Positions 1 through 64,000 of a DNA stretch of 64,000 nt are shown here, one piece after another. The first letter of the stretch is position 1; the number at the start of each line of letters is the position of its first letter. The stretch is from contig OZ220089.1 of the NCBI GenBank assembly GCA_964291625.2, positions 1,664,001 through 1,728,000 on the forward strand, read 5' to 3'. Both the position numbers and the translations under genes were made by a program. Below the pieces are notes generated by a model. The model had not been told where the DNA came from and made no database searches. It saw only the letters and a list, made by a program, of their open reading frames with translations. This DNA is from Candidatus Latescibacterota bacterium. Lineage in GTDB: Bacteria; Latescibacterota; UBA2968; UBA8231.

Positions 1-1162
1 CTTCGACGTTGGATCCGTCAAGGTTGGACCGCTGGATCTTGTCCGTGCCTTGATCGGTCCAGTACATCTTGCCTTCGGTGAGATCCAGGGCAATATCACC
101 CGGAGCCCTCAATCCAGTCGTTACCAGGTCTTCTACGTTGGAGCCATCGACGTTGGCTCTTTGAATCTTGTCCGAGATGGAGTCCGTCCAGTACATCCTG
201 GAATCGCGGTCGGGGCCGTCCTGCTCCCCGATCTGCTGAAGCACGAACTGGGTGACGATGAGCCAGACGTCGATATAGTCGATCTGGCCGTCGCTGTTCA
301 TGTCGGCCTGGGAGATATCGCCGTTGTTGGGCATGGTGACGGAGTTGTCGGCGATGTACGTGGCCACCAGCAAGGCGTCCACGATGTCGACCCGGCCGTT
401 GTTGTCCACGTCGCCTAATGCGCCATTGGAGGCGGCTTTCTCCCGTGGGGAGAGGCCGCCCTCTTCGATCACGAGGTCCACGGAAGCCAACCCTGCTTCC
501 ACTCGGAAGGCGGGATCCACGTAGGGGACCAGTCCCGCACCGGTGACGGTTAGACCATGGACGCCCGTGGCCGTCGCCGAAGTCTCGGCCCCAAGGGGAA
601 CGCCGCTCGGCATCCTCTCCGGGGCCGGGATCCCGGCCTGCCCGTCCACCAGCACCATGCGCCCGGTGGCCACCCTTGGCCCGCTCTGCAGCCGGTAGAG
701 ATAGACCCCGGCCCCCACGGCCCGGCCCGAGGCATCGGTGCCGTCCCAGCGGGCGTGGTGAAAGCCGGCGGGCTGTTCCCCCTCCACCAGCATGGCGATC
801 CGCTGGCCCAGGAGGTTGAACACCTCCAGGCGCACGGGCGCGGGGGACGGAAGCTGGTAGGGGATCAGGGTGGAAGGGTTGAAGGGGTTCGGGTAGTTGG
901 GTCCGAGGGAGAAACCCTCCGGCAAGGCCGAGGGGCCGGGGATTCCCTCCAGGGACAGCGAGAATCGGCCGACCTCGTCCGTCGTCGCAGAGGACAACAG
1001 GCGGAACTCCGACAGATCGAAGATCCTCACCTGGGCACCGGGGACCGCGGCCCCGGAGGGCAGCCGCACCCGCCCCTCGAGGGAGCCTGCGGCCCCGGCC
1101 ACATCGGCCAGGCCGAGAAGTGCAAGACAACCGATAGCCCATTTCGTGCTTCCGATGCTCAT
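1..1162 (-). CDS. Secreted modular protein, 3' end outside the window: signal peptide, carboxypeptidase-regulatory-like domain, FlgD/T9SS-CTD-like domain, dockerin-like domain, LDL-receptor class B (YWTD) repeats
   Basis: Not in the ORF track because it runs off the edge. Manual translation from ATG at 1162: MSIGSTKWAIGCLALLGLADVAGA...NYPNPFNPST...GDVDNNGRVDIVDAL...MYWTDSISDKIQRANVDGSNVE...KMYWTDQGTDKIQRSNLDGSNVE; paralogous to 5036..7252. Confidence 0.85.
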   Translation of the reverse strand, partial: MSIGSTKWAIGCLALLGLADVAGAAGSLEGRVRLPSGAAVPGAQVRIFDLSEFRLLSSATTDEVGRFSLSLEGIPGPSALPEGFSLGPNYPNPFNPSTLIPYQLPSPAPVRLEVFNLLGQRIAMLVEGEQPAGFHHARWDGTDASGRAVGAGVYLYRLQSGPRVATGRMVLVDGQAGIPAPERMPSGVPLGAETSATATGVHGLTVTGAGLVPYVDPAFRVEAGLASVDLVIEEGGLSPREKAASNGALGDVDNNGRVDIVDALLVATYIADNSVTMPNNGDISQADMNSDGQIDYIDVWLIVTQFVLQQIGEQDGPDRDSRMYWTDSISDKIQRANVDGSNVEDLVTTGLRAPGDIALDLTEGKMYWTDQGTDKIQRSNLDGSNVE

Positions 1163-1386
1163 TCTGCAATCCTTGTCTGGAGAGGCCTCAGCAGGGTCAA
1201 CGAAGGTAACGCAAGAAGCGTGCCTCTACTGCCCTCGCGGCGGCTCGATCGACAACCTTCCAGTTTCCTGGACAACCAGTGCCTCACAGGCCGGACTCGT
1301 CCGGTTTCCCGGACAGGTACGGCGCGACCGCCCACGAACCGAAGGCCCCGAGGGATGCAGGTTCGTGGTGGTCCACATGCCAGGAC

Positions 1387-2211
1387 CTACAAATCAAACA
1401 GAGAAGGCGGGTTCCCCTCTGGATAGTCATCCAGATACCGCTGGATGCAACCCCGCGTGACGGGAGGCATCCGCTCCAGGTGCCCCGGCCGGGTCAGGGC
1501 CTCGCGCTGTCCGTGCTCGTGCTTCATCACCGTCACCCCGGCGCTCCAGAAGGCGCAGTGCAGGGTCCAGCGCTTGCGGCCCTCGGGGTTCCAGCCGCGG
1601 TGCCAGAGGTTGGCGTTGTAGTGGACGATGTCCCCGGGCTCCAGGTCGACGACCAGAGCGCCCGGCATCTCGCCGGATTCGCTGCGGGAGGCTTCGATCT
1701 CGGCGTCCGTCGAGGCCCGCAGGTGGCTCCCGGGGACGATGTGGAGGAAGCGGTCGCCGGCCACGAGGGGGGCGTTGAACTGCACGAACCGGCCCTCGTG
1801 TTTCCGCAGGTACGCGGTCTCGTCCGGGTCGCCCGGCCGGCCGAGGTCGCGGTGCCACCGCTGGGTGTACGCCTGCCCGCCGCCGGCGGCGAGCATGCCG
1901 AAGAGGCTGTGGCGCACCCCCGGTCCGCGGACCAGGGCTTCCAGCTGAGGGGAGAGGTCCTCGTCGATCCAGTCGGCGAAGGCGGGGTGGTACTTCCCGG
2001 GGTGCAGCATGTGGCCGGTCCGTGACGGCAGCCGGCGCTCGCGGTCGATCCAGCCCAGCTCGCACTCTCCCGCCAGCCCCTTGTCGATCATGCGCTCGAC
2101 CCCTTCGAGAAGGGACTCGATGCGGCTTATCCAGAAGGCCTGCCGCAGGATGAGGAACCCCTCCTCGGCGTAGATCTCCTTGTCCTGTTCCGTGATCGTC
2201 CGGGGAGTCAT
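1387..2211 (-). CDS. Phytanoyl-CoA dioxygenase (PhyH) family Fe(II)/2-oxoglutarate dioxygenase
   Basis: YAEEGFLILR N-terminus, WHRD (HxD) motif, IVPGSH, PGD...WHRG; ATG at 2211 overlaps the upstream stop (ATGA). Confidence 0.85.
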   Translation of the reverse strand: MTPRTITEQDKEIYAEEGFLILRQAFWISRIESLLEGVERMIDKGLAGECELGWIDRERRLPSRTGHMLHPGKYHPAFADWIDEDLSPQLEALVRGPGVRHSLFGMLAAGGGQAYTQRWHRDLGRPGDPDETAYLRKHEGRFVQFNAPLVAGDRFLHIVPGSHLRASTDAEIEASRSESGEMPGALVVDLEPGDIVHYNANLWHRGWNPEGRKRWTLHCAFWSAGVTVMKHEHGQREALTRPGHLERMPPVTRGCIQRYLDDYPEGNPPSLFDL

Positions 2212-3671
2212 CGCGGCCTCACCTCCCCCGCGAACGGTCCGTACATGCCCTTCCCCCACTCGATCCGAGCCGATTCCAGGCTTGCCACGACCTTCGGATC
2301 GGCCGGCGCCGAGGCGATCTCGCCCCCGTCCTGGGCGATGGCGATGCGGTCCCCCTCGGCGATGAACTCGAGGGTGGTCTCCCCCTCCCGCCAGGCCACG
2401 GGCCCCGCGGCGCATCCCGGCCTGCGCATGCGATGCACGGTCCGGTACTCGTCCCAGATCTCGTCGTCGTGGAGGAACTCCATCCTCATGTCCCGCTGCT
2501 GACAGCCCTTGGCGCTCGTGGAGATGAACAGGGAGTCACCCATCGGCGCCAGGCCGGTCGTGCGGTTGCCCCAGTCGTTCCAGACGATCCTGTCGCCGTG
2601 GATCTCGTTGTAGCCCACGGTCCGGTCCTCCCAAGGGTGGTTCCACTCGTCCGTGACCGGGGGATGCTCGAACATCCTGCGGACGAAGCGCCACTCGTCG
2701 CCGTGGTGGTCGTAGCGCCACAGCTCGGCCCACGGCCAGACCCCCACGTGCAGGTCTCCCCCGAAGAGGCAGGTCGTCTGGGCCTCGCGGACCTCGGTCG
2801 AGACACCGGGCATCACCGGCGGCCAGTCCCGCAGGTGGCGCAGCTCCGTCCCCCGCTCCACGTACTCCAGGAGGTTCCCCGTCGGGTAGTGGCCGATCAG
2901 CATGCGGTCGTACCAGTTCAGCATGGAGTAGAGCTGGTGGCTGACGCCCTTCAGGGACTGGCGGATGATCCGCCACGCCGACCCGTCGAAAGCGTAGACT
3001 CCGCCGAGGTTGGAGGACTGGATGATCTCGTCCCCCAGCTGTCCGGCGGAGAAGGAGCTCTCGCCCGCGTAGCGCAGGTCGAGGGTGACGGCCCTGTCCA
3101 GGTCGAGAGGACCGTCGCCCGGCCGCCAGGGGACCGCATGGAGCTTGCTCCACTCGGGGGTGTTGTTCTGGTAGAAGACGAGGTGGCCGTGGGAGTAGTA
3201 GAAGTGGTGGTAACGGCCTTCCTCCGCCCGGTCCAGGATCCTCGCGCCGTCGTACCAGGCCTCGCCGCCCTTGACCTGCAGCAGCCTGCCGGCCAGGCGC
3301 ATCATGCCCTCGCCGCTCGCCGTCTCCCCGACGCCGAACCGCTCGTCCGCGACCCAGGCTCCGGATTCGTCGTCGTACCAGCGCGCCGTGCGGTCGTGAT
3401 GAGGGCTGAACTGGTAGACCCGGCCGTCGAGATCGAAGAGGTAGTTGCCGCCGTCCTCGGTCGGAATGGGCAGCTTCTCCCAGGTCGGCTCGGCGCCGTC
3501 GTGGCGCACGAAGAGCTGCAGCGTCCACCGGTCCATGCGGAAATGGGTGTTGAAGAGCCCCATGAACCCGGCGCCGAAGACCACCCTGCCATCGCCGTCC
3601 CGGGCTTGAAACACGGTCCCCAGGTTCTGCCCGAGGTCTTCCCCGAAGTTCACCTTCGCGGTCAGCTGCAT
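2208..3671 (-). CDS. Hypothetical protein, aromatic-rich, possibly beta-propeller-like
   Basis: 487-aa ORF with protein-like composition, overlapping both neighbours in an operon; no family motif recognised. Confidence 0.7.
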   Translation of the reverse strand: MQLTAKVNFGEDLGQNLGTVFQARDGDGRVVFGAGFMGLFNTHFRMDRWTLQLFVRHDGAEPTWEKLPIPTEDGGNYLFDLDGRVYQFSPHHDRTARWYDDESGAWVADERFGVGETASGEGMMRLAGRLLQVKGGEAWYDGARILDRAEEGRYHHFYYSHGHLVFYQNNTPEWSKLHAVPWRPGDGPLDLDRAVTLDLRYAGESSFSAGQLGDEIIQSSNLGGVYAFDGSAWRIIRQSLKGVSHQLYSMLNWYDRMLIGHYPTGNLLEYVERGTELRHLRDWPPVMPGVSTEVREAQTTCLFGGDLHVGVWPWAELWRYDHHGDEWRFVRRMFEHPPVTDEWNHPWEDRTVGYNEIHGDRIVWNDWGNRTTGLAPMGDSLFISTSAKGCQQRDMRMEFLHDDEIWDEYRTVHRMRRPGCAAGPVAWREGETTLEFIAEGDRIAIAQDGGEIASAPADPKVVASLESARIEWGKGMYGPFAGEVRPR

Positions 3672-4897
3672 TCCCGTTCCTTCCTCGACCCGCCGACCAG
3701 ACTCTGAACGGCTGTCTCGACTTCAGCGGTCGTATGTTCGACGGTCTCCCTCTTCCGGGCTCGATAGGCGTCGTAGCGCTCCCGGAGATCGATCGGTTCG
3801 CCGACGCGGACCGATGCCACCCGCGGTCCCCGCGGTTCCGACCTCCCGAAGACCTCCCGCTCGAGGCGGAGAATCACATCCAGGTAGCGCTCGGGCGACG
3901 GCTCCTCGGCGACATATCCGTCAGTGATCGATATGAAGTTGATCAACCGCTCCAGATCGGGATAGAACTGCTGGATCTTCCGGAGCTGCTCCGCGTGTAT
4001 CCGGCCTTCGTACTCCGTCATCTCCTCCGTGTCCTGGTGGACCTGGGTATCCACGAGGTTCTTCAGGGCGCGGGTCCTGGCGAGGATGTCCGTTCCCTTT
4101 TGAACCCCCATGATCCCCTCGGCGCGGGCCAGGATCGCATCCTTCAACCGATCGATATGGACATCGAGGGAGACGGTCTCGTCGATCTCGTACTGGTACT
4201 CCGCCGCCAGGGTTCGGAAGACGGCCACACCGATGCGGCGCAGCCGATCGTAGCGCTCGGCCGGCGTCCGTTCGGCGGGGGGGAGGATGTGCCGTTCCAG
4301 CCTCTTGAGGGCGGCGTCGATGGAACTCCACATGTCGCGCGGGTAGTGATACTTCAGGCCCACGGGCACGACATACAGCGGCTTGCCGACATCCGCCTTC
4401 ACCATGTCGTCCAGGGCCCAGAAGCACATCTGCACGATGCCCCTCTCGAAGCGCATGACCGTGTCGTTCTGGCGCGAGACCTCTCCTTCTCCGAAGATGA
4501 CGACCGGCCACTCCCCCTTGAGCAGCAGCTGCCGCGTCGTCCGGAAGGCATCCCTGTCGACGGTGCCGCGCACCACCGAGTAGACGCCGACCCGCTGCAT
4601 CAGCCAGCCCCGGACGGCCCCGAACCGGCCCTTGTCGAAGGCTTCCCGCGCCGCCATGTAGTAGAACGGTTGCGACACCCGCGTGGACAACAGGAACATG
4701 ACCACGGGATCGGCCGAGGCCGGGTGGTTGGGGGCCAGGACCGCGGAGTGCCCCTGTACCGCCTCCAGCCGGGCGATGGACCCGGCATCGACATCCAGCT
4801 TCAACCCCTTCAGGAACAGGCGGTTCGCCAGGGGTACGACGGCCCGTACGATCCGGATCACGGCCGTACTCGGCTCAGGTCGCTTGAAGTCCAGCAT
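3662..4897 (-). CDS. PlsC-like phospholipid/glycerol acyltransferase
   Basis: APNHPASAD (NHxxxxD) motif, FYYMAARE, IFGEGEVSR, VVPVGLKY. Confidence 0.85.
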   Translation of the reverse strand: MLDFKRPEPSTAVIRIVRAVVPLANRLFLKGLKLDVDAGSIARLEAVQGHSAVLAPNHPASADPVVMFLLSTRVSQPFYYMAAREAFDKGRFGAVRGWLMQRVGVYSVVRGTVDRDAFRTTRQLLLKGEWPVVIFGEGEVSRQNDTVMRFERGIVQMCFWALDDMVKADVGKPLYVVPVGLKYHYPRDMWSSIDAALKRLERHILPPAERTPAERYDRLRRIGVAVFRTLAAEYQYEIDETVSLDVHIDRLKDAILARAEGIMGVQKGTDILARTRALKNLVDTQVHQDTEEMTEYEGRIHAEQLRKIQQFYPDLERLINFISITDGYVAEEPSPERYLDVILRLEREVFGRSEPRGPRVASVRVGEPIDLRERYDAYRARKRETVEHTTAEVETAVQSLVGGSRKERECS

Positions 4898-5035
4898 CCG
4901 GTCCTGTCACCGTCGTGGGCGAACACCCCCGCCGCGCGCCGGGCAGCCCGCGGGGCGTGGGCGACGTGCCGCTGCCACCGGCAGGGCGGTCTCTACGTAC
5001 AGCGGCTCGATGACGAACCGGGGGGACTCACGAGC

Positions 5036-7252
5036 TCATCCGGAAACCACCAGGGTGTTCCCGCTCGCGTATCTGCCCGTTACGCCGTCGGTGGTGATCT
5101 CCACGACCCATCGATATTCGCCCGGCACTTCAGGGAGATGGTCGCCGCAGGTCTCGCCATCGCGCTCCGTGCCGTCCACGTCCACCCACTCGCCGGACTC
5201 TCCGCGAATCTGCCACTTGGAGATGCCGAAAGAAGTGGCGGTGTGGGAAACAGTGAGGCAGTCTTGTCCCGGACTGACCCAGACTGTCAGAGCGCCCACC
5301 TGGACCTGGATTCCTCCGCCTGCAACCACTTCAATCCAGTCAACCGGTGTGTAATCTCCCGCATCTGCGGTCACGGTGACGCTCGCGCTCAGGGGCGTCG
5401 ACTCCAGACCTCCCGGGTCGCTGGCCGTCACCATCACCGTGGTCACTCCCTCGGCGACTCCCGTGAACGTCACCGTGCGGCCCGTCACCGACACCATGGC
5501 GATGCCCTCGTTCGACGACGACGCCGAGTAGGTCAGCGCCTCTCCGTCGGGGTCGCTGAAGAACGCATTCACGTCCACGTCCACGGACTGGCCGGCCCGC
5601 AGGCTCTGCGACGGCAGCGAGCTCACTGTCGCCACCGGCGGCTGGTTCGCGGCTTCCACCGTAACACGGACTCCCGCGGAGCAGTTGTTGCTGGCACTCT
5701 CGCCCTCGCCCCTGTCCACGCAGGCGCCGTAGTAGTAGGTGCCTTCAGCCGATGGGGCATTGAGGTCGATCGACTCGGCACTGGCGCCGGAGGCGGCCAG
5801 GGCGCCCACCTGATCCGTGCCGACTTGTGTATCCTGCGTGGAGATCGTCCGGTTCGACGAGCGGTAGTAGCGCAACGTCGTCGCTGCCGCCTCACCCGTG
5901 CCCTGGTTGCGAATCGTGGCGCTGAGTGTAAAGACCTGCCCCGGCGTCAAGGTGTTGTCGCTGACGAGGATCGATTGAACGACCAGGTCGGCGGGGCTGC
6001 CGGCCACCTCGAAGGTGTAGGTCCGCAGGACCGTGCCGTCCGCTTCGCGCCTCAACTCCACCGTGCCCACACCCTCCCCGCACCCGGCCAGGTAGACCGA
6101 CTGTCCGTCCTGGAGCGAGCCGGTGTCCTCGGCCTCGGCCGGGCAGTAGTTGCCCCGGCCGCTGCGCCTGGTGATCTCCAGCAGCCGTGGAGTGCCCGCC
6201 GGATTGACCACCACCGTGACCGGCTCGTCGGCCTCGACCGTGAACCGGTGCCAGGCGCCGTCGTCGGCAAACGACAGCGTCGGGGAGTCCGGCGACAAGG
6301 AAACGGCCGGACCCGTCGCTTCCCCGATGCCGGCGGGCAGCGCCGGATCGGATGGATCGTTGAGGTAGGCGGCGATCGTCCAGGCGTCGGACAGATCGAT
6401 CCGGCCGTCGGCGTTGACATCGCCCAGGGAGACATCGCCGCCGTTGGGCATGACGATGGAAGGATCGAGGCTGTACGCCACCACCAGCAGGGCGTCGAAG
6501 AAGTCGACCTGGCCGGTGTTGTCCACGTCGCCCAGAATGGCCCCCGAGGCCACCTTCGCAGAGGGGATGTCGCCCGGCGCCTCGACCACCACATCCAGCG
6601 GGGCCAGGCCCGCCTCCACCCGGAAAGCCGGATCGACGTAGGGGACCCGACCCGGCCCCGAGACGATCAATCCGTAGGCCGGCGCTCCGGCCTCGGCGGC
6701 CGGAGCCTCCCCGACGGAGCCTGCCCCCGACGGAATCCCCGCCTGTCCGTCGATCAGCAGCATCGGCCGGGTGATTTCCGCCCCGCCCCCGCTCAGCCGG
6801 CAGATGTAGACGCCGGCGCCCACAGCCTGACCCGCCGCATCGGTGGCGTCCCACCGCGCCGTGTGAAAGCCGGCCGGCTGCTCCCCGTCCACCAGGGTCG
6901 CCACGCGCTGCCCCAGGACATTGAACACTTCCAGGCGCACGGCCATCGAGGCTGGCAACTGATACGGGATGAGGGTGGAGGGGTTGAAGGGATTGGGGTA
7001 GTTCGACCCCAGCCGGAAGCGCGCCGGCAGAGTTGCCGCCGGCGTGGGCAACGGCAGGCTGAACCGCCCCGACCGGTCCGTGATGGCAGCCAGCGGAGCG
7101 TCGCGCAGATCGGTCAGATCGAGCAACAGCACCTGGGCCCCGGCCACCGGGGCGCCCGTGGGCAGGAGCACCCGACCCTCGACCCGGGACTCGGCCTCTG
7201 CACTGCTCCATGACACTGCCAGCCCGATGATGAAGAGAATGGCTGTCTTCAT
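5036..7252 (-). CDS. Secreted modular protein: signal peptide, carboxypeptidase-regulatory-like, FlgD/T9SS-CTD-like, dockerin-like, CARDB and Ig/cadherin-like domains
   Basis: MKTAILFIIGLAVSWSSAEA signal; NYPNPFNPST; GDVDNTGQVDFFDAL/GDVNADGRIDLSDA; ADLVV...TIRNQGT...GTYYYGACVD (CARDB); NQPP...FSDPDGEALTYSASSS. Confidence 0.85.
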   Translation of the reverse strand: MKTAILFIIGLAVSWSSAEAESRVEGRVLLPTGAPVAGAQVLLLDLTDLRDAPLAAITDRSGRFSLPLPTPAATLPARFRLGSNYPNPFNPSTLIPYQLPASMAVRLEVFNVLGQRVATLVDGEQPAGFHTARWDATDAAGQAVGAGVYICRLSGGGAEITRPMLLIDGQAGIPSGAGSVGEAPAAEAGAPAYGLIVSGPGRVPYVDPAFRVEAGLAPLDVVVEAPGDIPSAKVASGAILGDVDNTGQVDFFDALLVVAYSLDPSIVMPNGGDVSLGDVNADGRIDLSDAWTIAAYLNDPSDPALPAGIGEATGPAVSLSPDSPTLSFADDGAWHRFTVEADEPVTVVVNPAGTPRLLEITRRSGRGNYCPAEAEDTGSLQDGQSVYLAGCGEGVGTVELRREADGTVLRTYTFEVAGSPADLVVQSILVSDNTLTPGQVFTLSATIRNQGTGEAAATTLRYYRSSNRTISTQDTQVGTDQVGALAASGASAESIDLNAPSAEGTYYYGACVDRGEGESASNNCSAGVRVTVEAANQPPVATVSSLPSQSLRAGQSVDVDVNAFFSDPDGEALTYSASSSNEGIAMVSVTGRTVTFTGVAEGVTTVMVTASDPGGLESTPLSASVTVTADAGDYTPVDWIEVVAGGGIQVQVGALTVWVSPGQDCLTVSHTATSFGISKWQIRGESGEWVDVDGTERDGETCGDHLPEVPGEYRWVVEITTDGVTGRYASGNTLVVSG

Positions 7253-7333
7253 TCCAATGCCTCTCGAGTTGAGCATTCCAGGGAGAGTCGGGGATGGCCC
7301 AAGGATGGTCAATCGCGGCCGGATGCGCCAGCG

Positions 7334-8284
7334 TTATCCCTTGCGCGCAAGCCGCCAGACATCCGGCTCCATGTTGTTGCCAGCCACCATCCACAGCGAC
7401 TCGTGGTGGACGAACACACTCGCCGCATGTCGGGGCGCCCAGGGGGTACCTGGCAATTCGGTCCACTCCACACCATCGGCCGAGAACCACACGTCCCGGC
7501 GGTTCCCGCTCGCCGCCGCCCAGCCTTCCAGGACCCACATGCGGTCATCGAAGACGGCCACCTCGTGGTACTGCCGGGCCGCCCACGGGGCGTGCGCGAG
7601 GTGCCGGGCCCAGTTGACTCCGTCTGCCGAGCTCCAGACGTCGCTGTAGAACTTCCGAACCGGCGTTGCAGGCGTGTCGTACGTGCCCCCGCCCAGGATC
7701 CACATCCTGCCGCCGAGGACGGCGGCTCCCCCGATCATCCCCCGGGGCGTCCACGGAGCGCTCTCCACAACGCGGGTCCAACTGACGCCGTCGACGGTGC
7801 ACCACACATCGTTGTAGAAGACCTCGTCGCCGCCCGCGAACTCGGGCATCGTCTGGCCGCCCATCACCCAGATCCGGCCATCGAAGGCCACCGTGTAGTG
7901 GAGCGCCCGCGGCGCCCACGGCACGCGGTCAATCACCAGATCCCAGTGAATCCCGTCGGCGCTGCTCCACACATCGCTCTGGTAGTGGCCCTGGTTGCAG
8001 TCCCCGCCCACGATCCACATGCGGCCGCCATGCACCACGTATCCGGCGCAGTGCCTCCCCTCCCAAGGTGCCTGGAGGCTCTCGAGCGTCCAGGCGGCGC
8101 CGTCGGCCGACGACCAGACCTCGCTGTTGCAGATCAGGGGGAAGTGGTCCTTGTCGCCGGGGTTCCATCCGCCCAGCAGCCACATCCTGTCCCGGAAGGT
8201 CAGGGCGCCGGCGCCGTCCCGGGCGGCGAAGGCCGCCTTCCCGGTGACGCGGCGCCACTCGTATCTGTGATCATGGTGAGCCAT
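7334..8284 (-). CDS. Kelch-repeat beta-propeller protein
   Basis: Repeated MW(L/I/V)xGG...(S/N)DVWSSADGxxW units with APWxxR linkers. Confidence 0.8.
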   Translation of the reverse strand: MAHHDHRYEWRRVTGKAAFAARDGAGALTFRDRMWLLGGWNPGDKDHFPLICNSEVWSSADGAAWTLESLQAPWEGRHCAGYVVHGGRMWIVGGDCNQGHYQSDVWSSADGIHWDLVIDRVPWAPRALHYTVAFDGRIWVMGGQTMPEFAGGDEVFYNDVWCTVDGVSWTRVVESAPWTPRGMIGGAAVLGGRMWILGGGTYDTPATPVRKFYSDVWSSADGVNWARHLAHAPWAARQYHEVAVFDDRMWVLEGWAAASGNRRDVWFSADGVEWTELPGTPWAPRHAASVFVHHESLWMVAGNNMEPDVWRLARKG

Positions 8285-8325
8285 GCAAGGAAGCCCTGTG
8301 ATGTGGACGTCGCGGGCGGCGGGAG

Positions 8326-8920
8326 CTACCCGGCGTTCAGTGTCAGTTGCAGTCCCAGGCGGGCGGGGGCAGCCACCGGCTGCAGGCGCCCCCTCGCGAA
8401 GCCCTCCCCGACCGCCTGGCCGATGGCCCAGCCCATCAGGCCGCCGGCGACCACGTCGGACAGCCAGTGCACGCCGCCCTGGTCACCGATGGTCGCCGCC
8501 GCCATGACATAGGCGGCCCAGCCGTAGCCGCAGTACCTGACCCGCCTGGAGTCGACGTAGTAGCTGCTCAGGGACGCCGCCAGGGCCATGTTCGTTATCG
8601 TGTGTCCGGAAGGCCACCCGTGAAAGACGCCGCCCCGCAAGGAACCCGAAGCGGAAGCGCCGGCTGCGCCCGTCGACGTCGGACTCGGTCAGCAGCCAGG
8701 TGGCCCAGACGGCGCCGATGTGGGCGAGGCTGTTGCGACCGGTGTAGATCTCGGTTAAGTGCTGGTCGAGATGCCAGGACAGGGTGCGTTGGGGCTCGGC
8801 CGAGGCGGGGTCACCGGCGGCCTCCGGAGGCTGGCTGGAGGCGGAGAGGGCCATGACGACGGCGAGTATCAGAAAGCCCTGTGCGGCGTAGGTCTCCTTG
8901 CCCTGTTCCTGGATCACCAT
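8326..8920 (-). pseudogene. Frameshifted PAP2-family phosphatase with a PhyH-like N-terminal remnant
   Basis: The C-terminal frame has GWPSGH and HWLSDV PAP2 motifs. The upstream frame (MVIQEQGKETYAAQGFLIL...RFRFGF) joins it only through a 1-nt shift at ~8640. Confidence 0.6.
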
Positions 8921-9046
8921 CAGCGGCCGACCAAACCTCCTCACAGGTGCGTTTCGAGCTACGCCGGAGGCCTTCCATGCTGGACCGGCGCCCGGGCGCC
9001 ATGCCTCAAGGTAGCTGTCGCTCACCACTATCAGCATTGCCCGTTG

Positions 9047-9874
9047 CTACCGCGCATCCACATTGTGCCGAGCTATCTCTGTACAGTATCTGCCGATCCC
9101 GTCCAAGTCAGGAAACAGGCTAAACCCGCTTATGTTCATCAGGCGCAGTTGATGCATGAACTCCCTCTTCAGAGCATACCTCACTTCCTCCAGGATCACC
9201 AGCTTTGTCAGAATCCCAGGGCGCCTCATTGCCTCGGCGTGATCCTTGTGGGGTAGATTGCTGTATGAGAACAAGCCTTGCTGCCGTGCCATACGATCAG
9301 GCATCAGGTGCGCATCGGCGAAGGCGATCAAGTGCGGTGCTGTATCGTCGTACAGCTGTGCTTCCCCCGTGCAGCGATCCTCCATGGGCGCCTTAGATCC
9401 AAGATACTTGTCAAACGCACTGTATCTGTCGCCGTGAGAGTCATACATTTCCTGCTCCAGAGCCGCCTTATCCACACACCAAACCGTCCCTGATGCCTCC
9501 CCGGATTCACAGGCAAAGTAGGCTGCCACGTAAGGCGACCTTGTCCAATCCAGGGTTCGAGTAGGGGCCCCATAGTGGCGCATTTGGCCCCACCAAAGGA
9601 AGATGTTCCTACTTGTCGTGAGTACGTTGTCGACACTTGGATGGAGCAGTGTAGTTGATCTTCTCATGAACGCAGTGTGGATCCTCATCTCGATTTCCCT
9701 GGATTCGTCAAACGCCCCCCATAGTCTCCCTAGGCTGGGCTCCAGGCTCCAGCTGAAGTCTTTCTGGCCTCTGTAAACGAACTCGCCCGGCCTCTGATCC
9801 ATCTCAGAGACTTCTCTGACGAACATCTCCCAGGACTCAATCTCGACCTCCCTCGTCCCGCCATCTTCCGTCAT
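9047..9874 (-). CDS. FRG domain protein
   Basis: VYRGQ...LEPSLGR and MRHYGAPTRTLDWTRSPYVAAYFA motifs, RMARQQGLF, SLFPDLDG; ATG at 9874 overlaps the upstream stop (TGATG). Confidence 0.85.
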   Translation of the reverse strand: MTEDGGTREVEIESWEMFVREVSEMDQRPGEFVYRGQKDFSWSLEPSLGRLWGAFDESREIEMRIHTAFMRRSTTLLHPSVDNVLTTSRNIFLWWGQMRHYGAPTRTLDWTRSPYVAAYFACESGEASGTVWCVDKAALEQEMYDSHGDRYSAFDKYLGSKAPMEDRCTGEAQLYDDTAPHLIAFADAHLMPDRMARQQGLFSYSNLPHKDHAEAMRRPGILTKLVILEEVRYALKREFMHQLRLMNISGFSLFPDLDGIGRYCTEIARHNVDAR

Positions 9875-10191
9875 CAGTTCCATCTCCTGAAATCGCGCGA
9901 TCCCCGGTGCCTCCCGCGACGTAGCTTTCGTTTCAGATGCTCGCGCCTGGAAGGATAGATCGTCACCAAGCGTCCGTCCCGCAGCACGAATTCTTGGTTC
10001 TTGAGGTGCTCCAGCGATTGAATCTCCCGCTTCCGGGACTCGATCTCTCGGTCCACCTCGCACCCGTGCACCAACCAAGTCGCCTCGTCGATCGGCACTG
10101 CACACGCGAGGGCGAGGGGAATATCCTCCACGCGAATTCCTCGCTGTTGCATGCGAGTCCTGAAATGCAGGGTACACCTGACGTTACTCAT
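9874..10191 (-). CDS. Small basic DUF4258-like protein (putative RelE/BrnT-like toxin fold)
   Basis: CTLHFRTRMQQRGI N-terminal motif and LVTIY near the C-terminus; coupled to both neighbours. Confidence 0.55.
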   Translation of the reverse strand: MSNVRCTLHFRTRMQQRGIRVEDIPLALACAVPIDEATWLVHGCEVDREIESRKREIQSLEHLKNQEFVLRDGRLVTIYPSRREHLKRKLRRGRHRGSRDFRRWN

Positions 10192-11102
10192 TGATCAGCT
10201 CCCATCTGCATCGGTCCGACTCCGAGGGTTTCGTCAAGCCCTTCCTCTTCTTCCTTGTAGTCTTCCGGCATCCGTTCTTCAAGCCACCTCACACGCTCGT
10301 CCCCGGCGTCTTTATCCATCAGCTCTTCCGGAATGTCGCGGATTCTCGCATGGCCGGTCGTAAGGCACTTCCACGCTCTTTGGGACCCATTGACCATTCC
10401 CTTCAGGTCGTCCCAGCAGACGGCGTAGTCAATGTTCATTCGAGAGCTGTCCACTTCGAGCTCACCGACCGCAACGGCATCCAGGTAGTGCAAGTATTCA
10501 GCAAACGGATTGCCTCTGATCGGCCAGAAGGCCTCGGGGAGCCCTTCGTGCCCGCTGAGACGTTGCTCGCCGAAGACATCCGCATTTTCAATGGACTCCT
10601 CTTCGTACGCGATCGTCTCGTCCGGGTGCAACTCGAAGCCATTCTCCCCTAAGTGACCGATCGCTTCACATGCCTCTTTCAGCCTCTTTCGACGCCGGTC
10701 GAGGCTGCCCTCGGCGAGCAGGGCGAAGAAGAGCGGAGCCATACCGATGATTTCGGTGTCACTGACTCCGTATCGCCGTCTGACGAGGTCATAGGCGAGC
10801 CGGGCCTTCGTTGTGATGCGCGCGCCGATCGGGACTCTCCCGAGCTCGGGAGAGCGTGCTTTCTCGGACTCTGGAAGCGGTAGCTCGCCGGTGAGCACCC
10901 CTGGGCTGACATCGAACGCGCTGGCAAGTCTGTTCACGATGTCCTCACGGGTTGTCCTGCATCGTTCTGGTTCGTTCTCCAGACGTTGGATCGTGCGTGC
11001 GGGAATGGGTGGGGGGTTGGGACCGGTGCGTTGGGAGAGATAGGGCCGGGTCCAACCCTTTCCCTCGCGTAGGGTGCGCAGCCGGTCAGCGTCTACTTTC
11101 AT
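10188..11102 (-). CDS. XRE-family HTH transcriptional regulator with a long C-terminal extension
   Basis: RLRTLREGKGWTRPYLS...TIQRLE...RLASAFDVSPGVLTG HTH; GAGGAG RBS upstream of ATG 11102. Confidence 0.8.
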   Translation of the reverse strand: MKVDADRLRTLREGKGWTRPYLSQRTGPNPPPIPARTIQRLENEPERCRTTREDIVNRLASAFDVSPGVLTGELPLPESEKARSPELGRVPIGARITTKARLAYDLVRRRYGVSDTEIIGMAPLFFALLAEGSLDRRRKRLKEACEAIGHLGENGFELHPDETIAYEEESIENADVFGEQRLSGHEGLPEAFWPIRGNPFAEYLHYLDAVAVGELEVDSSRMNIDYAVCWDDLKGMVNGSQRAWKCLTTGHARIRDIPEELMDKDAGDERVRWLEERMPEDYKEEEEGLDETLGVGPMQMGADQ

Positions 11103-11181
11103 GGCAAGCTCCTCTTCAAGCTTGATGGCCGGGGGAGGGTCCTGAGTGCTACTGGACCTACAATAACCTCTATAGTATGTT

Positions 11182-11243
11182 TTGACAACAGATATAAGCC
11201 AGATATATGCCCATTTAAGATGCACTTAAGGGCCTATAAGTGC
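11182..11243. promoter_or_regulatory. AT-rich divergent control region with TTGACA, a CAGATATA direct repeat and a GCACTTA-N8-TAAGTGC inverted repeat
   Basis: TTGACA at 11182-11187; CAGATATA at 11189 and 11200; inverted repeat 11222-11228/11237-11243; lies upstream of the XRE gene. Confidence 0.4.
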
Positions 11244-11368
11244 CCTCGAATATCCCTTTGTCATTATTCCAGGAGCGCCTCCCGCTACCGCTCAGGGGCT
11301 CTGAAAGAGACATTCACGGACATTTCGGATGCCGCGCCTGCCTGGCTACCTTCTGATCCCGCCCCCCC

Positions 11369-13348
11369 ATGAACCGCACCATCCCCCCCGACTACCGCAG
11401 CGCCCTCCAGGAGCGTGAGCCCACCCGCGCCCCGGCCGGCCCGGAGTCGGCCGTATCCCTGCGGGGGATCGCCGTGGGGTGCCTGCTGTGCGCGGTCATC
11501 GGCGTCGGCGCGCCGTACACGACCATGCTCCTGCGAGGGACCCCCATGGGGTTCTCGTCGTGCACGCCGGCGGCCTTCTTCCTGCTCTTCGTGATCATGC
11601 TCGTCCACGTGCTGCTCCGGTGCTGCCGCCGCACCTGGGGACTCACGCAGGGGGAGCTGATCACGGCCACGGTGATGATGATGGTGGCCGCGGCGATCCC
11701 CACGCGGGGCGTGACGGGGATGCTCCTGCCTTTGGTCACGGGGATCTACTACTACGCTTCCCCGGAGAACGAGTGGGCGGAGCGGCTCCACCCGCACCTG
11801 GCGGAGTGGACGCTGATGGGCGATCCGGAGGCGGTGCGCGGGCTCTACGAGGGCGGCATGCCGGTTCCCTGGGCCGCCTGGATGCCGGTACTGCTGGTCT
11901 GGCTGGGCTTCTACGCCGCCTTCTACCTGACCCTGGTCTGCGTCCTGGCCATCCTGCGGCGCCAGTGGGTGGACCACGAGCGCCTGCCCTTCCCCATGGC
12001 CCAGGTGCCCCTGGAGCTGTTCCGGCAGCAGCGGGGGGCCGTCCTGCCGGACATCTTCCGGCGGGCGGCCCTGTGGGTGGGGTTCGCCGTGCCCATGGCC
12101 GTGGGCGGCCTGCAGGGCCTGCAGCACTACCTGCCCGAGGTGCCGTCAGCCGTCCTGGCCACCAGCATCGACCTGGTGCCGGGGGTCTCCGTGCGCCTGG
12201 GCCTCAACTTCCTGATGCTCGGCTTCGCCTACTTCATCAACACCAGCATCTCCTTCAGCCTCTGGTTCTTCTACCTGGTGATCGCCGTCGAGAGGCGGCT
12301 GCTGCACCTGATGGGCGTCGACACCAGCCACGCCGGACTGGGCTACTGGACGGAGCCGGTCCTCGGGCACCAGGGGATGGGGGCCCTGATCGTGCTCGTC
12401 GGCGCCGGGCTCTGGTACGCCCGCGGACACCTGCGGGCGGTGTGGCGCAAGGCGGCCCGGGGGGATGTCTCGATCGACGACGGCGGCGAGATCCTCCCCT
12501 TCCGGTGGGCCGTCATCGGCGGCGCCGCCGGCCTCGGGGGCATGACCGTGTGGCTGTGGCGGGCGGGGATGCCGGGATGGGCGGCGCCGGTCCTCGTGCT
12601 GGCCGCCCTCGTGATCTTCACCGGGCTCACCCGGGCCGTGGCCGAGGGGGGCATCCCGACGATCTCGCCGGCCATGGTGCCGGCCGGCTTCGTGGTCACC
12701 ACCGTTGGCGCGCCGGCCCTCGGCCCCGCCGGCCTGCTGGCGGCCGGTCACAGCCTGATCTGGAGCGGGGAGCTGCTGGTCTTCATGATGGCGCCCCTGG
12801 CCAACGGTCTGCGCCTCGGCAGCGAGACCTCCGGCAACCGGCGCCGGCTGCTGGCCGCCATCGCCCTGGCCATGCTGGTCACCCTGACCGTGTCGGTCTG
12901 GTTCACCCTGGGGCTGGCCTACCACCACGGGGGGGTCAACCTGAGCGGCGAGTACTTCGGGGGCTTCGCGCGCTACCCGGCGGCGCAGGCCCTGTACCAG
13001 CTCCGCAACCCCGCCGGCCCGAGTCTGCCCGGCTTCCTGTGGACGCTCGGCGGCGGCGCGGTGATGGCGGGGTTGATGGTGGCCCGCCACCGCTTCGCCG
13101 GCTGGCCCCTGCACCCCCTCGGGTTCGCCGTGGCCCCGGGCTGGACCATGAGCGTCCTGTGGTCCTCCATCTGCCTCGCCTGGCTGATCAAGCGGACGGT
13201 GCTGCGCTTCGGCGGGGCCGCGACCTACGACCGCACCAAACCGTTCTTCGCGGGGCTGATCCTGGGACAGCTGGTGATCGCCGGCCTGTGGCTGATCGTG
13301 GACGGCTTCACCGGCACGGTGGGCAACATCATCCCCGTGCTCTACTGA
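11369..13348 (+). CDS. DUF6785/DUF6784-like polytopic membrane protein (putative transporter), copy 1
   Basis: Many hydrophobic segments; ILRRQWVDHERLPFPMAQVP and WPLHPLGF...KPFFAGLILG motifs. Confidence 0.75.
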   Translation: MNRTIPPDYRSALQEREPTRAPAGPESAVSLRGIAVGCLLCAVIGVGAPYTTMLLRGTPMGFSSCTPAAFFLLFVIMLVHVLLRCCRRTWGLTQGELITATVMMMVAAAIPTRGVTGMLLPLVTGIYYYASPENEWAERLHPHLAEWTLMGDPEAVRGLYEGGMPVPWAAWMPVLLVWLGFYAAFYLTLVCVLAILRRQWVDHERLPFPMAQVPLELFRQQRGAVLPDIFRRAALWVGFAVPMAVGGLQGLQHYLPEVPSAVLATSIDLVPGVSVRLGLNFLMLGFAYFINTSISFSLWFFYLVIAVERRLLHLMGVDTSHAGLGYWTEPVLGHQGMGALIVLVGAGLWYARGHLRAVWRKAARGDVSIDDGGEILPFRWAVIGGAAGLGGMTVWLWRAGMPGWAAPVLVLAALVIFTGLTRAVAEGGIPTISPAMVPAGFVVTTVGAPALGPAGLLAAGHSLIWSGELLVFMMAPLANGLRLGSETSGNRRRLLAAIALAMLVTLTVSVWFTLGLAYHHGGVNLSGEYFGGFARYPAAQALYQLRNPAGPSLPGFLWTLGGGAVMAGLMVARHRFAGWPLHPLGFAVAPGWTMSVLWSSICLAWLIKRTVLRFGGAATYDRTKPFFAGLILGQLVIAGLWLIVDGFTGTVGNIIPVLY

Positions 13349-13405
13349 ATCAGGCGCGGATCACGGCGAGGACCTCGTCGCGCTTCTCCTCATGCGCCGC
13401 GGGGT
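13349..13405 (-). repeat. Duplicated fragment of the 3' end of the phosphomannomutase gene
   Basis: 13349-13391 matches 15425-15467 at 42 of 43 nt, then continues with decaying similarity. Confidence 0.9.
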
Positions 13406-13430
13406 CGATAGCCCTTCCTTACCCACCCCC

Positions 13431-15407
13431 ATGGACCGCATCCCCCCCGACTCCCACTCCACCCTCCAGGGGCGAGATCTCGCCCGCGCCCCCGCCGGGC
13501 CCGACTCCACCGTCTCCCTGCGGGGGATCGCGGTGGGCTGCCTCCTGTGCGCGGTCATCGGCGTCGGGGCCCCGTACACGACCATGCTCCTGCGGGGGAC
13601 GCCCATGGGGTTCTCCTCTAGCACGCCGGCGGCCTTCTTCCTGCTCTTCGCGGTCATGCTCGTCCACGTGCTGCTCCGATGCTGCCGGCGCACCTGGGGG
13701 TTCACCCGGGGGGAGCTGATCACGGCCACGGTGATGATGATGGTGGCCGCGGCGATCCCCACGCGCGGGGTGACGGGCATGCTCCTGCCCATGATCTCGG
13801 GGATCTACTACTACGCCTCCCCCGAGAACCGCTGGGCCGAGCAGCTCCATCCGTACCTGGCGGAATGGACGCTCATGGGCGATCCGGAGGCGGTGCAGGG
13901 GCTCTACGAGGGCGGCATGCCGGTGCCCTGGGCGAGCTGGATTCCGCCGCTGCTGGGGTGGCTGGTCTTCTACGCCGCCTTCTACCTGACCCTCGTCTGC
14001 GTCATGGCCATCCTGCGGCGCCAGTGGGTGGACCACGAGCGCCTGCCCTTCCCCATGGCCCAGGTGCCGCTGGCGCTGTTCCGGCAGGAACGCGGCGCCA
14101 TCCTGCCGGATGTCTTCCGGCGGCTGAGCCTGTGGGTCGGTTTCGCCGTGCCCGCGGCGGTGGGCGGCCTGCAGGGGCTGCAGCACTACCTGCCCGAGGT
14201 GCCGGTGCCCCAGCTGGCGACCAGCGTCGACCTGCTCCCGGGGGTGCCGGTGCGGATCGGGGTGAACTTCCTGATGCTGGGCTTCGCCTGGTTCATCAAC
14301 ACCAGCATCGCCTTCAGTCTCTGGTTCTTCTACCTGCTCACCGCGGTGCAGAGGAAACTGCTGCACATGGCGGGCGTCGACACGACCCACCTCGGCCAGG
14401 GCTACTGGACGGAGCCCGTCCTCGGGCAGCAGTCGATGGGGGCCCTGATCGTGTTCATCGCCGCCGGACTCTGGTACGCCCGCGGGCACCTGCGGGCGGT
14501 GTGGCGCAAGGCGGTCCGGGGGGACGCCTCGATCGACGACGGCGGCGAGATCCTCCCCTTCCGCTGGGCCGTCCTCGGCGGCGGCGCCGGCCTGGGGGGC
14601 ATGACCGTGTGGCTGTGGCGGGCGGGCATGCCGGGGTGGGCGGCGCCGATCCTCGTGGTGGCGGCCCTCGTGATCTTCACCGGGCTCACCCGGGCCGTGG
14701 CCGAAGGGGGCATCCCCACGATCTCACCGGGCATGGTGGCGCCCGGCTTCGTGGTCGCCGCCGTGGGCGGGCCGGCCCTGGGTCCCGCCGGCCTGCTGGC
14801 GACCGGCCACAGCCTCGTGTGGTGCGGGGAGCTGCTGGTCTTCATGATGGCGCCCCTGGCCAACGGTCTGCGCCTGGGCAGCGAGACCTCCGGCAACCGG
14901 CGCCGGCTGCTGGCCGCCATCGCCCTGGCCATGCTGGTCACCCTGGCCGTGTCGGTCTGGTTCACCCTTCGCATGGCCTACCACCACGGCGGCCTGAACC
15001 TGCACGGCCAGTTCTTCGGCTCCTTCCCCCGCTACCCCGGGGAGCAGGCCATGTACCAGCTCGACAACCCCACGGGGCCGAGCGTCACCGGCCTCCTGTG
15101 GATGCTCGGCGGCGGGGTGGTGATGACCGGCCTCATGGTGGCCCGCCATCACTTCGCCGCCTGGCCCCTGCACCCCCTCGGGTTCGCCGTCGCCCCGGGG
15201 TGGACCATGGGGGTCCTGTGGTCCTCCATCTGCCTCGCCTGGGTGATCAAGCGCGCCGTGCTCCGGTACTGCGGAGCCCGGACCTACGAACGCACCAAGC
15301 CGTTCTTCGTGGGGCTGATCCTGGGGCAACTGGTGATCGCCGGCCTGTGGCTGATCGTCGACTGCTTCACCGGCACGGTGGGCAACGTCATCCCCGTGTT
15401 CTACTGA
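13431..15407 (+). CDS. DUF6785/DUF6784-like polytopic membrane protein, copy 2 (tandem paralogue)
   Basis: Colinear and highly similar to 11369..13348; the MDRIPPD start aligns with MNRTIPPD. Confidence 0.75.
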   Translation: MDRIPPDSHSTLQGRDLARAPAGPDSTVSLRGIAVGCLLCAVIGVGAPYTTMLLRGTPMGFSSSTPAAFFLLFAVMLVHVLLRCCRRTWGFTRGELITATVMMMVAAAIPTRGVTGMLLPMISGIYYYASPENRWAEQLHPYLAEWTLMGDPEAVQGLYEGGMPVPWASWIPPLLGWLVFYAAFYLTLVCVMAILRRQWVDHERLPFPMAQVPLALFRQERGAILPDVFRRLSLWVGFAVPAAVGGLQGLQHYLPEVPVPQLATSVDLLPGVPVRIGVNFLMLGFAWFINTSIAFSLWFFYLLTAVQRKLLHMAGVDTTHLGQGYWTEPVLGQQSMGALIVFIAAGLWYARGHLRAVWRKAVRGDASIDDGGEILPFRWAVLGGGAGLGGMTVWLWRAGMPGWAAPILVVAALVIFTGLTRAVAEGGIPTISPGMVAPGFVVAAVGGPALGPAGLLATGHSLVWCGELLVFMMAPLANGLRLGSETSGNRRRLLAAIALAMLVTLAVSVWFTLRMAYHHGGLNLHGQFFGSFPRYPGEQAMYQLDNPTGPSVTGLLWMLGGGVVMTGLMVARHHFAAWPLHPLGFAVAPGWTMGVLWSSICLAWVIKRAVLRYCGARTYERTKPFFVGLILGQLVIAGLWLIVDCFTGTVGNVIPVFY

Positions 15408-15425
15408 CCGGGGCGGGTTTCCGGA

Positions 15426-16766
15426 TCAGGCGCGGATCACGGCGAGCACCTCGTCGCGCTTCTCCTCCATCCGCCGCGGGCTCAGGGCCTCGAGGTTGAG
15501 GCGCAGCAGGGGCTCGGTGTTGGAGGCGCGCACGTTGAAGTGCCAGTCGTCGAAGCTCACGGAGACGCCGTCGAGGCGCTCGATGCGGCCGTCGGCGTAG
15601 CGCCGGGCCAGCTCCTCCAACATGGCGGCGGGATCGTCCACCCGGGAGTTGATCTCCCCCGAGAGGAAGTAGCGGGACTCCAGGGGCGAGAGCAGCCGCG
15701 ACAGGGGCTGGCCGCTCTCCGACATCATCTGCATCAACACCAGGGCCGGGACGAGGCCGGAGTCGGCGCCGAAGAAGTCGCGGAAGTAGTAGTGGCCGGA
15801 CAGCTCGCCGGCGAAGACGCCGCCCTCGCGCAGCAGCCGCGGCTTGAGGAAGGAGTGGCCCACCCGCTCCTGGCGGGCCTCGCCCCCGGCGGCCCGGATC
15901 TCGTCGCGCACCGCCCACGAGCAGCGCACATCGTGGACGATGGTGCCGCCGCCCTCGCGGCGCAGCAGCCAGGCGCCCATCAACGCCGTCAGGAAGTCGC
16001 CGGGGACGAAGCGGCCGCGGTCGTCGATGGCGAAGAAGCGGTCGCCGTCGCCGTCGAAGGCGAAGCCCGCGTCGGCCCCCTCGGCCACCACCCGGCGCTG
16101 CAGCTCGGCACGGTTCTCCTCCTGCATGGGGTCGAGACCGTGGTTGGGCAGGGAGCCGTCGGGTTCGAGGTACATCCCCGTCAGCTCCACGGGCAGGCGC
16201 TCGAAGACGCGCTCGAGGACGGGGCCGACCATGCCGTTGCCGGTGTCGGCGACGATCTTCAACGGCCGCAAGCGGTCCACCTCCACCAGGGACAGGACCT
16301 TGTCGACGAAGCCCTCGCCCAGGTCGAGGCTCTGGACGCGGCCGGAGCCCGGAGCCGGGCGCCAGTTCTCGGTTTCGATGAGCCGCCGCAGATCCTGGAT
16401 GCCCTCGTCCCCCGACAGCAGGAAGGGCATCTCGCGCACCATCTTGAAGCCGCAGTACTCGGGCGGGTTGTGGGAGGCGGTGACCATGATCCCCGGCCGG
16501 CGGCGGGTGGCGCAGGCAAAGTAGTACTGATCGGTGCTGACCATGCCGAGGTCGAGGACGTCGGCCCCCTGGCGCGTGAGCCCCTCCACGAGGGCGGCGC
16601 ACACGGCGGGACTCGACAGGCGCATGTCGCGGCCGACGACGACCTGCGGCGGCCGCAGCAGGGTGGCGAAGGCGCGGCCCACGGCCAGCGCCGTGGACTC
16701 GTCGAGCTGGGAGGGGTAGAGGCCGCGGATGTCGTAGGCCTTGAAGATGGAGGGATCGACGCGCAT
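15426..16766 (-). CDS. manB: Phosphomannomutase/phosphoglucomutase
   Basis: FKAYDIRG, TASHNP (phosphoserine), FDGDGDR, GELSGH, RASNTEP. Confidence 0.9.
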   Translation of the reverse strand: MRVDPSIFKAYDIRGLYPSQLDESTALAVGRAFATLLRPPQVVVGRDMRLSSPAVCAALVEGLTRQGADVLDLGMVSTDQYYFACATRRRPGIMVTASHNPPEYCGFKMVREMPFLLSGDEGIQDLRRLIETENWRPAPGSGRVQSLDLGEGFVDKVLSLVEVDRLRPLKIVADTGNGMVGPVLERVFERLPVELTGMYLEPDGSLPNHGLDPMQEENRAELQRRVVAEGADAGFAFDGDGDRFFAIDDRGRFVPGDFLTALMGAWLLRREGGGTIVHDVRCSWAVRDEIRAAGGEARQERVGHSFLKPRLLREGGVFAGELSGHYYFRDFFGADSGLVPALVLMQMMSESGQPLSRLLSPLESRYFLSGEINSRVDDPAAMLEELARRYADGRIERLDGVSVSFDDWHFNVRASNTEPLLRLNLEALSPRRMEEKRDEVLAVIRA

Positions 16767-16797
16767 GCCGTTAGTTTACCGCCAGGAGGAAGTGAGA

Positions 16798-17292
16798 GTG
16801 AAGAGACTCCTCGTCATGCGTCACGCCAAGTCCGACTGGTCGAGCCCGGACCAGGAGGACTTCGACCGCCCCCTGAACAAGCGCGGCCGCAAGGACGTGC
16901 CCCGTGTGGCCGGGTTCCTGGAAGCCTGCGACCGGCCGCCCGACCTGGTCCTGGCCTCGGCGGCGGTGCGCGCCCAGGAGACGGCGGCGCGCCTCGTGGA
17001 GGAGCTGGAGGAGGGCCCCCAGCTGGTCCTCGACGGCCGCCTGTACATGGCCGGCCCGGAGGTCCTCTCCGAGGTGCTGGCCAGCACCGCCGGCAAGGCC
17101 GGCACCGCCATGGTCATCGCCCACAACCCCGGCATGGAGCAGTGGATCGCCCGACTCACCGGCGCCCGCGTGCGCCTGCCCACGGCGGCCGTGGCCGGCG
17201 TCGACCTGGAGGTCCCCCGCTGGGAGGGTCCGTTGGAGGGAGAGTTGCAGTGGCTGGTCACGCCCCGGCTGCTGCGGAGCCTCGGCTGGTGA
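16798..17292 (+). CDS. sixA: SixA-like histidine phosphatase
   Basis: KRLLVMRHAKSDW...DFDRPLNKRG, HNPG; GTG start after an AGGAGG RBS. Confidence 0.8.
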   Translation: MKRLLVMRHAKSDWSSPDQEDFDRPLNKRGRKDVPRVAGFLEACDRPPDLVLASAAVRAQETAARLVEELEEGPQLVLDGRLYMAGPEVLSEVLASTAGKAGTAMVIAHNPGMEQWIARLTGARVRLPTAAVAGVDLEVPRWEGPLEGELQWLVTPRLLRSLGW

Positions 17293-17313
17293 GCCTGCGC
17301 CCGGAGACCCGGA

Positions 17314-18279
17314 CTACCTCTTGAAGTCCTCGATGATCCGGCGCAGCGCCTCGTCGAGATCGACCTTGGGGTCGTAGCCGATCAGGCCGCGGATCTTGCG
17401 CAGGTCGGGGGCGCGGTACTCCAGGTCCTCGTAGAGGCCGCTGCGGCGCGTCTGGCCGTATGGGATGTAGGCGATCTCGGAGCTGGAGCCGGTGAGCTCC
17501 TTGATCTTGTGCGCCAGGTCGCGGATGCTGCTCTCGTAGTTCGACCCGAGGTTGAGGACCTCGCCCACCACCCGGTCGCTGGCGGCCATCGCCACGAGGC
17601 CGTCGACGGCGTCGTCGATGTAGGTGAAGCAGCGGCGCTGCTCGCCGTTGTCGTAGACCGTGATCGGGTCCCCGAGCAAGGCCTGCTTGATGAAGCGCGG
17701 CACCACCATGCCGTAGCGTCCGGTCTGGCGCGGGCCGATGACGTTGAAGGGCCGCACGATCACCGTGGGCAGCCGCTTCTCGCGCCAGTAGGCCAGGGCC
17801 AGCAGCTCGTCCACCGCCTTGGTGGTGGAGTAGCTCCAGCGCAGCACCGTCGTCGGCCCGAGAATGCGGTCGCTGTCCTCCTTGAAAGGCACGTGGCCGT
17901 TCTTCTTGCCGTAGATCTCGGAGGTCGAGGCCAGGACGACCCGCTTCTTGCCCTCGTTGGCCAGCTCCAGGAGGATCTCGGTGCCGCGGATGTTGGTGCT
18001 CAGCGTCTGCAGCGGGTTCTCCAGCACGTACTCCACCCCCACCGCCGCCGCCAGGTGGTAGATCAGCTCGCACTCCTCCACGAGGACGCGCATGACCGCG
18101 GCGTTGAGGATGTCGTCGATGTGACAGGTGCAGAGCGGGTGCTCCTGCAGGTGCTGGATGTTCTCGATGAGGCTGGTGGAGAGGTTGTCGATGATCGCCA
18201 CCTCGTCGCCCATCTCCAGGTGGCGCTCGGCCAGGTGGGAGCCGATGAAGCCCGCGCCGCCGGTGATCAGGACCTTCAT
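17314..18279 (-). CDS. NAD-dependent nucleotide-sugar epimerase/dehydratase
   Basis: ITGGAGFIGSHL, HLAAAVGV, STSEIYG, YSTTK (YxxxK), FNVIGPRQ. Confidence 0.9.
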   Translation of the reverse strand: MKVLITGGAGFIGSHLAERHLEMGDEVAIIDNLSTSLIENIQHLQEHPLCTCHIDDILNAAVMRVLVEECELIYHLAAAVGVEYVLENPLQTLSTNIRGTEILLELANEGKKRVVLASTSEIYGKKNGHVPFKEDSDRILGPTTVLRWSYSTTKAVDELLALAYWREKRLPTVIVRPFNVIGPRQTGRYGMVVPRFIKQALLGDPITVYDNGEQRRCFTYIDDAVDGLVAMAASDRVVGEVLNLGSNYESSIRDLAHKIKELTGSSSEIAYIPYGQTRRSGLYEDLEYRAPDLRKIRGLIGYDPKVDLDEALRRIIEDFKR

Positions 18280-18929
18280 GGCCGTCCTTCCACCAGGTAG
18301 TCCCGGCTCAGCGTCGTGACCCGCACGTGACGCCAGCCCGCCGCCCGCAGGCCGTCCTCGACCTGGCGCCGGTCGTAGAAGAACACGGGGCACCCCCTCG
18401 CCTTGAGCCGCAGCCAGCGGGTGGGCGTGCGCAGGCGCCAGCGGATGGGGAAGCTGAAGACGCCGCGGCCCGTGGTCAGCTGGCGCATGCGCTCCAGGAC
18501 CGGCGCCGGATCGGGCACGTAGTCGAAGAACCCGATCCCGAGGCAGATGTCGAAGTCGTGGGGCGCCTGCCACTGCCGGAACTCCCCCGCCTCGAACCGG
18601 CAGCGCCCGTCGACGCGGGCCTCGGCGGCCGCCGCCCGCGCCATCGCGAGCATGGCCGGCGCCATGTCGAGGCCGGTGACGCGGGCGCCGCGGCGGGCGA
18701 ACTCCACCGAGTAGCGGCCGGAGCCGCAGCCCACGTCGAGGACCCGCTGGCCGGCGACGTCTCCGCAGCGGGCGAAGGTCAGGGCGAAACGCTGGTGAAC
18801 GACGCCGCGGAACAGGGCGTCTAGGCAGCGCCGGGCGAGGCCCTTCTCGGTGTCGTAGATGGCGTCGAAGCGCGCCGCCTCGCCGTCGAAGTGGCGGCGG
18901 ACGGCCTCGACCGTGGCGGCTGCGCTCAC
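18276..18929 (-). CDS. Class I SAM-dependent methyltransferase
   Basis: VLDVGCGSG motif I and VTGLD; GTG start overlaps the upstream TGA. Confidence 0.85.
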   Translation of the reverse strand: MSAAATVEAVRRHFDGEAARFDAIYDTEKGLARRCLDALFRGVVHQRFALTFARCGDVAGQRVLDVGCGSGRYSVEFARRGARVTGLDMAPAMLAMARAAAAEARVDGRCRFEAGEFRQWQAPHDFDICLGIGFFDYVPDPAPVLERMRQLTTGRGVFSFPIRWRLRTPTRWLRLKARGCPVFFYDRRQVEDGLRAAGWRHVRVTTLSRDYLVEGRP

Positions 18930-19795
18930 CCCGTCTCCGGTGACCCCGCCAGCGGCCACCCCCGGGCGGCGAGGACCTCGGCCGCCGTGGTGAAGGGGAA
19001 GTCGGACAGGAGTCGGCGCAACCGTTTTTCCGTGCGGGCCAGGTTGAGGTAGTGGGTCCAGGCGATGCGGCGCGGCATGGGGATCCGGGGGTGCTCCGGA
19101 TCGAGTTCCCAGGGGTGCAGGTAGAACACCGCCGGGTGGCCCTCGGCGGCGATCCGCCGGAGGCCGAAGTGGGTCACAATATAGGGGTAGAGCCGGAAGT
19201 AGGCACCACCGGCCACGGGCAGGTTGACCCCGCCCAGACGCCAGGTCGAGGGCGGCAGCTCGACGATGCCGGCCCCGGTCTCGTGGACCCAGCGCGGGGC
19301 CTCCGGGACCCCGTAGCGGTAGTTGCGCACCGGGAAGACGCTGGAGTCGTAGCGGATGCCGCACTCCCGGAGGATCTCGAAGGCCCACCCCGTCCCCCGC
19401 CGGATGGAGAAGTAGGGGGCGCGGAACCCCCGGACCGGGGCCGGGACCAGGCCCGCCAGGACCTCCAGCGAGCGCTCCAGGTCGGCGCGGAACGCCTCCG
19501 GCCCCATGCGGCTCACGAAGCCGTGGCCGTACCCGTGGGTGGCGATCTCGTGGCCCCGGGCGGCGATCTCGCGCACCAGGCCGGGCGCGGACTCGGCGGC
19601 CGCTCCCAGGACGAAGAAGGTGGCCCGCGCTCCGGCGGCGGCCAGCAGGTCGAGGAGCCGGTCCGTGCCCACCGCCACCCGGCGCTCGAAGCCGCTCCAG
19701 TCCGCGGGATCGATCTCCAGGCCGTGGAACCAGTCCTCGAAGTCCACGGTGAAAGCGTGGACAGGGGATTCCGCCGCCCGGCGCGCGGCGGTCAC
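18926..19795 (-). CDS. Polysaccharide deacetylase family protein (DUF3473-type)
   Basis: FTVDFEDWFH, ATFFVLG, GHEIATHGYGH, GFRAPYFS, YDSS, FYLHPWELD. Confidence 0.85.
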   Translation of the reverse strand: MTAARRAAESPVHAFTVDFEDWFHGLEIDPADWSGFERRVAVGTDRLLDLLAAAGARATFFVLGAAAESAPGLVREIAARGHEIATHGYGHGFVSRMGPEAFRADLERSLEVLAGLVPAPVRGFRAPYFSIRRGTGWAFEILRECGIRYDSSVFPVRNYRYGVPEAPRWVHETGAGIVELPPSTWRLGGVNLPVAGGAYFRLYPYIVTHFGLRRIAAEGHPAVFYLHPWELDPEHPRIPMPRRIAWTHYLNLARTEKRLRRLLSDFPFTTAAEVLAARGWPLAGSPETG

Positions 19796-20883
19796 CGGGA
19801 GCCTCCGAGCCCGCGGAGCATGGCCAGCAGCCGCGGCGCGTGCACGGCCAGGCCGTAGCGATCCTCCACCCGCTGCCGCCCCCGTTCGCCGAAGGCCCTG
19901 CGCAGGGCCGGGTCGCGGGCCAGCCGCAGGAGGGCCGACTCCCAGGCGGCCTCGTCGGCGGCCAGGAACCCGGTCTCGCCGTCGGCCACGATCTCGCCGT
20001 TGACGCCTACGGGATGGGCCACCACCGGCAGCGCCGCGGCCATGTACTGGAGCAGCTTGTAACCCCCCTTCCCACGCGTCCACGGGTCGTCGGGCAGAGG
20101 CATGAGGCCGACCTCCCAGCCGCCCAGGTCCTCCGCCTCCCGCTCCAGGCTCCAGGGGCGGCACTCGACCTCCACCCCGCCGAGGCTCCACTCGGCCCCG
20201 ACGACGCAGACCCTCACCGGCTCCTGGCGCGCCACCCGCCGCAGCGGCTCGGCGATCAGCTCCAGGTAGCCGGCGGTGGAGGCGCTGCCGATCCAACCGA
20301 GGACCACCGGGCCCGCCCCCCCGTCTCGGCGAATCCCGGCGAAGGGCGCCGGGTCGATCGGGCCGGTGATGGTCAGCACCGGCCCGTAGCGCCCGGCGAA
20401 CTCCCCCGTGTAGGGGTTCTCCACCACGGCGAGGCGGGCGAGGCGGAGCATGGCGGGCAGACCGGCGGCGGCGCGCCGCTCCCGCCAGCGGGCCAGGAGG
20501 CCGCCGGGGCGCCCCCCGGTCTCGGTGGTGAAGATGGCGTCGTCGAAGTCATAGACCACGGGCACCCCGGTGCGGTGGATCAGCCAGCGCACCGGCGCCG
20601 GGAAGATCACCTTCTGCAGGAACAGGGCGTCGGCGCCCCGGGCGCGGCGCCAGGCCCGCAGGCCGCAGGCGGCGTTGCGCCAGGCGGCGCGCAGGTAGTA
20701 GAGGGCCTTGGCCAGGGGCCGGCCGGAAGCCGCCAGCTGCGAGCCGCCCAGGGCCTCGTCGGGCAGCACGGTGAGGACCTCGCAGTCGACGCCGCCGGCC
20801 CGCAGGTAGGGCAGGTACTGGAAGACGCGGGTGCGGCTGCTGGCCGCGCGCGGGCCGTACTTGGTGACGAACAGGACGCGCAC
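19792..20883 (-). CDS. Glycosyltransferase family 4
   Basis: ASSRTRVFQYLP, YDFDDAIF, GWIGS, GKGGYKLLQYMAAALPVV. Confidence 0.85.
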   Translation of the reverse strand: MRVLFVTKYGPRAASSRTRVFQYLPYLRAGGVDCEVLTVLPDEALGGSQLAASGRPLAKALYYLRAAWRNAACGLRAWRRARGADALFLQKVIFPAPVRWLIHRTGVPVVYDFDDAIFTTETGGRPGGLLARWRERRAAAGLPAMLRLARLAVVENPYTGEFAGRYGPVLTITGPIDPAPFAGIRRDGGAGPVVLGWIGSASTAGYLELIAEPLRRVARQEPVRVCVVGAEWSLGGVEVECRPWSLEREAEDLGGWEVGLMPLPDDPWTRGKGGYKLLQYMAAALPVVAHPVGVNGEIVADGETGFLAADEAAWESALLRLARDPALRRAFGERGRQRVEDRYGLAVHAPRLLAMLRGLGGSR

Positions 20884-20933
20884 GGCGGCGCTGACCGGGC
20901 GCTACGGGCGCGGGACGGCGCGCCCGGCCTCCA

Positions 20934-22085
20934 TCAGCCCGCCGCCGCCGGTTGCCGGCGCTCGCCCTCGGCGAAGGCGCGCACCGCGGCGATGACGCGG
21001 TCCTGATGCTCCTCGGTGAGGCCCGGGTAGAGGGGGATGGAGAGGATGCGCTGCCACACCCGCTCGGTCACCGGCAGACGGGTCGTGCAGGGGCGGAAGA
21101 GCCGGTAGAGGTGGTTGGGGTAGAAGTGGACGTTGGAGTCGATCCCGCAGGCGTCGAGGTGGGCGAAGAGGCCGTCGCGGTCGTCGACCTGGATGACGGC
21201 GTTGTAGCAGGCGCTGAGGGCGTAGTCGCGGGCGGCGAGACAGTCGACGCCGTCGAGGCCGGCGAAGGCCTCGCGGTAGCGGGCCATCAACTCCCGCCGC
21301 CGCTGGTTGTTGGCCTCCAGGCTGTCCATCTGCGCCAGGCCCAGGGCGGCGGCGAGGTCGTTCATCTCGTACTTCCAGCCCACCTCCTCGACCTCGTACA
21401 TCCACGAACGCTTCGGCTGCCCCGGCCGGAAGCGCTCCCACGTGGGCCGGGTGATGCCGCACCAGCGCAGCTTGCGCACCCGTCCGGCCAGCGCCTCGTC
21501 GCCGGTGACCAGCATGCCGCCGTCGCCGGTGGTCATGTTCTTGGTCGCCTGGAAGCTGAAGCAGCCCACGTCGCCGAGGGAGCCGAGGCGGCGGCCCCGG
21601 TAGAGCCCCCCGCACCCGTGGGCGGCGTCCTCGACCACGGTCAGCCCGTGGGCGGCGGCCAGCTCCAGGACGGGGTCCATGTCGCAGGCCTGGCCGCCGT
21701 AGTGGGTGACGACGATGGCCCGGGTGGTGGGGGTGATCTTCCGGGCCACATCGTCGACGCTGAGGTTCAGCGTGTCGGGCTCGATGTCGCAGAACACGGG
21801 GCGCCCGCCGGCGAGCAGGATCGCCTGGGTCGAGGAGACCCAGGTCAGGGAACTGGTGAGGACCTCCTGGCCCTCGACCTCGGCGCACAGCAGGCCCAGG
21901 TGAAGGGCCGCCGTGGCCGAGTTGAGGGCCACCGCGTGGTCGACGCCGATGTACTCGGCGAAGCGCTCCTCGAAGTGGATGCTGCGCGGCCCCCGGCCGA
22001 CCCAGCGGCTGTCCAGGGTCTCGCACAGGGCGGCCTTCTCGGCGGCGCCGAGGGTGGGGCGGAAGAGCTGGATGCGCTCGCTCAA
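20934..22085 (-). CDS. DegT/DnrJ/EryC1/StrS family sugar aminotransferase
   Basis: NSATAALHL, VEDAAHG, FSFQATKNMTTGDGGM (PLP lysine); TTG start overlaps the upstream TGA. Confidence 0.9.
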   Translation of the reverse strand: MSERIQLFRPTLGAAEKAALCETLDSRWVGRGPRSIHFEERFAEYIGVDHAVALNSATAALHLGLLCAEVEGQEVLTSSLTWVSSTQAILLAGGRPVFCDIEPDTLNLSVDDVARKITPTTRAIVVTHYGGQACDMDPVLELAAAHGLTVVEDAAHGCGGLYRGRRLGSLGDVGCFSFQATKNMTTGDGGMLVTGDEALAGRVRKLRWCGITRPTWERFRPGQPKRSWMYEVEEVGWKYEMNDLAAALGLAQMDSLEANNQRRRELMARYREAFAGLDGVDCLAARDYALSACYNAVIQVDDRDGLFAHLDACGIDSNVHFYPNHLYRLFRPCTTRLPVTERVWQRILSIPLYPGLTEEHQDRVIAAVRAFAEGERRQPAAAG

Positions 22086-23041
22086 GAGGCTCCTCCGGGC
22101 CGCGGATCCCGCGGCGCCCAGAAGCCGCGGTCGGCGAGGGTGCGCCACAGGATGCGGCGGTAGGCGCCGAGGCGTTCCCGGGCCTCGCCCCGGGTGCGGG
22201 CGCGGACCAGCCAGAGCAGGGACCAGAGGCAGGCGCGCAGGATCATCTCGATGCCGGTGAGCAGACGCAGGAGGTGCAGGCGGCCGCGGCCGAAATGCTT
22301 CTGATGGAGGTAGTACTGGCTCCGCTGGCTCACGACGAGCATCTCCCCCAGGCGCTGGCGGATGCTGCGGCCCTCGTGGTGGACGACCCGGCTCCGCGGG
22401 AAGTAGACGACGCGCCAGCCGGCGTGGCCCAGGCGCATGCACCACTCCACGTCCTCGTGGCACATGAACATGCCGTCGTCGAGAAGACCGGCGGCCTCGA
22501 CGGCTTCCCGGCGGACCAGGAGGCAGGCGCCCGTGGCCCAGCCCACATCCTCCGCCCGGCCGCGGCGGCGGGCCAATCTACGGTCGGGGAACAGTCTGTG
22601 CAACAACAGCTTATGCGCGATCAGGGAGAGCCTTCCCGGGGTCTCTCCCCAGGAGAGTTCCAGGTTGCCGCGGCCGTCCTCCAGGCGCGGGCCGACGGCC
22701 CCCACGCGGGCGTTGCGGTCGGCGAAATCCACCATCCCGCCCAGGGCCCCCGGGTCGACGCGGGTGTCGGGGTTGAGGAGCAGCAGGTGGCGGCCGCGAG
22801 CCCGGCCGAGGGCGAGGTTGTGGCCGCCGCTGAACCCGAGGTTCTCGCGGCAGCGGATGACCGCCGCCTCCGGGAAGCACTCCTCCACCATGTCGGCGCT
22901 GCCGTCCGCCGAGGCGTTGTCGACGACGAACAGCTCCCACGCGGCGCTGCGCGGGTCCTCGCGGATCGAGCCCAGGCAGTCGCGCAGCAGCTCGCGGGTG
23001 TTCCAGCTGACGATGGAGATCGACAGCTCCGGGGCGCTCAC
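22082..23041 (-). CDS. Glycosyltransferase family 2
   Basis: ISIVSWN, VVDNASADGS, NLGFSGGHN, LLLNPD, GACLL, HEDVEWCMR. Confidence 0.9.
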   Translation of the reverse strand: MSAPELSISIVSWNTRELLRDCLGSIREDPRSAAWELFVVDNASADGSADMVEECFPEAAVIRCRENLGFSGGHNLALGRARGRHLLLLNPDTRVDPGALGGMVDFADRNARVGAVGPRLEDGRGNLELSWGETPGRLSLIAHKLLLHRLFPDRRLARRRGRAEDVGWATGACLLVRREAVEAAGLLDDGMFMCHEDVEWCMRLGHAGWRVVYFPRSRVVHHEGRSIRQRLGEMLVVSQRSQYYLHQKHFGRGRLHLLRLLTGIEMILRACLWSLLWLVRARTRGEARERLGAYRRILWRTLADRGFWAPRDPRPGGAS

Positions 23042-24312
23042 CGCAGACCCCCCGCCTCCAGCACCGAGACCACGGCCGCCCGCGCCGCCTCCGCCTGCCA
23101 CCACACCAGCCCCTGCAGCGCCGCCCAGGCCGCGCAGGCCCCGGCGAAGAGGCGGCCCCCGCGGCGCCAGCCCTCGTGGGCGGCGGCGGCGCCGAAGATC
23201 AGCAGCAACGGCTCCAGGGGCAGGCGGAAGCGCGTCGAGCCGTAGAGCAGGAAGCAGAAGACGGCCGTCGAGAGGACGACGACCGCCGCCGGATAGCGGA
23301 ACCCCGGGCTCCGCCCCCAGCGGGCCAGCCCCCAGACCCAGAACGGCGCCGCCAGCACGAAGGCGGCGTTGTACCCGGGCTGGAAGAAGTACCCGAACCG
23401 CAGGAAGCGCTCGCCCGCCAGGCGCAGGTATCCCAGGGGATGGGCGGCGATCCAGCCGAGGCCCTGCCGCCACCAGCGCCGGTCCCGCTCCACCTCGCCG
23501 GGCACGGCCTCGAAGTGTCCGCCGTCGATGCGCCAGCCGTCGGGCTGCCGCCAGTCCGGCCGGTCGGCGTTGCTGCGGGCGACGATGAAGCCGCCGTGGG
23601 TGGAGACCGGGATGAAGGCGCCGTGGACCAGGGCGTTGCGGGCGGTCCACGGCGCCAGGGTCGCCACGAGACCGGCCCCCAGGGGCAGCGCCCAGCGCCA
23701 GAGCCAGCCCCGCAGCGCCGCCCGGTCCTCCCAGGCGGCCACGGCCAGCACCGCCGGCGCCGCGAGCAGGCCCACCGGTCGGGTGAGGCCGGCCAGGGCG
23801 ATCAGCGCGCCGGCGGCGAAGGCCCAGCGGCGGCCGGGACGGTGGCGGCTCTCGACCGCGGCCCAGAGGGCGGCCACCAGCAGGCCGGTGAAGAGGCACT
23901 CGCTCATCACCTCGTTGGCGCTGGCCAGCAGCGGCGGGTAGAGGGCCGCCGCCACGCCGGCCGCGGGCGCCGCCGAGGGCCGCAGCCGCAGGGCCAGCAG
24001 GTAGACCAGCGACACCGTGAGCGCCCCCAGGACCGCCTGCGCCATCCTCACCGCCTGGTGATCGAAGCCGGCGGCCCCGTACACGGCGGCCAGCATCAGC
24101 GGATAGCCCGGGGCCCGCCACGAGCGCACCGGGTGGCCGAACCAGTTGTCGTGGGAGACGAACCCCTCCCCGGCGAGCAGGTTGCGGGCGATCTCGTCGT
24201 AGTCGGGGGTGTCCTGGGGCGGCGCTTCGGGGGCGGCGCTCACGTACAGGATGCGCAGCGCCGCGGCCCCGGCGAAGAGCCATCCGGCAAGGCCCATCCG
24301 GGGACGGCGCAT
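23038..24312 (-). CDS. ArnT/PMT-like GT-C membrane glycosyltransferase
   Basis: DTPDYDEIARNL, RAPGYP, MSECLF, LTRP, PWTARN, RFRLP; multiple TM segments. Confidence 0.75.
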   Translation of the reverse strand: MRRPRMGLAGWLFAGAAALRILYVSAAPEAPPQDTPDYDEIARNLLAGEGFVSHDNWFGHPVRSWRAPGYPLMLAAVYGAAGFDHQAVRMAQAVLGALTVSLVYLLALRLRPSAAPAAGVAAALYPPLLASANEVMSECLFTGLLVAALWAAVESRHRPGRRWAFAAGALIALAGLTRPVGLLAAPAVLAVAAWEDRAALRGWLWRWALPLGAGLVATLAPWTARNALVHGAFIPVSTHGGFIVARSNADRPDWRQPDGWRIDGGHFEAVPGEVERDRRWWRQGLGWIAAHPLGYLRLAGERFLRFGYFFQPGYNAAFVLAAPFWVWGLARWGRSPGFRYPAAVVVLSTAVFCFLLYGSTRFRLPLEPLLLIFGAAAAHEGWRRGGRLFAGACAAWAALQGLVWWQAEAARAAVVSVLEAGGLR

Positions 24313-25646
24313 CAGGCGCCGAGGACCTCGTCGAAGCACTCCGCCAGCCGGCGGGTCAGCTGGCGCCGGTGGAAGCGTTCCAGGCCGGTCTCCGCGCGCG
24401 GCAGGGACCCCTCCCGCCATCCCGCCCACAGCCGCCGCAGGGCCGCCTCGATGGCGTCGGTGTCGCCCGGGGCCGCGCACAGCCCGGCGTCCAGCTCCTC
24501 CACCGTGCGCCGCGTCTCCCCCTCGCCGCAGAGGCCGAGGATCGGCTTGCCGGCGGCGAGGTACTCGAAGAGCTTGCCCGGCGCGTTGGAGGCGGGCCAC
24601 GGCCGCGGGTGGTCCACGAGGAGGAGCACGTCGGCGCGCCTCTGGAAGGCCAGGGCCGTGGCGCGGTCGACGGCGCCGGTGAGCCGCACCACGCCCAGCT
24701 CGGCCAGGGCCGACACCCGCTCCCGCTCGGCCGGGGACAGCTCGCCCACCAGGATCACCTCCAGGCGGTCGCACCACGCCGGCTCGGTGTCGACCAGCCG
24801 GCGCAGGACCCGCTCCAGGGGCTCGATGGAGCGGCCGGGGTGGCTGTAGGCGAAGCTGCCCGTGTGCACCAGGCTCAGGCGCCCGGAGACCGGCGCCCCC
24901 TCCGGATCGGCCTCGGCCTGCGCAGCCTCCCCGTCGGCGGGGTCGAAGCCGTTGGTGATGACGCGCACCTTGGCGGCCTCGGCCGGATAGCGGCGGACGA
25001 AGTCGTCGGCGGCGGTCCCCGTCGCCGAGATCACGGCGTCGGCCCCGGCCATCACCCGCTCCTCGAGGCGGCGTTCCAGCTCGCGGCGGAAGGGCCTCTC
25101 CAGCAGGGCGGGCTCCAGCGGGTCGTAGAGCCAGGCGTCGCGGAAGTCGGCGATCCACGGCAGTCCCGTCTGCGCCTTGAGCAGGCCGCCGAGCAGGTGC
25201 GCCGAGGCCGGCGGGCTGGTCGTGTAGATCGCCTCCGCTCCGTGGCGCCGCACCCAGCGCAGGGCGGCGAGCGCGGCCCACGGAACCCAGGTGATCTGCC
25301 CGTCGGGGACCAGCAGCCAGCGCCGCGCCCCCGCGGAGAGGCCGGCCAGGGGGCCCCGCGTGCGCGTGCGGGTGGCGGCGGCGCCCCGGTGCCGGGCGGC
25401 GGGGTTGAAGAGGCGTCGGTAGAGCCCCAGCGGCTCCCAGGCGCGGATCACTCCGTCCTTCGGCCTTCCGAAGGCGCCCGTGCCCACCACCCGCGGCTGG
25501 TAGCCGAACTCCGGCAGATAGTGGGTGAACCGGGCGGAGCGCTCCACGCCCGGCGAACGCATCGGCGGGTAGTGGTAGGCGACGAAGAGAACGGTCCGGA
25601 GGGGCGGAGCCCCGTCGGCCGGGGTGGCCTGCGGCGGTGGCGTCAT
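24312..25646 (-). CDS. Glycosyltransferase family 4
   Basis: VAYHYPP, TTSPP, ADFRDAW, ITNGFD, PGKLFEYLAAGKPIL; this is the C-terminal part of the long track ORF. Confidence 0.85.
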   Translation of the reverse strand: MTPPPQATPADGAPPLRTVLFVAYHYPPMRSPGVERSARFTHYLPEFGYQPRVVGTGAFGRPKDGVIRAWEPLGLYRRLFNPAARHRGAAATRTRTRGPLAGLSAGARRWLLVPDGQITWVPWAALAALRWVRRHGAEAIYTTSPPASAHLLGGLLKAQTGLPWIADFRDAWLYDPLEPALLERPFRRELERRLEERVMAGADAVISATGTAADDFVRRYPAEAAKVRVITNGFDPADGEAAQAEADPEGAPVSGRLSLVHTGSFAYSHPGRSIEPLERVLRRLVDTEPAWCDRLEVILVGELSPAERERVSALAELGVVRLTGAVDRATALAFQRRADVLLLVDHPRPWPASNAPGKLFEYLAAGKPILGLCGEGETRRTVEELDAGLCAAPGDTDAIEAALRRLWAGWREGSLPRAETGLERFHRRQLTRRLAECFDEVLGA

Positions 25647-25754
25647 CAGTCGAGAGAAGGCCGAAACTAAGGCGTCCCCGGGGGCCGCCTCAAACCGTTC
25701 GACGGCCCTCCGCGCCGGTAGCCGTTCAACGGGACAGGGCCTATATTGGAGGCC

Positions 25755-26228
25755 ATGAGCCTGCTCGATATCCTCTCCGTGGAATCGGCCATCGTCGGCC
25801 TCGAGGGAGAGACCAAGGACGACATCATCGAGGAGCTCGTCGACTCGCTCGATGTCGGCGCCTCCATCACCGACAGGGACAAGGTCCTGCAGGCGGTGCT
25901 CGAGCGCGAGAAGATCATGAGCACCGGCATCGGCGACGGCATCGCCATCCCCCACGGCAAGTCCGACGCCGTCCTCGAGCTCGCCGCCGCCCTCGGCATC
26001 CACAAGCGCGGCGTCGACTTCGAGGCCCTCGACGGCGAGCCGACCTTCGTCTTCTTCCTCCTCGTCTCCCCCGCCAGCATCTCGGGCCCCCACATCAAGG
26101 CCCTGGCCCGCATCTCCCGCATGTTGAAGAACGACAGCTTCAAGAAGAAGCTGATCGAGGCCGGGTCCTCCGAGGAGATCCTCGAGGTCATCGGAGAAGA
26201 AGAGAAGAACCACCCGCCCGCCGGGTAG
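25755..26228 (+). CDS. PTS IIA component (fructose/nitrogen-regulatory type)
   Basis: LEREKIMSTGIGDGIAIPHGK, GVDFEALDG, HIKALARISR; GGAGG RBS. Confidence 0.9.
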   Translation: MSLLDILSVESAIVGLEGETKDDIIEELVDSLDVGASITDRDKVLQAVLEREKIMSTGIGDGIAIPHGKSDAVLELAAALGIHKRGVDFEALDGEPTFVFFLLVSPASISGPHIKALARISRMLKNDSFKKKLIEAGSSEEILEVIGEEEKNHPPAG

Positions 26229-26240
26229 CGGCGGCGCCGC

Positions 26241-28316
26241 TTGCAGTTCCTCAACCCCCTGGCCCTGGCCGGGCTCGCGGCGGCTCTCGTCCCCCTCGCC
26301 GTCCACCTCCTGCACCGCGGGCGCCCCCGGGTCGTCCCCTTCAGCAACGTCGCCTTCCTGCGGCGGGTCCACGTCAGCCACATGCGCGGCCTGCGCCTGC
26401 GCCAGTGGCTGGTGCTGCTGCTGCGCATGCTCGCCGTCGCCTGCCTGGCCCTCGCCTGCGCCCGCCCCGCCCTGCAGGAGGGCGCCGGCCTCTTCGGAGG
26501 CTCGCGGCCGGCGGCGGCCGTGCTCCTTCTGGACCGCTCCCTCAGCACCCGCCACAGCCCGCCCGGAGGCCGCGCCTTCGACCGTCTCCGCCAGCGCGCC
26601 GACGAGGTCCTGTCCGTGTACGAGGACGGCCGCCACCGGGTGAGCGTGATCCCCTTCGCCTCCCGCCCCGACAGTGCCGACGGTTCGGCGGTGAGCCTCC
26701 TGCGGGAACGCCTGGCCGAGGTCGCCCCGGGCGAGGCCGGCACCGACGTGTCCCGGGCCCTGCGCGCCGCCGGCCGGCAGCTCGCGCGGACGCCGGCGGC
26801 GCGGGGGGAGGTCTTCCTGTTCACCGACCTGGCGGGCACCGGCTGGGAGGACGTCCGCCCCGGCTTCCTCGGCCCCGAGCCGCGGTCCCTCTTCGTCGTC
26901 TCTCCCGCCGGCGGCCGGCAGCGCAACCTCCACGTCTCCAGGGTGCGCGCCGCGGGCTGGCTCGCCGCCCCGGGCTCGCGCCTCGGCATCGGCGCCCGGG
27001 TGGGGCAGTCGGGGGGCGGCGAGGCCGATCTCTCCGTCGACCTCTTCCTCGACGGCGAGCGCGTGCAGCGGCGGCGGGTGCAGGTGCCGGCGTCGGGGGC
27101 GGCCGAGGTGGCCTTCACCGTAGCCCCCCGGCGCAGCGGCCGGCTCCCCGGCTTCGTGGAGGTCGAGGCCGACGATCTGCCCGCCGACAACCGCCGCTAC
27201 TTCATCCTCCAGGTGCCCGACGGCATCGCCGTCCTGCTGGCGGGGCCGGCCCGGAGCGACACCTACTACGCCCGCCGCGCCCTGGCCGCCGCCGCCACCG
27301 GAGACGCCGCCCTGAAGGTGGAGTCCACCACCCTCGACGAACTGGACGAGGACAGACTGGCCGGCGTCGACGTGCTGGTCCTGTGCCACCTGGAGAACGC
27401 GACAGCCGCGCAGGCGAGGCAGGTGCGGCGCTTCGTCGAGGCCGGGGGCGGGCTGCTGCTGCTGCCCGGTCCGGCGGCCGACCTCTCCCGCCTCAACCGG
27501 GACTGGCTGCCGGGGCTGGTGCCGGCCACCCTCGCCGGCGTCGCCGGACGGCCGGGCGAGGAGGCCTACGCCGTTCTCGACTCGAACACCGCCGACGCCG
27601 GGCTCTTCGCCGGCCTCCTGGCCGAGCCCGGGGACCGGCCCCGCTTTCACGCCCGCTTCGACGTGGTCACCCGGCGCCAGCTCGCCGTCCTCGCCCGCTT
27701 CGACGACGGCAAGGCCGCCCTCGTCGAGGGCCGGCCCGGCGAGGGGCGCGCCCTGCTGTGGGCCGTGCCCCTCGACCTGGCCTGGAGCGACTGGCCGCGG
27801 CGCGGCTCCTTCGTGCCGCTGCTGCACCGGCTCTGCCGCTACCTCGCGCGGCCGGCGGGGGACGCCGCCTACACGGTGGGGGACCGCGCCTGGCGCCGCC
27901 TTCCCGGCTCGCAGGTGGACGACCGCGTGCAGGCGCTGGCGCCCTCCGGCCGCCGACGGTTCATCCGCGCTGAGACCTCCCTCGGGGACCTGCGCTGGGC
28001 CCTGCCGCCGCTGGACGAGGCGGGCATCTGGCGCCTCCTGGGGCCTGACGGCGGCGTCCGCGACGAGTTCGCCGTCAACGTCGACGCCGCCGAGTCCGAC
28101 CTCACCGCCCTGTCGGAGGAGGAGGTCCGCGAGCGGCTCCCGGGGACGAGCCTCCACTTCCTCGACGACGGGGCGCCCGTGGGGGAGCGGGTCCTGGCCC
28201 TGCGCCACGGGCGCGAGCTGTGGCGGGAGTGCCTGGTCCTGGCGCTGGTGCTGCTGCTGCTGGAGTTGTGGATCGGGCGGGCGCCGCTGCCGAAGGGGGC
28301 GGCCCGGGAGGCCTGA
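26241..28316 (+). CDS. BatA N-terminal double-TM / vWA domain protein
   Basis: MQFLNPLALAGLAAALVPLAVHLL...LLRML...ARP; DRSLS; VFLFTD; ADNRRY; ESDL and a C-terminal TM segment. Confidence 0.8.
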   Translation: MQFLNPLALAGLAAALVPLAVHLLHRGRPRVVPFSNVAFLRRVHVSHMRGLRLRQWLVLLLRMLAVACLALACARPALQEGAGLFGGSRPAAAVLLLDRSLSTRHSPPGGRAFDRLRQRADEVLSVYEDGRHRVSVIPFASRPDSADGSAVSLLRERLAEVAPGEAGTDVSRALRAAGRQLARTPAARGEVFLFTDLAGTGWEDVRPGFLGPEPRSLFVVSPAGGRQRNLHVSRVRAAGWLAAPGSRLGIGARVGQSGGGEADLSVDLFLDGERVQRRRVQVPASGAAEVAFTVAPRRSGRLPGFVEVEADDLPADNRRYFILQVPDGIAVLLAGPARSDTYYARRALAAAATGDAALKVESTTLDELDEDRLAGVDVLVLCHLENATAAQARQVRRFVEAGGGLLLLPGPAADLSRLNRDWLPGLVPATLAGVAGRPGEEAYAVLDSNTADAGLFAGLLAEPGDRPRFHARFDVVTRRQLAVLARFDDGKAALVEGRPGEGRALLWAVPLDLAWSDWPRRGSFVPLLHRLCRYLARPAGDAAYTVGDRAWRRLPGSQVDDRVQALAPSGRRRFIRAETSLGDLRWALPPLDEAGIWRLLGPDGGVRDEFAVNVDAAESDLTALSEEEVRERLPGTSLHFLDDGAPVGERVLALRHGRELWRECLVLALVLLLLELWIGRAPLPKGAAREA

Positions 28317-28658
28317 TCAGGCGTCGAGGCCGCGCAGCATCTCGAAGGTGTAGATGCCGTCCTCGTGGCCGTCGGCCCAGTGGATGCGGATGCCGTAACG
28401 GCCCACCGGGTCGAAGCCCCGGGCCTCGGAGGTGGGCGTCAGCTCCTCGGTGGTGACGAGGGGCAGCTCCGCCGCCACCAGCTGCGGACCGTGGGGCTCG
28501 CCGCGCTTCTGGCGGCAGATGGCGCAGGGGCACCGCATCCGCAGGTCCTGCAGGTCGTAGCGGCTCTCGCGGCCGTCCTGCCAGCGGATGCTCAGGGCCT
28601 CGTCGCCCAGGTCGATCCGCTCCGGCCGGCGCTTCCTGCGCTCCTGGAGACCTCGCAT
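28317..28658 (-). CDS. DUF971 / gamma-butyrobetaine hydroxylase-like N-terminal domain protein
   Basis: IRWQDG, LRMRCPCAIC, VGRYGI, WADGHEDGIYTF. Confidence 0.85.
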   Translation of the reverse strand: MRGLQERRKRRPERIDLGDEALSIRWQDGRESRYDLQDLRMRCPCAICRQKRGEPHGPQLVAAELPLVTTEELTPTSEARGFDPVGRYGIRIHWADGHEDGIYTFEMLRGLDA

Positions 28659-30025
28659 CACCAGACCTCCCCGGCCAGGCGCGCCTCCAGCTCGTAGGCG
28701 TGGGCGCCGGTGATCTCCACCTCGGCGAAACGGCCCACCAGCCGGTCTGCGTCGGCGGCCTCCGGCGCCGCTCCCTCGATGGGGGTCAGGCCCTCCGTCC
28801 CCGGCGTCTGGAGAACCACCTGCCCGTCGATCTCCGGGGCGTCGCGCTCGAGGCGGCCGGTGATCCGCCCCTCGGAGACGGCGTCGATCAGCATCTTCCG
28901 CCGGGTGCCGACCATGTCGTGGTTGATGGCGGCGGAGATGCGCTCCTGGAGCTGGGTCAGGCGGCGGTAGCGCTCGGCGGCCGCGTGGGCCGGCAGCTTG
29001 CCGTCCAGCTCGAAGGCGGCGGTGCCCTCCTCGTCGGAGTAGAGGAAGCAGGTGGCGTTGTCGAAGCGGGTCGTCTCGATGAACTCCAGCAGCTCCTCGA
29101 ACTGGTCCTCCGTCTCTCCCGGGAAGCCGACGATGAAGGAGGAGCGCAGGCCGACGCCGGGCATGCGCCGGCGCAGGCGGTCCAGCAGGTCGAGGGTCTT
29201 GCGGCGCGTGGTGGCCCGCTTCATGCGCCGCAGCACCGGGTCGGCGATGTGCTGCAGGGGCATGTCCACGTAGCGGCACATCTTCGGGTGGCCGGCGTAG
29301 AAGTCGAGCATCTCCCCCGTCCAGAAGGCCGGGTAGGTGTACATCAGCCGCAGCCACTCGATCCCTTCCACCCCGGCCAGCTTCTCCAGCAGCGGCACCA
29401 GCCGCGGCCGGCCGTAGAGGTCGGCGCCGTAGCGCACCGAGTCCTGGGCCACCAGGACCAGCTCGCGCACCCCGGCCGCCGCCAGCCGCTCCGCCTCGGC
29501 CACCAGCTCCTCCACCGGCTCGCTCACATGGCGGCCGCGGATGGCGGGGATGGCGCAGAACGCGCACTGGTGATCGCAGCCGTCGGAGATGCGCAGGTAG
29601 GCCCAGTGGCGCGGCGTCAGGCTGGTGCGCGGCAGCCGGTCCACGTAGTGGCCGCGGCTGCGGCCGAGGAGGCGGTCCACGTGGCGCACGATGTCCCGCT
29701 CCTCGCGCAGGGTGAGGACCACGTCGGCCTCTCCGGACAGCTCCGCCTTCACCTCCTCCTCGTAGCGCGTCGACAGGCAGCCGGTGACGACCACCCCCTT
29801 GCAGCGGCCGGACTCCTTGAGACGGGCGGCGGCCAGGATCGTGTCGATCGACTCCTCCTTGGCCGGCTCGATGAAGCCGCAGGTGTTGACGATGACCACG
29901 TCCGCTTCCCCGGGGTCGCCGGTGAGGGCGTAGTCGTTGCCGCGCAGCAGGCCGAGCATGCGCTCGGAGTCGACCGTGTTCTTGGGGCAGCCGAGGCTGA
30001 TCAGGTGGACGCGGGAGTCGCTCAT
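28658..30025 (-). CDS. rimO: Ribosomal protein S12 methylthiotransferase RimO
   Basis: SLGCPKNTVDSE, NTCGFI...ESI, GCDHQCAFC radical-SAM motif, APEIDG in the TRAM region. Confidence 0.92.
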   Translation of the reverse strand: MSDSRVHLISLGCPKNTVDSERMLGLLRGNDYALTGDPGEADVVIVNTCGFIEPAKEESIDTILAAARLKESGRCKGVVVTGCLSTRYEEEVKAELSGEADVVLTLREERDIVRHVDRLLGRSRGHYVDRLPRTSLTPRHWAYLRISDGCDHQCAFCAIPAIRGRHVSEPVEELVAEAERLAAAGVRELVLVAQDSVRYGADLYGRPRLVPLLEKLAGVEGIEWLRLMYTYPAFWTGEMLDFYAGHPKMCRYVDMPLQHIADPVLRRMKRATTRRKTLDLLDRLRRRMPGVGLRSSFIVGFPGETEDQFEELLEFIETTRFDNATCFLYSDEEGTAAFELDGKLPAHAAAERYRRLTQLQERISAAINHDMVGTRRKMLIDAVSEGRITGRLERDAPEIDGQVVLQTPGTEGLTPIEGAAPEAADADRLVGRFAEVEITGAHAYELEARLAGEVW

Positions 30026-31125
30026 GGGTATTTGCGCTGCAGGAAGGATACGGCCTCGCGGACGATGTCGTCCTCGACGCCGTCCACGACCTCGACGCGG
30101 CCGATGCCGCGGGCGAGGATGAAGCGGTTGCGCCCGGAGGCGCGCTTCTTGTCGGCCCGGGTGTGCTCGAAGATACGCCCGGCGTCGATGCCGGCGACCC
30201 CGGGGCGCACGCCCAGCCGCTCGATGAGGGCGTCGTGCCGGGCCCGCGCCCCGCCGCTCTCCCACAGGCCGAGGAGGGCGGCGATCTCGGCGGCGGCGGC
30301 CATGCCGAGCAGCACCGCCTCGCCGTGGCGGAAGCCGTAGCCTGAGGCCGCCTCGATGGCGTGCCCCAGGGTGTGACCGTAGTTGAGGATCGCCCGCAGG
30401 CCGCCCTCGCGCTCGTCGGCGGCGACCACCTCGGCCTTGATCCGGGCGTTGCGGGCGATCAGGTCGTCGAGCTCGGCGGCGCCGATGCCCATCTCCACGA
30501 CCTCCTCGAGGCGCCGCTCCAGGAAGGCGAAGAGCTCCTCGTCGCGGATGACGCCGTGCTTGACGACCTCCGCCAGGCCGGCCACCACCTCCTCCCGGGG
30601 CAGGGTGCGCAGGCTGTCGGTGTCGGCCAGGACCAGCCGCGGCTGGTGGAAGGCGCCCACCAGGTTCTTGCCGTGGCGGAGGTTGACCGCCGTCTTGCCG
30701 CCGATGCTGGCGTCGACCTGGGAGACGATCGTCGTCGGCACCTGCACCACGTCGACCCCGCGCAGGTAGCTGGCGGCCACGAAGCCGGCCAGGTCGCCGA
30801 CGACGCCCCCGCCGACGGCGGCGACCCAGGCGCCGCGGTCGAGGCCGGCGCCGGACAGGCCCGAGGCCAGCTCCTCCACCGAGGCCAGGTTCTTGCCCTC
30901 CTCGCCGGCGGCGTACTCGAGTACGAGAACCTCGAAGCCGGCCTCGCTCAAGCTGCGGCGGGCGCTGTCGACGAAGGTACCCGCCAGTGCCGCGTCCCCG
31001 ATGAGGGCGCAGCTCATCCCCAGCCCCAGGCCGCGGCAGCGCTCCCCGAGAACGCCGACGGCGCCGTGACCGACGACGATGTCGCAGGATCGCCCGTCGG
31101 GCAGGCGCACGGGGACCTCTCTCAT
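30022..31125 (-). CDS. aroB: 3-dehydroquinate synthase
   Basis: GGGVVGDLAGF, QVPTT, DASIGGKTAVN, KNLVGAFHQP, LNYGHTLGHAIE. Confidence 0.95.
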   Translation of the reverse strand: MREVPVRLPDGRSCDIVVGHGAVGVLGERCRGLGLGMSCALIGDAALAGTFVDSARRSLSEAGFEVLVLEYAAGEEGKNLASVEELASGLSGAGLDRGAWVAAVGGGVVGDLAGFVAASYLRGVDVVQVPTTIVSQVDASIGGKTAVNLRHGKNLVGAFHQPRLVLADTDSLRTLPREEVVAGLAEVVKHGVIRDEELFAFLERRLEEVVEMGIGAAELDDLIARNARIKAEVVAADEREGGLRAILNYGHTLGHAIEAASGYGFRHGEAVLLGMAAAAEIAALLGLWESGGARARHDALIERLGVRPGVAGIDAGRIFEHTRADKKRASGRNRFILARGIGRVEVVDGVEDDIVREAVSFLQRKYP

Positions 31126-31658
31126 CTTCGGCACTCCTCCAGGCGCCGGGCCAGGCCGCCCGCCACCGCCTCGGCCGAGGTCTCCTCCGAGGTGCGCACG
31201 GTGATGTCGGCGGCGCCGTAGAAAGGGGCCCGCTCGGCCAGCATCTCCTCGATCTTTCGGCGCCGCTGATCCGGCGTCAGGCCGGCCAGCAGGGGCCGGT
31301 CCTCCTTGCGGGACAGCCGCTTCAGGATCGACTCCACGTCGGCCTCGACGCAGACGAGGACGGCGCCGGCGCCGCGGATCGCCTCCCGGTTCCGGCTTCG
31401 GGTGATCGCCCCGCCGCCGAGGGCGACGACGGCCCCGTCGAGGGCCGCCGCCGCCCGCACGCAGGCGGACTCCAGCTCGCGGAAGGCTTCCTCGCCGCGG
31501 TCGGCGAAGATCTCGGGGACCGTCTGCCCGGCGCGCTCTTCCACCATCTGGTCGGTGTCGTAGAAGGGGCGGCCGAGACGGGCCGCCAGCAGCCGGCCGA
31601 TGCGGCTCTTGCCGGTGGCCATGAAGCCGGTGAGGAAGATCGGCCGCGCGCGCTCCAC
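31122..31658 (-). CDS. aroK: Shikimate kinase
   Basis: LTGFMATGKS P-loop, GEEAFRELE, LGGG, RPLL; GTG start overlaps the argS TAG. Confidence 0.92.
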   Translation of the reverse strand: MERARPIFLTGFMATGKSRIGRLLAARLGRPFYDTDQMVEERAGQTVPEIFADRGEEAFRELESACVRAAAALDGAVVALGGGAITRSRNREAIRGAGAVLVCVEADVESILKRLSRKEDRPLLAGLTPDQRRRKIEEMLAERAPFYGAADITVRTSEETSAEAVAGGLARRLEECRR

Positions 31659-33367
31659 TACATCTCCTCGGGGGCGCTCATGGCCAGCAGGTCCAGCCCC
31701 GTGCGCAGGACCCCGCGCGCCCCGTCCACGAGCCGCGCCCGCGCCGCCGTCAGACCCTCGTCCCCGGCCACCAGCACGGGCACCTCGTTGTAGAGCTTGT
31801 TGGCCGCCGTGGCCAGCTCCAGCAGGTAGCCGGCCACGTACGACGGCTCGTTCTCCCCGGCCGCGGACTCGACGACGCCGGGGAACTCCGACAACTTGCG
31901 CGCCAGCCGCATCTCCCCGTCCTCCCCCAGGCGTCCGGTGTCGGCGGCCGGGTCCACGGGGCGGCCGTGGCGGCGCAGGATGCTGCAGTAGCGGGCGTGG
32001 GTGTACTGCACGTACGGCCCGGTCTCGCCGTCGAAGTTGAGGACCTCCTCCAGGGAGAAGTTGATGTCCCGGGTGCGGCGGTTGTTGACGTCGGCGAAGA
32101 CCACGGCGCCGATCCCCACCTGGCGCGCCACCTCCGCGGCGCCGGCGAGATCCGGGTTCTTCTCGGCGATGATGCCCTCCGTGAGGGCGATCGCCTTGTC
32201 GAGGACCTCCTCGAGGATGATGATCTCGCCCTTGCGCGTGGCCAGGGCCCGGCCGCGGAAGGACATGAGCCCGAAGGGCGCGTGCTCGCAGCGGTCGATC
32301 CAGTCGACGCCGGCCCGCCGCAGGGCGCCGAAGAGCTGCTCGAAGTGCAGGCTCTGCCGCTTGTCGGTGACGTAGACCATCTTGTCGAAGGCGTGCCGCC
32401 GGTGCCGGTAGAGCAGCGCCGCCAGGTCCCGGCTGTGGTAGGTGCTGGTGCCGTTGGAGGTGCGCAGCATGAGCGGCGCCGGCTGGTCCTCCAGGGGCAC
32501 GATGAGGGCGCCTTCGCTCTCCGCCGCCAGCCCCCGCTCCTCGAAGAAGGCGATCACCTCGTCGAGCCGGCCGGCGTAGTGGCTCTCCCCCAGGGTCTCG
32601 TCGAAGCGCACGCCGAGGATGCCGTAGATCCGCTCCGCCTCCTTGCGGCCCTCCTCCGAGAACCAGCGCCAGAGCCGGGTCATCTCGTCGTCGCCGGCGG
32701 CCAGGGCCCGCAGGCACTCCCGGGCCCGGTCCCGCAGCTCCGGGTGCTCCTCGGCCTCGCGGTTGAAGCGCACGTAGAGGCCCACCAGCTCGCGGATCGG
32801 GTCGGCGCGGATGCGCTCGTCGTCGCCCCAGGCGGCGTAGGCCGCCAGGAGCTGGCCGAAGTTGGCGCCGTAGTCGCCGAGGTGATTGATGCCGACGCAG
32901 CGCCAGCCGAGGAACTCGTGGATGCGGTAGATGGCGTGGCCGATGGCGGTGGAGCGCAGGTGGGCGATGGAGAAGGGCCGGGCCAGGTTCGGGGAAGAGA
33001 AGTCGATGGCCACCGTGCGGCCGGCGCCCTGGCCGCGGGTGCCGTACTCCCGGCCGGCGGCGGCGATCTCGTCGAGGGTGTGGCCGATGAAGGCGGGCCG
33101 GTGGAGGGTGAAGTTGACGTACGGGCCGGCGGCGGCGACGGCGGCGATGCGGCCCCCGGGGCCGGCCTCCGGCTCGATGCGGGCGGCCAGGTCGGCGGCG
33201 ATCTGCGCCGGGTTGCGGCGCAGCTCCTTGGCCAGGACGAAGCACGGGAGGGCGTAGTCTCCCATGCTCTCCTCCGGAGGCACGGCGAGCAGGCCGCGCA
33301 CGGTGGACGGGTCCAGGCCGCCGGCGGCGGCCGTCCTCTCGACGATCTCCTCCAGGAAGGGGTTCAT
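31658..33367 (-). CDS. argS: Arginyl-tRNA synthetase
   Basis: DFSSPNLARPFSIAHLRST (HIGH-like), NHLGDYG, FDGETGPYVQYTHAR, C-terminal PEEM. Confidence 0.93.
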   Translation of the reverse strand: MNPFLEEIVERTAAAGGLDPSTVRGLLAVPPEESMGDYALPCFVLAKELRRNPAQIAADLAARIEPEAGPGGRIAAVAAAGPYVNFTLHRPAFIGHTLDEIAAAGREYGTRGQGAGRTVAIDFSSPNLARPFSIAHLRSTAIGHAIYRIHEFLGWRCVGINHLGDYGANFGQLLAAYAAWGDDERIRADPIRELVGLYVRFNREAEEHPELRDRARECLRALAAGDDEMTRLWRWFSEEGRKEAERIYGILGVRFDETLGESHYAGRLDEVIAFFEERGLAAESEGALIVPLEDQPAPLMLRTSNGTSTYHSRDLAALLYRHRRHAFDKMVYVTDKRQSLHFEQLFGALRRAGVDWIDRCEHAPFGLMSFRGRALATRKGEIIILEEVLDKAIALTEGIIAEKNPDLAGAAEVARQVGIGAVVFADVNNRRTRDINFSLEEVLNFDGETGPYVQYTHARYCSILRRHGRPVDPAADTGRLGEDGEMRLARKLSEFPGVVESAAGENEPSYVAGYLLELATAANKLYNEVPVLVAGDEGLTAARARLVDGARGVLRTGLDLLAMSAPEEM

Positions 33368-33377
33368 CCCGGTTCCC

Positions 33378-34211
33378 TCACGGCTCGATGGCCCGGCGCA
33401 TGGCGTCCACGGGCGGCCGCACCCCGGTCCAGATCTCGAAGGACCGGGCGCCCTGGTGGACCAGCATCCCCAGCCCGTCCAGGGCCCGGGCGCCAGCGGC
33501 CAGAGCCTGCTCCAGCAGACGCGTGCGCAGCGGCTTGTAGACGATGTCGAGGACGGCCATGCCGTCGTGGAGGACGCTCCCGTCGCCCAGGGGCGAGGAC
33601 CCGGCCTCCGGCTCCATGCCGATGGAGGTGGCGTTGATCACCAGTCCCGCCTCGCGCAGGGAGCCGCTCTCCGCCAGCGGCGCCACCCGCACCCGGCCGC
33701 CATCGTCCATGGCCTCGGCCAGGCTCTCGGCCCGGGAGGCGGTGCGGTTCAGCAGGATCACCTCCTCCACCTCCCCGCGGGAGAGCAGGGCGTGGAGGAC
33801 GGCCTTCGCCGCCCCCCCGGCGCCTAGGAGGGCGACCTTCGGCGGCAGCCGCTCCAGGCCGCCCTCGCGCAGACTGGCCAGCACCCCGCAGGCGTCGGTG
33901 TTGTGCCCCACCAGCCGGCCGTCCCGGTGGTCGATGGTGTTCACCGCGCCGATGGCCCGCGCCTCGGGGGCGACCTCGTCGAGGAAGGAGAGGACCGCCT
34001 GCTTGTGGGGCACGGTGACGTTGAGGCCGCGGATCCCGAGGTGGCGCATGGCCGCGCCCACATGGGCGGCGCCCTCCGGCGGCACCGGGAAGGCGACGTA
34101 CACGTAGTCGAGACCGGTGGCGGCCAGGGCCGCGTTGTGCATCGCCGGGGACGCCGAGTGGGTCACCGGGTGGCCGATGACGCCCAGGATCCCGGTCCGC
34201 CCGGAGATCAA
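33378..34211 (-). CDS. aroE: Shikimate dehydrogenase
   Basis: GHPVTHSASP, NVTVPHK, GAVNT, NTD, GAGGAA, NATSIG, MLVHQG. Confidence 0.93.
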   Translation of the reverse strand: MISGRTGILGVIGHPVTHSASPAMHNAALAATGLDYVYVAFPVPPEGAAHVGAAMRHLGIRGLNVTVPHKQAVLSFLDEVAPEARAIGAVNTIDHRDGRLVGHNTDACGVLASLREGGLERLPPKVALLGAGGAAKAVLHALLSRGEVEEVILLNRTASRAESLAEAMDDGGRVRVAPLAESGSLREAGLVINATSIGMEPEAGSSPLGDGSVLHDGMAVLDIVYKPLRTRLLEQALAAGARALDGLGMLVHQGARSFEIWTGVRPPVDAMRRAIEP

Positions 34212-34348
34212 CCGAGGAGATCCTCCAGGAACTGGTCGGCGATCTCGAGGGACTCGCTCCAGCTGGCCCCGTAGAGGACCTTGATCATCAGGACGCCGCC
34301 GCCGAAGACCACGGCGCCGAGCACCAGCAACCGCAACATCGCTCTCAT
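34208..34348 (-). CDS. 46-aa single-TM small protein
   Basis: MRAMLRLLVLGAVVFGGGVLMIKVLYGASWSESLEIADQFLEDLLG; exactly fills the gap, with TGATG and TTGA overlaps. Confidence 0.65.
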   Translation of the reverse strand: MRAMLRLLVLGAVVFGGGVLMIKVLYGASWSESLEIADQFLEDLLG

Positions 34349-35646
34349 CACGCATTCTCCCTGGCCCTTGGGGCCTGCAACCCGTCGAGTAGATCGAAGA
34401 ACCCGGGGAAGGAGGCGTCGACGCACCCGGCGTCGTCGATCTCCATCTCCCCGTGGGCGACGAGACCGGCCACGGCGAAGGCCTGCACCAGTCCGGCGTG
34501 GCCCCGGCCCTCGATGCGCTCCCCCTTGAGCGGCCGCCCGCCCTCGATGACCACGCCCTCCGCATACTCGCCGACCTTGGCCTCGACCCGCCGCAACTGG
34601 CCGACGAGGTGGTCGACGAAGTCGTACTCGCCCCGGCGCAGCGACTCGATGTCGCGGATGATGAACTCCCCCTCCGTCTGGGTCGCCAGCACCGCCAGCA
34701 GGGCCACGTGCTCCAGGAGCTCCCGGGCCCGGCGGTCGGCCACCCGGGTCGCCTTGAGCTTGCCGGAGCCCTTGATCAGCAGATCGACGCTGCCGTCGTC
34801 GGCCCCGGCGATCTCCAGCTCGCCGCCGATCTGGCGCACGAGGTCGACGAAGAGGCGGTTGCCGGGGCGCACCATCACCCGGCGCACGGCGACCTCCGCG
34901 CGGCGTACGGCCAGGGCCGCCACCACCACGGGGAGGGCGCCGGCCAGGTCCCCGGGGACGTCCACGTCCAGGGCCTCCGGCGCCGAGCCCGGCGACAGGG
35001 TCAGGCTGCGCACCGGGGGATCGCCTTCGCGGCGGCTCTCCACCGGGACGCCGCGTTCCTTCCACGGCGCCTCGACGCGGTCGCGGCAGGAGGCCGGCTC
35101 GCGCACCACCGTCGGCCCTTCGGCGAAGAGGCCCGCCGTCAGCAGGCCCAGCTTCACCGATGCCGGCAGGTCCGCCGCCTCGTGGTCGCCGCCGCCGGGG
35201 GCCGAACCGGCCTCCAGCCGAAGGACGCCGTCGGCCTCCGCGGCGGCCGTGACCCCGGCGGGCGCCAGCAGCCGCAGGAGCTGATCCGCCCGGTCCCGCA
35301 CCGCCTCGGGGACCCGCACGCGGCCGGGCAAGGGCTGCCGCGCCAGGATCGCCAGGGCCGGCAGCACCGCCTCCTCCGAGCCTTCCAGATCGAGGACATC
35401 GTCCGCCGGCTCGAGCCCCGCCAGTCCGCGGCCGTCGACGCGGAAGCCGCGGTCCTCGCCCTCGACGCCGACGCCCAGCCGGCGCAGGACGTCCACCGTC
35501 CCGGCCGCCCCGGGGGGCACGCCGCCGATGCGGCTGGTTCCCTCGGAGACGGCCGCCATCCACAGGGCCTGGATCGCCCGGTCGCGCTCGCCCGGCACGC
35601 GGACCTCGCCCCTCAGGCGCGCCGCCCTCGAGACGGTGCGCACCAT
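34348..35646 (-). CDS. AroA (EPSP synthase)-fold protein with a degenerate active site
   Basis: LRGEVRVPG, VPGD and SFPGF scaffold motifs plus its position between tyrA and aroE; most catalytic residues are substituted. Confidence 0.8.
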   Translation of the reverse strand: MVRTVSRAARLRGEVRVPGERDRAIQALWMAAVSEGTSRIGGVPPGAAGTVDVLRRLGVGVEGEDRGFRVDGRGLAGLEPADDVLDLEGSEEAVLPALAILARQPLPGRVRVPEAVRDRADQLLRLLAPAGVTAAAEADGVLRLEAGSAPGGGDHEAADLPASVKLGLLTAGLFAEGPTVVREPASCRDRVEAPWKERGVPVESRREGDPPVRSLTLSPGSAPEALDVDVPGDLAGALPVVVAALAVRRAEVAVRRVMVRPGNRLFVDLVRQIGGELEIAGADDGSVDLLIKGSGKLKATRVADRRARELLEHVALLAVLATQTEGEFIIRDIESLRRGEYDFVDHLVGQLRRVEAKVGEYAEGVVIEGGRPLKGERIEGRGHAGLVQAFAVAGLVAHGEMEIDDAGCVDASFPGFFDLLDGLQAPRARENA

Positions 35647-36767
35647 CAGGGGCGCCTCGCCCGGTAGCCCACGGCCTCGAGGGTCTCCACCGCGCGGTCG
35701 GCCACCCCATCGGCGTCGAACCCCAGCCTCAGGGTCCCTCCCTCTCCCTCGCGCACCTTCATCACCTCGATGTCGTTGATGTTCACGCCCTTCTCCGCCA
35801 GCACCGACGCGATCTCGGCGATCACCCCCGGACGGTCCTCGCAGACGACCAGCACCTCCGCCAGCCGGTGGATGAATCCCTTGGCGTCCTTGGGGATGCC
35901 GTCGCGGACCCGGTTGGCGTACTCGAAGTCGGCCTCCAGGGCGGCGGCGCCCACCTTGTCCCGCACCTCCCCCAGGCGCGCCAGGAAGCGGTCGACCATC
36001 TCGCGGATGCGGTCCGGGTTGGTGGCGCAGATGTCGTTCCAGACCGGCTCGAAGGGGCTGGAGGCGATCCGCGTCAGGTCGCGGAAGCCGCCGGCCGCCA
36101 GGGTCAGGAGCAGGCCCTCCCGCTCCTCGTCGAGGAGGCCGACCATCTCCACGAGGGAGGTGGCCAGCAGCTGCGGCAGGTGGCTGATGGCGGCCACCAC
36201 CATGTCGTGGTCCTCCGCGGACAGCTCGAGGACGCGGGCGCCGAGGCCGCGGAGGAGGTCGCGCAGGCCCTGGTGCAACTCGCCCGGCACGGCGGCGTCG
36301 GGCACGAGGATGTAGATCGCGTTCTGGAACAGGAACGGGTCGGCGGCCGTCACCCCCGACTTCTCGGAGCCGGCCATGGGGTGGCCGCCGAGGAACCAGG
36401 CGTCGGACCGTCCGGAGCCAGCGGCCGCGGCGGCGATGCGGCGCTTGGTGCTGCCGGCGTCGGTGACCAGCGCCCCGGCGGGGACCGCCGCCATCACCCG
36501 CGGCAGGAAGTCGATGATGTGGCGGATCGGCGAGCACAGGAAGACGAGGTCCGCCTCGGCCAGCCCCCGGTCCACCTCCTCGTAGTCCCGGCCCTCGTCG
36601 ACGGCCCCGAGGGCGACGGCCTTCTCCACCGTCTCGGGCCGGCTGATGCCGACGATGGAGCCGGCGTACCCCGTGCGCCGCAGGGCCAGGCCGATGGAGC
36701 CGCCGATCAGGCCGACGCCGACGATGCCGATCCGTTGGAACCGCGAGGCCCGGTTGGCGGTGGTCAC
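35646..36767 (-). CDS. tyrA: Prephenate/arogenate dehydrogenase with C-terminal ACT domain
   Basis: GVGLIGGS, DAGSTK, GGHPMAGSE, SHLPQ, GFRDLTRIA, EDRPGVIA (ACT). Confidence 0.92.
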   Translation of the reverse strand: MTTANRASRFQRIGIVGVGLIGGSIGLALRRTGYAGSIVGISRPETVEKAVALGAVDEGRDYEEVDRGLAEADLVFLCSPIRHIIDFLPRVMAAVPAGALVTDAGSTKRRIAAAAAGSGRSDAWFLGGHPMAGSEKSGVTAADPFLFQNAIYILVPDAAVPGELHQGLRDLLRGLGARVLELSAEDHDMVVAAISHLPQLLATSLVEMVGLLDEEREGLLLTLAAGGFRDLTRIASSPFEPVWNDICATNPDRIREMVDRFLARLGEVRDKVGAAALEADFEYANRVRDGIPKDAKGFIHRLAEVLVVCEDRPGVIAEIASVLAEKGVNINDIEVMKVREGEGGTLRLGFDADGVADRAVETLEAVGYRARRP

Positions 36768-37048
36768 CGCTCCCCCTCTCCCGCGCCCTCGAGGATGCGG
36801 GCCTCGGCCATGATGCGGTCGAAGATGTCGGCGATCGCCTCCCGGCTGAGGGGCCCCTGGTTCAGGGCCTGGAGCCGCTCGATCAGGGCCCGCTCCCGCG
36901 CCCGGTCGCGCACCTGCCGGCCGCTGGCCCGCTTCAGCCGGCCGATCTCTATGGCGTAGCCGAGTCTCTCGTTGATCAGCTCGACGATCCTGTCGTCCAC
37001 CTCGTCGATGCGGGCCCGCCAGTCATCGATGTCCCTGCCGTCGGCCAT
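36764..37048 (-). CDS. Chorismate mutase, AroQ type
   Basis: WRARIDEVDDRIVELINER...IGRLK...RDRARE. Confidence 0.9.
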   Translation of the reverse strand: MADGRDIDDWRARIDEVDDRIVELINERLGYAIEIGRLKRASGRQVRDRARERALIERLQALNQGPLSREAIADIFDRIMAEARILEGAGEGER

Positions 37049-37052
37049 GGGC

Positions 37053-38036
37053 TCACCGCAGCCCCATGGCCCGGCGCACGGACTCCATGGTGGCCTCCGC
37101 CGCCGGCCGCGCCCGCTGCCGCCCCGCCTCGAGGATCCCGTCGATGGTCTCCGGGTCGGCGGTGATCTCGGCGTAGCGCCGCCGCACCGGGGCCAGGGCC
37201 TCCACCACCACCTCGGCCACCTCCTTCTTCAGGTCGCCGTAGCCCTTGCCCTCGAAGTGGGCCTCGATGGCGGCCTTCTCCTGACCGGAGAGGGCGTGAT
37301 GGATGGTCAGCAGGTTGTGGACGCCGGGGCGCTCCTCGTCGAAGCGGATCTCCCGCAGCGAGTCGGTGACGGCGCGGCCGATCCTGCGGCGGATCAGGTC
37401 GGGCTCGTCCAGCAGCCCGATGGCGTGATGCTGCCCCTCCACCGACTTGGACATCTTCTTCGTCGGGTCGTCGAGCCCCATGACGCGGGCCCCCACCTCG
37501 CGGATGACGGGCTCGGGCACGGTGAAGACCTCGCCGTAGAGGTTGTTGAAGCGGCCGGCGATGTCGCGGGCCAGCTCGACGTGCTGCTTCTGGTCGTCGC
37601 CCACGGGCACGACGGATGTCTGGTACAGGAGGATGTCGGCCGCCATCAGCACGGGATAGGTGAAGAGGCCCGCGCCGACCCGCTCGCGGCGGCTGCCGGC
37701 CTTGTCCTTGAACTGGGTCATGCGCTCGAGCCAGCCCATGGGCGTGTTGCAGATCAGGAGCCAGGTCAGCTCCGTGTGCTCGGGCACGTGGGACTGGACG
37801 AAGAGGACGCTGCGCTCCGGGTCGATGCCGCAGGCCACCAGCACCGCCGCCAGCTCCCGCACCCTGGACCGCATCTGGGCCGGCTCGTAGGGCACGGTGA
37901 TGGCGTGCTCGTCGACGATGCAGAAGTAGTTGTCGTAGCGCTCCTGGTCGGCCACCCAGTTGCGGATGGCGCCGATGTAGTTGCCCAGGTGGGGCTCGCC
38001 CGACGGCTGGATGCCGGAGAACACGCGCGGGGCCAC
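37053..38036 (-). CDS. trpS: Tryptophanyl-tRNA synthetase
   Basis: SGIQPSG, HLGNY, YPVLMAADIL, GDDQKQH, KMSKS. Confidence 0.96.
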   Translation of the reverse strand: MAPRVFSGIQPSGEPHLGNYIGAIRNWVADQERYDNYFCIVDEHAITVPYEPAQMRSRVRELAAVLVACGIDPERSVLFVQSHVPEHTELTWLLICNTPMGWLERMTQFKDKAGSRRERVGAGLFTYPVLMAADILLYQTSVVPVGDDQKQHVELARDIAGRFNNLYGEVFTVPEPVIREVGARVMGLDDPTKKMSKSVEGQHHAIGLLDEPDLIRRRIGRAVTDSLREIRFDEERPGVHNLLTIHHALSGQEKAAIEAHFEGKGYGDLKKEVAEVVVEALAPVRRRYAEITADPETIDGILEAGRQRARPAAEATMESVRRAMGLR

Positions 38037-38037
38037 G

Positions 38038-38826
38038 TCAGCTCTCCTCGCCGCCGAGGAGGTCGCGCACGGCGGCGCCCGGGTCTTCGGCCCGCATGAG
38101 GGACTCGCCCACGAGGACGGCGTCGACCCCGGCCTCGCCGAGCTGGCGCAGGTGATCGTGGTGCTCGATGCCGCTCTCGCTGACCAGGGTCACTCTCTCC
38201 GGCACGAAGGGCCGCAGCTCGAAGGTCGTGTCAAGGCTGGTCTCGAAGGTGCGCAGATCGCGGTTGTTGATGCCCACGGGGGAGGCGTCGGCGGCCAAGG
38301 CGCGCTCCAGCTCCTCCCGGGTGTGGACCTCGACGAGGACCGACAGGCCCAGCTCCCGGCCCAGTCCCTGGAGGTCCTCCAACTGGCCGCCGTCCATGAC
38401 CGCGACGATGAGCAGGGCGGCGTCCGCGCCGATGACGCGGGCCTCGAAGAGCTGGTACGGGTCGATGGTGAAGTCCTTGCGCAACACCGGGATCCCGGCG
38501 GCCTGCCGCGCGGACTGGAGGTGGGCGTCGGAGCCCTGAAAGTACGCCTCGTCGGTGAGCACCGAAAGCGCGCGGGCGCCGTTGCCGGCGTAGGCGCTGG
38601 CGATCGCCGCCGGGTCGAAGTCCTCGCGGATCACGCCCTTGGAGGGGGAGGCCTTCTTCACCTCGGCGATGAGGGAGACGCCTTCGGCGGCCAGGGCGCC
38701 CGCGAAGTCCGCCGGGTCCGGCGCGTCGAGAGCCCGGGCGCGGACCTCGGCCGAGGGCGCGTCGTGGACGCGCCGGGCCAGGAAGTCCCGCTTGCTGGCG
38801 ACGATCTCTTCGAGGATGCCGGCCAT
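38038..38826 (-). CDS. trpC: Indole-3-glycerol phosphate synthase
   Basis: IAEVKKASPSKG, SVLTD, LRKDF, GINNRDL, SESGI, LVGESLM. Confidence 0.96.
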   Translation of the reverse strand: MAGILEEIVASKRDFLARRVHDAPSAEVRARALDAPDPADFAGALAAEGVSLIAEVKKASPSKGVIREDFDPAAIASAYAGNGARALSVLTDEAYFQGSDAHLQSARQAAGIPVLRKDFTIDPYQLFEARVIGADAALLIVAVMDGGQLEDLQGLGRELGLSVLVEVHTREELERALAADASPVGINNRDLRTFETSLDTTFELRPFVPERVTLVSESGIEHHDHLRQLGEAGVDAVLVGESLMRAEDPGAAVRDLLGGEES

Positions 38827-38836
38827 GCCCGCCGCC

Positions 38837-39847
38837 TCAGGCGTTGCTCACCTCCACGAGCCGGGCCAGGGCCTGCCGGGCCCGGCCCGAGGCGATCGAC
38901 TCGCGGGCGGCCTCGAGGCCGCCGGCCAAGTCCGATGCCACGCCGGCGGCGGCCAGGGCGGCGGCGGCGTTGAGGAGCACCACGTCGGCCCGGGGTCCCG
39001 CGGCGCCGTCGAGGACCTGCCGCAGGATGGCGGCGTTCTCCGCCGCGTCCCCGCCCTTCAGGTCCGCGGCCCCGGCGCGGTCGATCCCGAAGTCGCCGGG
39101 CTCGATCTCGTAGGTGCGCACCTCGCCATCGGTCAGCTCGCTCACCCGCGACGGACCGGTGAGGGTGATCTCGTCGAGGCCGTCGAGGCCGTGGACGACG
39201 AAGGCCCGCTCCGAGCCCAGGGCGCCGAGGACCCGGGCCTGCAGCTCGGTCAGCTCCGGCGCGAAGACACCCATGAGGTGGCGCGTCGCCCCCGCCGGGT
39301 TGGTGAGCGGCCCGAGGATGTTGAAGACCGTGCGCGTGCCCAGCTCCCGGCGGGGGCCGATGGCGTGCTTCATGGCGCCGTGCAGGGCGGGCGCGAAGAG
39401 GAAGCCGATGCCGGCCTCGTCGAGGCAGACTCCCACGCGGGCCGGGTCGGCCTCGATGTTGACGCCGAGCTCGGCGAGGACGTCGGCGGAGCCGCATCGG
39501 CTCGACATGGCGACGGTGCCGTGCTTGGCCACCGTGCACCCGGCGCCGGCGGCGACGAAGGCGACGGTGGTGGAGATGTTGAAAGTGCCCGAGGCGTCGC
39601 CGCCGGTGCCGCAGGTGTCGAGCAGGGGCGGCCGGCCGCCGGAGATGCGCGTCGCCTTGGCCCGCATGACCTCGGTGAACCCGGCCACCTCGTCCTCCGT
39701 CTCGCCCTTGCAGCGCAGGGCCACGAGGAAGCCGCCGATCTGGGCGTCGGTCGCCTCGCCGCTCATGATCTGGTCCATCACGGCGGTGGCCGTCTCCCGG
39801 TCGAGGTCGCGGCCGGAGATGAGTTGCTGAATCGCGTCCTGGATCAT
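38837..39847 (-). CDS. trpD: Anthranilate phosphoribosyltransferase
   Basis: DTCGTGGD, FNIST, KHG, GSADVL, RTVFNILGPLTNP, GLDE. Confidence 0.96.
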   Translation of the reverse strand: MIQDAIQQLISGRDLDRETATAVMDQIMSGEATDAQIGGFLVALRCKGETEDEVAGFTEVMRAKATRISGGRPPLLDTCGTGGDASGTFNISTTVAFVAAGAGCTVAKHGTVAMSSRCGSADVLAELGVNIEADPARVGVCLDEAGIGFLFAPALHGAMKHAIGPRRELGTRTVFNILGPLTNPAGATRHLMGVFAPELTELQARVLGALGSERAFVVHGLDGLDEITLTGPSRVSELTDGEVRTYEIEPGDFGIDRAGAADLKGGDAAENAAILRQVLDGAAGPRADVVLLNAAAALAAAGVASDLAGGLEAARESIASGRARQALARLVEVSNA

Positions 39848-39883
39848 GGTTGGTCTCCTCCTTCGGAAAGCAAGATCCCGGGT

Positions 39884-40446
39884 TCAATCCCGCGCAAGGA
39901 AGTTGCCCAGCAGGCGCTGGCCCTCGGCGGTGAGGATCGACTCCGGGTGGAACTGCACGCCCTCGACGTCCAGCTCGCGGTGGCGCAGCCCCATGACGAT
40001 CCCGTCCTCTGTCTCGGCGACGACCTCCAGGCAGTCGGGCAGCGACTCGCGGTCGACGATCAGCGAGTGGTAGCGGGTGGCCACGAAGGGGTTGGGCAGG
40101 CCGGCGTAGATCCCCCCGCCGTGGTGGTGGATCTCCGATGTCTTGCCGTGCATGACGTACGGAGCGCGGGTGACGACGCCGCCGAAGGCCTGGCCGATCG
40201 ACTGGTGCCCGAGGCAGACGCCGAGGATGGGGACCTGGCCGGCGAAGCGGTTCACCACCTCGATGGAGATGCCGGCCACGTCGGGCGTGCACGGCCCGGG
40301 GGAGATGACGATGCGCTCCGGCGCCAGCCCGGCGATTTCGTCGGTGGTGACGCGGTCGTTGCGGTACACGGACAGCTCGGCGCCGAGCTCGCCCAGGTAC
40401 TGCACGAGGTTGTAGGTGAAGGAATCGTAGTTGTCGATCACCAGGA

Positions 40447-40450
<4 letters not shown>
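39884..40450 (-). CDS. trpG: Anthranilate synthase component II (glutamine amidotransferase)
   Basis: [33 protein letters not shown]. Confidence 0.93.
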
Positions 40451-41994
<1,544 letters not shown>

Positions 41995-42063
41995 CTCAGT
42001 TGCTCCGCTCGTTGCGGACGCGGTTCACCGGCAGCGGAAACGGCAAGAGCCCGTTGGGCACGG

Positions 42064-42099
42064 AAAAGGCCGCGAGCGCTGTCGGTGCGCCCGCGGCCT
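42064..42099 (-). terminator. Attenuator terminator hairpin upstream of trpE
   Basis: Minus strand reads AGGCCGCGGGCGC-ACCGACA-GCGCTCGCGGCCT followed by a T run. Confidence 0.8.
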
Positions 42100-42128
42100 G
42101 TGTGGTTTCCGTCTGCCGGTCACCCGCC

Positions 42129-42215
42129 TTACGGGTGGACGCACCTCTGTCCTGTCTCGTAGGACCAGAAGCGCCACCACCATCGGCGCGGGTTGTCGGT
42201 GCGATTGTATGTCAT
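42129..42215 (-). CDS. trpL: trp operon leader peptide (28 aa)
   Basis: MTYNRTDNPRRWWWRFWSYETGQRCVHP with four Trp codons and a GGAG RBS, directly upstream of the terminator and trpE. Confidence 0.8.
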   Translation of the reverse strand: MTYNRTDNPRRWWWRFWSYETGQRCVHP

Positions 42216-42252
42216 TTTGTGCGTGCTCCGTGCGCTTCGAATCGAGTCTTCG

Positions 42253-42281
42253 ATACTAAGGACCGCGCCCACCGGTGTCAA
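42253..42281 (-). promoter_or_regulatory. Sigma70-type promoter for the trp leader
   Basis: TTGACA (42281-42276), 17-bp spacer, TAGTAT (42258-42253). Confidence 0.75.
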
Positions 42282-42335
42282 CCGGTGCGTATCTTTGAGC
42301 GCCGTCGGCAGCGGATCACCCACGAGAGGTCATCC

Positions 42336-42557
42336 ATGACCACCATCACAGTCCGTGTACCGGCCGGGCTCCGTGGAATGCTCGACAAGGCCTCTGCGGA
42401 GCTGGGGCGCACGCGGTCCGACATCGTCCGGCAGGCGCTGGAACGTTATCTGGAGGACCTCGACGACCTCACCCTTGCCGAGGAACGGCTCCGCGATCCG
42501 ACCGATCCGGTCCTGGAGTGGGAGCCCGTGAGGCAGAAGCTACTCGGACCCGAATAA
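42336..42557 (+). CDS. CopG/RelB-like ribbon-helix-helix protein (orphan antitoxin-like)
   Basis: TITVRVP...LGRTRSDIVRQALERYLEDLDDLTLAEERL. Confidence 0.8.
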   Translation: MTTITVRVPAGLRGMLDKASAELGRTRSDIVRQALERYLEDLDDLTLAEERLRDPTDPVLEWEPVRQKLLGPE

Positions 42558-42581
42558 GGCGTCCTGCACCGCGGGATTGTC

Positions 42582-43073
42582 CTAAGCCGAAAGCGCTGCC
42601 TTGAACCGCTCGACAACGCCCTCGTTGATGTGGAGTGGATTCAGCCTCTGCATCCGGCGTGCGACAGCCAGTGCACGGCGCCTCGTGAGGGCGCCGCCAG
42701 CAACCAGGTCCACCATGAGGCCGAGGCCGAATCTCGTCTTCACCCCGTGACGTCTGCAGAGACGCCGGAGCGCACCGTCATTCGTGACGCAAGTCCAGCC
42801 CTCCTCGCGACACGCGACCAGGCAGAGGCAATCATTGAAGGAAACACCGGACTCGACCTCGGACGCCTGCGCCAACCGCTCTGTTTCGACGGCGACAACT
42901 TCCATGCCGAGTTGCGTGCACTGCGCCGCCCCGAGGCCCCGCACCTCCTCCAGCACGGGAGCCAGGACTACCAGCCGGCCCATATGGGCCGCCACGAGCT
43001 CCAGGACTTCCAACGCCGCGTCCCGGTAATCGATGAGGACATCTGCATCGGCGAGAAGCACCGTTTCGACCAT
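42582..43073 (-). CDS. PIN-domain protein (putative ribonuclease)
   Basis: LLADADVLIDY, VLEEV, SFNDCLCL, VTNDGALR: PIN acidic-residue pattern. Confidence 0.75.
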   Translation of the reverse strand: MVETVLLADADVLIDYRDAALEVLELVAAHMGRLVVLAPVLEEVRGLGAAQCTQLGMEVVAVETERLAQASEVESGVSFNDCLCLVACREEGWTCVTNDGALRRLCRRHGVKTRFGLGLMVDLVAGGALTRRRALAVARRMQRLNPLHINEGVVERFKAALSA

Positions 43074-43079
43074 CTTGAT

Positions 43080-44210
43080 CTACCCCGCCCACTCACGCGC
43101 CTGACTCCTCATCTCTTCCCGGGTCAGGCCCAGGATCTCGGCTGCCCTTCCCATTGAGAGGTTGCCCTGCTCAAGGGCCTGCCGCACCAGCCGCGAGAGT
43201 CGGTTCTCGATGAAGTCATGCCTGGAGAGACCATCGGGCTCGCCCGAGCGGCTCCAGTTCCAAGCGAACTCGCTCTTCTCAAGGGCCAGAGGCTCCTGGG
43301 TTCTTCGCAGGGTCTTGCCGAAACGGCCCTGATGCTGCCGCTGGAAGGCGCCCCAGATACTCGATGTTTCGCGCTCCGTCTCCACGAGCCGGTATAGCAC
43401 GGTCTTGTAACTCACTCGAAAAATACGCTTGACCTTGAGGACCCGGACGAGGAGCGGGTGTCCCCGGGTCTCCTCCCACCGTGGAGCGAAGGCGGTCTCC
43501 GGCATCAGGAACTGGCTCGCAAAAGCGTCTGCCTCCCGCTCCGTAGCCAACGAGGGTTCGGTAGCCTCCCGCTGGTACTCGGCCGGATGGAGCAACAGGT
43601 GACCTAGTTCATGCACCGCGGTGAAGATCCAGCGCTCTACTGAGATCCGATCCCAGGTATTGACCACCACCGCCGGACCTCCATCGGCCTCCGCCACGCT
43701 CAACCCGAAGAAGGAATCGCTCTTCTTGTCGAGAAGCAGGAGCTTCACCCCGTTCTCCTCAAGCAACCCACAGATGTCTCGCACCGGCTCTTCTTGCCCG
43801 ATTCCAATGGCTCCACGGGCTGCCCGTGCGGTTTCAACTGGACTCCCAGATCGAGTGCCCACAGGCCGGAACCGGAAGGCGCACAACTCCCCCAGATCAG
43901 ACTCGATCTGGCTATAGGCCTCTAGCCACCTGGAAACCTCTGCCAGAATCTGGGCACGCCCGAGAACGCGGGCACTGGCCCGAAAACGCACGGTCTCCAG
44001 AACCCGCACCGGCGAGATGAGGTCGCCCACCGGAACCTGCAGTGCTCTCCCCAAGGCGGAGAGACTCCGCGACCTCGGTACAACCGCACCCCGCTCGATT
44101 TTCCCAAGCGCGATCCTAGAGATTCCTGCCCTCTCGGCGAGCTTCTCCTGGGTCAACCCCCGGTCTAGTCGCAACCGGGCGACATTCGCCGCAATGTGCT
44201 CACCAGCCAT
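43080..44210 (-). CDS. XRE HTH fused to ImmA/IrrE zinc metallopeptidase
   Basis: LRLDRGLTQEKLAERAGIS...IERG HTH; FTAVHELGH (HExxH); EREADAFASQFLMP. Confidence 0.9.
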   Translation of the reverse strand: MAGEHIAANVARLRLDRGLTQEKLAERAGISRIALGKIERGAVVPRSRSLSALGRALQVPVGDLISPVRVLETVRFRASARVLGRAQILAEVSRWLEAYSQIESDLGELCAFRFRPVGTRSGSPVETARAARGAIGIGQEEPVRDICGLLEENGVKLLLLDKKSDSFFGLSVAEADGGPAVVVNTWDRISVERWIFTAVHELGHLLLHPAEYQREATEPSLATEREADAFASQFLMPETAFAPRWEETRGHPLLVRVLKVKRIFRVSYKTVLYRLVETERETSSIWGAFQRQHQGRFGKTLRRTQEPLALEKSEFAWNWSRSGEPDGLSRHDFIENRLSRLVRQALEQGNLSMGRAAEILGLTREEMRSQAREWAG

Positions 44211-44228
44211 CGTCTTGCCTCCGCGAAC

Positions 44229-44266
44229 TTGACAAGGTAACCACAGATCCCATATTTGTCAATATG
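44229..44266. promoter_or_regulatory. Overlapping divergent promoters with a palindromic operator candidate
   Basis: Plus strand TTGACA (44229)-16-CATATT; minus strand TTGACA (44262)-17-TACCTT; palindrome CATATT-tgtc-AATATG at 44251-44266. Confidence 0.55.
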
Positions 44267-44345
44267 ATATCTTTACTTCCTCCCCTCACGGCGCCAAGCG
44301 GGCAAGGACCAGGGACCCACCCGGGCGCCAAGGAGAATCGTCACA

Positions 44346-45452
44346 GTGAAGCCAAGATTGACCCTCTACCCGCTCGGTAACGCAGACTCTTGCCTGATCG
44401 AGCTTACTGATGGGCGCCTTCTCCTCATGGACTTCTCCGCAGCGCGAGGAGACGACCCAGAAGACCTCCGTATTGACCTTCCAGATGCCCTTCGGGAGGA
44501 CCTTGGCACTCGCAGGGATGTGGACGTGCTAGCGATCTCTCACTTGGACGAGGATCACTACGGCGGAGTCAGCGACCTCTTCTATCTTGACCATGCGGCC
44601 AAGTACCAGAGCGACGACCGGATCAGAATCCGTGAACTCTGGGTGCCCGCCGCCGTCATCGTCGAGGAGGGACTCGACGCCACGGAGGCCAAGGTCATTC
44701 GGGCGGAGGCACGGTACCGGCTCAAGGAGGGCAAGGGCATCCGCGTCTACTCACGCCCCGAGGCCCTTGAAGAATGGCTCAACCAGCAGGGCCTCAACCT
44801 CACAGACCGAGCGCACCTCATCACCGATGCCGGATGTGTCGTGCCTGGCTTCTCGTACGCATCCGGTGGAGTAGAAATGTTTGTTCACTCCCCGTTTGCC
44901 GAGGCGGCTTCTGACGGCCGCGCCATCGTGAGGAATTCCTCCTCACTTGCACTGCAAGCAACGTTTAAGGTTGGGGACCGATTCACCCGTGTTCTCTTTG
45001 CCGCCGATTTACACCACGAGGACCTCGCCGGAGTTGTCCGCGTGACCAAAGCACACGCTAACGACGAGCGTCTCCAATGCGATGTCGTCAAGCTGCCTCA
45101 TCACTGTAGCTATCTCTCCCTCGCCCCCGAAAAGGGAACCATTTCGACCCAGCCGGTTCCAGAGGTCGAGTGGCTCTACCAGAACCAGGGTCAATCCAGA
45201 GCGATCCTGGTGTCGTCCAGCGACCCCATTCCCCCCGAGGACACTATTGATCCTCCTCATCGCCAGGCAGCTAAGTACTATGCAACAGTGGCCGGCCTTC
45301 TCCGAGGAGAGTTTGCCGTCACGATGGAGCATCCCAAGCAGAGCGCGCCCGAGCGGCTCATCATCGAGATTGGCAACCTCGGCGCCTCCCTAAAGAAGAG
45401 CACCATAGTCGGTGGCCCACTCCTGAGCCGCGCGGCACCGCGGGCCGGTTGA
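44346..45452 (+). CDS. ComEC-like metallo-beta-lactamase-fold protein with a C-terminal PRAG tail
   Basis: LGNADSCLI, ISHLDEDH (HxDxDH), NSSSL, FAAD, KLPHHCS; ends ...AAPRAG. Confidence 0.85.
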   Translation: MKPRLTLYPLGNADSCLIELTDGRLLLMDFSAARGDDPEDLRIDLPDALREDLGTRRDVDVLAISHLDEDHYGGVSDLFYLDHAAKYQSDDRIRIRELWVPAAVIVEEGLDATEAKVIRAEARYRLKEGKGIRVYSRPEALEEWLNQQGLNLTDRAHLITDAGCVVPGFSYASGGVEMFVHSPFAEAASDGRAIVRNSSSLALQATFKVGDRFTRVLFAADLHHEDLAGVVRVTKAHANDERLQCDVVKLPHHCSYLSLAPEKGTISTQPVPEVEWLYQNQGQSRAILVSSSDPIPPEDTIDPPHRQAAKYYATVAGLLRGEFAVTMEHPKQSAPERLIIEIGNLGASLKKSTIVGGPLLSRAAPRAG

Positions 45453-47665
45453 TGACCAAGGACTGCTGGCTGTCCCCACAGGGAGTCCTGTGCAAGGACA
45501 GCACCGCCCTTCCTCCCCGTGCTCGTGAGTTGGCGGAGCGCTTGGCAGCAAGCGAGATTCCTTTTGCACGTCTCCTATCCCTCTCAGAGTCCAACGGTAC
45601 GGGAATCGTCACCCTCGAGGTCGATGTGGAACTCGCACAAGATCGGGTCTACGACATCCGTCCCCGTGAGCGGATTTCAGTCGAATTCTGCCACGATGAT
45701 GCGCAAGCGCCGGAGGTTCTTGCCCTACGTAGTTCCTTTCCCCTTGTACCACATCTAAACTTACGTCCTTCCGAGCTCCCCAGAAGTCTTTGTCTCTCTG
45801 CGGCCCCTTGGAGTGAGCTGCGTACTTGGTGGACACCGGGTCGTTTCGTAACGGACCTGCGCGCGTGGCTTGAGGCAACGGCACGGGGTGATCTACATGG
45901 GGACGATCAGCCCCTAGAGCCACTACTCCTAGGTACAGGTGTGCCACTCATTCTACCGACCGAGATCAGGGAAGGAGCAAGACCGATTCGCCTTGACGTA
46001 CTCGTCGTCAAGACACCCGAGATGGAACGGCCCGTCCTCGTCGCACGAGACCCGGAGGACATCCAAGACTTTGAGCGGGCCTACGCCATCGAGTCAATTG
46101 CCACTGTTCTCGTCGGCACCGCGCAACAGCACGGAATCATCGCACGTACGCCACGTACACTCGCACAGCTCCATGACCTCCTTACTCCCGCCCGTATTGA
46201 CACGCTTGGGGCCCTGATGTCTCGACTTGAGGATTGGCGACAAGACGACGAACTACTTGCCCGAAAGCCCATTCTAATCACAGTTCTCCCTAAAGTCCGA
46301 AGCAACGGCCAGGCCGTGGAGGCCACGGACATTTTCGCCTTCTCCATCGAGGAAACAGTCACGACACTTGGGGAAAAGCTCGGTCTATGGCAGATAACAG
46401 GGGGACACGCCGGCTTTCTGATCCCCCGCGCTACCCCTAACGCTGACGCGGTCCCGCTGGTATGCCTACACCCTGTGTCCCAGCTCTCTATGGGAACCGC
46501 GGCACAGGTGACCGGACGAGGCCCCGACCTACGCAAAGCAGTGGCCGTGGGACAAGGGGCTCTCGGCTCCCAGGTGGTCTCAAATTTGATTCGCACTGGG
46601 TTCGGCTCATGGACCCTTATTGATCACGATGTACTCTTGCCCCACAACCTCGCGCGCCATGCCCTCATCGGCCGAAGCCCGGGCTTCCCGAAGGCTCAGC
46701 ATATGGCAGTCGCCTTGACGGATACAGTTCAGGACTCCGTGGTGCAGGCTCTGGTCTGTGATGTGCTCAATCCAAGAGACAAGTCGGAGGATCTCACTGC
46801 GGCTCTGAGTGAGGCGGATGTCGTGTTCGATTTCTCCGCGTCTATCGCGGTGGCACGCCATCTAGCCGATGATACTCTTGTGAAAGCACGCCGACTCTCG
46901 ATCTTCTTGGGTCCAAGCGGCAGATATCTCGTGATACTTGCCGAGGACGCCAGCCGGACCGTAACCCTCCATGAGTTGGAGGCACAGTACTACCGCCTGC
47001 TCATCCAAACGGAGAGTCTTCACGACTTCTACCTAGATGAGGCCATATCACTTCGATACGGCGGCTCCTGCGCCGACATCTCACTTCACATCCCTCAGGA
47101 TCGTGTGGGACTACACGCGGGGATAGCGACTGGCGCAGTACAGCGCCTTACAGGAGAAGGGTTCATTTCCGTTTGGCACCTGACAGATGAACTCTCTGTT
47201 CAGCGACACTGCCTATCGGTTGCGGTCAGCCAATGGTTTGAGGGATCGAACTGGACGATAGGTATCGACTCCCGTCTCGAGGGTCACCTCCTGACGCTTC
47301 GTCGCAATGCTCTGCCATGTGAGACTGGGGGTGTTTTGGTCGGGGTGGTGGACACGCACCGGAAGACTACTCTAGTTGTGGATGCACTACCGGCACCCCC
47401 GGATAGCGAAGAGTGGCCAACCGCATTCATCCGCGGCTCAGTCGGGCTTCGCGAACGCGTGGAGAGAATCACAGAGTGGACAGGTCAGGCCGTACACTAC
47501 ATAGGAGAGTGGCATTCGCATCCTTCAGGCAGCTCGTTGGGAATGAGTCCTGACGATGAGCAGGTCCTACGGTTCGTGGCCAAGCACATGCGATCAGACG
47601 GACTTCCGGGAATCGTCTTGATCGTCGGAGACACAGGGGTTCAGTGCCACATCGGAGATAGCTAG
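45452..47665 (+). CDS. Prokaryotic E2 - E1 (ThiF) - JAB fusion protein
   Basis: E2: FPLVPHLN...SLCL; E1: GQGALGS, DHDVLLPHNLARH, DFSAS, RYGGSC; JAB: ETGGVLVG, YIGEWHSHP, SPDD; TGATG coupling to the MBL gene. Confidence 0.9.
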   Translation: MTKDCWLSPQGVLCKDSTALPPRARELAERLAASEIPFARLLSLSESNGTGIVTLEVDVELAQDRVYDIRPRERISVEFCHDDAQAPEVLALRSSFPLVPHLNLRPSELPRSLCLSAAPWSELRTWWTPGRFVTDLRAWLEATARGDLHGDDQPLEPLLLGTGVPLILPTEIREGARPIRLDVLVVKTPEMERPVLVARDPEDIQDFERAYAIESIATVLVGTAQQHGIIARTPRTLAQLHDLLTPARIDTLGALMSRLEDWRQDDELLARKPILITVLPKVRSNGQAVEATDIFAFSIEETVTTLGEKLGLWQITGGHAGFLIPRATPNADAVPLVCLHPVSQLSMGTAAQVTGRGPDLRKAVAVGQGALGSQVVSNLIRTGFGSWTLIDHDVLLPHNLARHALIGRSPGFPKAQHMAVALTDTVQDSVVQALVCDVLNPRDKSEDLTAALSEADVVFDFSASIAVARHLADDTLVKARRLSIFLGPSGRYLVILAEDASRTVTLHELEAQYYRLLIQTESLHDFYLDEAISLRYGGSCADISLHIPQDRVGLHAGIATGAVQRLTGEGFISVWHLTDELSVQRHCLSVAVSQWFEGSNWTIGIDSRLEGHLLTLRRNALPCETGGVLVGVVDTHRKTTLVVDALPAPPDSEEWPTAFIRGSVGLRERVERITEWTGQAVHYIGEWHSHPSGSSLGMSPDDEQVLRFVAKHMRSDGLPGIVLIVGDTGVQCHIGDS

Positions 47666-47686
47666 AGGATCGTCTGCGGGGTGCTG

Positions 47687-49000
47687 ATGTACCATCTTGG
47701 ACTTGCGTTGTCTGGAGGGGGTTCTCGCGCCGCCGCATTCCATTGTGGAACGGTCACAGCTCTTTCCGAGCTGCATCTAGTTGACGAGATAGACGTTGTT
47801 TCTACGGTATCTGGGGGCTCTCTCTTTGGTGCTGCTTGGATGGCAGCAAAGATTGGGGGACAGAGCTTGGGGGAGTTCACCCGGAATATGCAGGCAGAAC
47901 TGTCCCGCGGGTTCATCGTTAGGTCAATCAGGCCGTCCCTGCTCCGCGTGTTGATCCCTACTGCATCGTACTCTCGAACTCACCTGCTCGCAGAGACCTT
48001 TGATCGCATCCTGTTCCAGGGACTTACCCTCGGGCGTCTCCCTGAACGCCCGGCTCTGTGCATAAACACGACAGTATTGAATACGGGCCAGATAGCGAAA
48101 TTGACCCGGGATGGATTCTCGGCTTGGGGAATCGCGGTCCCTGGAGGCGACCCCCCCCATGTGGTGCCTTGGGCAAACTTTCCCTTGGCACGTGCCGTCG
48201 CCGCCTCTGCAGCGTTCCCCATCGGCCTGCCACCTCTAACCCTAGGGCTAAGGGACTTCCCACGCGGGACCGAATTCAGAGGCTCGCTGGCTGGGGCGAA
48301 GGGAATCTGCCTTACTGACGGTGGTGTGCTTGAGAACCTTGGAATTCAGACTCTCTTGAAGAGCCGGCGCTATGCCTCGTGGAACCTCGTTGTGAGTGAT
48401 GCGGGTGTTCATGACCGACCTTGGCGGAATGGAGGGATTGTCGACTCAGCCAGGGGTTTCGGCATGTGGGTCTTGAGCGGACAGACTCTTGGTCGGCTCA
48501 TGCTGTTGATGAACGACAAGCAGAACCGGTGGGCAAGGCACGAGGTCCACAACGAGTTGATTCGCTCGTGGCTCGCTGATGAATTGAGGCGGAGCTCCAG
48601 CGCTTCTCTCAAGGGTGTAGCGAGCTACTTGGACCACGAACCAAACCTGCGACGACGGGCACTCCTGTTTGTACGCGTGGCCCAGAGTTGGAACTCCTTC
48701 TTTGCTTCAATCCCGAGATGGAGACTCGTGGAGCTCGCCGAACGTTCTGGAGGGTCCGAATCCGCGATACCTTCCAATGACGATCCCGCACGCATCGTAG
48801 ACTACCTGGAAGGGGTAGGCTGCGACCTCTCCGCGGCGGTGCACTATCATGGCCAACTTGGAGGAGACAGTAGTGCGGAAAGACTGAACCGGGTGAGGAC
48901 TGGATTCTCCTCCTTGTCCCCAGAGACCATTCGGCGCCTTGCAGCACATGCAGCTTGGCAAGTCCACGCGGCACACTCGGTCTATTTCCCTAAGGGCTGA
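47687..49000 (+). CDS. Patatin-like phospholipase
   Basis: LALSGGGSRA oxyanion loop, STVSGGS nucleophile elbow, ASAAFP, TDGGVLENLG. Confidence 0.88.
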   Translation: MYHLGLALSGGGSRAAAFHCGTVTALSELHLVDEIDVVSTVSGGSLFGAAWMAAKIGGQSLGEFTRNMQAELSRGFIVRSIRPSLLRVLIPTASYSRTHLLAETFDRILFQGLTLGRLPERPALCINTTVLNTGQIAKLTRDGFSAWGIAVPGGDPPHVVPWANFPLARAVAASAAFPIGLPPLTLGLRDFPRGTEFRGSLAGAKGICLTDGGVLENLGIQTLLKSRRYASWNLVVSDAGVHDRPWRNGGIVDSARGFGMWVLSGQTLGRLMLLMNDKQNRWARHEVHNELIRSWLADELRRSSSASLKGVASYLDHEPNLRRRALLFVRVAQSWNSFFASIPRWRLVELAERSGGSESAIPSNDDPARIVDYLEGVGCDLSAAVHYHGQLGGDSSAERLNRVRTGFSSLSPETIRRLAAHAAWQVHAAHSVYFPKG

Positions 49001-49116
49001 GCGACTGGATCGGTTGGGGGAGCTTGACCTCCCTCCCCCCCACCTCGCCGTTCACTTAGAGCCCCCAACGATGGGCACGTCGCCCACCCGGTGCGAGTTT
49101 GGCCCTCTCGAAACGT

Positions 49117-50397
49117 TCAGCCCGCCATCTCCTCCACCGCCGCCGCCAGCCGGTCCACGTCGGCCTCGCCATTGTAGATGTGGGTGGAAACCCGGAGCGC
49201 GTTGTAGCTCTCTCCCTCCACGTCGTCGTCGGGGACGCAGGCATAGGTCCCCTGGGCGACCTTGACGGCCATGTCGTGCTCCTCCAGGAGCCGGCGCGCC
49301 AACAGACTTGCGCTCAGGCCGTCCACCGAGAAAGTGAGGATTCCCCCGGAGAGCTCCGGCTGCGCCGGAGTGAGGATCCTCACCTTCGGAATCCGCTCCA
49401 GGTGCCCCCGCAGGCGGGCGCTCAGCTCCCGGCAGCGGGCCTCGACGCGGTCCCGGCCGAGGAGGTTGTGGAACTCCATGGCCACGCCGTGGCCGAGGAT
49501 CCCGGCCACGTCGCGGGTGCCGGACGAGGCCGAGTAGCCGGCGTATCCGGAATGCAGAAAGACGGGTTGCACCCGGTCCTGCACCTCCCGGCGGATGTAG
49601 AGCAGGCCGCTGCCCTTGGGGGCGAGCATCCACTTGTGGCTGCTGGAGGCGAAGGTGTCGACTTCGAGAGCCTTCACGTCGACGTCGAGCATCCCCGGGG
49701 AGTGGGCCCCGTCGCAGACGAGCAGGACCCCGCGGGGGCGCGTGATGTGGGCCGCGTCGGCCAGCGGATACCGCATACCCGTGATCGTGTCGACGTCCAT
49801 GAGGCTGCACACCCGCGTGCGGGGGGTCAGATGCCGCTCCAGTAGATGGAGGAACTCGTCCTTGTCCCTCAGTGGAGTCGGCATCTTCAGGTATTTCACG
49901 ACGACGCCGCGGTGCTTCCTGACATGCTGCCAGCAGACCATGCCGCCGCCGTGCTCGTGGTTGGTGGTGAGCACCTCGTCCCCCGGTTCCCAGTCGATGC
50001 CGGTGGCGACGCCGTTCATGCCCTCGGTGGTGTTGCGCGTGAGGGCGATCTCCGACACGTCCGCCCCGAGGAACTCGGCGGCCAGACGGCGGACATCCTC
50101 CATCCGACTCCCCAGGCCGCCGAAGGTGTTCTTCACCGGATCGCCTTCGAGCTGGTGGTCGTACCGGGCCACGGCCTCGGTGACGGCCTTCGGCACGGCG
50201 CCGCAGCTCCCGGTGTTGAAGTGCGCGAAGCCAGGCTTCAACTGGAACTCCCGCCGCAGGCGGCTCCACCTGGAGGCCCCCGCCCCCGCGGCGGCCAGGT
50301 CCTTCTCCAGCTCCTCCAGCCCCCGGGCCGCCCCGGACAGCCCGGGCCAGGGCATCGTGGCCGTCGCCAGGGCCTTGACGAATCCCCGCCTCTGCAT
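49117..50397 (-). CDS. Class V PLP-dependent aminotransferase (isopenicillin N epimerase/cysteine desulfurase-like) with Tat signal
   Basis: MQRRGFV twin-arginine motif; RNTTEG, HEHGGG, DGAH, SSHKW. Confidence 0.85.
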   Translation of the reverse strand: MQRRGFVKALATATMPWPGLSGAARGLEELEKDLAAAGAGASRWSRLRREFQLKPGFAHFNTGSCGAVPKAVTEAVARYDHQLEGDPVKNTFGGLGSRMEDVRRLAAEFLGADVSEIALTRNTTEGMNGVATGIDWEPGDEVLTTNHEHGGGMVCWQHVRKHRGVVVKYLKMPTPLRDKDEFLHLLERHLTPRTRVCSLMDVDTITGMRYPLADAAHITRPRGVLLVCDGAHSPGMLDVDVKALEVDTFASSSHKWMLAPKGSGLLYIRREVQDRVQPVFLHSGYAGYSASSGTRDVAGILGHGVAMEFHNLLGRDRVEARCRELSARLRGHLERIPKVRILTPAQPELSGGILTFSVDGLSASLLARRLLEEHDMAVKVAQGTYACVPDDDVEGESYNALRVSTHIYNGEADVDRLAAAVEEMAG

Positions 50398-51305
50398 CAG
50401 GAAGAGACGACCTCCGCGTCGACGAGCCGGCTGCCCGTGCCGGTGGTCACGCAGTAGCTGAACCCGCCGGAGGTGCCGGCAGCGCCGCTGCGGCCCTGCT
50501 TGTCCAGGGCGATGAAGAAGCAGGAGAGCTGCTCCGCCGGGCGCGGGTCCCGGCGCAGGATGTGGCCCACCGTCTCCACGCAGGCCGACTGCGGATCGGC
50601 GCCGCGCGCCATGAGGTCGACGACGCGGTACGAGCCGCAGTAGCGCATGATGTTCTCGCCGAGGCCGGTGGCCCCGGCGGCGCCCACCTCGCCGTCCACG
50701 TAGAGACCGCCCCCGACGATGGGCGAGTCGCCCACCCGGCCCGCGAGCTTGTATCCCCAGCCGCTGGTCGAGCAGCCGCCGGCCAGGCGGCCGCCGCCGT
50801 CCCGGCCGAGGAGGGCGATCGTGTCGTGGCTCTCCGAGATCGGCGGCGGCCCCTGCTGCTCCCGGCGCCAGGCCTCCCAGCGCTGGCGCCGGTCCTCGGT
50901 CAGCAGACCCGCCGACTCGAACCCCTCGTCCAGGGCGAAGCGCCGGGCGCCTTCGCCGGCGAGCATCGCGTGGGGGGTGACCTCCATCACCCGGCGGGCC
51001 ACCGAGACGGGGTGTTCGATCCCCTCGAGGGCGGCGACGCTGCCCGCCCGCTGTCCCTCGCCGTCCATGAAGCAGGCGTCGAGCTGCACGACCCCGTCGG
51101 CGTTGGGCGTGCCTCCGAGGCCGACGGAGTGCTCCTCCGGGTCCGCCTCCACGAGGCGGATGCCCTGCTCCACCGCGTCCAGCAGGCCGCCCGTGTCCAG
51201 CGTCCTGACGGCGGTCTCGTTGGCCGCCCGGCCGAATGCCCAGGTGGAGACGAAGACGGGGCCGCTCCGGGGGGAGGGGGCCGGACCGGCGCGATGGGAC
51301 GCCAT
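50397..51305 (-). CDS. N4-(beta-N-acetylglucosaminyl)-L-asparaginase / isoaspartyl peptidase (Ntn hydrolase)
   Basis: SVGLGG, LDACFMD, HDTIA autoproteolysis site, STSG, GRVGDSP, ATGLGE. Confidence 0.88.
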   Translation of the reverse strand: MASHRAGPAPSPRSGPVFVSTWAFGRAANETAVRTLDTGGLLDAVEQGIRLVEADPEEHSVGLGGTPNADGVVQLDACFMDGEGQRAGSVAALEGIEHPVSVARRVMEVTPHAMLAGEGARRFALDEGFESAGLLTEDRRQRWEAWRREQQGPPPISESHDTIALLGRDGGGRLAGGCSTSGWGYKLAGRVGDSPIVGGGLYVDGEVGAAGATGLGENIMRYCGSYRVVDLMARGADPQSACVETVGHILRRDPRPAEQLSCFFIALDKQGRSGAAGTSGGFSYCVTTGTGSRLVDAEVVSS

Positions 51306-51324
51306 GTTGGGCGCCTCCTCGGCC

Positions 51325-52452
51325 TCACCCCTCCAGGATCTCCCGCACCCGGCGCGCGATTTCGGCCTCGTCGCCGTCCTCCACCGTGTACATGGAGAAC
51401 CCCACCGAGGCGCCCTCGCCGTGGGCCCAGATGGAGGGGTTGCCCCGCTCCAGGAGGTCCGCCAGGCCGGCGCCGTCGACGGGGGCTTCCGCGCCCAGGA
51501 TCAGCCCCAGGCTGGTGACGCTGTCGCCGTCGGCCGGCACCAGGCTCACACCCGGCAGGCCGGCGAGCCGGTCGCGCAGGACCCGGCCCCGGCGGCTGGC
51601 CGCCTCGTCCCGCGCCGCATGGTTCTCCTCGCGCAGCCACTCCCTCAGGGCGGTGACCACGCCCACCACCTCCTGGCGGTCGATCTTCAGGGGGCGGCCG
51701 TAACCGGAGAAGCCGCGCCGCTCGAAGGCGGCGAAGGCGTGGGCCCGGGCCGCTTCCACCAGCTCCCGGCGGCCGCACAGCAGACCCGAGGAGTTCGGCG
51801 CGCCGAAGTACTTGGCGCCGAAGCCGACGAGGTCGGCGCCGCAGGTGGCGAAGTGGCGGAAGACGTCGAGGGGCTGCACGCGCCAGGCGGCGTCGCCGAT
51901 CACGGGGACGCCGGCGTTGCCGGCGATCTCCAGGACCTCCTCCAGGGACAGGAATCCCGCCGGCTCGGCGACGCAGGGGTAGAGCACGGCCGCCGTGCCG
52001 CGGCCCAGGGCGGCGGCGAAGTCGTCGCGGGTGCACGACTCGGGGGTGCCGGACTCGACGAGACGCGCCCCGGTCATGCGCACGACGCGGTCGTACTTGT
52101 AGCGCTGCGGCGCCTGGATGACGACCTCGCCCTTGAGGCCCGAGGTGTCGGGAAGCCGCTCCATGAGCTCCGGTTCGTCGCCGGTGATGCAGGCCGCCGT
52201 GCCGAGGACCAGGGCGGCGGCGCAGCCGGGGGTCACCAGGGCCGCCTCGCACCCGAGGAGGCCGGAGACGACGACGCCGCTGCCGGCCAGGAGCTGGTCC
52301 ATGTCGACGTAGTAGCGGCTCGACAGCTCCATGGCCGCCGCCACCGTCGGCGAGGGCGCCGAGCCCCCGAGCATGGTGAGGTTGCCCTTGGCGTTGATCA
52401 CGGGCACGGCGCCCAGGTCTGCATAGAGGTCTCGGGCCTGCGTCGGGTCCAC
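51325..52452 (-). CDS. SelA-like PLP-dependent enzyme (DgaE-like)
   Basis: VINAKGNLTMLGGS, GCAAAL, DAA, FGAKYFGAP, GRPLK. Confidence 0.75.
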   Translation of the reverse strand: MDPTQARDLYADLGAVPVINAKGNLTMLGGSAPSPTVAAAMELSSRYYVDMDQLLAGSGVVVSGLLGCEAALVTPGCAAALVLGTAACITGDEPELMERLPDTSGLKGEVVIQAPQRYKYDRVVRMTGARLVESGTPESCTRDDFAAALGRGTAAVLYPCVAEPAGFLSLEEVLEIAGNAGVPVIGDAAWRVQPLDVFRHFATCGADLVGFGAKYFGAPNSSGLLCGRRELVEAARAHAFAAFERRGFSGYGRPLKIDRQEVVGVVTALREWLREENHAARDEAASRRGRVLRDRLAGLPGVSLVPADGDSVTSLGLILGAEAPVDGAGLADLLERGNPSIWAHGEGASVGFSMYTVEDGDEAEIARRVREILEG

Positions 52453-52463
52453 GGGTCTCTCCT

Positions 52464-54833
52464 TCAGGGGTGCGGCCGGGGCGGGCCCAGCTCGTCGAGA
52501 ACGGGTTCCGGCGGCATCAGCAGAGGCCGGCCGTTGAGGTCCAGCCGCAGACGCAGCCAGTCGATCCAGAAAGGACTCTCGGCGGGGCCCCGGGCGCCCC
52601 CCAGCAGGTCGGCCAGGGCCGGCAGGGAGAAGGGCTCCGCCGGCGGCCGCTCCACCACGCGCAGCCGCCCCGCGTCGAGGCCGGCCCGCTCGCCGGCCGC
52701 GGCCAGGGCCGCTTCCAGCCCGCCCAGGGTGTCCACCAGGCCGGCCTGCAGGGCGCCGGATCCGGACCACACGCGGCCGCGGGCGACGGCCTCGATCTCT
52801 TCCGGGGTGCGGCCCCGGGCCTCGGCGACGCGGTCGACGAAGCCGTCGTAGAGCGTCTCCAGGGCGGCCCCGAAGAGAGCCGCCTCCTCGTCGTCGAAGG
52901 GGCGGTCGGGCAGGGTCCCGCCAAGCAGGGGCAGGGGCATGCCCAGGCCGAGGTCGGCGTGCTCGCCGGCCTGCACGTAGTCGACGGACAGCCCCAGCCG
53001 CTCGCGGAAGCCCTGGTTGTAGAGCCAGCTCGCCCAGACGCCGATGTTGCCGGTGACGGTCTCGGGGGTGGCGGTGATGGCGTCCGCCTCCATCGACACC
53101 CAGTAGCCGCCGGAGGTCGCCCAGCGCCCCTGGGAGACGACGAGGGGCTTCTCGGCGCGGACCTCGCGGATCGCCTCGGCCACCAGGTCCGAGGCCAGCG
53201 GGTCCCCCCCGGGGGAGTCGATGCGCAGGACCACGGCGCCGATCCGCTCCTGGCCGCCCAGGTCGCGCAGCTCCCGGGAGAGCTGGCGGGCGCGGATCCC
53301 GGTGTCCATGGCGCAGACGCCGAGGGCGTACACGAGGGCCACCGTGGGCGGCGCCCCCCACGCCTCGTCCACCGGCGGCGGCGGCAGGTCGTCCAGGGAC
53401 GGTCCCTCCTCGGCGTCCCAGCGTCCCACCGAGTCCACGAGGCCCCGGGCCAGGGCGGTCCCCGGCGTGAACAGGGCGACCTCGTCCACCAGCCCGTCGA
53501 AGGCCTCCGGCGTCAGGCCGCGGGCCTCGCTGATGTCGGATCGGGCGCGTTCGTAGGCGCCGTCCACGAGGGCCTGCATCTGCTCGCGCTCCGCCCCGGA
53601 CATGTCGGTGCGGGTGAAGGCCTCGGGACCGGTCTTGTACTCGTGATAGTGCCAGGCCTGGCTGCCGATGCCGAGCTTGTCGAGAGCGCCGCGCAGGTAG
53701 AGCCGGCCGGCGGCGAACCCCTGGAAGGCGATCCCCCCCAGCGGGTCGAGGACGACGTGGTCCGCCGCCGAGGCGAGGTGATAGCCGCGCAGGTCGGCGC
53801 GGTCCACGTGCACCACGACCCGCTTGCCCGCCTCCCGGATGCGCTGCAGGCGCCGGCGCAGCTCCCAGGACATGGCCGGGTCCAGCCGTACCTCCGAGAG
53901 GTTGACGGCGACGCCGGCCAGGGCGGGATCGCGCTCCACCCGGCGCAGGGAGAGGAGCAGGTCGAGGTGGGAGCGGCCGTCGTCGAAGAAGGGGGCCACA
54001 CGGTGCTTCACCGGGCCGCGCAGTTCGAGCCGGGCCATGCGCGGCCGGCGCCGGTGCAGGGGCGCCAGCACGGTCCCGCGGTTGGGTCCGAGGCGAACCA
54101 GGAAGAGGTTGCGCGAGCGGTCCCCGTCGCGGCGGGACCGCGTCCACAGCCCCAGTCCGCCCAGCTCGACGCGCAGACCGGCGGTGACCGCCCCGTCCTC
54201 GTGGTACCTCGCCGACAGGTGCATCCCCTCCCACAGGCGCACCTCGCCCCCGGCGTTCCAGGTCTCTTCGCCGGAGTCGGCGCCGGCGGCCTCGCCGTAC
54301 ACGGTCAGCCGCGGCGAGCCGAAGGGACGCAGGCCCACGTGGCCGGCCCACTCGCCGGTGTCCCCGTCGAGGGAGGCCGTCCAGGTGGCGCCCAGGGAAA
54401 ACGCGGTCGACGGCTGCCACACGGCGCCGGCGACCCACACGGGCCGGCGGCCGTCCTGGCTCGACCACCCCCAGGCGAGGCCGGCCGAGGCGCCGCGGTC
54501 GCCGGCGCCGAAGCCGAGCCGGTAGTCCCGGTATCCCTCGCCGCCCTCGGTGCGGCGCAGGAACCCGAAGCCGAGATGAGGCACGGCGGTGAACATCCCC
54601 CACTCGGCGGAGCCGTCCCCGCCGCCGGCGGAGGACCACGCCGCGGCCGACTCCGCCGCTTCGAGGCGGGCCAGGACGGCGGGATTCAGGTAGCCCAGCA
54701 TCCCCGCCGGAGCCACCCCCGGCGGCGCGGGGGCCAGCTCGCTGCGCGCCGCGTAGGGGGCGAACTGGCCGGCGGCGGGCGCGGCGGCGAGGAGTAGCAG
54801 CAGGGGCCAGGCCGGACGGGTCGGGCGCCTCAC
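52464..54833 (-). CDS. sppA: S49 family signal peptide peptidase SppA with an N-terminal beta-barrel-like extension
   Basis: Signal peptide; YHLASAAD, EYKTGPE, LRIDSPGG, SGGYWVS, ARGRVWSG, GLVDTLGGL. Confidence 0.8.
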   Translation of the reverse strand: MRRPTRPAWPLLLLLAAAPAAGQFAPYAARSELAPAPPGVAPAGMLGYLNPAVLARLEAAESAAAWSSAGGGDGSAEWGMFTAVPHLGFGFLRRTEGGEGYRDYRLGFGAGDRGASAGLAWGWSSQDGRRPVWVAGAVWQPSTAFSLGATWTASLDGDTGEWAGHVGLRPFGSPRLTVYGEAAGADSGEETWNAGGEVRLWEGMHLSARYHEDGAVTAGLRVELGGLGLWTRSRRDGDRSRNLFLVRLGPNRGTVLAPLHRRRPRMARLELRGPVKHRVAPFFDDGRSHLDLLLSLRRVERDPALAGVAVNLSEVRLDPAMSWELRRRLQRIREAGKRVVVHVDRADLRGYHLASAADHVVLDPLGGIAFQGFAAGRLYLRGALDKLGIGSQAWHYHEYKTGPEAFTRTDMSGAEREQMQALVDGAYERARSDISEARGLTPEAFDGLVDEVALFTPGTALARGLVDSVGRWDAEEGPSLDDLPPPPVDEAWGAPPTVALVYALGVCAMDTGIRARQLSRELRDLGGQERIGAVVLRIDSPGGDPLASDLVAEAIREVRAEKPLVVSQGRWATSGGYWVSMEADAITATPETVTGNIGVWASWLYNQGFRERLGLSVDYVQAGEHADLGLGMPLPLLGGTLPDRPFDDEEAALFGAALETLYDGFVDRVAEARGRTPEEIEAVARGRVWSGSGALQAGLVDTLGGLEAALAAAGERAGLDAGRLRVVERPPAEPFSLPALADLLGGARGPAESPFWIDWLRLRLDLNGRPLLMPPEPVLDELGPPRPHP

Positions 54834-55453
54834 GCAGACTCCTGGAACTGGCTCAGGTCGCCGGATCCCCGGCGCAGGACCACGGCCTCGTCGCCGACGA
54901 GGGAGACGACGCTGGAGGGCAGCACCGGCAGCTGGCCGCACTCGAGGATCAGGTCCACGTCGTGGCCCAGCTCCTGCTCCAGTTGCAGGGGATCGGTGAT
55001 CGCGTCCTGTTCGGAGCGGTTGGCGCTGGTGCTCAGGATCGGCCGCCCCAGTTCCTTCACCATGGCCGCCGTCACCGGGTGGTCGGGGATGCGGATGCCC
55101 ACCGTCTTCTGGCGGCTGCGCAGCAGGCGCGGGGTCTCCTTGGTGGCCGGCAGCACGAAGGTGTAGGGCCCGGGCAGCAGGCGCCGCAGGGTCCGGTAGG
55201 CGTAGTTCGACACCCGGGCGTAGCGGGCGATGTCGTTGAGGTCGGCGCAGACGAAGGACATCGGCTTGCGGGCGTCGCGGCCCTTGATGCGCCGGATGCG
55301 CTCCACCGCCGTCTTGTGGGTGATGTCGCACCCGAGGCCGTAGATCGTGTCGGTGGGGTAGATGATGACGCCGCCGCCGCTCAGGACTTCCACGGCGCGG
55401 CGCAGGTGCCGGCCCTTGAGGTGCTCGGGATCGATGGACAGCACGTCGGCCAC
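54830..55453 (-). CDS. Sua5/YciO/TsaC family threonylcarbamoyl-AMP synthase
   Basis: YPTDTIYGLGC, LPGPYT, GIRIPDHP, STSAN. Confidence 0.9.
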   Translation of the reverse strand: MADVLSIDPEHLKGRHLRRAVEVLSGGGVIIYPTDTIYGLGCDITHKTAVERIRRIKGRDARKPMSFVCADLNDIARYARVSNYAYRTLRRLLPGPYTFVLPATKETPRLLRSRQKTVGIRIPDHPVTAAMVKELGRPILSTSANRSEQDAITDPLQLEQELGHDVDLILECGQLPVLPSSVVSLVGDEAVVLRRGSGDLSQFQESA

Positions 55454-55552
55454 GGTCGGACTCCCCGGTTGGGCCCGGCGAGATGGTGCGCAGGCGCCGG
55501 GCGGGACCGGATGAATATAGCAGGTCCTCCGAGAGCGGGTCCTCCGCAACCG

Positions 55553-55596
55553 GCCCTGGGCGCGTCCCGACCGAACGGGCCGGGCGCGCCCAGGGC
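55553..55596. repeat. GC-rich 12-bp inverted repeat (possible terminator or mRNA-stabilising hairpin)
   Basis: GCCCTGGGCGCG (55553-55564) and CGCGCCCAGGGC (55585-55596), just downstream of the gene ending at 55635; no U tract. Confidence 0.5.
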
Positions 55597-55634
55597 GCAG
55601 TGCCGGAGGGCCTTGCCGCTCCCGGGAGGGGGGT

Positions 55635-57361
55635 CTACTTCAGCAGCGTGGTCCTGCGGCTGAGGATGCCGTTGGGGCTGACCAGGCGATAGTGGTAGAC
55701 CCCGCTGGCCAGATCCTCGCCGACGAGCTGCACCGACCAGGTGCCGGCCTCGCGGAAGCCCTGCACGAGGGTGGCCAGCTTCTGTCCGGTGTTGCTGTAG
55801 AGAGTGAGACTGACCTCGCCGCCGACGGGCAGCGAGTAGCGGATCGTGGTGCCCGGGTTGAAGGGGTTGGGGCTGTTGTCGAGCTCGTAGGCCGCGGGCA
55901 CCGAGGACGAGAGGCTGCTCTCCTCGAAGAGGATGGCGGTGTCGGGGCCGGTGAAGTCGCCCTGCACCACGATCCCGAGCCGACTGATGAAGGTCCAGCC
56001 CGCGATCCACAACTCCGACTCCCTCGAGGAGAAGGCGCCCAGGTAGTTGGTGGACGTGTAGAAGCCGTTGGACGGCGGGGTCAGGGCGCCGGAGGTCGCG
56101 GGGCCTGCGGCCACGGGCCGCGGGTCGAGGCCGCCGTCGATGGTGCGGCTGATGCCGCGCAGCTGCGGGTCCTCGATGCGGTTGCCGCCGTCCAGCAGGG
56201 CCGTCTGCACGAAGCCGTCGTCCTTCGGGTCGCCGCAGCCGTCGCCGGAGCAGTCTGCGACGCCGCCCACGTCGTCGCCGGCGCCGAAGCCCCACCAGAT
56301 GTTGTTCCGCAGCTTGAGGGTGCCCTCCTCCAGGCGGTTGCGGCTGTCCTCGCCGTCGGGCAGGTCCTCCACGTCGACGCCGGCGCCGACGAAGTCGGTG
56401 AAGATGCTGTTGAAGTAGCTGCCTGCCCAGTTGTCGCGAAGCTTCAGGGCCTCGGGGTTGTCGGGGTTGCTGGCTTCGACGCCCGAGCCGACGAAGGTGG
56501 CGTTCCAGATCTGCGGGGTGGCGTAGGGCTGCCCGTCCTCGGGATCGGTGCCGCCGTCGTGCTCCCCGGCCCGGTCGCCGATCTCCTCGGCCTGCACGGC
56601 GAACCAGAACTGGTTGTCGCCGCGCCAGCCCTCGTCGATGTCGAAGGAGTCGTCGCCGTTGAAGGCGCTCACCAGGTAGCGGCTGTTCACCGTGCCGCCG
56701 AACCACTCGAAGCCGTCGTCCTGGTTGTTGTAGACCTCCACGTACTCGACGACGGTGCCGCTGCCCACGGCGCCCATGGTCAGGCCGTTGATCTCGTTGC
56801 CGGCGCCGATGTCGGTGCCGCCGTAGCGGATCGAGACGTAGCGGAAGACGCCGGAGTCGTCGCCGTCGTCGGTGCCGCCGTAGGCGCCGCGCGGCTCGGT
56901 GGTGGGAATGCCCTCGATGGCGCCGACGCCGGTGGAGGTGTTGATCACCGCCTTGCCGAGGAGGATGACGCCGCCCCAAAGGCCGCGGGTGTCGAGGGGC
57001 AGGTCGAAGGGATCGGAGACATCGTCCGCCTCGGCGGTGAAGATGATGGGGTTGTCGCGGGTTCCCTCGGCGAAGATCCGGCCGCCCTGGGCCACGATCA
57101 GGGCGCTGGCGTTCTCCCCCTGGCCCGGCTTGCCGCGGACCACGGTGCCGGGCTCGATGGTGAGCGTCGCGCCGTCGTCGACGAAGACGAAGCCGTTGAG
57201 CACGTAGGTGTGGCCGGTGTCCACACGGCGTCCTGGCCGATGTCCTCGGTGACCTGCACGACGGTCTGGGCCGCCGCCGGGACGGCGAGGGCCGTCCACA
57301 CGATCCCGACGATCCCGGCCAGGGCCGCCGGCCGCGGGATCCGGGTTCCGCTGCTTCCCAT
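55635..57361 (-). pseudogene. Secreted acidic beta-helix-like protein with a C-terminal T9SS-CTD-like domain; frameshifted near 57216
   Basis: The signal-peptide frame (MGSSGTRIP...AAAQTVVQVTEDIGQDAVWT) and the body frame (GHTYVLNGFVFV...NEINGLT...DDGFEWFGGTV...NSPNPFN...TLLK) are offset by one base. Confidence 0.7.
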
Positions 57362-57393
57362 GGTTCCTCCTGTGCTTCGCATGGTTCCTCCTG
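57359..57393 (-). repeat. Duplicated RBS plus start codon (CAGGAGGAACCATG x2)
   Basis: Perfect 14-bp direct repeats at 57359-57372 and 57380-57393, 21 nt apart and in frame. Confidence 0.85.
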
Positions 57394-57567
57394 GTTGCGC
57401 TGATAGTGGCGGATGCTCTGGCGCAAAAGGTGGGAGACGCCATTGGCGGGCCAGCGGCGGTTCGGTGAACGACGGGTCACGAAGGGGCGGCGTTTCGATG
57501 TAACGGAAGGGGACCGCCGCGCCGACGGGCGGTCCCCGGAGAGCCGGGCGGCGAGGATGCGGAGCGG

Positions 57568-60426
57568 TCAGTCGCCGAGCTTGTACGCCACGCTGATCGA
57601 GAAGGAGCGGCCCTTGCGGTGCTCCTGGGCGACGTACTGCCGGCCCTTGAAGGGGTAGGCGAAGCGGTACTCGGAGTCGAGGAGGTTCCTGGCCGCGAGC
57701 CTGACGGTGTACAACCCGTTGATGCGCTTCGACAGGGTGAAGTCCAGGCTGGACCGGGGCTCCTCGAAGACGTTGGGCGTGCCTCCGAGGCTGACCTCCG
57801 AGAGGCGCCGCCCGAAGATGTTGTAGTACAGGCCCGCCGCCGTGCCGGTCTCGAGATCATCGTAGGTGACGTCGAGGTTGACCACGAAGGGCGACTGGCC
57901 CTGGAGGGAGCGGCTGGTCTCCGCGTCGGGGTCGAAGCCCCGGATGATGGCCATCTCGCTCCCGGGGATGTCGACCTTCGAATGGATCAGGGACACGTTG
58001 CCGCCGGCGAAGAAGTCGCTCCACCGCTCTCCGAGGATGCCCAGGTTCTCGCGCGCCTCGAACTCGACGCCCGCCACGGCGGCCTCGTTCACGTTCTGGT
58101 ACTGGATCTCGCCGTTGGTGGTCAGGATCGCCCGCTCGATCGGGTTCTGGAAGAGTTTGTAGAAGCCGCTGACGGCATGGATCTCGCCGGGGTTGGGGAA
58201 CCACTCCCAGCGCAGGTCCCAGTTGTCGATGAGGGTGCGCTTCAGCTCCTCGTTGCCGGTGAGGATGAAGTCCCCCACGAAGGCGAAGGAGGAGAACGGG
58301 GCCAGCTCGCGGAAGGTGGGTCGGGCCAGGGTGCGGCCGTAGGAGAGGCGCATGTTCGCCTCGCCCACCTGGTAGACGAGACTGACCGAGGGCAGCAGGT
58401 CGTTCGTCTCCAACTCGCCGGCGGGCAGCTCCGGGTTGGCGCTGGCCACGCGGGTGCGGGTGGCCTCGAAGCGGGCGCCGGTGATGAGCCGCAGCTGCCG
58501 GTGGAGGGGCAGCTCGACCATCCCGTAGCCGGCGGCGATCCGCTGGTCGCCGTCGTAGGTGTTCGACGGCAGGGTGGCGTCGACGATGTAGTTGCCGAAG
58601 CGCGGCAGGGCGCCCGTGGTGTCGATGATGCCGACGTTGGCGTCGGTGAAGAACTCGTCCACGTCGCCGCCGAAGCGGTGCGAGCTCGGGCGCTGATAGC
58701 GGAACCGGGTCTCGTTGAAGCCGCGGCTCTTGTTCTGGGCGAAGGCCCCCGCCTTGATCTCCCCCGTCAGTCCGTGCCCCTGCCGGAAGGGCAGACTCAG
58801 CCCGAGGTTGGCCTCGCGGCTGGTCTCGTCGAGGTCGCGGAAGTAGCGCGTCGGGTCGGGATAGCTCGAGGGCTTGATCGAGTAGAGGGTGTCGCCGCCG
58901 CGGATGGTGTAGTTGTCGCTGAAGTAGCGGAGATCGGGCTCGTCCTGGGTGGAGGAGGAGGTCGAGCCCGACCATTCCAGGCGAGTCCCCCGCAGGGGCT
59001 CGAGATGGTGCTTGCCCGAGACCTGGAGGGAGCGGATCTCGCGCTCGGTGAAGTGGAGCACGCGGGTTTCGTAGAAGTCGTCCTCGTCCAGGGTCTCGTC
59101 GAACTTGCCCACCAGGTACCGAGCCACGTCCTCGCCGCTGCGGTTGTAGATGAAGGTCGAGCCGAGCTCGTGGGCGTCGTGGGGACGCCAGGCGGCGCTC
59201 GCCATGCCGCCCCACAGGGCCTCCTCGGAGCTCCTGGCGTCGATCAGGTTCAGCTGGTCCACGAGGGACCCGGTCCGGTCGACGCGGCCCGTGAGCTGCC
59301 AGCGGGCGCGGGTGCCGCCGTCGTAGTGGACGTGCTTCCGGCTCGAGTTCAGGCTGGCGATGAAGCCGAAGGGCCGGCCGTTGAGACTGTACCGATCCCC
59401 GAAGGCCAGGGAGGTGCTGTAGTTGAGGGGGGCCGTCCCGCGGGTGGGGCCCATGACGTTGGTGAAGGCCTTGGAGATCCGGTCGAGGGACTCGGCCCGG
59501 GAACGATCCCCGAAGGTGGCGGCGTAGTCGGGGATGTCGCCGGAGGCCTCGGCGGGGATATCGCGGCTGCCGTCGTCGATGCCGAGCCAGTCGGTGCCGC
59601 CGCCTTCGTAGGTGAGCACCTCCTCGAAAGTCGTGCTGGTGTTGTACGAGGTCGAGGTGGAGAAGGAGAGGTGGAAGTCGTCGGGCATGCTCCGCGTGCC
59701 GATGTCGACGGCGCCCCCGGTGAAGTTGCCCGGCTTGTCGGGGGTGAAGCTCTTCACGGTGACGATGCTCTCGAGCATGCTCGCGGGGAACATGTCCATG
59801 GCCACGGCGCGGCGGTTGGGGTCGGCGCTCGGCAGCTCGGCGCCGTTCAGCTGCACCGTGCTGTAGCGGTCGCCCAGCCCCCGGATGGTGACGTACCTGC
59901 CGTCCTGCACGGTGGCGCCGGTGACCTGGGTCATGGCCTCGGCGGCATCGCCGGCGCCGGCCCGGGAGATCTCCTCGGCGCTGATGGCGTCGCTCAGGGC
60001 CGAGGCCTTCTGGCGCTCCTTGAGCAGCGCCGCCCCGGTGTTGCGCAGGGCCCTGGCCTCGACGACCACCGCCTCCACCTCGATCGCCTCCGACTTCAGG
60101 GTGAAGTCGAGGTCGACGACACCGTCGGCCTCGACGACGACCTCCGTGATCGTCGTCCGGTTGTAGCCGATCATCGAGGTCGCGAGGGTATAGGTGCCGG
60201 CCGGGACGTTGGCGATCCGGTAGTCGCCCTCCAGGTCGGTGGCCGCCCCCAGATCGGTGCGCGTGCCGTCGGGGTTCTCGAGGATGACGAAGGCGCCGAT
60301 CAGGGGGTCCCCCGTCTCGCCGTCGACGATGGTGCCCACGATGCGTCCGGTGTCCCGGGCCTCGGCGCCGGCGTGGAGAGCGGCCGCGGCGACGGCGAGG
60401 GTTGCGAGCCGGGCGGTCCTGTTCAA
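57568..60426 (-). CDS. TonB-dependent receptor with N-terminal carboxypeptidase-regulatory-like domain
   Basis: GTIVDGETGDPLIGA, plug IRGLGDRYS...KSFTPD, RPTFRELAPF, ARNLLD, C-terminal aromatic strand; the TTG start after GGGAGAG is uncertain. Confidence 0.88.
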   Translation of the reverse strand: MNRTARLATLAVAAAALHAGAEARDTGRIVGTIVDGETGDPLIGAFVILENPDGTRTDLGAATDLEGDYRIANVPAGTYTLATSMIGYNRTTITEVVVEADGVVDLDFTLKSEAIEVEAVVVEARALRNTGAALLKERQKASALSDAISAEEISRAGAGDAAEAMTQVTGATVQDGRYVTIRGLGDRYSTVQLNGAELPSADPNRRAVAMDMFPASMLESIVTVKSFTPDKPGNFTGGAVDIGTRSMPDDFHLSFSTSTSYNTSTTFEEVLTYEGGGTDWLGIDDGSRDIPAEASGDIPDYAATFGDRSRAESLDRISKAFTNVMGPTRGTAPLNYSTSLAFGDRYSLNGRPFGFIASLNSSRKHVHYDGGTRARWQLTGRVDRTGSLVDQLNLIDARSSEEALWGGMASAAWRPHDAHELGSTFIYNRSGEDVARYLVGKFDETLDEDDFYETRVLHFTEREIRSLQVSGKHHLEPLRGTRLEWSGSTSSSTQDEPDLRYFSDNYTIRGGDTLYSIKPSSYPDPTRYFRDLDETSREANLGLSLPFRQGHGLTGEIKAGAFAQNKSRGFNETRFRYQRPSSHRFGGDVDEFFTDANVGIIDTTGALPRFGNYIVDATLPSNTYDGDQRIAAGYGMVELPLHRQLRLITGARFEATRTRVASANPELPAGELETNDLLPSVSLVYQVGEANMRLSYGRTLARPTFRELAPFSSFAFVGDFILTGNEELKRTLIDNWDLRWEWFPNPGEIHAVSGFYKLFQNPIERAILTTNGEIQYQNVNEAAVAGVEFEARENLGILGERWSDFFAGGNVSLIHSKVDIPGSEMAIIRGFDPDAETSRSLQGQSPFVVNLDVTYDDLETGTAAGLYYNIFGRRLSEVSLGGTPNVFEEPRSSLDFTLSKRINGLYTVRLAARNLLDSEYRFAYPFKGRQYVAQEHRKGRSFSISVAYKLGD

Positions 60427-60485
60427 TTCACTCTCCCGGATGGGGTCATGGAGCGAGTCCGGCACTCCGGCCTTGTGTGCGTACG

Positions 60486-60528
60486 AGTGTAGGGGGCGGT
60501 TGTTGAAGCGCGGTTACGGCGCGGCGAC
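60486..60528 (-). promoter_or_regulatory. Pho-box-like 11-bp repeats and -10 element upstream of the TonB-dependent receptor
   Basis: Minus strand GTCGC-N6-GTAAC-N6-TCAAC-N10-TACACT. Confidence 0.45.
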
Positions 60529-60575
60529 GATCGTGCGCACCCGGAGGGCCGCCGTCCGGGCCGTGATCCCCCGGC

Positions 60576-61523
60576 TCAGAAGCGGAGGAAGCAGGTGGCC
60601 CGGACCTGCAGGATCGGGTCCGATCCGTCGGGGAGCTGGAGGTGCAGGTTCGGCTGCAGGTGGACGTCCGCAGCCGCCTCCCAGTCGAACCCGGCGATGG
60701 CGAGGCGGTCGCTGCGGCCCCCTTCCTCCAACGCGTCGAGGCGGGCGAAGACCCACCCGGCGGGGGTCACCGCCGCCGACCCGAAGACGGAGATGCCCGT
60801 AAGCCTCTCGTCCTCGGCCAGGCGACGGACGCGGACGAGGGGCTCGAACCCGAGGCGCAGGCGCTCGCGGGCGAGGCCGATGAGGGCCTTGGCCACGAGG
60901 TGATCCCGGCCCCCGGGGCGCATGTCCAGATCGCCGCAGAGCTCGAACAGGCCGCCCCCGCCGGGCTCGAAGCGGACCGCGGCGTAGAGCTTCTTGCCGT
61001 TGTCGTTCTCCGGCCGCTGTCCCGGGCCGTTGGCGACCATCAGGTGGTAGCCGAGCCCGGCGGCGCGCCCCTTCAGGCTCAGGCCGATGTCGGCGGAGGA
61101 GCCGATGCCGTTCAGGTCGAGGATGGTCTTCTCCACCGACCGGTAGCCCCAGAGCGTCTCGGAGGCCCGCCAGGTCGGCGTGGCCGACACGCCCGCGTAG
61201 AGGTCGGCGCCGGCCACGGCCCGGCGCCAGCGCAGGTAGGCGTGCTTGACGAAGGGCGTCATCCGGCTCCGCTCGCCGAAGCCGGCGTCCCGGGCCTCCA
61301 GGCGGACCCGGGCGGCGAAGCGGTCCGACAGGTCGCGGTCGTAGGTCAGGTAGATGCGCCGGAACTGGAAGGCGTTGCGCCTCTCCAGTCCGGTGCCGTC
61401 GTCCGCGGAGACCACGAAGTAGTAATCCGCGAAGACGGTGCCGCTCATGGTGCCCCGGTCCTGGGCCTCTGCGCCCGCGGTCAGGAGGGCGCCGGCGAAC
61501 AGGACGCAGCCGTAGCGTGACAT
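60576..61523 (-). CDS. Outer-membrane porin-like protein (possibly phosphate-related)
   Basis: Signal peptide, FQFRRIYLTY, PFVKHAYL, amphipathic strands, C-terminal Phe; divergent from pstS. Confidence 0.7.
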   Translation of the reverse strand: MSRYGCVLFAGALLTAGAEAQDRGTMSGTVFADYYFVVSADDGTGLERRNAFQFRRIYLTYDRDLSDRFAARVRLEARDAGFGERSRMTPFVKHAYLRWRRAVAGADLYAGVSATPTWRASETLWGYRSVEKTILDLNGIGSSADIGLSLKGRAAGLGYHLMVANGPGQRPENDNGKKLYAAVRFEPGGGGLFELCGDLDMRPGGRDHLVAKALIGLARERLRLGFEPLVRVRRLAEDERLTGISVFGSAAVTPAGWVFARLDALEEGGRSDRLAIAGFDWEAAADVHLQPNLHLQLPDGSDPILQVRATCFLRF

Positions 61524-61654
61524 GTGATCCTCTGATCCTCTGTGGAGTGGCCGTGGAAGAAGCGGGGCGGGGCCCCTGTCCAGGTTACGAAGGGGTGTAA
61601 GGGTGGGGGTGTAAGCGTGACGGGCCGGCCGCGAACGTGTTACGATGCCGCGCC

Positions 61655-61707
61655 GGCACGGAATCGTAACCCGAAGGTGACTGTCGCGTGACGCGGAGCC
61701 CTAGCTT
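61655..61707 (+). promoter_or_regulatory. Pho-box-like 11-bp repeats and -10 element upstream of pstS
   Basis: GGCAC (61655), GTAAC (61666), GTGAC (61677), GTGAC (61688), then TAGCTT (61702); AGGAGG RBS follows. Confidence 0.6.
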
Positions 61708-61751
61708 TCGTTGCGGCCGCAGCGCAGATCAACGACCACAGGAGGAATCCA

Positions 61752-62726
61752 ATGAGCCCCCCGTCGCCGCAGATCCTGGCCCTGTGCCTGCTCGGCGCGG
61801 CCGTTGCCCTCGAGGCCCAGGCCGTGGAGGTGGACAGCCGGATCCCGCCCTACCAGAGGGCGAGGGGCATCTCGGGAAGCGCCAGCAGCATCGGCTCGGA
61901 CACGATGAACAACCTGATGGCCCTGTGGCTGGAGGGCTTTCGCAGACACTATCCCAACGTCCGCATCCAGATCGAGGGCAAGGGCTCGAGCACGGCGCCG
62001 CCGGCCCTGATCGAGGGCACGGCGCAGTTCGGCCCCATGTCGAGAGCGATGAAGTCCACGGAGAAGGACAGGTTCGAGGAGAGGTTCGGCTATCCCCCGA
62101 CGCCGCTGCGGACCTCCCTGGACGCGCTGGCGGTCTTCGTCAACAAGGACAACCCCCTCGAGGGCATGACCCTGCCCCAGGTCGATGCGGTGTTCTCCAA
62201 GACCCGGCGCGGCGGCCACGGCGAGCAGATCGCCCGCTGGGGACAGCTCGGGCTGGGCGGCGAGTGGGCCACGGCCCGGATCAGCCTCTACGGGCGCAAC
62301 TCGGCCTCCGGCACCTACGGCTTCTTCAAGAGCGTCGCCCTGTTCAAGGGCGACTACCGGGACGAGGTCAAGGAGCAGCCCGGCTCCGCCTCCGTCGTCC
62401 AGGGCGTCACCGAGGACCGCTACGGCGTCGGCTACAGCGGCATCGGCTACCGGACCTCCGGCGTGCGCGTCGTGCCCCTGGCCGAGGCCGGGGAGATGCC
62501 CTTCGTGAGCGCTTCCCTGGCCAACGTCCTCGACGGCTCCTACCCGCTGGGCCGCTTCCTCTATCTCTACGTCAACAAGACCCCCGGCGAGCCCATGGAT
62601 CCCCTGGTGCGGGAGTTCGCCCGCTTCGTGTTCTCCAGGGAGGGCCAGGAGATCGTCATCAAGGACGGGTACATGCCCGTGCCCTTCGAGGTCGTCGTCG
62701 AAGAGCTGGCGATGTTGGGGGAGTGA
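61752..62726 (+). CDS. pstS: Phosphate ABC transporter substrate-binding protein
   Basis: GSDTMNNLM, GKGSSTAPPAL, MSR, GRNSASGTYGFFK, GYSGIGY, YPLGRFLYLY. Confidence 0.93.
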   Translation: MSPPSPQILALCLLGAAVALEAQAVEVDSRIPPYQRARGISGSASSIGSDTMNNLMALWLEGFRRHYPNVRIQIEGKGSSTAPPALIEGTAQFGPMSRAMKSTEKDRFEERFGYPPTPLRTSLDALAVFVNKDNPLEGMTLPQVDAVFSKTRRGGHGEQIARWGQLGLGGEWATARISLYGRNSASGTYGFFKSVALFKGDYRDEVKEQPGSASVVQGVTEDRYGVGYSGIGYRTSGVRVVPLAEAGEMPFVSASLANVLDGSYPLGRFLYLYVNKTPGEPMDPLVREFARFVFSREGQEIVIKDGYMPVPFEVVVEELAMLGE

Positions 62727-62738
62727 CCCCCGGCCGGG

Positions 62739-64000
62739 ATGGTTCGCCCGACGAAGCACGAGAGACTGAACCGGCGGGTCCGGTTCTACGACCGGCTCGG
62801 GCGGCTGGTGATCGCGGCGGGCGGCATCGGCATCGTCGCCGCCGTCCTCGGCATCTTCGTGTTCATCGGCCGCGAGACGGCGCCGCTCTTCCGGCCCGCC
62901 CGGGTGCAGCCGGGGGCCGGGGAGCTGGCCCCGCCGGGCGGGGGCGTGCTGCTGGCCGCGGTCGATCCGTACCGCGAGGTCCTGCTCGCGGTGGACGGGA
63001 ACGGCCTCCGGTTCGCCGACATCGCCGCCTCCGCCCCTCTCGCCGTGGAGACGCCAACACTCGGCGGCGCCGCGGTCACCGCCGCCGACCGCGCCCCGGA
63101 CGGCCGCGTCGCCCTCGGCCTGAGCGACGGCCGCATCCAGGCGGTGCGCGTCGTCTTCGAACCGACCTACCGCGACGGCCGCCGCATCGTGCGGCCCCGC
63201 GTGCACCTGGAGGAGGAGGCCCGGCTGCTCGCCGGGGCCCCCTCCTCGGTGGTCTACCGCCACGACGGCGGCCGGCGCTCGGCGATGGCCGCCGTCGGCG
63301 ATTCCGGACGGCTGGTCGTCCGTACCGCCCGGTGGCGGACCACCCCGATGGGCGCCGCTCGAGCGCGGGCCTCCACCCACGACCTGGCGCTGACGGAAGC
63401 GGTCACCGCGGTCGCCCTCGACGGCCCGGCCCGCCAGCTGGCGGTGGGCACCGCCGGCGGCCGCGTGCAGGTGTGGCGCCTCGCCGAGGGAGGGCCCCCC
63501 CGGCTCGAGGAGGCCTTCGAGGCCGGCGCGGCGGTCACCGCCCTGGCCTACCTCCTCGGCGACCTCTCCCTCGTGGTGGGCGACGCCGGCGGCGGCGTCC
63601 ACACCTGGTTCCGGGTCGGCGCCGGGGGGGATCGCCGGTTCCGGCGCATCCACGAGCTGGCCCGCCACGGGGCCGCGGTCCTCGCCGTGGCCCCGTCGCA
63701 GCGGGACAAGCAGTTCCTCACCGCCGACGGGTCCGGCGCCGTCGCCCTGCACCATGCCACCACCGAGCAGACCTTCTGGCGGCAGGACCTGGGCCGGGTC
63801 CCTGTCCGCCAGCTGACCTTCGCGCCCAAGGCGGACGGGTTCCTGGCCGTCCTCGGGGACGGCCGGATCCTCGACTACGACACGGACAATCCCCACCCCG
63901 AGGTCACCTGGGGATCGCTCTTCGGGCGCGTCTGGTACGAGGGCTACGACGCGGCCCGGCACGTCTGGCAGTCGACGGGGGGAACCGACGAGTTCGAGCC
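62739..64000 (+). CDS. pstC: Long-form phosphate ABC permease PstC with periplasmic WD40-like domain (partial)
   Basis: Not in the ORF track because it runs off the edge. MVRPTKHERL...GGIGIVAAVLGIFVFIGRETAPLF...NPHPEVTWGSLFGRVWYEGY...WQSTGGTDEFE, directly after pstS. Confidence 0.82.
   Translation, partial: MVRPTKHERLNRRVRFYDRLGRLVIAAGGIGIVAAVLGIFVFIGRETAPLFRPARVQPGAGELAPPGGGVLLAAVDPYREVLLAVDGNGLRFADIAASAPLAVETPTLGGAAVTAADRAPDGRVALGLSDGRIQAVRVVFEPTYRDGRRIVRPRVHLEEEARLLAGAPSSVVYRHDGGRRSAMAAVGDSGRLVVRTARWRTTPMGAARARASTHDLALTEAVTAVALDGPARQLAVGTAGGRVQVWRLAEGGPPRLEEAFEAGAAVTALAYLLGDLSLVVGDAGGGVHTWFRVGAGGDRRFRRIHELARHGAAVLAVAPSQRDKQFLTADGSGAVALHHATTEQTFWRQDLGRVPVRQLTFAPKADGFLAVLGDGRILDYDTDNPHPEVTWGSLFGRVWYEGYDAARHVWQSTGGTDEFE

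Follow-up and report, generated by a model that had tools for sequence, protein, structure and literature searches.

In many bacteria the gene for EPSP synthase lies directly behind tyrA, in the order hisHb > tyrA > aroF, according to Song et al. (2005; PMC1173090). The same paper describes a TyrA–AroF fusion protein in Pseudomonas syringae which lost approximately 200 N-terminal residues of its AroF part upon the arrival of a stand-alone aroF, probably by lateral transfer (Song, Bonner, Wolinsky and Jensen 2005, BMC Biol 3:13), although one passage terms the event a ‘C-terminal truncation’. The AroF remnant was proposed there as a possible regulatory domain and is the closest precedent in print for the gene described here. 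Our literature searches returned no paper pairing ‘EPSP synthase’ with ‘pseudoenzyme’, and nothing on catalytically dead EPSP synthases beyond this precedent.

The window, a stretch of 64,000 nucleotides, belongs to a Latescibacterota metagenome-assembled genome of 72–76% GC, and DNA near-identical to it is present in sponge metagenomes. It carries a run of aromatic amino-acid genes in which the position between tyrA and a small ORF, hereafter the slot, is occupied by a gene denoted pAroA:

36764–37048, minus strand: chorismate mutase-like ORF (CM), upstream of tyrA, its name read from sequence and context
35646–36767, minus strand: tyrA, prephenate dehydrogenase with Pfam PDH_N and PDH_C domains followed by an ACT domain at the C-terminus; the stop of tyrA overlaps the start of pAroA
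34348–35646, minus strand: pAroA (P0001), a 432-aa gene of EPSP synthase fold lacking the catalytic and substrate-binding residues
34208–34348, minus strand: sm46, a conserved single-pass membrane ORF of 46 aa whose start codon overlaps the stop of pAroA
33378–34211, minus strand: aroE, assigned to shikimate dehydrogenase from matches to homologues; the TTG at which it starts overlaps the stop codon of sm46

The order CM-tyrA-[slot]-sm46-aroE forms part of a longer string conserved in related loci (trpD-trpC-trpS-CM-tyrA-[slot]-sm46-aroE-argS-aroK-aroB); in almost every one of them tyrA immediately precedes the slot gene, and aroE comes after sm46.

Translation of pAroA gives 432 residues with zero internal stops. 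The tyrA stop and the pAroA ATG overlap by one base (TGATG at 35648–35644), as do the pAroA stop and the sm46 ATG (TGATG at 34350–34346), and the sm46 stop overlaps the TTG of aroE (TTGA at 34211–34208). The GC3 of pAroA, 0.95, compares with 0.91–0.99 in ten neighbouring genes. Contigs from a metatranscriptomic library cover positions 34424–34923 and 35416–36936, a weak hint that the region is expressed, with contaminating DNA as a possible source.

The two-domain enolpyruvyl-transferase fold of pAroA is evident from three lines of evidence: a PF00275 match of 133.6 bits over residues 8–419 (cut-off 22.8); an AlphaFold model with pLDDT 93.5 and pTM 0.90, a confidence to be expected for a known fold because the input alignments included relatives; and a Foldseek search with that model, in which the top matches were all EPSP synthases (best TM 0.81, to 3roi_B). 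By phmmer the nearest solved relatives are class II enzymes (2e-42), E. coli-type enzymes giving 3e-4 to 6e-9. On the EPSP synthase model TIGR01356 the protein scores 141.1 bits, so that the equivalog cut-off of 287.25 is not reached, and with 33 bits on the MurA models TIGR01072 and NF006873 (cut-offs 297–393) it is not a MurA by score. Its best NCBIfam match is NF011381, a bifunctional prephenate dehydrogenase/EPSP synthase model (153.9 bits), and the NCBIfam scan gave no other family above cut-off. An earlier note on this DNA, made from the letters alone, had described a full-length AroA homologue with an intact 432-aa frame, host-like codon usage and coupling on both sides; each of these descriptions is borne out.

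The active site was compared in two ways, by phmmer alignment to the solved class II EPSP synthases 3rmt, 3tr1 and 3roi, and by a MAFFT alignment of 79 clade members with 39 canonical AroA sequences. Both recover the six motif substitutions that the earlier note had listed: PGDKSISHR becomes PGERDRAIQ (residues 18–26), GNSGTTxR becomes EGSEEAVLP (88–96), SAQVK becomes PASVK (161–165), IDE becomes LEH (311–313), LRVKESDR becomes LRRGEYDF (336–343) and DHRIAM becomes HAGLVQ (383–388). In E. coli numbering, we take the residues binding shikimate 3-phosphate (S3P) to be K22, S23, R27, S169/S170/Q171 and K340, and those responsible for phosphoenolpyruvate (PEP) binding and catalysis to be R124, D313, E341, R344, H385 and R386. 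The first set is absent from pAroA, where the aligned residues are R21, D22, Q26, P161/A162/S163 and G339, all variable across the clade. Nor is the second set kept: two arginines are replaced by D118 and F343, the histidine by A384 and a further arginine by G385, and only the equivalents of D313 (E312) and E341 (E340) are still acidic. The list of lost residues in the earlier note thus stands for the K22, R27, H385 and R386 equivalents among others, but not clearly for D313, which has undergone a conservative change to glutamate and is still an aspartate in 44/79 clade members. A loss absent from that list concerns the arginine of the canonical ‘RP’ motif, presumably E. coli R124, which is present in 39/39 canonical sequences and replaced by glutamate in 45/79 and aspartate in 19/79 members of the clade. 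K165, R337 and D342 are kept. Lysine occurs at residue 21 or 339 in none of the 79 clade members, and the loss is therefore a family-wide state rather than the product of chance or sequencing error; in its clear homology to an enzyme family and the family-wide loss of catalytic residues, pAroA matches a pseudoenzyme at the sequence level.

The genome of the window contains three PF00275 loci: pAroA, a second aroA and a murA, the last also on the other contig (441.9 bits). The second aroA (G000 contig 2, 825912–827156) is complete, class-I-like and has every catalytic residue; it scores 343.8 bits on TIGR01356 against the cut-off of 287, and its nearest solved relatives are the EPSP synthases of E. 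coli, Klebsiella and Vibrio. The expectation in the earlier note of a functional aroA elsewhere is thereby upheld as far as sequence can indicate function, and pAroA has the putatively active counterpart that accompanies a pseudoenzyme. From the residues present in each, we infer that pAroA no longer makes EPSP and that the second aroA does. An aroA above the TIGR01356 cut-off was found in 153/168 genomes of the phylum. Nine genomes of family f1, to which the genome of the window belongs, had none, and five of these were inspected: in G149 there is an additional class-I-like ORF of 426 aa in which the motifs are present, a similar locus in G158 is matched as two separate pieces, G095 and G101 carry aroA fragments at contig ends, and G157 (90% complete) has murA and the dead copy only.

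Comparison across Latescibacterota informs on the origin of the gene. In families f9 (L039), f7 (L040) and f5 (L093) the slot is occupied by a class II aroA of canonical type with sm46 directly downstream, and in L039 and L040 with tyrA upstream. These three are the closest canonical sequences to the degenerate clade (340–417 bits on clade profile A1); they score 402–418 bits on TIGR01356 and keep all 25 tabulated catalytic and motif positions, and each of their genomes has one aroA-type match only. Where a second type of aroA is present in the phylum, the gene in the slot is invariably degenerate. By position, then, pAroA descends from the class II aroA that stood behind tyrA in the ancestral aromatic amino-acid operon of the phylum, and in lineages with a second aroA this operon copy has lost essentially all of the S3P/PEP-binding and catalytic residues whilst its two-domain fold has been kept. 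In a quick LG+G4 tree all canonical sequences group together and the degenerate clades lie near the MurA root, a placement most likely due to long-branch and shared-constraint attraction, such that the origin is not readable from the tree. AU tests rejected neither a single clade of all degenerate genes (p 0.50, 0.51) nor one clade of degenerate and class II genes (p 0.51), results which are compatible with a single origin of the degenerate genes without proving it.

Within f1, full-length pAroA matches are present in 72/75 other genomes (18 genera), and the three genomes without a match are 58–86% complete. Among the genome matches with reported internal stops, three (G144, G138 and G003) gave intact ORFs of 401–465 aa when the loci were excised, the apparent stops lying at match edges. 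In sister lineages the reduction goes as far as a truncated ORF of approximately 160–170 aa in G040 and, in G050 (95% complete), loss of the slot gene, tyrA being followed directly by sm46 and aroE; the other 14 species of the G050 genus keep the gene. In families f8, f13 and f14 no AroA-like gene lies within 1.5 kb of a full-length TyrA, which indicates that TyrA as such needs no pAroA; the architecture of TyrA was also considered as a correlate of the slot gene and discarded, TyrA being full length, ACT region included, in families lacking one.

The neighbouring sm46 occurs once per genome in 147/168 genomes of the phylum, with dN/dS of 0.04–0.30, and a Pfam scan assigned it to no family. 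It was considered as a specific partner of pAroA and set aside: it is found behind the canonical class II aroA of L039, L040 and L093 as well; in f13, where an AroA-like gene is lacking, it stands before aroE; and in f6 sm46 and aroA are on different contigs. Found as it is with a canonical aroA or with no AroA-like gene at all, sm46 is tied to the operon rather than to the dead gene.

The two structural domains of pAroA have not fared equally. They are encoded as follows:

35596–35646, minus strand: N-terminal strand of EPSP synthase domain I, residues 1–17, which joins residues ~229–432 to form that domain
34963–35595, minus strand: EPSP synthase domain II, residues ~18–228, the less constrained half, precisely excised in two sister lineages
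34351–34962, minus strand: main part of EPSP synthase domain I, residues ~229–432, the better conserved half

In 9/10 pairs dN/dS was higher for residues 21–230 than for residues 231–425, both halves being under purifying selection. Forms of approximately 215–227 aa occupy the slot in 21/21 genomes of genus g31 and 2/3 genomes of family f2; at the junction, the N-terminal strand is fused directly to a ‘PGD’ at about residue 230, and the deletions in g31 and f2 are separate on the tree. A natural single-domain form of 222 aa from g31 is modelled with pLDDT 93.4 and a TM of 0.77–0.80 to one EPSP synthase domain, and a pair of truncated genes has a dN/dS of 0.167 [0.11–0.24]. Since domain I is the more constrained and survives alone after excision of domain II in two lineages, the retained value of the protein would appear to lie mainly in domain I, that is, in the N-terminal strand together with the C-terminal half.

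One unlikely alternative is that the protein has been neofunctionalised, with the f1 cleft rebuilt around new conserved polar residues for another ligand or another reaction. Several positions of the old pocket do carry new residues at high frequency in f1: aspartate has become E20 in 76/79 members, histidine R190 in 75/79, glutamate H/Q313 in 73/79, and the ‘RP’ arginine E/D118 in 64/79. The retention of K165, R337 and D342 and the purifying selection on both halves also agree with this reading. However, the other degenerate lineages differ strongly at the same positions, families f3/f4 having D/E-D/E-D at 188–190 and a glutamate at 313, and f10 unrelated residues; g31 and f2 dispense with domain II, to which half of the cleft belongs; and no second NCBIfam assignment emerged. 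The new f1 residues fit a remodelled pocket as well as they fit a structural role. R264 was evaluated as a residue specific to the dead copies, being invariant in all degenerate groups, and was rejected as it probably corresponds to the arginine of the canonical ‘TR’, displaced by an indel. The same evidence, namely that pocket residues are not conserved across lineages and that the substrate-side domain can be deleted, disfavours the ligand-sensor role that the earlier note had offered as one version of its proposal.

A similarly improbable reading, and to our minds no better placed, is that pAroA is a slowly decaying relic, redundant since the second aroA arrived and surviving only by virtue of its coupled neighbours and the harm done by misfolded products of a well-expressed operon. 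Its overlaps with neighbours at both ends would suit such a relic, as would the ease with which long open frames persist at this GC content and the stepwise reduction seen in sister lineages, from excision of domain II (g31, f2) to the shorter ORF of G040 and the loss in G050. Selection on the slot gene is also more relaxed than on tyrA, its dN/dS being the higher in 11/11 pairs where both were computable, by a factor of approximately 1.2 to 2.4, although this is far from neutral. Against decay, dN/dS (NG86) is 0.13–0.40 in 36 pairs within genus g1 and 0.10–0.31 in 14 further lineage pairs, truncated forms included, for which bootstrap upper bounds are ≤0.42; NG86 estimates are crude at a GC3 of 0.95, and the deepest pairs suffer from saturation of dS. 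The dN/dS comparison called for by the earlier note therefore indicates purifying selection in 50 pairwise comparisons (0.10–0.40, 14 of them bootstrapped), and values so far below 1 argue against neutral decay; maintenance by purifying selection is a further property that pAroA shares with pseudoenzymes. The near-universal presence of the gene in f1 and g31 points the same way, as do the fold signal and 15 invariant columns retained in a clade whose identity falls to approximately 41%. Moreover, each deletion coincides with a single structural domain and the remainder is foldable, an outcome not expected of random decay. The earlier note had named a canonical or decayed gene in close relatives as a sign of simple drift: canonical, domain-deleted and lost forms do exist among them, but drift is contradicted by the selection data.

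That pAroA continues to act as an EPSP synthase through a very atypical active site is highly improbable, for despite its complete fold, its place in a shikimate operon and the naming of its relatives as EPSP synthase in some databases (JGI names), positions near-invariant in the canonical sequences compared are occupied by residues of unlike chemistry which differ between clade members, the score of 141 bits is far short of the equivalog cut-off of 287, and the genome has a complete aroA besides.

We consider it probable that pAroA is a conserved non-catalytic pseudoenzyme, its value residing mainly in domain I, with a protein–protein role the likeliest and a ligand in the old site less so. 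In combining active-site loss, a second aroA and selection, this is also the best reading of the candidate pseudoenzyme that the earlier note had put forward. In the mechanism we propose, the presence of a second, class-I-like aroA elsewhere would have allowed the class II copy in the operon to lose its active site, and the protein would have been kept for a non-catalytic protein–protein role in aromatic amino-acid synthesis, perhaps as a partner, structural or regulatory, of an operon enzyme translated together with it; ligand binding in the old active site would be the less likely function. TyrA is the leading candidate for such a partner, given the existence of natural TyrA–EPSP synthase fusions and the parallel in P. 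syringae. A complex prediction for TyrA (alignment A3) with pAroA (alignment A1) gave an ipSAE of 0.00 in both runs, a value which, in runs without controls, speaks neither for nor against the pairing. The role is not universal, as G050 has lost the slot gene and TyrA has no AroA-like neighbour in f8, f13 and f14. Nor did alignment of all degenerate lineages with canonical enzymes reveal a polar residue common to the former and missing from the latter that might mark an interaction surface, the only derived states they share being G339 and G359.

More tentatively, and with considerable doubt, domain I may be a dedicated non-catalytic subunit which binds another enzyme of the aromatic pathway and stabilises or regulates it, be this TyrA or AroB, AroK and AroE in an AROM-like assembly, this second job having already been ancestral. 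If so, an ancestral second job of class II AroA would explain how the protein outlived its active site, and the same logic would cover dead EPSP synthase copies or domains beside or fused to TyrA in unrelated bacteria, for example P. syringae.

The locus provides a clear example from nature of how an enzyme of an essential pathway turns into a pseudoenzyme once another gene with its function has displaced it. As all stages, from canonical enzyme through full-length dead copy and single-domain derivative to complete loss, are visible within one phylum, the persistence of dead enzymes becomes directly testable. The case also raises the possibility that class II EPSP synthase has a second, non-catalytic job linked to TyrA or to the shikimate enzymes. 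In practical terms, because of the database names mentioned above, the wrong gene would be counted in metabolic reconstructions and in predictions of glyphosate sensitivity made from gene catalogues for these sponge-associated bacteria.

In relation to known systems, pAroA resembles class II EPSP synthases (3rmt from Bacillus halodurans; 3roi, 3slh and 3tr1 from Coxiella burnetii; 2gg4, the CP4 enzyme) in its two-domain fold, its length and an identity of 23–28%, and, on the gene orders given in PMC1173090, sits after tyrA as the EPSP synthase gene does in many bacteria; it differs from them in that the lysine, arginine, serine, glutamine and histidine residues of the S3P/PEP site are replaced and in falling below the TIGR01356 cut-off. 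The canonical slot genes of L039, L040 and L093 have the same neighbours as pAroA but, unlike it, retain every tabulated position. Fungal AROM (6hqv, 7u5t), in which EPSP synthase is set amid DHQ synthase, shikimate kinase and shikimate dehydrogenase, finds a counterpart in the aroB, aroK and aroE of the operon; its EPSP synthase domain, however, is catalytic and covalently fused, and an AROM-like scaffold role for pAroA is a speculation by analogy. With the TyrA–AroF protein of P. syringae, as described in PMC1173090, pAroA would share the loss of catalytic role by a TyrA-linked EPSP synthase beside a second aroA type, with the remnant kept. The reported loss of approximately 200 AroF residues appears to parallel the excision of domain II in g31 and f2 rather than the full-length gene of the window, and whereas the P. 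syringae case, as described, is a fusion in one species, pAroA is a separate ORF, overlapping tyrA by 1 nt and conserved across a whole class.

The 432-aa gene under study (pAroA) occupies the slot between tyrA and a short membrane ORF (sm46) that precedes aroE:

34208–34348, minus strand: sm46, 46 aa, with one predicted membrane helix, an acidic tail and the consensus ...SWxESxEIADQFVEDLLG
34348–35646, minus strand: pAroA, 432 codons, uninterrupted in translation

The tyrA stop codon and the pAroA ATG have one base in common (TGATG, 35648–35644), as do the pAroA stop codon and the sm46 ATG (34350–34346), and the sm46 stop codon overlaps the TTG start of aroE (34211–34208). GC3 is 0.95 in pAroA and 0.91–0.99 in ten neighbouring genes; the earlier note's description of an intact ORF, coupled on both sides and with host-like codon usage, thus holds. 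Of the 168 phylum genomes, 147 carry sm46, each in single copy and almost always immediately upstream of aroE; no Pfam family was matched to it. Two further genes, named here from their sequences, keep their places across the family: one resembling arginyl-tRNA synthetase between aroE and aroK (31658–33367, minus strand) and one resembling tryptophanyl-tRNA synthetase between the chorismate mutase gene and trpC (37053–38036, minus strand).

Pfam finds a single EPSP_synthase domain (PF00275) in pAroA (residues 8–419, 133.6 bits). On the NCBIfam aroA equivalog it reaches 141 bits where 287 are required, and the top NCBIfam model is NF011381, bifunctional prephenate dehydrogenase/EPSP synthase (153.9 bits); pAroA falls within the enolpyruvyl-transferase fold family, yet neither the defining AroA test nor the defining MurA test recognises it. 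Amongst solved class II EPSP synthases it matches 3rmt (2e-42), 3tr1 and 3roi (both 2e-36), and residue-level alignment to these three contains every motif change that had been reported from the sequence. When 79 close relatives are aligned by MAFFT with 39 canonical AroA sequences, the motif columns prove to be replaced clade-wide, mainly by variable residues: all 79 lack Lys at both residue 21 and residue 339, and the 'RP' arginine, a loss missing from the original list, has given way to Glu or Asp in 64 of them. The listed loss of D313 is less clear, as the change there is conservative only (E in pAroA, D in 44 of the 79). Numbering after E. coli and the division into class I and class II are background or follow the earlier note, whilst the alignment columns were computed. 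Relatives of pAroA are named 'hypothetical protein' by NCBI and, for some, 'EPSP synthase' by JGI; close relatives are deposited under conflicting names (Gemmatimonadaceae, Gemmatimonadetes, Handelsmanbacteria, Planctomycetota and Latescibacterota), which the genome search places in one phylum.

An AlphaFold2 model built from the 79-sequence alignment has a pLDDT of 93.5, a high value being unsurprising when the fold is known and the alignment covers the family, and a pTM of 0.90. The top Foldseek matches in the PDB are EPSP synthases only, the best being an apo Coxiella structure (TM 0.81); the model shows a sequence predicted to hold nothing that breaks the EPSPS fold. PDB 9a7b_B, matched by the model of the short single-domain form described below, is an integrative model of a MurA2–MurA1 pair. 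By analogy, paralogues of this fold may associate with each other, a lead for pairing of pAroA with a second AroA.

The window's genome (5.9 Mb, two contigs, ~95% complete) has three PF00275 loci, namely pAroA, murA (TIGR01072, 441.9 bits) and an aroA:

Contig 2, 825912–827156: type B (class-I-like) aroA, TIGR01356 343.8 bits, over the cut-off

All catalytic positions are present in this copy, a probable functional aroA of the kind anticipated to lie elsewhere. We call it class-I-like since its closest solved structures are the Klebsiella, Colwellia, E. coli and Vibrio enzymes. Its S23 position holds Asn (SKNYTAR), and the type B AroA of seven other loci (L054, L055, L060, L061, L063, L064 and L070) has Gln or His at E. 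coli K340 (RxQE or RxHE, not RxKE) and is otherwise complete. In one genome (G157, genus g18; 90% complete) the only matches are murA and the dead copy, and assembly could explain the missing functional candidate; its congener G158 carries an extra 447-aa open frame with a PF00275 match in two pieces. Two genomes of 1.9–2.5 Mb (L043 and L044, family f6) have a class II-like gene as their sole aroA, in which K replaces the GNSGTTxR arginine and T the SAQ glutamine and whose best TIGR01356 E-value is ~4e-68, read as under the family cut-off; their sm46 lies on a different contig from aroA.

All 168 available genomes of the phylum were searched with the pAroA clade profile and with TIGR01356, and representatives were cut out and aligned to type the aroA genes. 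pAroA is present in 72 of the 75 other genomes of the window's family (f1; 18 genera), the three without it being 58–86% complete. Two putatively functional types of aroA occur. Type A is textbook class II (25/25 tabulated positions intact) and lies directly 5′ of sm46 in families f9, f7 and f5 (L039, L040 and L093), and 3′ of tyrA in the first two of these loci; type B lies elsewhere in the genome, away from the slot. The conserved gene order, trpD-trpC-trpS-CM-tyrA-[slot]-sm46-aroE-argS-aroK-aroB, makes pAroA the positional orthologue of class II aroA, and its scores, much higher against class II structures than against E. coli-type ones, agree with this; because sm46 lies 3′ of canonical as well as dead aroA, it is tied to the shikimate operon as such and is no specific companion of the dead gene. 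In families with both type B and a slot gene, the slot gene is degenerate in every case, forming the window's clade in f1, a second clade in f3 and f4, and a third, very divergent one in f10; in f8, f13 and f14, which also carry type B, the slot gene is absent. Replacements in the f3/f4 clade differ from those in f1 (e.g. acidic residues at 188–190, G339 and C343, with R385 retained). The f10 slot genes (L088, L089, L090, L092 and L096) encode 445–465 aa in tyrA-X-sm46-aroE, score 100–147 bits on either profile and have lost the catalytic residues, with a canonical aroA elsewhere in the genome.

In a quick ML tree each degenerate group is monophyletic (support 100, 95 and 100), whilst the canonical sequences are all drawn together, and the tree does not place the origin of the degenerate genes; a single clade of all degenerate genes and a clade uniting them with class II are both compatible with the AU tests (p ~0.5 for each). 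The change of K339 to G, common to f1 (82%) and f3/f4 (100%), would fit one ancient loss in their common ancestor.

Nei–Gojobori dN/dS across 36 pairs in the window's genus (g1)
pAroA: 0.13–0.40
tyrA: 0.05–0.35
type B aroA: 0.075–0.22
sm46: 0.00–0.30

For 14 further pairs from separate lineages the slot-gene values are 0.10–0.31 (bootstrap upper bounds ≤0.42), exceeding tyrA in 11 of the 11 pairs computable for both. The method is crude at a GC3 of 0.95, and the deepest pairs have reached dS saturation; the neighbouring genes serve as internal controls. These values indicate purifying selection, ~1.2–2.4-fold more relaxed than on tyrA and far from neutrality. The comparison across relatives proposed in the earlier note thus finds a maintained gene, and sm46 is likewise under purifying selection.

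This constraint is uneven. dN/dS is higher for residues 21–230 than for 231–425 in 9 of 10 pairs, and f1 column conservation is 0.54 and 0.66, respectively. Throughout genus g31 (family f4; 21 genomes) and in two of three f2 genomes the slot protein has only ~215–227 aa, its first 13–16 residues corresponding to the N-terminal strand of the full-length protein and continuing directly into the 'PGD' motif near residue 230. In the EPSPS fold the N-terminal strand and the C-terminal half build one domain (domain I); the deletions thus take out exactly the other. The two excisions are separate on the tree, g31 lying beside a full-length g27 gene (support 99) and f2 being basal, and a third, deeper truncation occurs in G040. 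A truncated g31 pair has a dN/dS of 0.167 [0.11–0.24], and the short-form model (pLDDT 93.4) fits one EPSP synthase domain (TM 0.77–0.80, rmsd ~2.3–2.7 Å). Domain I is the persisting part of the slot gene. In G050, tyrA is followed directly by sm46 and aroE; the other 14 species of its genus retain the slot gene, and this loss counts against an indispensable role. Every stage, from enzyme through dead copy and single domain to loss, occurs within one phylum.

At least one third of the sampled words was found in 20 of the 24 listed runs (13 studies), and 11 of these rows are labelled sponge metagenome. Four runs were aligned to the window. Among them, contigs of a metatranscriptomic library cover 34424–34923 (3 differences) and 35416–36936 (19 differences, across the tyrA/pAroA junction), and a DNA run of another study also holds near-identical pieces. 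Since contigs from an RNA library can come from DNA, they give only a hint that pAroA is transcribed.

pAroA retains the EPSPS fold without its active site, shares the genome with a second aroA, is positionally orthologous to class II aroA and evolves under purifying selection. We infer that pAroA no longer makes EPSP and that its value is non-catalytic; as far as its sequence tells, it behaves like a pseudoenzyme. Alternatively, the f1 pocket might have been remodelled: old pocket positions carry conserved new residues (E20, E/D118, R190 and H/Q313), although interdomain contacts are equally possible for these. Pocket residues also differ from one degenerate lineage to another and deletion of half of the cleft is tolerated, which argues against a conserved ligand site and favours a protein–protein role within aromatic amino-acid synthesis. 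Such a role would also be consistent with the translational coupling of pAroA to its upstream neighbour tyrA and, on the downstream side, to sm46 and aroE, although no conserved surface was identified on the protein. TyrA is normal and full length in families without a slot gene, which argues against it as an obligate partner.

The protein–protein role is further favoured by natural TyrA–EPSPS fusions (NF011381; Song et al. 2005, PMC1173090, in the text available) and by a parallel in Pseudomonas syringae. Our literature search found no paper on an EPSP synthase as a pseudoenzyme, the P. syringae remnant being the sole printed precedent found. According to the available text of Song et al. (PMC1173090), the AroF domain of the P. 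syringae TyrA–AroF fusion lost ~200 N-terminal residues as a stand-alone aroF, probably acquired by lateral transfer, appeared, and the authors suggested that the remnant might be a regulatory domain. As described there, the sequence of events is the same as that seen for the Latescibacterota slot genes.

What the first reader, a model, noticed from the sequence alone, without database searches (positions are those of the whole stretch)
44346..49000. CD-NTase-less ubiquitin-like conjugation system: MBL + E2-E1-JAB fusion + patatin effector
Seen: an operon of a ComEC-like MBL, a single polypeptide with apparently intact E2 (H...LC), E1 (GxGxxG, NLARH, GGSC) and JAB (E...HSH...SxxD) motifs, and a patatin phospholipase with intact motifs. 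There is no cyclase and no ubiquitin-fold gene. Established: in type II CBASS, Cap2 (E1-E2) conjugates the CD-NTase C-terminus and Cap3 (JAB) reverses it, and patatin CapV is a membrane-lysing effector. As I recall, a two-gene MBL + E2-E1-JAB core has been described as the anti-phage system 6A-MBL. Inference: an extended variant in which the MBL replaces the cyclase and a phospholipase effector is activated without a cyclic oligonucleotide. I know of no description of this three-gene form with the divergent regulator pair.
Basis: partly seen in the sequence, partly recalled or inferred. Interest (0 to 1): 0.85.

Follow-up and report, generated by a model that had tools for sequence, protein, structure and literature searches.

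The report
6A-MBL phage defence with patatin effector
This is a horizontally acquired copy of the known 6A-MBL anti-phage system, a metallo-hydrolase plus a ubiquitin-like conjugation enzyme, carrying an extra membrane-degrading patatin gene that recurs in about a fifth of related loci and suggests the system often kills through the membrane.

Summary
Three tightly packed genes encode an MBL-fold hydrolase, an E2-E1-JAB fusion and a patatin phospholipase, all with intact catalytic motifs. A fused HTH-M78 regulator and a PIN protein are transcribed divergently.

The first two genes are not new. They score far above NCBIfam's curated cut-offs for the anti-phage 6A-MBL system.

- **MBL tail:** the MBL ends in a disordered tail with a conserved ...PRAG C-terminus, found in 76 of 77 relatives. 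That marks it as the E1 substrate, standing where the CD-NTase stands in type II CBASS.
- **Patatin is a real operon member:** it lies directly 3' on the same strand in 17 of 80 related genome loci, often overlapping the upstream stop codon.
- **The 3' slot varies:** a 3-4-helix membrane protein fills it in 19 loci, and other membrane ORFs in 10 more.
- **The slot is shuffled:** its content is scattered over the E2-E1-JAB tree, but the linked patatins form their own clades.
- **Close relatives:** the window's closest patatin relatives sit beside fused or split E1/JAB + MBL modules.
- **No cyclase:** no SMODS-type CD-NTase was found in the genome.
- **Open step:** how the patatin is switched on is not shown.

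Verdict: a new variant of a known system, of moderate interest. I could not read the paper that validated 6A-MBL.

The parts
42591..48984 (.). Five-gene cassette, a horizontally acquired island. GC is 0.60 against 0.70 for the whole window and 0.72-0.75 for the neighbouring DNA.
   Evidence: The composition profile is. The cassette is about 76% identical in DNA to L001 5109-11536, and the homology stops at the cassette ends. The flanking trpE and aminotransferase genes are absent from L001's flanks. P0002 was not found in 0 of 9 same-genus genomes searched.
42582..43073 (-). PIN-domain protein (163 aa), the second gene of the divergent pair. Its role is unknown.
   Evidence: Pfam PIN, 3e-7. 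It has no PADLOC or NCBIfam hit. It is conserved with the cassette in L001 (72%) and G155 (76%).
43080..44210 (-). Fused HTH (XRE) + M78/ImmA-IrrE metallopeptidase regulator (376 aa). It resembles CapH and CapP joined in one chain.
   Evidence: Pfam HTH_3 3e-12 and Peptidase_M78 6.5e-16. PADLOC RmrA 1.6e-35, capP 6e-16 (residues 165-281) and capH 5.5e-7 (residues 7-72).
44229..44272 (+). Promoter-like site TTGACA-16-CATATT whose -10 element overlaps a 12-nt inverted repeat. This is a candidate operator in the divergent intergenic region.
   Evidence: Consensus scan: 2 sites found in the region against 1.5 expected, so it is weak on its own. An AAGGAG-like ribosome-binding site lies ahead of the GTG at 44346.
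44346..45452 (+). 6A-MBL MBL-fold hydrolase (368 aa), ComEC-like, with a flexible C-terminal tail ending ...APRAG.
   Evidence: NCBIfam NF058524, 351 bits against a cut-off of 220. AF2 pLDDT is 91.8, and the 10-residue blocks covering 351-368 average pLDDT 51-56 (residues 354-361 below 50). Best PDB match is 9ic4, the ComEC MBL domain.
45449..47665 (+). E2-E1-JAB triple fusion ('cap2_3'), 737 aa from the ATG at 45452 or 738 aa from the TTG at 45449.
   Evidence: NCBIfam NF058523, 605 bits against a cut-off of 320. Pfam domains. Invariant catalytic residues. The E1 part matches Cap2 structures 7tsq, 7tsx and 7to3 at about 1e-9.
47681..49000 (+). Patatin-like phospholipase (439 aa): the patatin domain spans 8-225, followed by a helical C-terminal region.
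   Evidence: Pfam Patatin, 72 bits. The Ser44/Asp213 dyad and GGGxR are invariant. AF2 pLDDT is 77. PDB fold matches are CapV, CapE, PlpD and patatin, all at about 1e-7 to 1e-6.

Best explanation
The locus is a mobile 6.4-kb defence cassette. It holds the known two-gene 6A-MBL anti-phage system, a patatin-like phospholipase in a variable 3' 'effector slot', and a CapH/CapP-like fused repressor-protease (with a PIN protein) transcribed the other way.

Proposed working, step by step:
1. The HTH-M78 protein keeps the operon low until a stress or infection cue. This is inferred by analogy with CapH/CapP.
2. The E1 domain adenylates the terminal Gly368 of the MBL's flexible ...PRAG tail. It passes the tail as a thioester from Cys541 (E1) to Cys115 (E2) and then onto an amine of an unknown target. 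This is inferred from the conserved tail and the intact active sites. It is the step already proposed in print for 'MBL pathways'.
3. The JAB domain trims the short extensions that follow the RAG motif in many relatives, and reverses conjugates. This is inferred.
4. The ComEC-like MBL acts as a nuclease or phosphodiesterase. This is inferred from the fold.
5. The patatin (Ser44/Asp213) degrades membrane phospholipids once the system fires, giving abortive infection. In other loci a 3-4-helix membrane protein does this job. That the patatin is a coupled, swappable module is shown by gene linkage. That it is triggered downstream of MBL conjugation at the protein level, rather than by a nucleotide messenger, is my best guess only.
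For: **Core identity.** Both NCBIfam 6A-MBL equivalogs are met. The MBL gene lies directly upstream of the E2-E1-JAB gene in 78 of 80 related loci; the other 2 are cut by contig ends. MBL and E2-E1-JAB distances co-vary (Mantel r 0.74, and 0.48 without near-identical pairs).

**Tail as substrate.**
- 47 of 77 MBLs end exactly at [RK][AVMH]G, 29 have 1-6 more residues, and 1 (a truncated ORF) has no motif.
- G368 is invariant and R366 nearly so.
- The tail is disordered in the model.

**Patatin linkage.**
- Patatin is directly 3' on the same strand in 17 of 80 loci, and elsewhere in the locus in 3 more. The start overlaps the upstream gene in 8 of the 17, and the gap is 15 nt or less in 13 of the 17.
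- The whole five-gene cassette is conserved in two other genomes of the same family.
- Annotated plasmid examples exist in Bradyrhizobium and Deinococcus.
- 11 of the 29 nearest E2-E1-JAB clusters share a contig length with a close patatin cluster. This is indirect.
- The closest patatin relatives that have context (L172 at 65% identity, L082 at 47%) sit in split E1 + JAB + short-MBL operons.
- Linked patatins cluster on the patatin tree: 7 label changes against a shuffled mean of 12.7, reached in 0 of 200 shuffles.

**Slot variability.**
- Patatin and the TM family never occur in the same locus.
- The third-gene label is not clustered on the E2-E1-JAB tree: 31 changes against 33.2 shuffled.
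- The TM proteins have 3-4 hydrophobic helices.

**No cyclase.**
Against: - No experiment or direct computation links patatin activity to the MBL or to conjugation.
- 23 of 80 loci have no same-strand gene within 200 nt 3' of the core, and 7 more have a non-membrane ORF there. An E. coli plasmid copy is plainly two-gene. So the core can stand alone and the patatin is dispensable for the family.
- In the reverse test, only 7 of the 80 nearest metagenomic patatins lie beside an E2-E1-JAB fusion, plus 1 beside a split E1 + JAB (51 of the 80 had at least 3 kb on one side). Nine sit with other MBLs in a caspase context. So patatins of this broad group serve other systems too.
- Without near-identical pairs, patatin distances do not track the core (r -0.02).
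- The patatin has no recognisable sensor domain and no PADLOC effector hit.
- The two trees are FastTree only, their rows come from two differently chosen sets, and long branches were flagged.
- The contig-length matches are indirect.
- The promoter and operator calls are weak.
Confidence: 0.6

Rival explanations
1. The patatin is a passenger. It is a separate one-gene defence or lipid-metabolism gene that merely shares the island and the transcript with a self-sufficient two-gene 6A-MBL system, with no biochemical coupling.
For: - 23 of 80 loci have no third gene within 200 nt, and an E. coli plasmid copy is two-gene.
- NCBIfam models only two components.
- Related patatins occur in other contexts.
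- The patatin does not co-diverge with the core once near pairs are dropped.
- Defence genes commonly cluster.
Against: - The position is specific: 17 of the 20 patatins are directly 3' on the same strand, and 8 have overlapping start and stop codons.
- Patatin is mutually exclusive with the TM family in the same slot.
- Linked patatins form their own clades.
- The window's patatin clade sits with E1/JAB + MBL in two different gene architectures.
- The cassette is conserved as a unit.
Confidence: 0.2
2. The MBL is a signal-making enzyme that replaces the cyclase. Once conjugated, it releases a small, non-cyclic-oligonucleotide product that binds and activates the patatin, or the TM protein in other loci.
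For: - A constant core with a swappable membrane-effector slot is the layout of CBASS, Pycsar and Thoeris signalling systems.
- The preprint PMC11601596 groups the MBL with 'signaling enzymes'.
- CapV and CapE, which also lack a separate sensor domain, are the top fold matches of the patatin.
Against: - MBL-fold enzymes are hydrolases. The nearest folds are the ComEC nuclease domain and phosphodiesterases.
- Many loci have no effector for such a signal.
- The patatin's fold matches to CapV and CapE are no better than those to PlpD or plant patatin.
- It has no PADLOC CBASS-effector hit.
- No ligand-binding domain was recognised.
Confidence: 0.15
3. The system is a degenerate type II CBASS, and its cyclase lies elsewhere in the genome and supplies the patatin's activator.
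For: The E1 and JAB parts resemble Cap2 and Cap3. Patatin effectors are typical of CBASS.
Against: - No SMODS match was found in the 5.9-Mb, 2-contig genome, while the control search rang in 3 of 14 genomes.
- No cyclase-like recurrent neighbour turned up in the 80 loci.
- The MBL, not a CD-NTase, carries the conjugation tail.
- The genome is 95% complete and a divergent cyclase could be missed, so this is not fully excluded.
Confidence: 0.03

Closest known systems
6A-MBL anti-phage system. Iyer et al. 2006, operon type '6a' (PMC1779556). Validated in Pseudomonas aeruginosa according to papers citing van den Berg et al. 2024. NCBIfam NF058523 and NF058524.
   Same: The MBL-fold protein is followed by an E2-E1-JAB triple fusion. 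Both are above the curated cut-offs, in the same gene order, with tight coupling.
   Different: It carries a patatin gene in the operon and a fused HTH-M78 + PIN divergent pair. The 2006 description calls the operon 'usually two genes' and has no occurrence of 'patatin' or 'phospholipase'. NCBIfam has no third component.
Type II CBASS with a CapV patatin effector (CD-NTase + Cap2 + Cap3 + CapV)
   Same: Cap2-like E1-E2 and Cap3-like JAB chemistry act on a C-terminal tail that ends in Gly. There is a patatin-fold phospholipase in the operon, a variable effector slot, and CapH/CapP-like regulation.
   Different: There is no CD-NTase in the locus or the genome. The conjugated enzyme is an MBL hydrolase. 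E2, E1 and JAB are one polypeptide. The patatin does not hit PADLOC's CBASS phospholipase models.
Cap2/Cap3 add-ons in Pycsar and Thoeris (type II Pycsar; Thoeris operons with Cap2/Cap3)
   Same: The same conjugation module is attached to a different defence enzyme that carries a conserved C-terminal glycine tail (10.64898/2025.12.03.692087 and PMC11601596, passages).
   Different: Those enzymes make nucleotide-derived signals for a dedicated effector. Here the enzyme is a hydrolase and no signal is known.
CapH/CapP transcriptional control of CBASS
   Same: An HTH repressor domain and an M78 metallopeptidase domain are transcribed divergently from the defence operon.
   Different: Both domains are in one 376-aa chain, which scores better with PADLOC 'RmrA' models. 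The gene is followed by a PIN-domain gene.

Membership tests
6A-MBL anti-phage system | MBL-fold protein of the 6A-MBL_enzyme family (NF058524) | tested here: met
   351.4 bits against a cut-off of 220, E 5e-105.
6A-MBL anti-phage system | Single polypeptide with E2, E1 and JAB domains in that order (NF058523 'cap2_3') | tested here: met
   604.8 bits against a cut-off of 320. The Pfam domain order is Prok-E2_A 53-173, ThiF 365-479, Prok-JAB 610-696.
6A-MBL anti-phage system | The two genes are adjacent in one operon | tested here: met
   One-base overlap of stop and start. The same arrangement holds in 78 of 80 related loci.
6A-MBL anti-phage system | Protects against phage | not testable with these tools
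   Known only from papers citing van den Berg 2024. That paper is not held.
Type II CBASS | CD-NTase (SMODS) cyclase in the operon | tested here: not met
   There is no room in the cassette. PF18144 is absent from the whole genome while the control genomes rang.
Type II CBASS | Cap2 (E1-E2) and Cap3 (JAB) homologues | tested here: met
   PADLOC E1-E2 1.4e-29 and JAB 1.8e-20. PDB Cap2 at about 1e-9. Here they are fused into one chain.
CapV-type CBASS patatin effector | Patatin fold with GGGxR, a nucleophile Ser and a catalytic Asp | tested here: met
   Pfam 72 bits. The fold match to CapV 9kej is 1.1e-7.
CapV-type CBASS patatin effector | Sequence membership in the CBASS phospholipase effector families | tested here: not met
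   No PADLOC family at E <= 0.01. No NCBIfam family above cut-off.
CapV-type CBASS patatin effector | Activation by a cyclic di- or oligonucleotide | not testable with these tools
No cyclase was found.
Bil / Bub ubiquitin-like conjugation systems | A separate ubiquitin-like (beta-grasp) protein as the conjugated moiety | tested here: not met
   There is no free ORF in the cassette. The MBL model shows no separate beta-grasp module by secondary-structure inspection: MBL-fold elements run to residue 349, then a disordered tail.
CapH/CapP regulator pair | HTH repressor plus M78 peptidase next to the defence operon | tested here: inconclusive
   Both domains are present, but in one chain. The capP (6e-16) and capH (5.5e-7) hits are weaker than RmrA (1.6e-35). 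Cleavage and repression were not tested.

The most novel reading that the evidence does not exclude
6A-MBL is not a two-gene nuclease system. It is a conjugation-driven switch for membrane effectors that needs no nucleotide second messenger. The Atg7-like E2-E1 attaches the MBL, through its ...RAG tail, to the effector or to a membrane amine such as phosphatidylethanolamine (as Atg8 is attached). That conjugate turns on a dedicated patatin lineage, or in other loci a 3-4-helix membrane protein. The split E1 + JAB + short-MBL + patatin operons would be a sister form of the same mechanism.
Probability: 0.25. Interest if true: 0.8.

Novelty: new variant of a known kind. Interest (0 to 1): 0.55.

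Why it matters
The mechanism of 6A-MBL is unknown in the papers I could read, beyond the statement that its enzyme is conjugated to unknown targets.

In this survey, 46 of 80 related loci carry a membrane-directed gene directly after the core: 17 patatin, 19 of the TM family, 3 PDC-M48A-like and 7 other ORFs with two or more hydrophobic helices. Patatin lineages are specialised for these loci. If this holds in a full census, the MBL may not be the only executioner.

The system would then offer a simple test case for how ubiquitin-like conjugation can control an effector without a cyclic nucleotide.

The conserved ...PRAG tail, often with a short extension, also gives a clear, mutable handle for E1 loading and JAB processing.

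Tried and rejected
**Steps that gave no usable answer**
- Complex prediction of MBL (A5) with patatin (A3) returned 'no answer' (score 0.00). I draw nothing from it.
- The look-up of sequencing runs listed no RNA holder, so I did not lay reads. It says nothing on expression.
- PF21654 (DncV-like NTFase) in the own genome was an empty answer, and the control rang nowhere, so it is uninformative.
- Flanking direct repeats or att-like sites around the island: only short chance-like pairs were found. There is no tRNA in the window, and no integrase was seen in the flanks scanned.
- A terminator after the patatin: none was found, and the total found did not exceed the shuffles.

**Ideas tested and dropped**
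- The second MBL family (PDC-M48B-like) and the caspase-context MBL are not the same family as the 6A MBL. hhalign found only distant, partial matches.
- The 176-aa gene of the split operon is not shown to be an E2. The A1 profile gave E 0.55, and there is only a weak RWD hit below the cut-off.
- I first read L001 as a cross-phylum transfer. I rejected that: the tool places its genome (G161, identical DNA) in the same family as the window's genome.

**Literature**
- Searches for a printed description of the patatin form were '6A-MBL', Prok-E2/MBL/JAB/ubiquitin, Cap2/Cap3/MBL/Pycsar, MBL/Cap2/conjugation/phage and patatin/JAB/E1-like/MBL. None showed one.
- van den Berg et al. 2024 is not held and supplements are closed. 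The three-gene form may be described there.
- Papers seen as passages only: PMC1779556, PMC11601596, PMC13276650, 10.1101/2025.09.30.679545, 10.64898/2025.12.03.692087 and 10.1101/2022.05.11.491447.
- Details of Cap2/Cap3 chemistry, CapH/CapP and CapW are recalled, not read here.
Full report
**1. What is there**

The window has a low-GC island. GC is about 0.58-0.62 across it (0.60 for 42560-49010), against 0.70 for the whole window and 0.72-0.75 on either side. The island lies between trpE (40447-41994, -) and a class-V aminotransferase (49117-50397, -).

It holds five closely packed genes:
- a PIN-domain protein, 42582-43073 (-);
- an HTH + Peptidase_M78 protein, 43080-44210 (-);
- an MBL-fold protein, 44346-45452 (+);
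- a Prok-E2_A + ThiF + Prok-JAB protein, 45449/45452-47665 (+);
- a patatin, 47681-49000 (+).

The MBL stop overlaps the next ATG by one base. The patatin starts 15 nt after the E2-E1-JAB stop.

No ORF is left over for a cyclase or a ubiquitin-like protein.

**2. The core is a known system**

NCBIfam holds curated equivalog models named 'anti-phage 6A-MBL system MBL-fold protein' and 'anti-phage 6A-MBL system cap2_3 protein'. The two window proteins score 351 bits (cut-off 220) and 605 bits (cut-off 320).

The operon type goes back to Iyer et al. 2006, Table 1 row 6a. It is described there as 'usually two genes', a triple-module E2-E1-JAB protein next to a specialised MBL (PMC1779556, passages). 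Two later papers cite van den Berg et al. 2024 for its anti-phage activity in Pseudomonas aeruginosa. I could not read that paper.

The family is large. There are more than 1,300 clusters in the protein collection, 494 confirmed stretches in species genomes and 361 plasmid records.

**3. The MBL is the substrate of the conjugation enzyme**

I took the best 80 of those 494 genome loci. In 78 of the 80 an MBL homologue lies directly upstream; the other two are cut by contig ends.

Of 77 MBL ORFs:
- 47 end exactly in [RK][AVMH]G, mostly ...PRAG;
- 29 carry 1-6 further residues after that motif;
- 1, a truncated ORF, lacks it.

The window's protein ends ...APRAG. The terminal Gly is invariant and the Arg nearly so. 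In a confident AlphaFold model (pLDDT 91.8), roughly the last 18 residues are disordered (10-residue blocks 351-368 average pLDDT 51-56).

This is the signature of a tail that an E1 adenylates. The short extensions fit processing by the JAB domain. [quoted passage not shown]

MBL and E2-E1-JAB distances co-vary (r 0.74, or 0.48 without near pairs). The fold is closest to the ComEC MBL nuclease domain (9ic4, E 1.3e-14), then to the Pce phosphorylcholine esterase and other phosphodiesterases. So the MBL is most likely a nuclease or phosphodiesterase.

**4. The patatin belongs to the operon, in a variable slot**

Classification of the 80 loci by what follows the core:

| Gene directly 3' of the core | Loci |
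|---|---|
| Patatin, same strand | 17 |
| Patatin elsewhere in the locus | 3 |
| Family of about 250 aa with 3-4 hydrophobic helices | 19 |
| PDC-M48A-like membrane protein | 3 |
| Other ORF with two or more helices | 7 |
| Other ORF without | 7 |
| No same-strand gene within 200 nt | 23 |
| Too little sequence | 1 |

- For the 17 directly adjacent patatins, the start overlaps the upstream gene in 8, and the gap is 15 nt or less in 13.
- One member of the 250-aa family hits PADLOC Csx27/tm_4.
- Patatin and the TM family never occur together.
- On a FastTree of 74 E2-E1-JAB proteins the third-gene label is no more clustered than chance: 31 changes against a shuffled mean of 33.2. Near-identical cores carry different third genes, for example L037 and L044.
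- Annotated plasmids show the range: a two-gene form with a WYL regulator in E. coli, MBL + E2-E1-JAB + patatin with a 4-bp overlap in Bradyrhizobium, and a form with both a small ORF and a patatin in Deinococcus.

**5. The reverse test**

I took the 80 nearest patatins in metagenome contigs. Of these, 51 have at least 3 kb on one side.
- 7 lie beside an E2-E1-JAB fusion.
- 1 (L082) lies beside a split Cap2-like E1 and a Cap3-like JAB.
- 9 lie with a different, LmuA-like MBL in a caspase context.

So the broad patatin group serves several systems.

The lineages are not random, however. On a patatin tree the linked ones cluster: 7 changes against a shuffled mean of 12.7, reached in 0 of 200 shuffles. 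The caveat is that the rows come from two differently chosen sets.

The window's own clade is the most telling.
- Its members with usable context are the window itself, two genomes of the same family with the whole five-gene cassette, and L172 and L082.
- L172 (65% identity) and L082 (47%) both have an operon of ThiF E1, JAB, a short ComEC-type MBL without a RAG tail, and then the patatin.
- 11 of the 29 nearest E2-E1-JAB clusters share their longest-contig length with a close patatin cluster. This indirect sign suggests they lie on the same contigs.

**6. Regulation and mobility**

The divergent gene encodes an XRE HTH and an M78 peptidase in one chain, with PADLOC capH and capP hits inside stronger 'RmrA' hits.

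The 136-nt intergenic region has a promoter-like site whose -10 element overlaps a 12-nt inverted repeat. This is suggestive only. HTH-type genes lie near the core in 27 of 80 loci, and WYL regulators on plasmids.

The cassette is about 76% identical in DNA to that of L001, with different flanks. P0002 was not found in 0 of 9 same-genus genomes searched. The P0003-type patatin (E <= 1e-30) was found in only 2 other genomes of 167 in the phylum. It is therefore a mobile island. I found no integrase, tRNA or flanking repeats.

**7. How it most likely works**

*Shown:* the identity of the parts, intact active sites, the conserved tail, operon coupling, and recurrent but exchangeable linkage of the core with patatin or membrane proteins.

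*Inferred:*
- E1 adenylates Gly368, and Cys541 then Cys115 carry the tail onto a target.
- JAB trims extensions and reverses conjugates.
- The MBL cuts nucleic acid or another phosphodiester.
- The patatin destroys membrane lipid when the system fires.

*Guessed:* the patatin is switched on at the protein level downstream of conjugation.

The main rivals are a passenger patatin (0.2) and a small-molecule signal made by the MBL (0.15). A cyclase elsewhere in the genome is unlikely.

**8. Verdict**

The two-gene core is already known. The patatin form is a variant that I did not find described in the searches named under Tried and rejected. The key 2024 paper and all supplements were out of reach.

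The complex prediction gave no answer.

Interest is moderate. The value lies in the survey result that most relatives carry a membrane-directed third gene, and in the clean tail motif. Both make the mechanism testable.

Noticed in passing
L172 6281-10861 and L082 2722-7278: A split sister operon. Its genes in order are a small protein with a weak RWD/E2-like hit, a ThiF E1, a JAB protein, a short ComEC-type MBL (277-321 aa, PHHGS motif, no RAG tail), and a patatin 47-65% identical to the window's. What the E1 loads here is unclear.
   Followed up: partly
L091, L099, L101 and 6 other metagenome loci (e.g. L099 2500-6975): A recurrent operon of a caspase-like peptidase (C14), an unknown protein of about 390 aa, a LmuA-like MBL (PADLOC 2.5e-68) and a patatin. 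In some loci a 1,024-aa HEAT-repeat protein follows. It may be an undescribed defence system.
   Followed up: partly
L007, L008, L034 (directly 3' of the core) and 15 loci with a second MBL: PADLOC candidate system PDC-M48 (M48A, a membrane protein, and M48B, an MBL) often sits directly after 6A-MBL cores. The two may be one larger system.
   Followed up: partly
MBL C-termini in L004, L012, L015, L020, L027, L078 and others: 29 of 77 MBLs carry 1-6 residues after the RAG/RVG motif, and two repeat the motif (…APRAGSRAG, …APRAGLRAG). This suggests precursor processing by the JAB domain.
   Followed up: no
window 42300-42557 (+): A RelB-like ribbon-helix-helix antitoxin ORF (NCBIfam 7e-13, 48.6 bits, just under the cut-off of 50) lies at the left edge of the island, convergent with the PIN gene. 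No obvious toxin partner is on its strand.
   Followed up: no
L048 and L051: Nearly identical 6A-MBL loci (branch lengths 0.001-0.003) come from records titled Brevundimonas sp. and Planctomycetota. This means either very recent transfer or a binning error.
   Followed up: no
window 38038-41994: The island is inserted next to tryptophan biosynthesis genes: trpC-like IGPS at 38038-38826 and trpE at 40447-41994.
   Followed up: no
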